Below, in pieces: positions 1 through 28,972 of a stretch of 28,972 nucleotides of DNA (within the stretch, counting starts at the first letter, position 1; the number at the start of each line of letters is the position of its first letter). Made by a program: the position numbers and the translations under genes. Source of the DNA: Gemmatimonadota bacterium (GTDB taxonomy: Bacteria; Latescibacterota; UBA2968; UBA8231); assembly GCA_038153405.1 (NCBI GenBank), contig JAYOYH010000055.1, forward strand, positions 1 through 28,972, in the 5' to 3' direction. Under the pieces are notes generated by a model. It worked only from the letters and a program-made list of their open reading frames with translations, did not search any database and was not told the origin of the DNA.

Positions 1-53
<53 letters not shown>

Positions 54-139
54 AGATTTTCGGAAGCTTGCTTCCGACAACATCTACCTAGGTCAGTGCT
101 CTATTGGCCTAGGCCCTGTGCGCGTTATTTGATTTTCAA

Positions 140-216
<77 letters not shown>

Positions 217-225
217 TCAGGCAAT

Positions 226-237
226 TGATCTTTGACA
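226..237 (+). promoter_or_regulatory. Spacer boxA antitermination element
   Basis: TGATCTTTGACA resembles the boxA consensus TGCTCTTTAACA and sits at the usual position, just after the spacer tRNA. Confidence 0.7.
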
Positions 238-345
238 ATCGAATACAGTTCACACCACAAGTTTTGTCAGTTGTAAATAGTTCATCATTTATAACTTGCG
301 AACCTAAGTGATGCGATATCTCAAGTGTTGAAATAGCAATAGATT
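229..345 (+). other. 5' strand of the pre-23S (RNase III) processing stem
   Basis: TCTTTGACAATCGAATACAGTTCACACCA (from 229) is complementary to TGGTGTGAACTGTATTCGGTTGTTAAAGA (~3405-3433). AATAGCAATA (332-341) pairs with TATTGCTATT (3371-3380). Confidence 0.8.
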
Positions 346-348
346 TTT

Positions 349-3366
<3,018 letters not shown>

Positions 3367-3447
3367 ATTTTATTGCTATTCAATTCTCGAGTTAGCGTGT
3401 CACTTGGTGTGAACTGTATTCGGTTGTTAAAGACTTATACTGGATTT

Positions 3448-3564
3448 TTCCGGTGACCATAGCGGAGGGGTCACACCTCTTCCCATTCCGAACAGAGCCG
3501 TTAAGCCCTCCTGCGCCGATGGTACTGCTGGGGTCACCCGGTGGGAGAGTAGGACGTCGCCGGA
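3448..3564 (+). rRNA. rrf: 5S rRNA
   Basis: TCCGGTGACCATAGC...CCCATTCCGAAC...GCCGATGGTACT...GGGAGAGTAGGACGTCGCCGGA; termini are complementary; ~117 nt. Confidence 0.97.
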
Positions 3565-3572
3565 TTATTTTT

Positions 3573-3612
3573 AGCCGCCTGCCCAATTTTTTTGGGCGGG
3601 CGGTTTTTTTTT
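3573..3612 (+). terminator. Rho-independent terminator of the rRNA operon
   Basis: AGCCGCCTGCCCA-loop-TGGGCGGGCGGTT stem followed by a 9-T run. Confidence 0.9.
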
Positions 3613-3647
3613 GGTTTGGGCAAATTCGCCCTCGCGTTCGGCAACGC

Positions 3648-3676
3648 TTGACAATGGATAGGCACCGCAGTAAAAT
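3648..3676 (+). promoter_or_regulatory. Sigma70-type promoter of the EF-G2 gene
   Basis: TTGACA (3648-3653), 17-nt spacer, TAAAAT (3671-3676). RBS AAAGGAG at 3726-3732 precedes ATG 3741. Confidence 0.8.
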
Positions 3677-3740
3677 AACCGTCCCTTCGCAATTGTATCG
3701 ATCAGTTTGAAGCTCTTCCTATGGGAAAGGAGTTTCCATT

Positions 3741-5807
3741 ATGGCATACACCAGTGATCAAATCCGCAATATCGCGCTGTGTGGACATAGCGGGGCTGGC
3801 AAGACGGCCTTATCGGAGGCATTGGCTTTCAATATGGGTCTCGTCAATCGCTTGGGACGCGTCGAAGATGGAACTACGCTGTCCGATTACGATAGCGGTG
3901 AAATTGAGCGGCAAATTTCGCTAAAGATATCTCTGATAAACGGTCAGTGGCAGGATTGCAACTTCAATTTGATGGATACGCCGGGATACGCCGATTTCAT
4001 TCCCGAAGCTCAGGCCGCAATGCGCGTAGCAGATGGATCTATATCGGTTATTGACGCGACGACGGGTCCCGAAATTGGCACGGAGCGCACGTGGAATTTT
4101 GCCGTTCAGTACCGCTTGCCGCGCCTGTTATTCATTAATAAAACGGATCGTTTTGAAGGCGATGTTGATGAACTAGTAGAATCGCTGAGAGCGCGCTTTG
4201 GTCGGGAAGTCGTGACTTTGCAGATACCGGTGAATCCAGGCGAAGGCTTCAATCAAATCATCGACATAGTGGGAATGAAACTGCATGTATACACCGATGG
4301 AAAAAGGGTGGAAAGCGATATACCGGCGGATTGGCAGGACGCAGCAGCGAGTTTGCACGAGCAACTCGTAGAGTCTGTAGCCGAAACAGACGAAGAGCTA
4401 ATGGAAAAGTATTTCAGCGAGGGCGAACTGAGTCGCGGTGAGTTGATTGCGGGATTGAGCAAAGCCGTCAGACAGCAAGCCCTCTTTCCCACTTTTTTTG
4501 GCAATGCCTACGACAATGTCGGTGTAGACCTATTAATGCAGGGGGTCGTCGATTACGTCCCGTCGCCGTTAGAGGCGACCGGCCTCACCTACGAAAATAA
4601 AAGCGGCGAGTCGGTGGAAATGGCTACCGATGGGCCGTTGGCCGCGCTGGTGTTTAAGACGCTCGTCGAGCAACACGTGGGCGAATTGAGTCTGGTGCGC
4701 CTGTTTACAGGAACGCTGAAAAACGGCGACGAGGTGCAGAACAACAGTAGAAAACTCAACGAGCGCATCGGTCAGGTATACCACCTTTGCGGCAACAAAC
4801 GCACGGAAATAGAGGGTGCGCAGATGGGCGATATCATCGCTTTGGTCAAGCTAAAAGACACGCATACCGGCAATACGCTATGCGCCAAGGGCAGCGGCAT
4901 GCAACTGCCCGGCATTGACTACCCCGAACCGCTGATTCGCGTTGCGATCAGTGCCAAGGACAAGGGGGGAGAAGATCGCATGGCGACGGGGTTTGCCCAA
5001 TTGCACGAAGAAGATCCCAGCTTTATCATGCGCTACGACGGTGAAATACGCCAATCGCTTTTACAAGCACAGGGCGAATTGCACTTGGAGACTATCGTCA
5101 AGCGCCTGCGAGAGCGCTTTGGCGTAGAAGTGGACTTGGAATCGCCGCGCATTCCCTATCGCGAGACTGTCCGCGGCAATGCAGAGGGCAATTACCGACA
5201 TAAAAAGCAGTCGGGTGGCCGCGGCCAGTTTGGCGAGGTCGGGCTCAACATAAGCGCGCGGGGGCGCGGCGAGGGCTTTGGATTTGAGAGCAAGGTTGTC
5301 GGCGGCAATATTCCCAACAACTTTATTCCGGCCATAGAGAAGGGCATCGTCGAGACACTAGAAGTGGGGCCGGTAGCCGGCTACAACGTGATAGATGTAG
5401 GCGTTACGGTATTAGACGGCAAATACCACGCCGTCGACTCTGACGAAGTCTCGTTTAAAATAGCGGGTTCGAATGCGTTTAAAGATGCGTTTTTAAAGGC
5501 CAACCCCATCTTGTTGGAGCCGATTTACAGCCTGGAAATAACCGTGCCCGAAGAATATATGGGCGATGTGATGGGTGACCTGTCGTCGCGCCGCGGCCGC
5601 ATCAGCGGCATGGATGCCGAAGGGCACTTACAGGTTATTCACGCCGAAGCACCGTTGGCTGAGATCGATCGCTACGCCACCATTTTGCGCTCCATGACGC
5701 ACGGCAGGGGATTTCACGCGCAGAAATTTGAGCGATATGAAGAAGTTCCCGGCGATATAATGGCCAAGGTGATAGAAGCAGCCAAGAAGGAAAAGGAAGC
5801 GGCCTGA
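3741..5807 (+). CDS. fusA: Elongation factor G paralogue (EF-G2 type)
   Basis: 688 aa. G1 GHSGAGKT, switch I ERQISL, G3 DTPGY, G4 NKTD, domain IV KQSGGRGQFG and YHAVDS, domain V PILLEPI..GDVMGDLSSRRG. It lies outside an rpsL-rpsG-fusA-tuf operon. Confidence 0.95.
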   Translation: MAYTSDQIRNIALCGHSGAGKTALSEALAFNMGLVNRLGRVEDGTTLSDYDSGEIERQISLKISLINGQWQDCNFNLMDTPGYADFIPEAQAAMRVADGSISVIDATTGPEIGTERTWNFAVQYRLPRLLFINKTDRFEGDVDELVESLRARFGREVVTLQIPVNPGEGFNQIIDIVGMKLHVYTDGKRVESDIPADWQDAAASLHEQLVESVAETDEELMEKYFSEGELSRGELIAGLSKAVRQQALFPTFFGNAYDNVGVDLLMQGVVDYVPSPLEATGLTYENKSGESVEMATDGPLAALVFKTLVEQHVGELSLVRLFTGTLKNGDEVQNNSRKLNERIGQVYHLCGNKRTEIEGAQMGDIIALVKLKDTHTGNTLCAKGSGMQLPGIDYPEPLIRVAISAKDKGGEDRMATGFAQLHEEDPSFIMRYDGEIRQSLLQAQGELHLETIVKRLRERFGVEVDLESPRIPYRETVRGNAEGNYRHKKQSGGRGQFGEVGLNISARGRGEGFGFESKVVGGNIPNNFIPAIEKGIVETLEVGPVAGYNVIDVGVTVLDGKYHAVDSDEVSFKIAGSNAFKDAFLKANPILLEPIYSLEITVPEEYMGDVMGDLSSRRGRISGMDAEGHLQVIHAEAPLAEIDRYATILRSMTHGRGFHAQKFERYEEVPGDIMAKVIEAAKKEKEAA

Positions 5808-5839
5808 TGCGGTAGCAGCAGGTAATTCTCGTTATAATC

Positions 5840-5878
5840 GGGAGTGGTTGTACTGCGGGCAACCACTCCTTTTGTTTT
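5840..5878 (+). terminator. Rho-independent terminator after the EF-G2 gene
   Basis: GGGAGTGGTTG-loop-CAACCACTCCT followed by TTTGTTTT. Confidence 0.85.
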
Positions 5879-5981
5879 GTTGCTAAGCGCATATAGCTAT
5901 TTGATTTTTCTATGGTTTTAACTTTTCTTTGATTACAGATCTGTGCAAAAATAGCGGCCAATTCTGCCCAAGGAGCTTCCT

Positions 5982-6743
5982 ATGTCGGGCCACTCCAAAT
6001 GGAGTACAATCAAACGCAAAAAAGGTGCTAATGACGCCAAGCGCGGCAAGATTTTCACCAAGCTTATTCGCGAGATAACGGTAGCGGCGCGCGATGGGGG
6101 TGGAGACGAAAATGCCAATGTGCGCCTGCGTGCCGCGATACAAAATGCCAAGGCGGCCAATATGCCGCTGTCGACGATTGAGCGCGCCGTCAAGCGCGGC
6201 ATCGGCGAAGAAGAAGGTGCGGTGTATGAGGAGGGCCTTTTTGAAGGCTATGGACCCGGTGGCGTGGCCGTCATCGTCGAGACGCTGACCGACAACCGCA
6301 ACCGCACCGTATCGGAAGTGCGCCATGCCTTCACCAAATATAACGGCAATCTAGGCGAAAGTGGGTCGGTAGCGTGGATGTTTGAGCAGAAGGGCGTGCT
6401 GGAAGTAGCAAAAGAGCGAATCGGCGAAGACGATTTGCTGATGGCCGTCATGGATGCCGGTGCTGAAGATATTCAGGACGGCGATGAAGTACACGAGGTC
6501 GTCGCGCCCGTAGCCGACTTTGAAGCAGTAAAGAAAGCGCTGGAAGAGGGCGGAGTCGAATTTGGACAGGCTTCGTTGGCGTGGATGCCCAAAAGCGAAA
6601 ACGTCCTCGAAGTACAAGGCGATCAAGCCGAAAAAATCATTCGCTTGCTCGAGGCCTTAGAAGATTTAGATGACGTGCAAAAGGTGTACTCTAACTTTGA
6701 CCTTCAGGAAGACGCACTACAGCAGTTGATGGCGCAGGCCTGA
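5982..6743 (+). CDS. yebC: YebC/PmpR (TACO1) family protein
   Basis: N-terminus MSGHSKWSTIKRKKG, EGYGPGGVA, TDNRNRT, C-terminal LEDLDDVQKVYSN. RBS AAGGAG. Classic position upstream of ruvC. Confidence 0.97.
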   Translation: MSGHSKWSTIKRKKGANDAKRGKIFTKLIREITVAARDGGGDENANVRLRAAIQNAKAANMPLSTIERAVKRGIGEEEGAVYEEGLFEGYGPGGVAVIVETLTDNRNRTVSEVRHAFTKYNGNLGESGSVAWMFEQKGVLEVAKERIGEDDLLMAVMDAGAEDIQDGDEVHEVVAPVADFEAVKKALEEGGVEFGQASLAWMPKSENVLEVQGDQAEKIIRLLEALEDLDDVQKVYSNFDLQEDALQQLMAQA

Positions 6744-6768
6744 TGGCTCTGCCGCGCCGCTTGCGCAA

Positions 6769-7320
6769 GTGCGCACTGTGTTAGTCGTTGGCGTCGATCC
6801 CAGCAGCACGAGCACGGGATACGGAGTGATCGAGTATGGCAAGCGCCAATGCAGGTATATAGACTGCGGTTGCATTCGCCCCAAGTCGGGTCTTGCCTTT
6901 GAAGATCGCTTGGTCTTCATATACGACCGCATGCGAGAAGTGTTGCGCGAATTTGCTCCGCAAGAATCGGCAATCGAAAGTACATTCTTTGGCAAAGACG
7001 CCGATGCGGCCGCCAAACTTGGCCAGGCGCGCGGAGTGCTGCTGTTGGCCTTGCGGCAAGCGCATTTGCCCGTCGAACACTACACGCCTGCATCCGTTAA
7101 GAAGTCGATAGCTGGCAACGGTCGGGCCAGCAAAGAGCGAGTCCAATTTATGGTGGCGCGCCTGTTGGGATTGCGCGAACTGCCCGTGCCACTCGATGCG
7201 TCGGATGCGCTGGCCATCGCCCTCTGCCACCTGCGCCGTCCCGACGTGGCACTACAGGGAATGCAAAAGCAGCGCCGTCCCGAGGTCGAAGCGCTGCTCA
7301 AGCGCGTAGTGCGCCGCTAA
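6769..7320 (+). CDS. ruvC: Holliday junction resolvase RuvC (start GTG 6769 or GTG 6778)
   Basis: GVDP..TGYGVI, AIE, KLGQARG, YTP..VKK, A.KERV, DASDALAIALCH; the catalytic D/E/D/D residues are retained. Confidence 0.95.
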   Translation: MRTVLVVGVDPSSTSTGYGVIEYGKRQCRYIDCGCIRPKSGLAFEDRLVFIYDRMREVLREFAPQESAIESTFFGKDADAAAKLGQARGVLLLALRQAHLPVEHYTPASVKKSIAGNGRASKERVQFMVARLLGLRELPVPLDASDALAIALCHLRRPDVALQGMQKQRRPEVEALLKRVVRR

Positions 7321-7344
7321 TACACGCGTGAGCTCTCGTTGAAT

Positions 7345-7938
7345 ATGATTTCTTATTTGCGCGGAAAACTGGCTTTTAAAGCCCCCATGCAAGCCGTTGT
7401 AGACGTGGGCGGGGTCGGCTATGGCGTGTCGATCTCATTGGTTACATACGACCAACTGCCTCCACTAGAGGGCGACGTGCGACTCTTCACGCATATGCAC
7501 GTGCGTGAAGATCGCATGGAGCTCTTTGCCTTTGCCGACGAAAACGAGCGCGAAGTATTTGAGATGCTCATCGGCGTATCGGGTATAGGCCCCAGCTTGG
7601 CATTGACCATACTGTCCGGTATGTCGCTGCGCGACTTGCAGGAGGCCATCGCCAACGAGCGCGTGAGCGAGTTGACGAACATAAAGGGCATAGGTAAGCG
7701 CACGGCAGAACGCTTGGTGCTCGATTTGCGCGACAAAATTAGCGTGAGCGCGCCGGCTGCAGGAGGTGATGGAGGAGGCGCCAGCGGTTCGTCGACGAGT
7801 GAAGAGGCCGTAATGGCGCTTATGGCGCTGGGCATGTCTCCTTCCGATGCGCGTCAAGCCGTGCGCAAAGCGAACGAACGACACGGAGCGGATTTGACCG
7901 TCCAGCAGTTGATTAAGTTTGCCCTCAAGGAGCGCTAG
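7345..7938 (+). CDS. ruvA: Holliday junction branch-migration protein RuvA
   Basis: MISYLRG start at ATG 7345, GGVGY, HVRED, HhH motifs VSGIGP and IKGIGKRTAER, C-terminal domain ALMALG. Confidence 0.97.
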   Translation: MISYLRGKLAFKAPMQAVVDVGGVGYGVSISLVTYDQLPPLEGDVRLFTHMHVREDRMELFAFADENEREVFEMLIGVSGIGPSLALTILSGMSLRDLQEAIANERVSELTNIKGIGKRTAERLVLDLRDKISVSAPAAGGDGGGASGSSTSEEAVMALMALGMSPSDARQAVRKANERHGADLTVQQLIKFALKER

Positions 7939-7955
7939 CGGCGCATGCTATTGTC

Positions 7956-8984
7956 ATGGTAGATCGTCCCATTGATTCTGAAGCCGACGGCGAGGAACGG
8001 GAGTTTGATACGACGCTGCGCCCGACATCGCTCAAGGAGATGCTGGGGCAGGAAAAGACCAAGAAGCAGCTGCGCATCGCCATAGAAGCGGCCAAACAGC
8101 GCTCCGAGGCCATGGATCACGTGTTGCTGCACGGACCACCCGGTCTCGGCAAAACCACGCTGGCCCACGTTGTAGCGCACGAACTCGGCGTCGATATCCA
8201 CGAAACGTCAGGTCCTTTGCTCGATCGCCCGACCGATTTGGCCGGCATCTTGACCGCGTTGGGAGCCAGAGATGTGCTGTTCATAGACGAGGTACACCGG
8301 GTCAACCGCGTCGTCGAAGAATACCTCTACTCGGCGATGGAGGACTACAAAATCGACATCATGATCGATCAGGGGCCGGCTGCCCGTTCGGTTAGCGTGC
8401 CGCTCGAACCGTTTACGTTGATTGGAGCAACTACGCGGCAGGGGCTGCTCACTTCGCCGATGCGCGCGCGTTTTGGCATATCGGCTCATTTGGACTATTA
8501 CGCCGTAGAAGAGCTGGCTCAGATCGTTAGCCGCGATGCGCGCCTGCTTGGTTTTCCCCTTGATGAGGGCGGTGCATTGGAAGTGGCGCGCCGCTCGCGC
8601 GGCACGGCGCGCATTGCCAAGCGCTGGCTGCGCCGCGCGCGCGACTATGCTCAGGTGGAGGGGTCGGGCGTCGTCGACGCCGATATTGTTGAAGAGGCGC
8701 TGAGCGTGCACAACGTCGATCGAGTGGGTCTCGACGAGATGGACTTGAACCTGCTGCGGGCCATCATTGAGAAATTCAACGGTGGTCCAGTGGGGTTGAG
8801 TAATCTGGCGGCCGTAATTGGCGAAGAGGAAGAGACGCTTGAAGAGGTTGTCGAACCGTACCTGATAAAAGAAGGCTTCGTCAAGCGGACGCCGCGCGGG
8901 CGCGTAGTCATGCCGCGCGCCTACCAGCACCTCGGCATAGATGTGCCGACGTCTGCGAAAAATGCGCAACTGGGACTGCTTTGA
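7956..8984 (+). CDS. ruvB: Holliday junction branch-migration ATPase RuvB
   Basis: LRP..GQ, Walker A GPPGLGKT, Walker B LFIDEVHR, YSAMED, FTLIGATTR, SRGT.R, GGPVGL, EPYL..RTPRGR. Confidence 0.98.
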   Translation: MVDRPIDSEADGEEREFDTTLRPTSLKEMLGQEKTKKQLRIAIEAAKQRSEAMDHVLLHGPPGLGKTTLAHVVAHELGVDIHETSGPLLDRPTDLAGILTALGARDVLFIDEVHRVNRVVEEYLYSAMEDYKIDIMIDQGPAARSVSVPLEPFTLIGATTRQGLLTSPMRARFGISAHLDYYAVEELAQIVSRDARLLGFPLDEGGALEVARRSRGTARIAKRWLRRARDYAQVEGSGVVDADIVEEALSVHNVDRVGLDEMDLNLLRAIIEKFNGGPVGLSNLAAVIGEEEETLEEVVEPYLIKEGFVKRTPRGRVVMPRAYQHLGIDVPTSAKNAQLGLL

Positions 8985-9664
8985 TACTCGGTATAGACAC
9001 ATCTACGCAGGTGGGCAGCGTCGCGCTGGTAGCGCACGGGCGGGTGGCCGTTAGCCGCTATTTTGATATCGGCTTGCAGCACTCGCAGCAGCTCTTTGCG
9101 GAAATAGAACACGCCTGCAGCATGGCCGATTGCTCTATTGCAGACCTTGTAGCCATTGGCGTTACCACTGGCCCTGGCTCTTTTACGGGCGTTCGCATTG
9201 GCTTGGCGGCGGCCAAGGGCCTGTGTCTGGTCGACGACAAGCCGCTCGTGGCCGTTTCGACGCTGGCGGCACTGGCCGCTGGCCTGCCCTGCGTGAGCGA
9301 ACCCGTTTGTGCGCTGCTCGATGCGCGCAAAGAGCAGGTATATGCGGGTTTGTACGACAATACCGGCGGGTTACCCGTTGAGTTGGTTGCGCCTCGGGCG
9401 ATCGATCCGCGCGCCTTGGTTGCCGAGCGTGCGGGACAGCGCACGCTCTATATCGGCGATGGGGCCGATGCATACTCGGCCTTAATAGAGGCCACGCCCG
9501 GTGCTCGTCGCGTGCCGTTTCACTGTGCCCGGCCGCATGCGGCAGCGGTTGGCGCGCTGGCTTGGGAACTGTTCGAACGGGGGAAAGTGGCCGATCTGGA
9601 TGCGATCGAGCCCGACTATCTGCGCGCTCCCGATGCAACTATTTCCGCAAAAAAACTACTTTGA
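8981..9664 (+). CDS. tsaB: tRNA t6A37 biosynthesis protein TsaB (YeaZ)
   Basis: ILGIDTST, HS, GPGSFTGVRIG, LDARK.QVY, P.Y.R. The TTG start overlaps the ruvB stop. Confidence 0.95.
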   Translation: MILGIDTSTQVGSVALVAHGRVAVSRYFDIGLQHSQQLFAEIEHACSMADCSIADLVAIGVTTGPGSFTGVRIGLAAAKGLCLVDDKPLVAVSTLAALAAGLPCVSEPVCALLDARKEQVYAGLYDNTGGLPVELVAPRAIDPRALVAERAGQRTLYIGDGADAYSALIEATPGARRVPFHCARPHAAAVGALAWELFERGKVADLDAIEPDYLRAPDATISAKKLL

Positions 9665-9680
9665 GGTAGGTCGCTAACCG

Positions 9681-10130
9681 GTGCAACCGACGTGGTCGTT
9701 TGTTCACCTAGAACAGTCCTATTTGACCGCCGTCAGCCAGGTTGAATGCGACTCGTTTGTCCAGCCCTGGCCCACCGACTATTTTCGCACGGTGCTGTCT
9801 AACGAGTGCGCGCTGTGCATTGGCGCCGTTGCTCGAGATGAACTGGTGGCCTATGCACTCGGTCACATAGAAGGGCGCGGCTTTCACCTGTCTAGCATGG
9901 CCGTCGCGCCATCCAGTCGCCGCCGTGGCATAGGGGAAGCCTTGCTGCGCTACGCGCTTGGCGAAGCTGGACTGCGCGGGTGTGCAACGTGCACCCTAGA
10001 AGTGCGCGCTGGCAATGCGGCGGCGTTGGCCCTGTATTGGAAACTGGGATTTACACAGCAAAAAAGGATGGAACACTACTACGACGAACCGTGCGAGGAT
10101 GGACTTGAACTCGCGCTGTGTCTGACGTAG
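9681..10130 (+). CDS. rimI: RimI-like GNAT N-acetyltransferase
   Basis: E..SF..PW, AVAPSSRRRGIG (acetyl-CoA motif), LEVRAGN.AA.ALY.KLGF..R..YY. The tsaB-rimI adjacency is common. Confidence 0.85.
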   Translation: MQPTWSFVHLEQSYLTAVSQVECDSFVQPWPTDYFRTVLSNECALCIGAVARDELVAYALGHIEGRGFHLSSMAVAPSSRRRGIGEALLRYALGEAGLRGCATCTLEVRAGNAAALALYWKLGFTQQKRMEHYYDEPCEDGLELALCLT

Positions 10131-10135
10131 AATTG

Positions 10136-10164
10136 TTGTCAATAGTGTCTTAATTTATTATGCT
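10136..10164 (+). promoter_or_regulatory. Sigma70-type promoter upstream of the ABC ATPase
   Basis: TTGTCA (10136-10141), 17-nt spacer, TATGCT (10159-10164) in an AT-rich gap. Confidence 0.6.
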
Positions 10165-10217
10165 CTTTTGGGCAAAATAGACGCGTATTTCACACTAACG
10201 GAAGCGGGAGAGGCGCG

Positions 10218-11321
10218 ATGGCCGAGGTCATTCTCAAAAGTGTGCGCAAGGTATACGATAAAGACGTCGTGGCGGTGGACGATGCGAATATCGAGATCAA
10301 AGATAAGGAATTCGTCGTCCTCGTCGGTCCTTCGGGCTGTGGAAAGTCCACGACGCTGCGCATGATCGCCGGTTTAGAAGAAATAAGCGCGGGCGAGATT
10401 TATATAGACGGCACGTTGGTTAACGACATACCGCCGAAAGATCGCGATATCGCCATGGTCTTCCAGAACTACGCGCTCTATCCGCACATGACGGTGTACC
10501 AGAATATGGCTTTCGGGCTCAAGCTGCGGAAATATCCCAAGGATGAGATCGATGCGCGCGTGCAAGAAGCCGCCGATATCCTCGGTATTCAGGAGCTGCT
10601 CGAGCGCAAGCCCAAGGCCCTATCGGGCGGTCAGCGTCAGCGCGTAGCCGTTGGTCGCGCCATCGTGCGCAAGCCCAAGGTATTTCTCTTTGACGAACCG
10701 CTGTCCAACCTCGATGCCAAACTGCGCGTCCAGATGCGCGCCGAAATCAGCAAATTGCACACGCGGCTCGAGGCGACGATGATTTACGTGACGCACGATC
10801 AGACTGAGGCCATGACCATGGGCGACCGCATTGTCGTTATGAAAGATGGCAAGGTTCAGCAGATCGATGCGCCTCTCAGCCTGTACAACGAACCTGTTAA
10901 TCAATTCGTGGCCGGGTTTATCGGCAGCCCTTCGATGAATTTTATTCGCGGTAAACTGGTCGCCAACGGAAGCGGTTTGGTATTTGACGAGGGGCATATC
11001 AAGATTGCTCTCCCCGCCAGCTATACCGACAGGTTAAATGGTCATGCGGACCGAGAGATTATCATGGGTATTCGCCCCGAAGATATTCACGATCCCGACA
11101 CGATGGCGCGCGATGTCGACACGGTAGAAATCGAGGCCAAAGTCGAGGTCGTCGAACCGATGGGCAACGAAGTCTTCCTCAACCTTACAACGGGCAAGTC
11201 GGCCTTTGTTGCGCGCATAGATCCGCGCCACATGCCGGAAGTTGAGCAGACAGTAAAACTGGCGGTAGAAGTCGACAAGGCCCACTTCTTCGACTTGGAC
11301 GACGAGACGAGTCTGGTTTAA
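10218..11321 (+). CDS. Carbohydrate ABC transporter ATP-binding subunit (MalK/UgpC/MsmX family)
   Basis: GPSGCGKST, AMVFQNYALYPHM, LSGGQRQR, FLFDEPLSNLD, YVTHDQ, FVAGFIGSP, C-terminal TOBE/OB region GIRPED..VEPMG. Confidence 0.95.
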   Translation: MAEVILKSVRKVYDKDVVAVDDANIEIKDKEFVVLVGPSGCGKSTTLRMIAGLEEISAGEIYIDGTLVNDIPPKDRDIAMVFQNYALYPHMTVYQNMAFGLKLRKYPKDEIDARVQEAADILGIQELLERKPKALSGGQRQRVAVGRAIVRKPKVFLFDEPLSNLDAKLRVQMRAEISKLHTRLEATMIYVTHDQTEAMTMGDRIVVMKDGKVQQIDAPLSLYNEPVNQFVAGFIGSPSMNFIRGKLVANGSGLVFDEGHIKIALPASYTDRLNGHADREIIMGIRPEDIHDPDTMARDVDTVEIEAKVEVVEPMGNEVFLNLTTGKSAFVARIDPRHMPEVEQTVKLAVEVDKAHFFDLDDETSLV

Positions 11322-11375
11322 GTCCGTCTACTGACCTGCCAAAGGGCAGTGCGGCATTGAGGAGGGGGTAGTCCT

Positions 11376-12446
11376 TTGGCTTTTGAATCCGTCGTCGGTC
11401 AAGAACGCGCCCGAGCGATTGCCGAGGCTTGGCTTCGCTCTGGGCGCATTCCCCACGCCATCTTGTTGTGCGGCCCTGAAGGTGTGGGCAAGCGCCAGTT
11501 TGCCCTGACATTGGCCGGTTCGTTGCTGTGTGCAGCACAGGGCGAAGTGGCCTGCGGCACGTGCTCGTCGTGCCGCAAGATGGCAAGCGGTTCTCATCCA
11601 GATCTTCACTTTCTCTTGCCCTTGCGCGCCCAGCGCGGGCGCAAGTCACTCGATCCACAGGAAATACGCGCGGCGGCGCAAGACTATCTGAGCGGGGGTG
11701 AGCTCGGTGGGCAGACCAATATTGCCATAGAGCAGCTCCGCCAGATGCAGCGCGATCTGAGCTATGCCCCCAGCGCCGGCAGGCGCAAAGTCGCGGTGAT
11801 TCTTGCTGCCGAACGCATGCATCCGGCCGGCGCCAATTCGCTGCTAAAAGTTTTAGAGGAACCACTCGCCGACTCCCTTTTGATACTGGTGTCTTCCACG
11901 CCTGAACGCATTCTGCCGACGGTGCTGTCGCGCTGTCAGCGCTTGACCCTGCGTCCGCTTAGCGCGCAGGTCGTGCGCGCACAGTTAGAGGCTATGCACG
12001 TAACTGGGCAAGCGTTGGAATTGGGCGTGCGCCTGGGAGGGGGCAGCGTGCAGCGCGCCCGCGCCGCTGCAACGGGGGCATGGGACGAAAGCCGCGATCG
12101 AGTCGAGCAGTTTATCGAGGCGGGACTGCGCTGCCGGGACGAGGTATACTGGGACACGGTGGAAGAACTGGCCGGTGACCGCTCGCTGCAAGACCAGTTT
12201 TTGGAACTATGCGCGCTGTACCTGCGCGATTTTTTTCTATTGCACCACGCGCGGGATGGTTTTGGTGCGATGGTTGACCGCAGCGCGTACTTCGCACAGT
12301 TGGGCACTGCGCTGTGTGGCGATCACATCGAGCGCGCCATGTTGGAGGTCGATCGCGCCGCCGAGGCATTGGAGCGCAACGCCAGTCTTCAACTGGTGTT
12401 AAGCGATCTGTGGCGCTGTTTGCGACGCGCCGGGCGCGCCGCGTAA
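11376..12446 (+). CDS. holB: DNA polymerase III delta' subunit (clamp loader)
   Basis: F..VVGQ, PHA.LL.GPEGVGK, Zn site C..CGTCSSC, HPD, ANSLLKVLEEP, ILPTVLSRCQ. TTG start after RBS GAGGAGG. Confidence 0.92.
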   Translation: MAFESVVGQERARAIAEAWLRSGRIPHAILLCGPEGVGKRQFALTLAGSLLCAAQGEVACGTCSSCRKMASGSHPDLHFLLPLRAQRGRKSLDPQEIRAAAQDYLSGGELGGQTNIAIEQLRQMQRDLSYAPSAGRRKVAVILAAERMHPAGANSLLKVLEEPLADSLLILVSSTPERILPTVLSRCQRLTLRPLSAQVVRAQLEAMHVTGQALELGVRLGGGSVQRARAAATGAWDESRDRVEQFIEAGLRCRDEVYWDTVEELAGDRSLQDQFLELCALYLRDFFLLHHARDGFGAMVDRSAYFAQLGTALCGDHIERAMLEVDRAAEALERNASLQLVLSDLWRCLRRAGRAA

Positions 12447-13280
12447 ATGGCTTTCAGCGGCGGTACGCATCGAGCGCGCAAGCGCTTCGGACAGCACTTC
12501 CTAGTCGATCGCAGTGCCGTCGACCGAATCGTTGGTTTCGTCGAGCCCGAGCCAGGTGATGTGGTCGTCGAGGTCGGCCCTGGTCGCGGAGCCCTAACGC
12601 ATAAATTGCTGAATAAGCTAGGGCGGCTCACGGCGGTGGAGATCGACAGAGATCTCGCCGCAATGCTGCGAAAGGGAATTCCCGACCAGGTATTCGAGCT
12701 GGTCGAAGCGGATATCTTGCAGTTGAGTTGGGGCGAGATGGGAGCGGATGGTGAGCGACAAAAGCTCTTTATGGTTGGCAATCTGCCCTACAATATAACG
12801 GCACCATTTCTCTTTAAAGCCCTGCAGGAAGTCGATTATTTGCGCACGGCTGTTCTCATGTTGCAGCGCGAAGTTGCGCGTCGGTTGGTGGCTAGGCCCG
12901 GCAACAAGGAGTATGGACAAATTACCGTTATGCTGGCGATGCGCGCCGAGATCAGGTTGTTGATGGACGTGGAACGCCGCTCTTTCCGTCCGGTGCCCGG
13001 CGTCGATTCATCCGTAATACGCATCGATTTCTCCGAGAGGCCGCGCTTTTCTGTGCGCGACGAGCAGTGCTTTGCCACCGTCGTTCGCACGGCGTTTAGC
13101 CAACGGCGCAAGATGTTGCGCAATACGCTGCGTGGCCTCGCCTCGGCTAGCGGCAGTGACTTGCTGCCGGCCATAGAATCCGAATCGGGTATTGACTTGA
13201 CGCGCCGCCCCGAGGAGCTCGGTGCGGAGGAGTTTGCGCGTTTGAGCGACGCGTTTACGGCGATGCGGGATCAGCTATAG
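12447..13280 (+). CDS. rsmA: 16S rRNA m6,6A1518/1519 dimethyltransferase RsmA/KsgA
   Basis: KRFGQHFL, EVGPGRGALT, AVEID, GNLPYNIT, MLQREVA.R, F.PVP.VDS, FSQRRKMLRN. Confidence 0.97.
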   Translation: MAFSGGTHRARKRFGQHFLVDRSAVDRIVGFVEPEPGDVVVEVGPGRGALTHKLLNKLGRLTAVEIDRDLAAMLRKGIPDQVFELVEADILQLSWGEMGADGERQKLFMVGNLPYNITAPFLFKALQEVDYLRTAVLMLQREVARRLVARPGNKEYGQITVMLAMRAEIRLLMDVERRSFRPVPGVDSSVIRIDFSERPRFSVRDEQCFATVVRTAFSQRRKMLRNTLRGLASASGSDLLPAIESESGIDLTRRPEELGAEEFARLSDAFTAMRDQL

Positions 13281-13282
13281 CA

Positions 13283-15253
13283 ATGTGTCGCATCGCCTGG
13301 ATCATTCTTCTCGTCTTCTCCTACGGCGTTGAGGCGCAGCAAAAGTACAGCCTCAATTTCAATCGCTCGAGCACGCGCACAAAGTGGAGCCATCGCCTGC
13401 CGAGCTGGCAGTACAAGGTGCCCGTGCGCTTGGCGGCTACCGGCGACTCTACCTCTCAGCTCAGCATCTCTACCTCGGCCAGTATGAGCTTTACGCTCGA
13501 CGAGCGCAACGATCGCAAGACGTGGCAGGACAATGCCTCTCTTGGATCGACGGTTAACTATCCCATCTTAGGGCCCAAGGCGACGATTGGCATCGGTGCC
13601 AATATGTCGCTGCGAAGCTCCACGCTGCAAAAGCAGAAGCTGCGCGACCAGACATTTAACTTTCGCTTTCAGTACAAGCCAATTGACGAGGGGCGCTTTG
13701 ACGATCTATCCGTTAGCGTAACGCCGGGACTCATAACGAAGACGCGCGACAGTCGCGCTAATCTGGACAGCACAATTGAGGAAACCGGGGTTCAGTATAA
13801 TGCCTCGCTTCGCGTGTCGCCCGAAATCAAATTAGCTGGAAAAAAACTGGGGAACTCGCTGTCGTTCAGTAAGCGCGACAATACGCTGAAAAACAACAAG
13901 GATCGCAGCGAGAGCTTTAGTAGCAGTGCCAACTATACGCTGCCCGGCGGCGTTCGCACCAGCATCAGCTTTACGGAATCTCGTTCCGAAGTCGGTATCA
14001 CGCGATCGGTCGTTGGAGAAAGCGAAGTCGAAGGAATTGTGCGCCGCGATACGAGCATTGCTGCGGAAATATCGCAGAGCCGCAACACCGGTTTTAGTTC
14101 AAACATCGATTTCGATGTTGGCCGTTTTAAGGTGCGCAGCAGCGCTTCGTATGGGCAAAACCAGCGCACCAATACGGCCAGCGCCGAACAGGACGCCGGC
14201 AATCGCTACTTTGGAACGGATAGAGAAAGTCGCAGTTGGAACTGGCAATCGGAGGTTTCGGGTAAACTGGTAGAGCCCGTGTTATGGAATTCTAAACTGC
14301 GCTTTGAGTCGAGCGACCAGCGCAACCTAGCCGTGCGCGTGCTCGACGTGGGGCGCTGTGCCAGTCACTTTGTCACGTCGCCCGATGGAACGTGCCGCGA
14401 TCCCAGCTCAGACTTGGATAATGGACGTCTGTTTCTCAACACCTCGCTCACGTGGACGCTGACGGAAAAGCACTCGTTAAAACTATCGACTTGGGCGGAT
14501 ATAAAGCGCGCGGAGAATCCAGGCGCGCCCGAGCAAAATCGCGATACCTACAGCAATAGTTTTACTTTGCGCTACGACGGCTCTCTGGCTGACGATGCGC
14601 GAGTCAATATCGAAGTGCGCAACTCCTTTTTGCACCGCATCAACATGGCAGCTACGCGTTCGGGAGATAACTCGCGTAACCGCGATATCGTTCTCGATAT
14701 CGGCAGCAGCTATCAGCGCTTAGGGATTAGCATATCGCATAACTTTAGCATATCGGCCAAGCGAACCATTTTTGACTTTGATCGCCAACTCAATCGAACC
14801 ACCTCTGCGCGCAAGAGCAATATTCGCCGCGGTTGGAGCATGAATCACACGGCAAATCGCAAGGTATTAGCACACTTGCGCCTAAACGGACGCTACTCGT
14901 ATTCGGCCGATGATTTCGGCACGTTGGTGGTAGAGAACGGGGCGCAAATCGTCGAAGAGGATAACAACCGCCACAGCGTTGGTGTTGGACTGTCGTATTC
15001 GCCCATTCAGGCCCTGTCCATAACGACGTCCTATAACTTTTTGCTGGATCGCCGCTGGGATCACGAATACGCTGGAGGTCAGGAAGCGCGCGTGCAGGAC
15101 GCCGGTCGCCGCAATAGAAACCGATCGCTTAGCTTTAACGTCAGCTACTCGCCGACCGACAATCCCAATCAATTGTCGCTGCGGGCAAGTCGTTCGCGGC
15201 AGCGCAGCGGCACCTTTGATACATTTAGCGTTACCTACTCGCGAACTTTATAG
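13283..15253 (+). CDS. Hypothetical exported protein, probable outer-membrane beta-barrel
   Basis: Sec signal peptide (MCRIAWIILLVFSYGVEA|Q). S/T/N/R-rich with alternating hydrophobic strands throughout. C-terminal strand TFSVTYSRTL. Confidence 0.7.
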   Translation: MCRIAWIILLVFSYGVEAQQKYSLNFNRSSTRTKWSHRLPSWQYKVPVRLAATGDSTSQLSISTSASMSFTLDERNDRKTWQDNASLGSTVNYPILGPKATIGIGANMSLRSSTLQKQKLRDQTFNFRFQYKPIDEGRFDDLSVSVTPGLITKTRDSRANLDSTIEETGVQYNASLRVSPEIKLAGKKLGNSLSFSKRDNTLKNNKDRSESFSSSANYTLPGGVRTSISFTESRSEVGITRSVVGESEVEGIVRRDTSIAAEISQSRNTGFSSNIDFDVGRFKVRSSASYGQNQRTNTASAEQDAGNRYFGTDRESRSWNWQSEVSGKLVEPVLWNSKLRFESSDQRNLAVRVLDVGRCASHFVTSPDGTCRDPSSDLDNGRLFLNTSLTWTLTEKHSLKLSTWADIKRAENPGAPEQNRDTYSNSFTLRYDGSLADDARVNIEVRNSFLHRINMAATRSGDNSRNRDIVLDIGSSYQRLGISISHNFSISAKRTIFDFDRQLNRTTSARKSNIRRGWSMNHTANRKVLAHLRLNGRYSYSADDFGTLVVENGAQIVEEDNNRHSVGVGLSYSPIQALSITTSYNFLLDRRWDHEYAGGQEARVQDAGRRNRNRSLSFNVSYSPTDNPNQLSLRASRSRQRSGTFDTFSVTYSRTL

Positions 15254-15309
15254 TACATTATCCACCTTATCTTATGCGCGTATCGCGTCCGTAAAGGAGA
15301 TATGTCTTC

Positions 15310-16233
15310 ATGCCCCCTATGCCCAAATCCGACAAAATATGGTTTAACGGCGAGTTGCTCGATTGGGACCAAGCCCGCGTGCACGTCCTCTCGCATGTGG
15401 TGCACTATGGATCGAGCGTTTTCGAGGGCATTCGCTGCTACAATACCGATAAAGGCCCTGCGGTTTTTCGCCTTAAGGAACACGTGGATCGGCTCTTTGA
15501 CTCGGCGAAGATCTACCGGATGGAAATACCCTATAGCCGCGAGGAAGTGAGTGAGGCCATCCTCGAGACGATCCGCGTCAACGGCCTCAATGCCTGCTAT
15601 ATTCGCCCCGTTGTCTTTCGCGGCTACGGTTCGCTGGGCGTCGATCCCACGACCTGTCCGGTCGATACGGTGATCGCGGTTTGGGAATGGGGCCAGTACT
15701 TGGGCGAAGAGGCGCTGAGAAAAGGCGTGTCGGTCTGCACCTCTTCGTGGAATCGCGTGGCGCCCAATACCCTTCCCTTCTTGGCCAAGGCTGGCGGCAA
15801 TTATCTCAACTCGCAGCTGGTGCGCATGGAAGCCAACTCGAATGGCTACGACGAGGGCATCGTTTTGGGCACCGATGGATTGGTTAGCGAAGGCAGCGGC
15901 GAAAATATCTTTGTCGTGCGCGGAGACATCGTCTATACGCCCGCTTCGCACTACGCAATTCTCTCCGGTATAACGCGCGATACGGCCATGGTGCTGGCGC
16001 GCGACGCCGGCATACGCGTCGAGGAGCGTGGGATCCCGCGCGAATTGCTCTACATCGCCGACGAGGTGTTTTTCACGGGAACCGCTGCAGAAATAACGCC
16101 GATTCGCCAGATCGATAAAATACAAATTGGCGCAGGGGAGCGCGGTCCCATAACGGAAAAGCTCCAGGGGCTATTTTTCGATCTTTTGCACGGCAAAGTA
16201 GAAGACCGCCATAACTGGCTGACGTTTGTTTGA
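15310..16233 (+). CDS. ilvE: Branched-chain amino acid aminotransferase (PLP fold IV)
   Basis: [34 protein letters not shown] (PLP lysine), [39 protein letters not shown]. Confidence 0.97.
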
Positions 16234-16256
16234 TGGATTTACCAAGGAGATTTGAT

Positions 16257-18089
16257 ATGCTCGTTGCCAGAACGGTTGGCATATTCCTCGTTGCTCTTGT
16301 TACTACGGTCCATGCCCAAGAGGATGACGCTTGGAATGCCGTGCAGAATATCCTCATGAATACGCAGGATATTGTCGTGCTCGACGGCACGGAGAAGGCA
16401 CCGCTGCGCTATGCTGGAGAAGGCGATCCGCAGTATGGCGACTGGATGGTGCGCCATATGCTGTCCGATCCGCAGAGCTTCAATCCGTATACGTCGAGTG
16501 ATGCCGGCGCTTCTACCGTGATGCAGTACATCTTCGATACGCTGCTCTACGCAGACAACGAGCCGCCCTACCAGTTAAAGGGCAAAGTCGCCAAGAGCTA
16601 CCCGCAAGTTTCTGCAGACAAGTTGTCCTACACATTTGCGCTGAGAGAAGACGTGTATTTTTCCGACGGTCGTCCGCTGACGGCTGAGGATGTGCTGTTC
16701 AGCATGAAAGTCATCCAGAATCCGCGCGTATTGGCTCCGCATATGCGCAACTACTATTCGGCCGTCAAAAACGTCGTTACGAATGGGGACGGGTCAATTA
16801 CGTTCGAGTGCAATGAGCCCTACTTTCGCAACGACCTTTCACTTGGTTCCTTCGAAATTTTGCCTAGGCATTTTTACGATCCGGAAGGATTGTTGGATCC
16901 CGTTCCCATCACCTCGCTCATCGACGGCTCGTGGGAAACGGGGCCGCACAAAGAGCGGATCGAGCGTTTCGCCGATCAGTTTAACCAGGACTTCAATCGC
17001 AAACTCATGGGTTCGGGTCCCTATGCCATCGAGGATTTTGATCGCGATATCGTCACGCAGCAAAAAGTTGTCCTGACGCGCAACGCCGAATACTGGGCGC
17101 TGGAAGGGGGCGCTTTGCCCCCTTCGGGTTACGTCGATAAGATAGTCTTCAAGATCATTAACAATACTGATGCCGCCTTTATCGAGCTGACCAACGGCAA
17201 TATCGACTATCACGCGCTGCGTCCGCTGGAGTTTAAGGAGAAAAGCTGGTCAGACGACTTCAACAAACGCTTTCTCAAAGGCGTCGAGTACTCGGGTGGG
17301 TATACCTACATAGGTTGGAATAACACGCATCCCATTTTTGCGGATCGGCGCGTGCGTCAGGCTATGACGCATTTGACCGATCGCCAGAGCATGGTGGAAA
17401 ACCTGCTCTTTGGCCTGGCCGAGACCGTTGAAGGGCCGATTAGCAAGTTTCGCCCCGAATACAACCACGAACTGCAGCCGTACGGCTACGATTACGAACG
17501 CGCCCTTGACCTGCTCGACGAAGCGGGATGGGGCGACGCCGATGACGACGGCATTCTCGACAAAGAGATCGACGGCGAGAAGGTCGATTTTCGCTTTGAA
17601 CTGCTCATCAATTCCGGCAACCAGATCCGCAAGGATATTGCGCTGACCCTGCAGAGCGAATTGGCGGATGTGGGCATCGACTGCCAGGTGCGCGAGCTCG
17701 ACTGGTCCATCTTTCTGCAGCGCGTTAAGAGTAAGGACTTCGCTGCGATGGTGCTAGGCTGGAGCAGCGGTGTGAAGTTTGCTCCCGATGTATACCAGAT
17801 CTGGCACTCTTCGCAGGCCGAGGAACAGGGCTCAAATGCGATCAGTTTTATACATGCCGAAGCCGATAGCCTCTTGGAGGCGTATCGCCGCGAATTCGAT
17901 CCGGACAAGCGCATTGACCTCTACAAACGCTTTCAGAAAATCGTTTACGACGAACAGCCCTATACCTTCCTGTGGAAGTCGCGCGTAGCCCAGGCCTACA
18001 GCCGCCGCTTTGCCGGGGTGAACTGGTACCCGGCCGGTGCCGAAGTGGCCGAGTGGTGGGTCGACCAAGACGATCGGGTCTACCGCTAA
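16257..18089 (+). CDS. ABC-type peptide/nickel substrate-binding protein (SBP family 5), periplasmic
   Basis: RBS AAGGAG at 16244-16249 before ATG 16257. SPI signal MLVARTVGIFLVALVTTVHA|Q. Motifs P.SFNP, YTFALREDVYFSDGRPLTAEDV.FS, GSGPY, F.DRRVRQA, YDYERA..LLDEAGW, DADDDG. Confidence 0.9.
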   Translation: MLVARTVGIFLVALVTTVHAQEDDAWNAVQNILMNTQDIVVLDGTEKAPLRYAGEGDPQYGDWMVRHMLSDPQSFNPYTSSDAGASTVMQYIFDTLLYADNEPPYQLKGKVAKSYPQVSADKLSYTFALREDVYFSDGRPLTAEDVLFSMKVIQNPRVLAPHMRNYYSAVKNVVTNGDGSITFECNEPYFRNDLSLGSFEILPRHFYDPEGLLDPVPITSLIDGSWETGPHKERIERFADQFNQDFNRKLMGSGPYAIEDFDRDIVTQQKVVLTRNAEYWALEGGALPPSGYVDKIVFKIINNTDAAFIELTNGNIDYHALRPLEFKEKSWSDDFNKRFLKGVEYSGGYTYIGWNNTHPIFADRRVRQAMTHLTDRQSMVENLLFGLAETVEGPISKFRPEYNHELQPYGYDYERALDLLDEAGWGDADDDGILDKEIDGEKVDFRFELLINSGNQIRKDIALTLQSELADVGIDCQVRELDWSIFLQRVKSKDFAAMVLGWSSGVKFAPDVYQIWHSSQAEEQGSNAISFIHAEADSLLEAYRREFDPDKRIDLYKRFQKIVYDEQPYTFLWKSRVAQAYSRRFAGVNWYPAGAEVAEWWVDQDDRVYR

Positions 18090-18099
18090 AAGCGACTAA

Positions 18100-18525
18100 G
18101 TGGGCGAAACACATGCGGCGGATGGACCGCTCTCTTGGACGGTCCATCCGCTGATGCACGAGAGAGCGGGCAAGACGCTGGCGTTGATCAGCGCAGTAGG
18201 CGCAACCTGTTGCGCAGTAGCGCTTAGCTTCGAGCACGTCGGTTACGGCGTACTATCGTTCTGCATACTCGTCGGTTCGCTGGCGAGCTATTTCTTTCCC
18301 TCCCGTTACACGCTCGACGAAGTCGGCGTTTCCCGCGTCCTGTTGGGGCGCCGAAGCGCTCGTTCGTGGTCCGAGTTCCGCCGGGTTGATGCGCGCGACA
18401 ACGGGCTGTTTCTCAGCCCTTTTGCAAGCACCAGTCGCCTCGACTCATTTCGCGGCATATTTCTTCCATTTCACAAAAACCGCGACCAAGTTGTATATTA
18501 CGTCCAACGCTATGTCAATAATTGA
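18100..18525 (+). CDS. Hypothetical membrane protein (2 TM helices plus a small PH-like beta domain)
   Basis: LSWTVHP, two hydrophobic segments, then FFPSRYTLDEVGV...RSWSEFRR...LFLSPF..SRLDSFRG. GTG start; the stop overlaps the next gene. Confidence 0.75.
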   Translation: MGETHAADGPLSWTVHPLMHERAGKTLALISAVGATCCAVALSFEHVGYGVLSFCILVGSLASYFFPSRYTLDEVGVSRVLLGRRSARSWSEFRRVDARDNGLFLSPFASTSRLDSFRGIFLPFHKNRDQVVYYVQRYVNN

Positions 18526-18859
18526 GCGCATTAAAGCACAGTGGCAGCACGCTTTTGCCATTGCCGACTCGAATAGAGTGTGGGACGAAGCCGACCGGGA
18601 ACTGGTCGACAAACTCGCTTCGTTTATCGTGCGGCGCGGTTTGAGCATGCCGGCGGTCATGGTTCTCGAATCGAGTCGCCCCGTCAATTTTCTCGGCAGC
18701 CAACTACTGGCCTTTCTCGAGCCCTTCGCTACGCTGGTTTTTTCGCGGGCTGAATACGGGCGTTTCGTGCGTCTGCTGGAGCAGCGCAATTGCGTCGACT
18801 TCATTATGGATGCTATTGCGAAATTGGAATCGGAAAGCGAAAAAAACGCACATGGATAA
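18512..18859 (+). CDS. Hypothetical protein (~115 aa, helical, possibly membrane-associated)
   Basis: ATG 18512 overlaps the upstream gene. Motif IVRRGL..PAVMVLES.RP.NFLGSQ..AFLEPF...LLEQR. The stop overlaps the next ATG (ATGGATAA). Confidence 0.75.
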   Translation: MSIIERIKAQWQHAFAIADSNRVWDEADRELVDKLASFIVRRGLSMPAVMVLESSRPVNFLGSQLLAFLEPFATLVFSRAEYGRFVRLLEQRNCVDFIMDAIAKLESESEKNAHG

Positions 18860-20645
18860 AATTGACGTAGTTATCGCAACCGACTGCGGCAGCACGACGA
18901 CTAAAGCCATCCTCATAGAGAAGAAGGAAGACGGCTATCATCAGACGTTTCGCGGCGAGGCACCGACGACGGTGGAGGCCCCCTTCGAAGACGTGACGCG
19001 CGGCGTGCTCAACGCCATACAAGAGGTCGAGGAGCTATCTGGTCGGCAGATTCTCGACGGCGAGCACATCATTACGCCAGCAGAGGGACAGCGCGGCGTC
19101 GATATATACATTTCCACCAGCAGCGCGGGCGGCGGTTTGCAAATGGTCGTTTCGGGTGTGGTCAAATCGATGACGGGCGACAGCGCGCAGCGCTGTGCGC
19201 TGGGGGCCGGTGCCATCGTTATGGACGTGCTGGCGGCCAACGACGGCCGGCGGCCACATCAGAAAATTGAGCGCATTCGCCAGCTCCGTCCCGACATGGT
19301 GCTGCTGGCCGGTGGCACCGACGGCGGTACGGTAAGCCACGTAGTCGAACTGGCAGAATACGTTGGCGCTGCCGATCCCAAGCCGCGCTTTGGCAGCGGC
19401 TTTAAGCTGCCGGTCATTTACGGTGGCAATACGGAAGCGCGTGCAGAAGTCGAAGCCGTCCTGGGCGAGAAGACGGCATTGACCCTGACGGAGAATATTC
19501 GCCCCATATTGGAGCGGGAGAATCTGGGGCCTGCGCGTCAGGTTATTCACGACCTGTTCTTGGAACACGTAATGGCGCAGGCGCCGGGCTATAGAAAGCT
19601 GATGGACTGGACCGGTGCGCCGATTATGCCGACGCCGGGCGCGGTCGGCGAGATCATGCAGACGATTGCTCGCCAGATGGGGATCAACGTGGTAGGCGTC
19701 GATATCGGCGGTGCGACTACAGATGTATTCAGCGTGTTCTCCGAGGTATTCAACCGCACGGTCAGCGCTAACTTGGGTATGTCCTACAGTATCTCCAACG
19801 TCTTGGCCGAAGCGGGACTGGAACAGATTCTGCGCTGGGTGCCCTTCCAAATCGAAGAGGCTGACCTGCGCGACCGCATAAAGAACAAGATGATCCGTCC
19901 CACGACCATTCCACAACTTCTACAGGAGTTGCAGGTCGAACAGGCCATCGCGCGCGAGGCGCTGCGCCTGGCCTTTGTGCAGCATCGGGAACTAGCGGTT
20001 GGGCTTAAGGGCGTGCAAATCGAGCGAACGCTTTCAGATGTATTTAATCAGAACGACGAGGTTGATAGCCTAGTACAGATGATGGACCTCGACCTGCTCG
20101 TCGGCAGCGGCGGCGTCTTGTCGCACGCGCCGCGCCGCGCACAGTCGGCGGCCATGCTCATCGATGCCTTCCAACCCGAAGGCGTAACGCGTTTGGCCGT
20201 CGACAGCATCTTTATGATGCCGCACTTGGGCGTGCTATCCACGGTAAACGAGGAGGCGGCAACGCAGGTTTTTGAACGCGACTGCCTCATCTACCTGGGC
20301 ACGTGTGTCGCTCCTAAGGGATCGGGCAAAGCGGGCGAGACCTGTCTCAAATACTCTGTGGATCTACCCGCAGGGCGGCGCGAAGGATCGCTCTGCGTTG
20401 GCCAATTGCATCTGCTGGAACTGGACGCTGATGAAGAGGGTGAAATCGTGCTCATGCCCGCGCGCGACTGGGACGTCGGCGGTGGCCCCGGACAGGAAGT
20501 GCGCACGGTCGTGCGCGGCGGCGTCGTTGGTCTGATCATAGACGGTCGTGGGCGTCCGATTCAAATTGCCGAATCGGAAGAGGAGCGCCTCGCGCAAATG
20601 ACCGCTTGGCATCGCACGATGAACCTCTACGGCGGAGATCGATAA
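18852..20645 (+). CDS. GlmL/MutL-like ('glutamate mutase L') ASKHA-fold ATPase, 597 aa
   Basis: Phosphate-1 DCGSTTTK, SSAGGGL, inserted alpha/beta domain PDMVLLAGGTDGG, MPTPGAV, phosphate-2 VDIGGATTDVFS, RTVSANLGMSYS, adenosine motif LVGSGGVLSHA. Confidence 0.85.
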   Translation: MDKIDVVIATDCGSTTTKAILIEKKEDGYHQTFRGEAPTTVEAPFEDVTRGVLNAIQEVEELSGRQILDGEHIITPAEGQRGVDIYISTSSAGGGLQMVVSGVVKSMTGDSAQRCALGAGAIVMDVLAANDGRRPHQKIERIRQLRPDMVLLAGGTDGGTVSHVVELAEYVGAADPKPRFGSGFKLPVIYGGNTEARAEVEAVLGEKTALTLTENIRPILERENLGPARQVIHDLFLEHVMAQAPGYRKLMDWTGAPIMPTPGAVGEIMQTIARQMGINVVGVDIGGATTDVFSVFSEVFNRTVSANLGMSYSISNVLAEAGLEQILRWVPFQIEEADLRDRIKNKMIRPTTIPQLLQELQVEQAIAREALRLAFVQHRELAVGLKGVQIERTLSDVFNQNDEVDSLVQMMDLDLLVGSGGVLSHAPRRAQSAAMLIDAFQPEGVTRLAVDSIFMMPHLGVLSTVNEEAATQVFERDCLIYLGTCVAPKGSGKAGETCLKYSVDLPAGRREGSLCVGQLHLLELDADEEGEIVLMPARDWDVGGGPGQEVRTVVRGGVVGLIIDGRGRPIQIAESEEERLAQMTAWHRTMNLYGGDR

Positions 20646-21766
20646 TGGCCCACGCCTACACACCGGGTCTGCGCGTCACGCCGCACGCGGTGGTGCGCAA
20701 GGATCGCAAGCTGCCTCTCCAAGGGCAGGTCGTCGTCGCCCAAGGCGACGCGGTGCGCCGCGATCAGGTGGTCGCGCGGACCGATCTGCCCGGCGATGTC
20801 GTAGCGCTCAATCTGGTCAACAGGTTGGGGTGTGCGCCGGCCGAAGTGCCTCGATACATGCTGCACAAAGAGGGCGATGCGGTGCGCGAGGGCGAGCCGC
20901 TGGCTGCGACCCAGCCGTTTATTAAGTGGTTTAAAACTACGGTCAATTCGCCTGCTACGGGGGTGGTCGAGAGCGTGTCTGCGGTGACGGGCCAGGTCAT
21001 ATTGCGCAAGGAACCTCGTCCCGTAGAGGTGTTGGCCTATGTAGACGGCCAAGTGGTCGAGCTCTTCGAAGGCGAAGGCGTTAGCGTCGAGACGCGCGGC
21101 GCCTTTATACAGGGAATATTCGGCGTTGGCGGTGAATGCTGGGGTCCCCTGCACATGGCCGTTGGGTCGCCGGGCGAATTGTTGACTGCGCTGGGCGCAG
21201 AGTGCGCCGGTAAGATCGTTGTCGTGGGCAGTTTGGTTACGCTGGATCTCATTGAGATCGCGCGAAAGGTAGGCGCGATTGGACTGGTCGGTGGCGGTCT
21301 ACGCGACCAAGATTTGCGCGCCCTGCTGGGCTACGATCTCGGCGTAGCGATTACTGGCGATGAGGACATTGGTCTGACGGTGGTTGTTACGGAGGGTTTT
21401 GGCGAGGTGGCCATAGCCCACAAGACGTTCGATATCCTAAAAGCGTGTGAGGGCAAAGAAACATCCATTTCTGGCGCGACGCAGATTCGCGCCGGCGTGC
21501 TGCGGCCGGAGATCATCGTGCCCGATCCAGAGGGTGACCAACGCCGCTCCGAAGTCGACAGAAGAGAGAAGCACGGCATGGATATCGGCGATCTATTGCG
21601 CGTTATCCGCGTGCCGTACTTTGGCCGTATTGGCCGCGTTAGCGCGCTGCCAGCCGAGCTGCAAGAGGTCGAATCGGGCGCGCTTGTGCGCGTGCTTGAA
21701 GTCGAGTTTGAAAGCGGCGAGAAGGCCGTCGTTCCGCGCGCCAACGTCGAGATGATCGAAGAATGA
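20645..21766 (+). CDS. Hypothetical soluble protein with barrel-sandwich-hybrid motifs and a C-terminal KOW/SH3-like domain, 373 aa
   Basis: TAATG stop/start coupling to the ATPase. VAQGDAVRRDQVVA and HKEGDAVREGEPLA...SPATGVV are biotinyl/lipoyl-like motifs. IGDLLRVIRVPYFGRIGRV is KOW-like. Confidence 0.8.
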   Translation: MAHAYTPGLRVTPHAVVRKDRKLPLQGQVVVAQGDAVRRDQVVARTDLPGDVVALNLVNRLGCAPAEVPRYMLHKEGDAVREGEPLAATQPFIKWFKTTVNSPATGVVESVSAVTGQVILRKEPRPVEVLAYVDGQVVELFEGEGVSVETRGAFIQGIFGVGGECWGPLHMAVGSPGELLTALGAECAGKIVVVGSLVTLDLIEIARKVGAIGLVGGGLRDQDLRALLGYDLGVAITGDEDIGLTVVVTEGFGEVAIAHKTFDILKACEGKETSISGATQIRAGVLRPEIIVPDPEGDQRRSEVDRREKHGMDIGDLLRVIRVPYFGRIGRVSALPAELQEVESGALVRVLEVEFESGEKAVVPRANVEMIEE

Positions 21767-21788
21767 GCCATTTAGCAATGAGGTCTCC

Positions 21789-23006
21789 ATGTTAAACAGG
21801 GCGCTGCTGTGGGCGATTGCACTCGCCGCGCTATCTACTGCCGCCGTCGAGAGCCAGACTCAACTGCCGCCCATTGAGGGCTTTGAGGCGTTTGACACGC
21901 CCAGCGATGCTGGGGGCAGCATTACGTTAGTGTGGCCTCGCATCGCCGATGCGCCGGCGGGTTCGACCTATCGGGCGTTTATCGCAGCAAAGCGCGAGGG
22001 ACCGTACTACTTGGCGGCTGAGGTGTATAGCAATGCCAATTTACAGTCCGAAGATCCAGGGGCATTTGGCTACGGCGACGAGGCGAAAGCCGCCCACTTT
22101 TTGCGCATCGCACAGTATGAGACAGGCGCTGGCATGGCGTCGTTAGAAAATGGTGCGACCTATCACGTGCGCCTGGAATTGCATCACGGCAAGGTCTCGA
22201 CGCGCACGGCAGTAATTACCGCTGTCGCCGAGGGCAACTATTTCAACTGGGAAAAGCTGAACAACGCCGCACTCGGCGTGCTCTTATCGGTGCTCATCAT
22301 CGGCTACATCAGCTTGGCGCGGCGCCGCGCGCTATATATCCGTCGCATTGGCGGCTTGGAGGCGCTCGACGAGGCGCTAGGACGAGCAACGGAGATGGGC
22401 AAGCCGGTGCTCTTTATACACGGCCTGCGCGATATGAGCCAAATTTCGACCATTGCCGCCGTCAACATTCTCGGGCGCGTGGCCCGGCGAACGGCTGAAT
22501 ACGATACGGCTCTGCGCGTGGTCGCCCCCGACCCCGTCGTGATGTCTGTCAGCCAGGAGACGGTGCAGGCCTCGTATTTTGAAGCCGGTCGCCCCGACGC
22601 GTTTAATCCCGATCACGTATTTGTCGCCGGCACCGAACAGTTTAGCTATGCGGCGGCTACCGAGGGCATTATGGTTCGCGAGCGGCCGGCCGCCCACATA
22701 ATGATGGGCTATTTCTACGCCGAGTCGCTGCTGCTGGCCGAGACCGGCTCGACGACGGGGGCGATTCAAATCGCCGGCACGGACGCCTTCACGCAATTGC
22801 CGTTCTTCGTGACGACCTGCGACTATACGCTGCTCGGCGAAGAGCTCTATGCAGCCAGCGCCTACCTGTCGCGCGAACCCAAACTGCTGGGCAGTCTAAA
22901 GGGACAGGATGCGGGCAAGGCGATACTGATCGTCGTTATCGTCGCAGGAGCGCTGCTGGCGACGCTCGATATTCCGTTTCTCACTCACTTGTTTACCCCG
23001 CATTGA
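21789..23006 (+). CDS. Membrane protein: signal peptide, FN3-like domain, TM, alpha/beta domain, TM (recalls DUF6754)
   Basis: Signal MLNRALLWAIALAALSTAAVES; FN3-like start P...EAFDTPSDAGGSITLVW; TM followed by RRR; IRRIGGLEALDEALGRATEMGKP...QLPFFVTTCDYTLLGEELYAASAYLS..P; C-terminal TM. The DUF name is from memory and needs verifying. Confidence 0.8.
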   Translation: MLNRALLWAIALAALSTAAVESQTQLPPIEGFEAFDTPSDAGGSITLVWPRIADAPAGSTYRAFIAAKREGPYYLAAEVYSNANLQSEDPGAFGYGDEAKAAHFLRIAQYETGAGMASLENGATYHVRLELHHGKVSTRTAVITAVAEGNYFNWEKLNNAALGVLLSVLIIGYISLARRRALYIRRIGGLEALDEALGRATEMGKPVLFIHGLRDMSQISTIAAVNILGRVARRTAEYDTALRVVAPDPVVMSVSQETVQASYFEAGRPDAFNPDHVFVAGTEQFSYAAATEGIMVRERPAAHIMMGYFYAESLLLAETGSTTGAIQIAGTDAFTQLPFFVTTCDYTLLGEELYAASAYLSREPKLLGSLKGQDAGKAILIVVIVAGALLATLDIPFLTHLFTPH

Positions 23007-23016
23007 GGAGCGCGCG

Positions 23017-23685
23017 ATGATTTTTTTCAGCCGCATGCTGCCCGTAGTGGTCGCCTTTTGCTTTGGTGTATTGGGCATTGGCATTTACTACGTGCCGCAC
23101 GCAGCGGCGCAGAACCTGGAACGCGAGTTGGCTCTGTGGCTGCGCATCGTCTTTGCCTTCTCTTACTTGTTGGGTTTGTACAGCTTGCTCAACCTGCACT
23201 GGCAGCGCATTCGCCAGCGCGTTGCGGGGTGGGGATACAGCGTCGTCGTATACGTCGGTTTTGGCCTTATGATGCTCTTTGTCGTCTACAACGACGGCCA
23301 GGGCCCGTTTGCCGCTCAGGCCGAGGGGACGGCAGCCGAAAACGGCTATCAATGGCTCTTTGAATACGTGCACGTTGCCTGCTCGTCGACCATGTTTTCC
23401 ATTCTCGCCTTTTTTATCGCTTCTGCTGCTTACCGCACCTTTCGCGCACGCACGCCGGAGGCGGCCCTGCTGCTGGTTGCGGCGGTCGTGGTGATGTTGG
23501 GGCGCGTGCCTATCGGCGCCTATATATCCGAATACGTGCCGGCCGCGGCCGATTGGCTGCTCAACGTGCCCAACCTAGCGGCTAAACGCGGCATCTTGTT
23601 GGGCGTGTCATTGGGTGCCATCGCTACCTCGCTGCGCATTATCTTTGGCATTGAGCGCTCCTATTTGGGAGGAGGCGAAGAATGA
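23017..23685 (+). CDS. Hypothetical polytopic membrane protein (~6 TM)
   Basis: RBS GAGGAG. Six hydrophobic segments with basic loops QRIRQR and YRTFRART. C-terminal AAKRGILLG..LG....LRIIFGIER. Confidence 0.85.
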   Translation: MIFFSRMLPVVVAFCFGVLGIGIYYVPHAAAQNLERELALWLRIVFAFSYLLGLYSLLNLHWQRIRQRVAGWGYSVVVYVGFGLMMLFVVYNDGQGPFAAQAEGTAAENGYQWLFEYVHVACSSTMFSILAFFIASAAYRTFRARTPEAALLLVAAVVVMLGRVPIGAYISEYVPAAADWLLNVPNLAAKRGILLGVSLGAIATSLRIIFGIERSYLGGGEE

Positions 23686-24497
23686 TACAGTGGCTGATGA
23701 ATATAGATCGGCGCATTATCTTCATCTTCGTATTTTTCGGCGTCGCGCTGCCCCTCTTGTCCAATGTATTTCTGCCGATAAAGCCCACCCGCGATGTGGT
23801 GGCTGTATACGAGGAGTTAGAGAAAGTAGCCGAAGCCGGCGGCACCGTCCTGCTCAGCTTCTCCTACGGCGCTAGCACCGTGCCAGAGATGCAGCCCATG
23901 GCGCGGGCCATCCTGCGCCACTGCTTTAGCCGCGATATCAAGGTCGTCGCCGTTTGTCTGTGGCCCGAAGCGCCGGGTTTGGCGCAGCAGGTGCTCGAAG
24001 AGATCGGCACGGAATTTGGCAAAACCTATGGCGAGGACTACGCGTTTCTCGGCTACAAACCGGGCAATTTCAGCGTCGTGCTTAATATGGGGCAAGATTT
24101 CCACGACGCCTTTCCGCAGGATAACTGGGGCACTGCCATCGAAGACCTGCCGCTGACGCGCAATTTGCGGACGCTGCGAGACTTCGACTTTGTATTCGAC
24201 CTGGCCGCTGGCGACTCCATTGAGTTTTGGTGGATTCCCTATGGGCAGGAGAAGTACGGCTTTCCCTTTGCCGGCGGCTGCACGGCCGTTATGGCGCCCG
24301 ATCTATTTCCTTTTTTGCAGTCGCGGCAAATGGTGGGGCTCTTGGGAGGATTGGCCGGTGCGGCGGAGTATGAAACGCTGGTCGGCAAGCAGGACAAGGC
24401 GACGGCCGGCATGAGCGCGCAGTCGATGGCCCATCTGATTATCGTCGTATTTATCGTCTTCGGCAACATAGCCTTTTTCCTCTCTCGCCGGCGCTAA
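23682..24497 (+). CDS. Hypothetical membrane protein (TM, alpha/beta domain, TM)
   Basis: ATGA overlap and RBS GGAGGAGG. DRR then N-terminal TM. Motifs EMQPMA, YGEDYAFLGYKPG, GCTAVMAP..FPF.QS.Q..GLLGGL.GAAEYE, MSAQS.AHL. C-terminal TM followed by RRR. Confidence 0.85.
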   Translation: MIQWLMNIDRRIIFIFVFFGVALPLLSNVFLPIKPTRDVVAVYEELEKVAEAGGTVLLSFSYGASTVPEMQPMARAILRHCFSRDIKVVAVCLWPEAPGLAQQVLEEIGTEFGKTYGEDYAFLGYKPGNFSVVLNMGQDFHDAFPQDNWGTAIEDLPLTRNLRTLRDFDFVFDLAAGDSIEFWWIPYGQEKYGFPFAGGCTAVMAPDLFPFLQSRQMVGLLGGLAGAAEYETLVGKQDKATAGMSAQSMAHLIIVVFIVFGNIAFFLSRRR

Positions 24498-24520
24498 TAC
24501 GCAGTCAGGGAGACTCTAAT

Positions 24521-25249
24521 TTGACGCGCGATACCTACATATTTCTGGCTCTGGTGTTGACCTTTGCCTTCGTAAATGGCGTGCTGCTGGCCAACGGTTC
24601 CCTCGCCGCCGATTGGAATAGCTTAGGCATTATGGTCGCCGCCGGTCTGACGCTGGCACTCTACAGTTTTCTCTACAAGGACAATCCGCTGTTTAAGGCC
24701 GCAGAAAATATCTACGTTGGCGTTGCAGCAGCGTATGTCTTTGGTCAGTACTGGTATCAGACGATCTACGGTGAAATTTTTGTTCGGCTGAAAGCGCTGG
24801 GCGGGGAAGACAGTACGCAGGGCGACTGGTGGCTGTTGGCGCCCACTCTGCTGGGGCTGCTGATGCTGACGCGCTTCTCGCGGCGCTTCGGTTGGCTGAG
24901 TCGCTTCTCCTTTGCTTTCTTCGTTGGGCTGGGAGCCGGGCTGACGATACCGCGCACTATTTCTTCCTTTATACTGGCGCAGATTGAGCCGACGCTGCAG
25001 CCGCTGAGTTGGAGCGTCGAAGGCCTGAACCTGCTGATTATTTTGGTCGGCGTGGTCGCTGTACTCGTCTATTTTTTCTTCTCGGTAGAGCACTCCGGCG
25101 TCGTGGGCAAGGTGTCGCGCGTGGGTATATGGTTTCTCATGGTTTCGTTTGGCGCCTCGTTCGGCTACACGATAATGGCTAGGCTGTCCCTGCTGATCGG
25201 ACGCGTCACATTTCTTCTAGATGACTGGCTTCATTTGATGACAAATTGA
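24521..25249 (+). CDS. Hypothetical polytopic membrane protein (~7 TM)
   Basis: TTG start after RBS AGGGAG. Motifs LTLALYSFLYKDNPLFK.AE.IYVG, YFFFS.EH.G, FGASFGYTIMAR.SLLIGR..FL..WL. Confidence 0.85.
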   Translation: MTRDTYIFLALVLTFAFVNGVLLANGSLAADWNSLGIMVAAGLTLALYSFLYKDNPLFKAAENIYVGVAAAYVFGQYWYQTIYGEIFVRLKALGGEDSTQGDWWLLAPTLLGLLMLTRFSRRFGWLSRFSFAFFVGLGAGLTIPRTISSFILAQIEPTLQPLSWSVEGLNLLIILVGVVAVLVYFFFSVEHSGVVGKVSRVGIWFLMVSFGASFGYTIMARLSLLIGRVTFLLDDWLHLMTN

Positions 25250-25317
25250 TATTTTACAATTACTTACTCAATCTATTCGACGTGCGCGAGCACGTGTTGA
25301 GTAGCAGACATCGCGTT

Positions 25318-25343
25318 ATGGGGGATAGAGGTCCCATTTTTTT
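25318..25343 (+). terminator. Possible weak intrinsic terminator ending the membrane-protein operon
   Basis: ATGGGG-loop-TCCCAT followed by a T-run. It is preceded by a second hairpin, TACTCAA..ACGTGC-GCGA-GCACGT.TTGAGTA (25265-25303). Confidence 0.45.
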
Positions 25344-25440
25344 CATTGAATTTTTTTAAAAAATTGCCATCTTCTACTAACTTTTGACAAATAATTTAGT
25401 ATCAAACAGAAAGGGAAAATCGCTTTCTCTATTCCCTCCG

Positions 25441-25617
25441 TCAGACCAACATCGTTTCACGTGGGCGATGTGACCGCAGTCTGGCCCCCGCTCTCTTGGC
25501 TAATGTGTAGGGCCGCGCCGAGGAGTGTTGCCTGAAGACTAGGGCCGCTAGACGGATAGTCCGCATATCAACAACTACCCGTGATCTACACTTACTCCTG
25601 TCAGAAAGGAGAATTGC
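25441..25617 (+). promoter_or_regulatory. Structured 5' leader of the TonB-dependent receptor gene (candidate cis-regulatory RNA)
   Basis: Several stems are present. Anti-SD CTCCT (25595-25599) can pair with the RBS AGGAG (25607-25611) or with an upstream AGGAGT (25521-25526). Confidence 0.4.
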
Positions 25618-28600
25618 ATGACTAAGCTCCAAGGGGTTTTACGCGTCTTGACGTCGCTTTGCATGCTTTGGGCGTTTTCAGCGGTGCCCACCGCTGATGC
25701 GGCCAGCGCAGGCAAGATCGTCGGCGTTGTTACCGATGCGAACACGGGAGATCCACTCCCGAACGCCAACGTGCAGCTCGTTGGTGCAGATATGGGAACG
25801 ATTGCCGACGAAGAAGGCCGTTTCGTCATCATCAACGTTCCCGCTGGCACCTACACCCTGCGCGCAACGTACATCGGGTACACGGCGTTGCAGATCCAAA
25901 ATTTGCGCGTTGCTACGGGACTGACTTCGGAAGTCGAAGTGGCCATGTCCTCTTCCGATATACAGGTCGAAGAAGTCATCATTAAGGCTGAGCGTCCCAT
26001 CATCGACAAGAATGCGACCAACGCGGTGCGCATTATCGGTGCCGAGGATTTGGAAGCGCTGCCGACGCGCAGCACGACGGAGGTCGTGGCGCTGCAGCCA
26101 GGCGTAGTCCTGCAAGACGGCGCACTGCACGTGCGCGGCTCGCGTTCGGACGAAATCGCTTACTACATTGAGGGCACCAGCACGCGCAACCCCGTAACCG
26201 GTGGCAGCGCGGCCGAGTTGATCAACGAAGCCATCGAAGAAATTCAGGTGCAGGCCGGCGGTTTTAACGCCGAATACGGCGGTGCTACGGCGGGTGTTGT
26301 TACGCGCCAGTTGCGCACCGGTGGCACCGAGTGGGAATTCAGCCTACAGAGCGAACTCGATAACGGCGCGGCCGATTACGAGCAGCGCTTTGGCGCGTAT
26401 AACTACGGCTACCAGAACTTGGTGGCCACCGCCGGTGGACCGGTTGGTCCGCTGCGCCTCTTCACCGCCATACAGCGAGAGACGATTGATTCGCCGCCGA
26501 TTTTCTGGGACGGATTCTCGCTCTACAACCTGCAGGATACGGGTGATCGCGGCGGTCGCGTCCACTGGGCCGACCAGGATACGCCGGATCGCATCGATAC
26601 GCTGAGCGTTCAGGACGGCAATATCGCCAATAGCGCCAGCAGCGTGGGCCGTCTCAACACGACGCTGCTCTGGGATCTGAGCCCGATTCAGCTCAAGCTG
26701 ACGCACGTGTATGCACAGAGCGAGGGCGAGAGCAGCGGCTTGCCCATTCGCAACATCTTTAACACGGAGCGCTTGGGCGAGTCGAAGAGCACGCAGAACA
26801 TGTTCAGCTTGAAGGCGACGCACTTGATTTCGGCCAGCACGGTCTACGATCTGACGCTGTCCTACTTGAAGAACGAGTCCGAAAGTTACGATCCGTACTT
26901 TGAGGACAACTTCCTGCTCTACAGCGATAGCACGGCCGTCGCCGGCATCAATCCGGACTTCGTCGCCTTTACGCGCGCCGGTTCGGGACCGCGCGAATAC
27001 GACTTCAATGGCTTTCCGTTCACGCGTCCAGGTGCTACGATGACTGGTTACGGCAAGAGCACGGATGGTTATATCGGCCTATCGGGTAGCATCACCAATC
27101 AGGGCGATGTGCATCAGCTGAAAGCCGGTTTCGACTATCAGGCTTGGGAAGCGCGCCGTTTTAGCATTGGTGGATTGGGCTCGATTCGCAACCAGATCAA
27201 CCTTTCGCATCCGGAGCTCGAAGCCGTTTACGAGAGCTATTACAAGGGCAATATCAGCGACGACAATCTGCTCAACGAGATGGTCAAGGCCGCTGAAGCC
27301 GCTGGCAAGCTTGAGGACCTGCAGCGCCTGATTCGCCAGAACAGCCGCGGCGATTTCTTCGGCTACGACGAGTTTGGCCGCGAGCAGGACGGCGGTGGCT
27401 CGTTGGGCGGCGATTTGGAAGCCCCGCGCAAGCCGGTTATGGCTTCTGCCTATCTGCAGGACAAGATTGAGTATCGCGACTTGATCGTGAACGCGGGCAT
27501 CCGCCTCGACTACTTCGACATCGACTCGTGGGACATCGTCAAAGACGACAACGGTCTGGCCACGATCAACCGCGATGAGAACAACTACACGCTGAGAATT
27601 TCGGAAGACGGCAAGACCTATATGACGCCGAGCGAGACGCACACGAAGATTAGCCCGCGTCTCGGTTTCTCCTTCCCGGTCTCCGATCGCACGGTGATGC
27701 ACGTTCAGTACGGCAAGTTTGCCCAGATGCCGGCGCTGCGTCAGGCACTGACTGGCGGTGCGCGCCTGGCCCTCGAAACGGGCGGTCAGAACTTTATCAA
27801 CGCGCCGACCGCGTTCAACTTGGAGCCGATGCACACGACGCAGTACGAAATCGGCTTTGAGCAGCAGTTCACCGATCGCGCGTCCTTCGACATCACGGGT
27901 TTCTACCGCGATATCAAAGGCCAGATCCAACTGCGCAACCAGGCCGTATCGCCGCTGTCGGTGGGCGCTTCGGGCGGCTACAACTTCCTCCAGAACGGCG
28001 ACTTTGCTACCACGCGTGGTATCGAGTTCGTGCTGAAGGTTCGCCGCACGCGCGGTTTGATGACCGAGTTTAACTACACGCTGCAGGATGCGCGCGGCAC
28101 CGGTTCGTCGACGCTGACGGCCGTATCGGGCGTCGAAAACAAGACGAACCTGCCGACGCTGGTCATGCCGCTCGACTTTAACCAGCGCCACAGCGGCAGC
28201 CTGTTGCTCGACTATCGCATCGAGCGCCAGGGCAGCCTGTTGGACCGGTTAAACAGCAGCCTGTTGTTCACCTTCTCTAGCGGTCATAACTACACGTTGG
28301 TGGGCGGTTCGCTCGGTCAGCGCGGACCGCAGGACGGCGCGATCATGGACGACTTTGATCCGCGCTCGCGCAAGCCGCTCGAGGCGATCAACTCGTCGAC
28401 CACGCCGTGGATCTTTGAAACGGATATGCGCATTTCAAAGGCCTTCAGCATAGGCTCCGATCGCAGCGTGAACGTGTTCCTGCGTGCCGACAACCTGTTC
28501 AATCGCAAGAACGTGATCAACGTCTATCGACGCACGGGAACGGCCACCGACGACGGCTTCTTGACCACGCCTGAGTTGAGTGAGCAGATTGTCGCCGCGC

Positions 28601-28731
28601 GCGGCGATGCCTTTGTCGATATGTTCGAGAAGATCAACCTGCAGAATCGCGAACACTACTGGGCGAATCAGGGCGGCGACCTATTTTCCTCGCCGCGTCA
28701 GATTCACCTCGGATTCAGCTTGGACTTCTAA
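25618..28731 (+). CDS. TonB-dependent receptor with N-terminal carboxypeptidase-regulatory-like domain
   Basis: Signal peptide; GKIVGVVTDANTGDPLPNANV...GRFVIINVPAGTY; TonB-box-like EEVII; plug LHVRGSR..YYIEG...IEEIQV.AGGFNAEYG; SPRLGFSFP; C-terminal PRQIHLGFSLDF ending in Phe. RBS AAAGGAG. Confidence 0.93.
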   Translation: MTKLQGVLRVLTSLCMLWAFSAVPTADAASAGKIVGVVTDANTGDPLPNANVQLVGADMGTIADEEGRFVIINVPAGTYTLRATYIGYTALQIQNLRVATGLTSEVEVAMSSSDIQVEEVIIKAERPIIDKNATNAVRIIGAEDLEALPTRSTTEVVALQPGVVLQDGALHVRGSRSDEIAYYIEGTSTRNPVTGGSAAELINEAIEEIQVQAGGFNAEYGGATAGVVTRQLRTGGTEWEFSLQSELDNGAADYEQRFGAYNYGYQNLVATAGGPVGPLRLFTAIQRETIDSPPIFWDGFSLYNLQDTGDRGGRVHWADQDTPDRIDTLSVQDGNIANSASSVGRLNTTLLWDLSPIQLKLTHVYAQSEGESSGLPIRNIFNTERLGESKSTQNMFSLKATHLISASTVYDLTLSYLKNESESYDPYFEDNFLLYSDSTAVAGINPDFVAFTRAGSGPREYDFNGFPFTRPGATMTGYGKSTDGYIGLSGSITNQGDVHQLKAGFDYQAWEARRFSIGGLGSIRNQINLSHPELEAVYESYYKGNISDDNLLNEMVKAAEAAGKLEDLQRLIRQNSRGDFFGYDEFGREQDGGGSLGGDLEAPRKPVMASAYLQDKIEYRDLIVNAGIRLDYFDIDSWDIVKDDNGLATINRDENNYTLRISEDGKTYMTPSETHTKISPRLGFSFPVSDRTVMHVQYGKFAQMPALRQALTGGARLALETGGQNFINAPTAFNLEPMHTTQYEIGFEQQFTDRASFDITGFYRDIKGQIQLRNQAVSPLSVGASGGYNFLQNGDFATTRGIEFVLKVRRTRGLMTEFNYTLQDARGTGSSTLTAVSGVENKTNLPTLVMPLDFNQRHSGSLLLDYRIERQGSLLDRLNSSLLFTFSSGHNYTLVGGSLGQRGPQDGAIMDDFDPRSRKPLEAINSSTTPWIFETDMRISKAFSIGSDRSVNVFLRADNLFNRKNVINVYRRTGTATDDGFLTTPELSEQIVAARGDAFVDMFEKINLQNREHYWANQGGDLFSSPRQIHLGFSLDF

Positions 28732-28784
28732 GCATGAAGAAAACAACGTTGAAATTAATGGAAACCAATATGAGGACGAGCGCG

Positions 28785-28972
28785 ATGAATCGAATAATTC
28801 AGCTTACCGCTCTGATGTCGGTGGTCGCCTTCATCGCCATCGCCGAAGCGCGCGCCCCGCAAGCATCGCGCGGTGCCGCCAAGGTCGCTCAGAGCGAACA
28901 GTTCAACGGCGAAACAGCGCTGATGAACATCAACAATATGTCCATGTGGTTTCGCAGCGACGGTTGGTCGGG
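28785..28972 (+). CDS. Secreted protein, 5' partial (runs off the window)
   Basis: RBS GAGGA then ATG 28785; the frame is also open from ATG 28734. Signal peptide MNRIIQLTALMSVVAFIAIAEA, then ...ALMNINNMSMWFRSDGWS. No stop before the window end. Confidence 0.75.
   Translation, partial: MNRIIQLTALMSVVAFIAIAEARAPQASRGAAKVAQSEQFNGETALMNINNMSMWFRSDGWS

Follow-up and report, generated by a model that had tools for sequence, protein, structure and literature searches.

A long GlmL-like ATPase encoded with a DUF6754 membrane module in Latescibacterota and other phyla: a possible shared-ATPase importer

Group II ECF transporters serve several scattered membrane modules from one shared energising module, and ECF transporters use P-loop ABC ATPases, EcfT and S-components. 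PilM/GspL, FtsA and MreB are actin-fold proteins on inner-membrane platforms, where they scaffold or polymerise. GlmL/MutL of glutamate (methylaspartate) mutase and Or-4 of ornithine degradation are ASKHA proteins with three nucleotide motifs and an inserted alpha/beta domain bearing GGTDGG. PMC4682846 describes MutL/GlmL as a reactivating chaperone of glutamate mutase. Diol and glycerol dehydratase reactivases, as described in PMC7674605, comprise an Hsp70-like ATPase with insert and swivel domains (the latter in the glycerol dehydratase reactivase) and remodel their clients, soluble B12 enzymes, by ATP-driven subunit swapping.

The window analysed here, a stretch of 28,972 nt, encodes an ATPase that shares the motifs and inserted domain of GlmL/MutL and Or-4. 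It is, however, about 120 residues longer, scores under all the family cut-offs and belongs to a separate clade; no mutase genes accompany it, its partners OrfB and the SBHM-KOW protein are fixed, and it tracks DUF6754. The dehydratase reactivases offer a model for the pulling step proposed below, but the client predicted here sits in the membrane, the probable swivel domain is carried by a protein of its own, and no sequence match to these reactivases was found. The shared-energiser layout of group II ECF transporters recurs here at the gene level only, and the core genes gave no match to EcfA/A', EcfT or S-component families in Pfam or NCBIfam; nor did they match an ABC ATPase or BPD_transp-type permease there. 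An ASKHA-fold protein docked on a membrane complex, as with PilM/GspL, FtsA and MreB, is predicted here too, but no pilus, secretion, division or elongation genes accompany the system.

Locus layout and the conserved core

Nine ORFs, all on the + strand, were located by an ORF check on the window at the positions first read. Junctions from SBP to M4 were +10, −14, −8 (ATGGATAA), −1 (TAATG), +22, +10, −4 (ATGA) and +23 nt, and the co-oriented, tightly packed arrangement was confirmed as first described. SBP is not the first gene of the run, as had been supposed: ilvE precedes it by 23 nt, and a gene for 656 aa stops 56 nt ahead of ilvE. The hairpin and T run said to close the run are present, but such sites are no commoner than chance (15 found by the scan, 17.2 expected from shuffles). 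The features are as follows.

16257–18089, +: SBP, family-5 solute-binding protein (PF00496 match); outside the core, goes with an Opp-type ABC importer
18100–18525, +: OrfA, 141 aa, two putative TM segments, accessory (hydrophobic segments; locus comparison)
18512–18859, +: OrfB, 115-aa soluble protein, core partner of the ATPase (its gene precedes that of the ATPase in several phyla)
18852–20645, +: long GlmL-like ASKHA ATPase, 597 aa (PF13941 over residues 7–478, plus about 120 C-terminal residues)
18882–18905, +: phosphate-1 motif DCGSTTTK of the ATPase (alignment)
19311–19328, +: GGTDGG loop, inserted alpha/beta domain of the ATPase; in the predicted M1 contact
19701–19724, +: phosphate-2 motif DIGGATTD of the ATPase (alignment)
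20007–20027, +: KGxQxxR segment of the ATPase, conserved in the long clade; in the predicted M1 contact
20103–20114, +: adenosine motif GSGG of the ATPase (alignment)
20645–21766, +: SBHM-KOW protein, 373-aa soluble partner (profile matches among members)
21789–23006, +: M1, DUF6754 (PF20539, 376 bits; model pLDDT 88.9; fold searches; charge pattern)
22380–22400, +: GRATEMG motif of M1, residues 198–204, centre of the predicted ATPase docking site (complex model)
23017–23685, +: M2, 222 aa, about six TM segments, without a family
23682–24497, +: M3, 271 aa; TM, soluble domain predicted outside, TM; without a family
24521–25249, +: M4, 242 aa, polytopic membrane protein, without a family
25318–25345, +: terminator-like hairpin and T run 3' of M4 (−6.9 kcal/mol)

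The four integral membrane proteins first named, M1–M4, stand; OrfA is probably a fifth, because it has two hydrophobic segments. It was found in Latescibacterota and a few other loci (1/66 non-Latescibacterota loci). OrfB matched no Pfam or NCBIfam family. The membrane proteins had been described as lacking any family signature; this holds for M2, M3 and M4, which matched no family in profile searches, but M1 belongs to DUF6754.

Of the 616 GTDB hits confirmed, the best 80 supplied the locus counts. Within this set, M1 was followed by M2, M3 and M4 in order in 68/68 loci with at least 3 kb downstream, and OrfB, the ATPase and KOW were present in 41 of the 57 loci with at least 5 kb upstream. 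Among 140 Latescibacterota genomes, 121 had both the ATPase and DUF6754, 17 had neither and 2 were discordant; in Nitrospirota the two occurred in the identical 19/121 genomes. Of 81 WOR-3 genomes of 1.2–3.3 Mb, 75 contained DUF6754, 72 MutL and 74 KOW, and KOW was found in 64/201 Planctomycetota genomes. These counts are not independent events, because the genomes examined are related to each other. The conserved core is seven genes (OrfB, the long GlmL-like ATPase, SBHM-KOW and M1–M4), kept across several phyla and independent of glutamate mutase. The co-occurrence of six core genes without glmE, named as support in the first-pass annotation, was thus borne out, with OrfB added as the seventh.

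Many genomes have several membrane modules beside one ATPase gene, often 2–5 DUF6754 genes. In WOR-3, at least two DUF6754 matches were found in 69/75 genomes and a single MutL match in 61/72. Where a module had no ATPase gene nearby, 8/9 such genomes had one long GlmL elsewhere. The fixed stoichiometry originally envisaged for the ATPase and membrane proteins is doubtful, because one ATPase gene so often accompanies several DUF6754 genes. In Nitrospira and anammox bacteria, most of them autotrophic, the systems are single-copy.

Neighbouring genes lean to amino-acid and lipoate metabolism (an interleaved Opp importer in three relatives, gcvP, lplA, lipA, aminotransferases, urocanase). fabF-rnc-lplA lies upstream of the cluster in Latescibacterota, lipA is near it in 5 Nitrospirota loci, and accA is downstream of a lone KOW gene in 5 WOR-3 loci. 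No neighbour was common to all phyla in the loci compared. ilvE and the TonB receptor, earlier read as functional clues, are lineage-local neighbours (in 12 and 6, respectively, of the cluster-bearing loci examined).

The long ATPase, its partners and a predicted contact with M1

The ATPase matched PF13941 at 430 bits and scored 221, 205 and 157 bits against NF040745, NF040744 and TIGR01319, under all three NCBIfam cut-offs (475, 600 and 204). DCGSTTTK (residues 11–18), DIGGATTD (284–291) and GSGG (418–421), which we take to be the phosphate-1, phosphate-2 and adenosine motifs, are intact as first reported and invariant in 32/32 aligned long GlmL proteins. The GGTDGG loop is common to the long ATPase and mutase-linked GlmL, whereas the KGxQxxR segment is kept in the long clade and missing from short, mutase-linked GlmL. 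A quick tree, drawn with midpoint rooting, split long from short GlmL with an SH-aLRT of 100. In loci L174–L182 a divergent ATPase-KOW pair has no adjoining membrane module, and in L174 the pair is fused as one 1013-aa ORF.

The reported lack of glutamate mutase partners was upheld for GlmE: none was found by search of this genome, which is 93% complete. GlmE was present in only 3/140 Latescibacterota genomes, and in the two with a full-length match it adjoins a second, short GlmL. The ATPase accordingly follows DUF6754 and not glutamate mutase.

The SBHM-KOW protein comprises a barrel-sandwich hybrid domain with a hydrophobic hairpin tip, a probable RraA/PA-type swivel domain and a C-terminal KOW. 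Profile matches among 42 members were to Biotin_lipoyl (31), RnfC_N (30), KOW (9) and PA (2), with weak matches to RraA (E = 0.033) and Spt5 KOW (E = 0.087). Biotin and lipoyl carriers have an invariant modified lysine in an MKM or DKA hairpin; here the MKM/DKA motif is absent, and K97 is found in 34/42 members (Arg in 4); in a further set of 42 its share was at least 93%.

M1 has a probable signal peptide and a variable outer domain, followed by DUF6754, predicted from the model as TM, inner Rossmann-type domain, TM. In a wide fold search the top matches of this domain were tied: Sir2A (Z 10.4, rmsd 3.8, 142 aligned), LpxB (10.2), SDR (10.2) and KtrC (10.1). A second comparison gave Sir2 (Sir2Af2) at Z 12.2 (rmsd 3.4, 140 aligned); transhydrogenase domain III gave 9.7 (rmsd 3.1, 135 aligned), and the RCK domains of MthK and TrkA 10.0 and 9.9. 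With the top matches of the wide search tied, the fold appears to be a generic Rossmann and so indicates no function. Scoring of 8000 candidates gave about 8000 M1 clusters at 90% identity, and the M3 family numbered 5288 clusters at 50% identity (E ≤ 0.001).

Complex modelling supports the proposed link between the ATPase and a membrane protein. ATPase with M1 scored 0.62 and the best of three controls 0.00; the 0.62 mark is reached by 116/157 solved complexes and 2/215 mismatched pairs, a calibration that is rough here, where our own alignments were used. Model runs shared at least 89% of contacts, with partner pLDDT of at least 74. Because the PDB contains no sequence relative of either chain, the model is unlikely to have reproduced a solved complex. 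In the predicted contact, the ATPase docks on the GRATEMG helix of the M1 inner Rossmann domain through its inserted domain and KGxQxxR segment. Conservation at the 23 interface residues of M1 exceeds background (0.88 vs 0.74, naive p 0.0008); on the ATPase side it does not clearly do so (0.85 vs 0.78, p 0.07). ATPase residues N130, H163, R217, K386, G387, Q389 and R392 are kept in 23–25/25 long GlmL and 0/6 short.

Candidate functions of the seven-gene core

The seven genes very probably encode one machine. Granted that, an importer function is about evenly balanced against everything else, and the whole proposition, a shared-ATPase solute importer of a new kind, falls just short of an even chance. 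It remains the best explanation for the locus. Of the ATP-driven importer first proposed, the link between ATPase and membrane is supported and import, though inferred, is the likeliest function; the stoichiometry is doubtful and the role given to SBP is not supported.

In such an importer, M1–M4 would form one complex, with the M1 domain facing in, the M3 domain facing out to catch cargo, and M2 and M4 providing the path through the membrane. The ATPase, predicted to hold M1 by its inner Rossmann domain, would drive the membrane unit by shifting that domain, each ATP cycle tugging M1 much as reactivases prise subunits from their clients. SBHM-KOW and OrfB may aid the ATPase cycle, like the swivel domain and beta subunit of dehydratase reactivases, and one ATPase set could serve modules of differing specificity, as in group II ECF transporters. 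Likely cargoes would be amino acids, peptides or lipoate-like acids, all small organic nutrients. Conserved gene order, co-occurrence, the complex model and the leaning of the neighbours speak for import. Counting against it, M2 and M4 matched no transporter family in sequence profiles, and the single-copy systems of Nitrospira and anammox bacteria and the near-universal retention in WOR-3 suit a housekeeping envelope role equally.

Handling of lipids or envelope building blocks by the same machine (ATP-driven flipping, extraction or export) is unlikely. In its favour, the SBHM hairpin tip is hydrophobic in all inspected members (PFIKWF, FFGLF), so that it could insert into the membrane; genes for fatty-acid and lipoate metabolism are repeatedly found nearby, and 74–75 of the 81 WOR-3 genomes keep the system. 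The patchy distribution in Nitrospirota and Planctomycetota, however, argues against an envelope function that all bacteria need; the presence of several divergent modules in a genome fits several cargoes, and the housekeeping neighbours may reflect inherited gene order.

A somewhat poorer prospect is that M1–M4 are a membrane-bound cofactor-dependent or ion-translocating enzyme, from which the ATPase, still in its ancestral role of reactivase, releases spent cofactor. The chaperone role of MutL/GlmL (PMC4682846) and the swivel domain of the glycerol dehydratase reactivase (PMC7674605) are consistent with this, as are the likeness of the M1 domain to Sir2 and transhydrogenase domain III, an invariant Cys and several invariant Glu/Asp in the M1 alignment, and the ATPase-KOW pairs of L174–L182. 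Yet no enzyme fold stands out for M1 in the wide fold search, M2 and M4 have no conserved Cys or metal motif in alignments, and modules travel without any enzyme gene. The invariant Cys is otherwise explicable, because the predicted ATPase contact covers its region (191–200).

That the unit acts as a gated ion channel or as a sensor spanning the membrane, its RCK-like domain regulated by the ATPase, is improbable. RCK-gated K+ systems (Ktr, Trk, MthK) and transhydrogenase domain III likewise place a Rossmann-type domain by TM helices on the inner face (Z 9–10), and the outer domains of M1 and M3 differ in length among members. The likeness is a generic fold match, no higher than to other Rossmann folds; M2 and M4 matched no channel, Ktr/Trk/K-channel pore or domain II family in sequence profiles, and no output domain or regulator gene accompanies the system.

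It is very improbable that SBP hands peptides to the core machine in place of ABC permeases. Its gene adjoins or sits inside the cluster in 13 Latescibacterota loci, and the closest permease in this assembly is 33–39% identical, with no close orthologue. SBP is, however, absent from 66/66 non-Latescibacterota loci (among the best 80 of 616 GTDB hits). In three relatives (L031, L065, L071) a whole Opp importer is interleaved with the cluster, both permeases directly following SBP, and L071 has the family-5 SBP, two permeases and two ATPases. An OppB-type orthologue was found in 4/4 same-genus genomes tested (77–100% identity to the query from genome G006), in one of them, G002, some 9 kb beyond M4 and in the same orientation. 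The stretch matching that region is wholly absent from this assembly, whose contig stops short of it; another contig (C19) carries an OppD/F pair that lacks permeases. The absence of ABC partners first noted is thus true of this contig only, relatives carrying Opp permease and ATPase genes in or beside the cluster, and SBP is no orphan: most likely it serves an ordinary peptide ABC importer outside the core. SBP, with the oppBC and oppDF of relatives, belongs to the Opp/Dpp (PepT) importers, whereas M1–M4 fall outside the ABC permeases, and the core ATPase outside the ABC ATPases.

Finally, that the ATPase is an ordinary mutase reactivase which the membrane genes adjoin by chance is, despite its PF13941 match, largely refuted by the GlmE distribution, the split of the tree and the NCBIfam scores.

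Implications of a possible shared-ATPase importer

The importer may be specified further, tentatively and with more doubt than for import as such, as a primary active transporter of a new class. Its ATPase, of actin/Hsp70 fold and derived from B12-enzyme reactivases, would pull on interchangeable membrane modules of four subunits by their inner Rossmann handle; M1 and M3, as ancient paralogues in opposite orientations, would form a pseudo-symmetric alternating-access core; and the recurring lplA, lipA and gcvP neighbours would point to uptake of lipoate or of substrates of the glycine pathway, in Nitrospira, anammox bacteria and several phyla without cultured members. We know of no transporter with an ASKHA-fold ATPase as its power source, and a literature search found no publication on the system and none on DUF6754.

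Annotation of long PF13941 proteins as glutamate mutase helpers should be dropped. The family is large, near-universal in WOR-3 and present in most sampled Latescibacterota, and also in Nitrospira and anammox bacteria, where it is testable; the predicted GRATEMG/GGTDGG/KGxQxxR contact offers a direct mutational test. If the importer reading is true, it adds a class of primary transporter, in which a cofactor-release chaperone would have been reused as a membrane motor.

Gene set and conserved unit

The nine open reading frames of the first-pass annotation, and all eight junctions between them, were confirmed on the window sequence. The following features of the window are referred to.

1-3700: probably the end of an rRNA operon, judged from sequence; no long ORF, one translated fragment resembling 23S rRNA read as protein
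3741-5807 (+): elongation factor G-like protein, first of a housekeeping run (then yebC, ruvCAB, tsaB, rimI, a MalK-type ATPase, holB and rsmA)
13283-15253 (+): 656-aa protein with beta-strand-rich patterns, with a probable signal peptide, unmatched in Pfam and NCBIfam; probably an outer-membrane barrel, its gene kept upstream of ilvE in 11 loci of the family
16257-18089 (+): family-5 solute-binding protein (SBP)
18100-18525 (+): OrfA
18512-18859 (+): OrfB
18852-20645 (+): long GlmL-like ATPase
20645-21766 (+): SBHM-KOW protein (KOW)
21789-23006 (+): M1
23017-23685 (+): M2
23682-24497 (+): M3
24521-25249 (+): M4
25318-25345: hairpin, present, but of a site class that occurs at chance frequency
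28734-28972 (+): gene cut by the contig end

The ATPase scored 430 bits against PF13941 (MutL) in a Pfam profile search and fell under the NCBIfam cut-offs (GlmL, 221 of 475 bits; Or-4, 205 of 600; TIGR01319, 157 of 204). Its three ASKHA motifs were invariant in 32 of 32 aligned relatives. M1 was matched to DUF6754 (PF20539) at 376 bits; OrfA, OrfB, M2, M3 and M4 reached no family cut-off in Pfam or NCBIfam. Close homologues carry the label Latescibacterota. A promoter scan of the window was uninformative (5 found, 7.7 expected). Parts of the region were matched by short contigs from four metatranscriptome runs (two studies), mostly with identities of 99% or higher and more often over the TonB receptor gene; these matches reveal neither co-transcription nor expression level.

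Twenty same-class stretches from 18 genomes all carry M1-M4, with M4 broken in one (L026). KOW was found in 19 of them, the SBP in 6 and the ATPase in 18; of the two stretches lacking the ATPase, one is cut by a contig end and the other is a second module. A scan of GTDB confirmed at least 616 of 622 pattern matches, of which the best 80 loci were analysed; these came from Latescibacterota, Scalindua and other Planctomycetota, Nitrospira, Methylomirabilis, WOR-3, Poribacteria and Edwardsbacteria. Within this best 80, M1 was followed by M2-M3-M4 in all 68 loci with sufficient downstream DNA, OrfB, ATPase and KOW were present in 41 of the 57 with sufficient upstream DNA, and six loci held more than one module. 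OrfA is largely confined to Latescibacterota, occurring in 1 of 66 loci from elsewhere. For nine loci lacking a nearby ATPase gene, one long GlmL was found elsewhere in eight of the nine genomes. Gene co-occurrence and these distant ATPases thus describe a system in which a trio built around the ATPase is accompanied by at least one membrane module of four genes. Plasmids searched for DUF6754 gave no match. M3 is duplicated in or beside the module in L028, L030 and L129, and some M1 genes of WOR-3 stand in tandem. In WOR-3 (L187, L188, L190, L196 and L198), the KOW gene is often separated from the ATPase gene and has accA two genes downstream of it.

Membrane proteins, predicted ATPase contact and possible cargo

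In the confident model of the DUF6754 region of M1 (pLDDT 88.9, pTM 0.83), two TM helices flank a six-stranded alpha/beta domain of Rossmann type. A second structure comparison gave Sir2Af2 (Z 12.2, rmsd 3.4, 140 aligned). Sir2A, LpxB, SDR and KtrC were tied at Z 10.1-10.4 in a wide structure search, so that neither family nor ligand can be assigned to the domain. Foldseek returned a single, weak match under E 0.001 (PcrB, TM 0.26). LOG and Moco-carrier matches were rejected, as VIA did not keep them as top. In two genomes (L170, L171) the gene directly after M4 encodes a Macro domain, a neighbour that would be noteworthy if the Sir2-like domain of M1 binds ADP-ribose.

Orientation was read from the positive-inside rule. 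Basic residues follow the first TM helix of M1; in M3, R10 and R11 (62 of 63 each) precede the first TM helix and the C-terminus is basic. By this charge pattern, the M1 domain would face inward and the M3 domain outward. M1 and M3 look similar in secondary structure and align in register over 88-92 columns, which suggests homology from sequence, at E values (0.12 and 0.086) that are not significant; none was found between M2 and M4 (E 0.18, 0.1). One long M3 relative gave a weak CARDB match (E 1e-6), and all 30 Atlas matches to M3 were unnamed. The 373-aa KOW protein comprises a barrel-sandwich hybrid domain (31 of 42 members), a weakly RraA/PA-like middle and a KOW end; its single-sequence fold reached pLDDT 37.7. 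The SBHM hairpin tip is hydrophobic, commonly followed by lysine, and lacks the biotin/lipoyl motif. No significant sequence match in the PDB was obtained for the ATPase, KOW, M1 or M3.

Complex modelling of the core proteins had been proposed in the first-pass annotation; a model of the ATPase with the DUF6754 region predicted an interface, at 0.62 against 0.00 for the best control. Of 157 solved complexes 116 attained this mark, as did 2 of 215 mismatched pairs; both figures are approximate for this score because our own alignments were used. Runs agreed in at least 89% of contacts, with partner pLDDT of at least 74. The model supports binding of the ATPase to M1. On the ATPase side, the predicted contact involves the inserted domain (103-108, 129-130, 154-163, 217 and 220) and residues 386-400; on the M1 side, a membrane-proximal EAxGRATEMG helix and a TxCDYT stretch. 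M1 interface residues were conserved above background (p 0.0008, naive resampling), those of the ATPase without clear excess (p 0.07). Seven ATPase contact residues are each shared by 23-25 of the 25 long proteins, and the six short ones have none of them; the GGTDGG loop is common to both groups.

In the glycerol dehydratase reactivase described in PMC7674605, an Hsp70-like ATPase, which has an insert and a swivel domain, swaps a client subunit and frees spent cofactor. We infer that the long GlmL clade may perform an action of this type on a membrane client. ATP-driven grip and release of the inner domain of M1 would drive M2 and M4, cargo would be caught by the outer domain of M3, and the ATPase cycle would be aided by KOW and OrfB. 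The presence of several modules per ATPase suggests modules of differing specificity.

Among 114 cluster-bearing stretches (repeats of one genome and close kin included), lplA lay within 5 kb in 12, lipA was found in five Nitrospirota loci, and gcvP in five; further gcvP and accA neighbours occurred in WOR-3. No one of these four genes is common to all phyla. As raw counts, these neighbours hint weakly at cargo. Of the Nitrospirota loci (L082-L135), 25 have a Memo-like gene after M4 and several have lipA directly upstream of OrfB.

On this evidence an importer is the leading candidate, falling a little short of probable. Handling of lipids or of the envelope is unlikely. A membrane enzyme with a reactivase is distinctly unlikely, and a channel or sensor is improbable.

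The solute-binding protein and B12 mutases

The SBP had been taken for an orphan belonging to the core system, a reading that its Opp permease and ATPase partners in relatives speak against. Among the best 80 of at least 616 loci, with varying flank lengths, it was present in 7 of 14 Latescibacterota-type loci (two assigned by likeness, not title) and in none of the remaining 66. The order in L031, L065 and L071 is ATPase, SBP, oppB, oppC, KOW, M1-M4, oppD, oppF. An oppB orthologue was found in all four same-genus genomes tested, and only paralogues (33-39%) in the window's own assembly. In genome G002, oppB and oppC lie about 9 kb past M4, on the far side of the TonB receptor gene. The window aligns with this G002 stretch right up to the window's own end, and the 8 kb that follow are missing from the window's assembly. 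The SBP is most likely an ordinary Opp component, and a version of the machine fed by it is very improbable; the interleaving of Opp with the cluster hints at a shared nutrient theme in Latescibacterota.

The gene cut at 28734-28972 encodes about 1180 aa in G002, with no Pfam match at 1e-8 in the first 600 residues. Downstream of it there come genes for an unknown protein of 344 aa and a TPR protein, then oppB and oppC (region L138, 3906-12068). Another contig of the window's assembly (C19, 60000-69000; L213) carries fatty-acid genes, rnc, an lplA-like gene and then oppD/oppF lacking permeases. The rnc-lplA flank is the cluster's flank in other families, and the segment is likely what remained of the ancestral locus after the cluster had moved.

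The core genes co-occur independently of glutamate mutase. DUF6754 and MutL were each present in 122 of 140 Latescibacterota genomes (both in 121, neither in 17); the two discordant genomes are drafts of 400 and 930 contigs. GlmE was found in three of the 140, and its two full-length cases adjoin a second, short GlmL. In Nitrospirota both families occupied the same 19 of 121 genomes. The 81 WOR-3 genomes held DUF6754 in 75, KOW in 74 and MutL in 72, with 2-5 DUF6754 matches in 69 of the 75 and a single MutL match in 61 of the 72 (matches are not exact copy numbers). KOW was found in 64 of 201 Planctomycetota. That the families are absent together within three phyla, whose genomes are related and not independent, would be difficult to account for if they had no function in common. 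MutL/GlmL is described in PMC4682846 as the reactivating chaperone of glutamate mutase; that the window's ATPase is such a helper can practically be dismissed.

A quick tree was built from 41 proteins: the window's ATPase, 25 randomly chosen long ones, 9 divergent and 6 short. It split long from short GlmL at SH-aLRT 100; being unrooted, it gives no order of events. The divergent ATPase is paired with a KOW-like protein in nine WOR-3 and Planctomycetota stretches (L174-L182) with no adjacent membrane module, the pair being fused as one 1013-aa ORF in L174. These stretches form a second, divergent class of long GlmL, whose KOW-less partner apparently has two barrel-sandwich repeats. A 970-codon frame in L173 was rejected as an ATPase-KOW fusion, being an overlapping open frame. 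In one genus (L153-L157), short GlmL paralogues stand beside a B12-binding gene and a DegT-type aminotransferase gene; a MutE match was found in L153 only, and the L154-L157 loci may be decayed or serve another enzyme.

Standing of the system

No paper on DUF6754 or on this ATPase-membrane system was found in the main texts of the largely open-access literature searched. On the features tested, the core system belongs to neither GlmL proper nor the ABC or ECF transporters. The ATPase-coupled membrane system is real and conserved, its function inferred, and it is apparently undescribed; by analogy, it may be likened to a reactivase joined with an ECF-style shared energiser.

Follow-up and report, generated by a model that had tools for sequence, protein, structure and literature searches.

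D405 and F271, two membrane proteins encoded one gene apart, are predicted to be built alike and are very probably inserted into the membrane in opposite orientations, with the alpha/beta domain of D405 predicted to be in the cytoplasm and that of F271 in the periplasm. They belong to a conserved four-gene cassette, D-E-F-G, and were analysed in a window of 28,972 nucleotides, which is the whole stretch of DNA under study. Its contig belongs to a 4.86-Mb genome that is 93% complete, and the closest relatives are MAGs labelled Latescibacterota or Gemmatimonadota. A dense run of plus-strand genes leads from A141 and B113 through the gene for a GlmL-like ATPase (PF13941) and C386 to D405, E222, F271 and G242 (Table 1). 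The reading frames of D405 and F271 lie where the original prediction had placed them, and all the strings and charge clusters that it quoted are present. The hairpin after G242 is the probable end of the operon, judged by its match to the terminator consensus; 10 sites of this kind were observed versus 8.8 expected in shuffles, and a promoter scan gave a chance-level result. Four RNA runs contributed only scattered contig pieces of 47-301 bases, which are indicative of neither transcription nor habitat.

Table 1. Features of the operon in the window (positions counted from the first nucleotide of the window)
Feature	Position	Strand	Description
A141	18100..18525	+	small membrane protein with N-terminal hydrophobic stretch; operon accessory; in 69/80 genome loci
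B113	18518..18859 (ATG at 18518)	+	small soluble accessory protein; in 72/80 genome loci
GlmL-like ATPase	18852..20645 (ORF open from 18810)	+	ASKHA (actin/Hsp70/sugar-kinase fold) ATPase; PF13941 E 2e-128; likely energiser
C386	20645..21766	+	soluble; 373 aa counted from conserved Met; in 77/80 loci
D405	21789..23006	+	405 aa; DUF6754; signal peptide and FN3 ahead of TM1; Rossmann-like domain between TM1 and TM2, predicted cytoplasmic
D405 signal peptide (about residues 1-22) and FN3-like domain	21789..22226	+	predicted outside, from family alignment and FN3 matches
D405 alpha/beta domain, residues 188-361	22350..22871	+	six strands, seven helices
E222	23017..23685	+	222 aa, about 6 TM, predicted N-in/C-in; candidate half of translocation path; in 80/80 loci
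F271	23682..24497	+	271 aa; Rossmann-like domain between TM1 and TM2, predicted periplasmic; start overlaps E222 stop
F271 alpha/beta domain, residues 37-234	23790..24383	+	element order as in D405, with about 24 additional aa ahead of strand 4
G242	24521..25249	+	core of about 6 TM, predicted N-out; extra N-terminal TM in this lineage; in 80/80 loci
Terminator-like hairpin with T run	25318..25345	+	after G242; consensus match only

Residues 148-401 of D405 correspond to DUF6754 (PF20539), a family without a catalogued function, with an E-value of 7.4e-113 and 376.4 bits against a gathering cut-off of 27. F271 lies outside this family. No Pfam or NCBIfam family was matched above cut-off by F271, E222 or G242, and A141 gave nothing above the Pfam cut-off. 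PF20539 did not match F271, and it was absent from the best 25 of the 32 families listed for the 119 members of the F family at E<=1, among which the best listed match had an E-value of 0.0025.

The N-terminal part of D405 had been described as a signal peptide followed by an FN3 domain, and this holds at the level of the family. PF00041 was matched by 10 of 20 rows (best E 6.4e-7) and the N-terminal profile found FN3 chains of titin and fibronectin, whereas the FN3 region of the window's own D405, searched alone against Pfam, had no match. Among 185 D reading frames, 160 carry an N-terminal extension of at least 90 aa and 15 a short one. In 14 of these 15 the extension reads as a signal peptide directly before TM1, which points to an N-out TM1 of D; the remaining one is cut by the contig end. 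The basic residues flanking the two TMs were counted throughout both families. In each of the 79 rows of the D family, lysine and arginine were more numerous on the side of the domain (mean 7.3 vs 2.2). The F family had the reversed bias, with the domain side richer in only 1 of 119 rows, the opposite side in 113 and equal counts in 5 (mean 2.1 vs 5.3). In addition, four of the seven long F homologues have zinc-ribbon domains, a cytoplasmic type of domain, ahead of TM1. The charge bias, the signal peptide and FN3 domain of D and the zinc-ribbon extensions of F together predict a cytoplasmic D domain and a periplasmic F domain, as the positive-inside rule had suggested for the single pair. Some F homologues (P0433-P0438, P0331, P0349) have long acidic linkers before TM1, four of them with the zinc ribbons, or an insertion of CARDB or HEAT repeats close to residue 112. 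In one F homologue, CARDB Ig domains are placed inside the alpha/beta domain, which also agrees with the periplasmic side.

The common layout of a TM, an alpha/beta domain and a second TM was found both by hydropathy and in the AlphaFold models of the two proteins; one D row and two G rows containing X were removed ahead of folding. Both models were confident (F271: pLDDT 97.2, pTM 0.92) and have an identical order of elements, with seven helices and six strands between TM1 and TM2. They also match in a leading helix, in a short strand 6 that runs straight into a helix and in a long helix that continues into TM2. The comparison between them was transitive, by way of the structural neighbours of each model. 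The top-50 VIA lists of D and F had 17 identical chains in common (3l4b was excluded, as different chains of it were matched), the start offset was +5 or +6 in 16 of the 17, and the end offset ranged from -13 to -28. Judged indirectly, from the models and their shared neighbours, D and F very likely have the same fold. The nearest known folds were the DHS-like NAD/FAD-binding, the RCK/TrkA-N and the DsrE-like folds (3u31, 4j16_C, 1ytl, 4g65, 5but, 1kjn), at 6-15% identity. Since these matches are all tied and none of them covers the TM anchors, the fold says nothing on the function. With Foldseek, a single TIM-barrel match of D at E 6.4e-4 with a TM-score of 0.26 was rejected, and F had nothing at E<=0.001. 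The ESM Atlas contained nothing outside PF20539 for D and only unnamed clusters for F, and PDB sequence searches with the D domain, E, F, G, the GlmL-like ATPase and C386 gave nothing significant.

The original prediction regarded D405 and F271 as paralogues on the basis of their common layout and of an alignment by eye near their C-terminal ends. The alignment has the same register as the structure comparison, but its sequence score was no better than noise. The proposed check by HHalign between the two families turned out negative, with probabilities of 0.5%, 0.16%, 0.64% and 1.6% in four runs of rising alignment diversity, and the best BLASTP hit of D versus F had an E-value of 0.39. The global profile alignment reached a z-score of 3.1 with TM2 included (1 of 60 shuffles was as high) and 0.8 without it; its first half was in the structural register and strands 4-6 were out of it. 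The best cross-family HMM scores were 9.3 and 10.2 bits, compared to 1.9 and 2.3 on the reversed sequences and to 8.3 bits for the unrelated G profile on F. The top match was in register in both directions, covering 65 columns in one (helix F, strand 6, helix G and TM2) and 52 columns in the other (helix B, strand 2, helix C and strand 3).

These scores leave room for a convergent origin, in which D and F face opposite sides of one complex, carry unrelated Rossmann-like domains that are each anchored by two TMs, and align by eye by chance. We consider this rather unlikely. The element order is identical in both models and the register is constant over the 17 shared chains. A GQD-x-G-K / AQS-x-x-H motif is common to D and F where TM2 begins, in addition to the two in-register HMM segments, and the two genes are found within a single four-gene cassette. 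Descent of D and F from a common ancestor, as ancient paralogues, is therefore the likely explanation. The claim goes no further than that, as the similarity of the profiles falls short of significance and Rossmann-like folds of this kind are common.

E222 and G242 also look antiparallel to each other. From the opposite K/R bias of their loops, E is predicted N-in and the G core N-out. No similarity between E and G was detectable by HHalign or profile comparison. When the thirds of the two proteins were compared with each other by HHalign, the best values were 12.5% for G1 versus G2 and 8.3% for E1 versus G2, which is no more than a hint of internal repeats; among the eight families, all pairs other than D and F reached 3.3% or less. 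G242 may be a threefold repeat of two helices, with a VGxxAG-like motif in each copy. Asp54, Asn55, Glu62 and Arg221 are invariant in G242, and conserved polar or charged residues in helices or at helix ends are Glu62 of G, His251 and Asn262 of F, and Asp228 and Lys231 of D. A thiol relay of the DsbD type was rejected, as E and G have no conserved cysteine. One natural F-G fusion of 591 aa (P0432) was seen on one contig, either real or caused by a lost stop codon. The fusion is joined through an extra TM that is also present in the G242 of the window. The antiparallel D-F heterodimer of the original prediction may form, but it would leave aside E222, G242 and the GlmL-like ATPase. The original idea of alternating access by the D-F pair is a guess, with D and F contributing only two TMs each, and E and G are the better candidates for the translocation path.

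The four genes were found together and in the same order in 80 of 80 genome loci, accompanied by C386 in 77, the GlmL-like ATPase in 73, B in 72 and A in 69 of them, counted within 10-kb flanks that were partly cut short. All 180 loci comprised 152 complete cassettes, and 19 of the loci had at least two F genes. Among these, two cassettes stand behind a single GlmL-C386 pair in L119, L144, L145 and L174, and others have three in a row. In 14 loci with tandem cassettes, the identity between mates was 47-57% for D and 35-49% for F, and the nearest relative of each subunit was always in another locus and never in the tandem mate (28 of 28 cassettes). Judged from these identities and nearest relatives, the tandem cassettes are old; the cassette is duplicated in tandem as a unit. 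A paired MI-APC coevolution analysis of the 152 cassettes (effective number 65) was discarded as lineage noise. DUF6754 was present in 126 of 151 genomes of the phylum, the F family comprised 4,539 clusters at 50% identity, and names from Planctomycetota, Chloroflexota, Bacillota, Cloacimonadota and Zixibacteria were found for the module. A search for F in plasmids found none. Very probably, D, E, F and G form one complex.

The co-inheritance with the ATPase was followed in 15 genomes with and 15 without DUF6754, which were picked for the purpose and are kin, so that the comparison does not count as a statistical test. F and a GlmL match of about E 1e-100 or better were present in 15 of 15 positive genomes. 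In the negative genomes, F was found in 0 of 15 and a strong GlmL match likewise in 0 of 15, and 8 had only weak partial PF13941 matches at E 1.3e-6 or weaker. The best NCBIfam matches of the ATPase were GlmL and Or-4, all below the curated cut-offs (NF040745 221/475, NF040744 205/600, TIGR01319 157/204). Its ATP motifs, which we take to be the ASKHA phosphate and adenosine motifs, were intact in 95, 97 and 94 of 97 rows. Glutamate mutase E (PF06368) had 0 matches in the own genome, which is 93% complete, with a search that was positive in one control genome, and B12 mutase genes were absent from the window. A search with PF09043 was positive in none of the controls and carries no weight. The ATPase seems to have a client other than glutamate mutase here, and probably it acts on the D-E-F-G cassette.

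These data also bear on a self-sufficient secondary transporter, coupled to ions and working by alternating access, for which GlmL and C386 would be assembly or regulatory accessories. This comes nearest to the original prediction and would agree with the two pairs that are antiparallel by charge bias, with the invariant acidic residue within a G helix and with the cassettes that stand apart from the ATPase gene. We regard it as improbable, because presence and absence of the cassette and the ATPase coincided strictly in 30 of 30 genomes and the ATP motifs are kept in nearly all rows.

In the C386 family, 44 rows were searched at E<=0.1, and Biotin_lipoyl was matched by 33, RnfC_N by 29 and KOW by 7. 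By these matches C386 looks like a barrel-sandwich-hybrid (biotin/lipoyl-like and RnfC_N-like) part followed by a KOW-like end. A weak match to a swivelling/RraA-like domain had an E-value of 0.063. The barrel-sandwich domain has a conserved, exposed hydrophobic hairpin tip (FIKWF or FFGLF-like). A function as a lipoyl carrier was rejected, as the hairpin exceeds the length of a lipoyl turn and the lysine is misplaced. Together, GlmL and C386 may resemble the domain set of a diol dehydratase reactivase.

The exposed hairpin tip would suit a device for signalling or remodelling, in which F on the outside would sense a ligand or the state of the envelope and D on the inside would control the ASKHA ATPase and C386, or in which the ATPase would extract a lipid or protein from the membrane. 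The tied structural neighbours include RCK/TrkA regulatory domains, F tolerates large inserts, and the legend to Figure 4 of PMC4682846 describes GlmL as a chaperone reactivating glutamate mutase and not as a transport ATPase. Against such a device, about 16 TMs with conserved polar and charged helix residues fit a path better than a relay, and several divergent cassettes lie behind one ATPase gene, as is the case with shared energisers. We hold this reading to be unlikely.

We tentatively favour, at slightly less than even chances, a pseudo-symmetric complex in which the inverted D/F paralogues and E/G import a solute with the help of the co-inherited GlmL-like ATPase. That the job of the cassette is import is in itself about as probable as not. 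In this reading, a (D-E) unit was most probably duplicated once, and one copy was flipped to become (F-G). PMC8675477 reports that a membrane protein can be inverted by a few K/R changes. The four proteins with their roughly 16 TMs would assemble as a single complex, with E and G as the path. On the outer face, F would be the receptor that captures the substrate; on the inner face, D would be the docking site of the ATPase and C386. The cycle would be reset by the ATPase prying at the Rossmann-like domain of D, in the way in which GlmL-type chaperones work on their mutases. The division of roles is suggested by the faster divergence of F with its inserts, the higher conservation of D and the several cassettes per ATPase, with the caveat that the D family is generally the better conserved one. 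It is doubtful, but conceivable, that the system is a new class of primary transporter, a two-fold antiparallel DE/FG assembly of four subunits that arose when a unit with a whole 200-residue globular domain was duplicated and flipped, and in which an actin-fold ATPase replaces the ABC ATPase, the periplasmic domain is the receptor and the cytoplasmic one the dock, and one motor serves several substrate-specific cassettes.

Antiparallel paralogue pairs are known from RnfA/RnfE, NqrD/NqrE, SMR and DUF606 proteins, which are nearly all membrane helix and can be aligned by sequence. D and F are like them in their linked genes, one gene apart in 80 of 80 loci, in the opposite K/R bias and in a pseudo-two-fold axis that would lie in the membrane plane. 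In contrast, D/F would flip a globular domain of about 200 aa, with the sequence similarity lost. The principle of such pairs is set out in PMC8675477. With the ASKHA reactivases (the GlmL/MutL chaperone, Or-4 and the diol dehydratase reactivase), the ATPase has PF13941 and intact ATP motifs in common, but it falls below all three curated cut-offs, has no adjacent mutase genes and travels with a membrane cassette. In ECF and ABC importers, one ATPase module serves several divergent membrane modules, which is analogous to one GlmL-like ATPase with several divergent cassettes. However, the ATPase here has an actin fold, and the eight genes contain no match in Pfam or NCBIfam to an ABC ATPase, an S or T component or a permease. 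Conserved cysteines in the membrane part, together with flavin or Fe-S subunits, are typical of the Rnf and Nqr complexes, whereas E and G lack conserved cysteines and the RnfC_N/NQRA_N-like domain of C386 is weak and below cut-off. To our knowledge, coupling of an ASKHA ATPase to a transporter is without precedent. A literature search, which covered a minority of the subscription journals, found no paper naming DUF6754, PF20539, PF13941 or TIGR01319 and none on a four-protein system of this concept; PMC3958899 matched in its reference list only. The module is widespread and conserved, with E, F and G outside every family tested and its mechanism inferred. If the mechanism is true, an ASKHA ATPase would be the motor of a membrane machine, a topology inversion would have carried a full globular domain across the membrane, and GlmL-like ATPases would have a job in genomes that lack their known mutase.

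Several neighbouring genes were recorded. A family-5 peptide-binding protein (16230-18089 in the window) precedes the operon. In relatives (L035, L049, L080, L100, L017 and L155), the genes of GlmL and C386 are separated by those for the binding protein and permease-like proteins, and G is followed by ABC ATPase-like genes. In several Latescibacterota loci, peptide ABC genes thus alternate with those of the operon, and in L155 they lie on its flanks; the arrangement is not universal. A single-domain lipoate-protein ligase reading frame of the LplA/LipM type adjoins the module in 23 of 180 loci, on a side that differs by lineage, and is likewise not universal. It directly follows G in L108-L111, L114, L117, L123, L138, L144, L166 and L174, directly precedes A141 in L062-L070, L075 and L079, and lies about 2 kb off in L098. 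Lipoyl synthase is encoded just upstream of the module in L177. A link of the LplA-like neighbour to lipoate or acyl scavenging is possible. In one clade (L133, L141, L146, L148, L149, L156, L157, L165, L177) a MEMO-like gene follows the cassette. A reading frame of 656 aa at 13283-15253 of the window has no Pfam or NCBIfam match and lies beside ilvE in 38 of 80 loci. Beyond the terminator-like site, a TonB-dependent receptor is encoded at 25618-28731, with a match in 32 of 80 related loci, mostly immediately after G.
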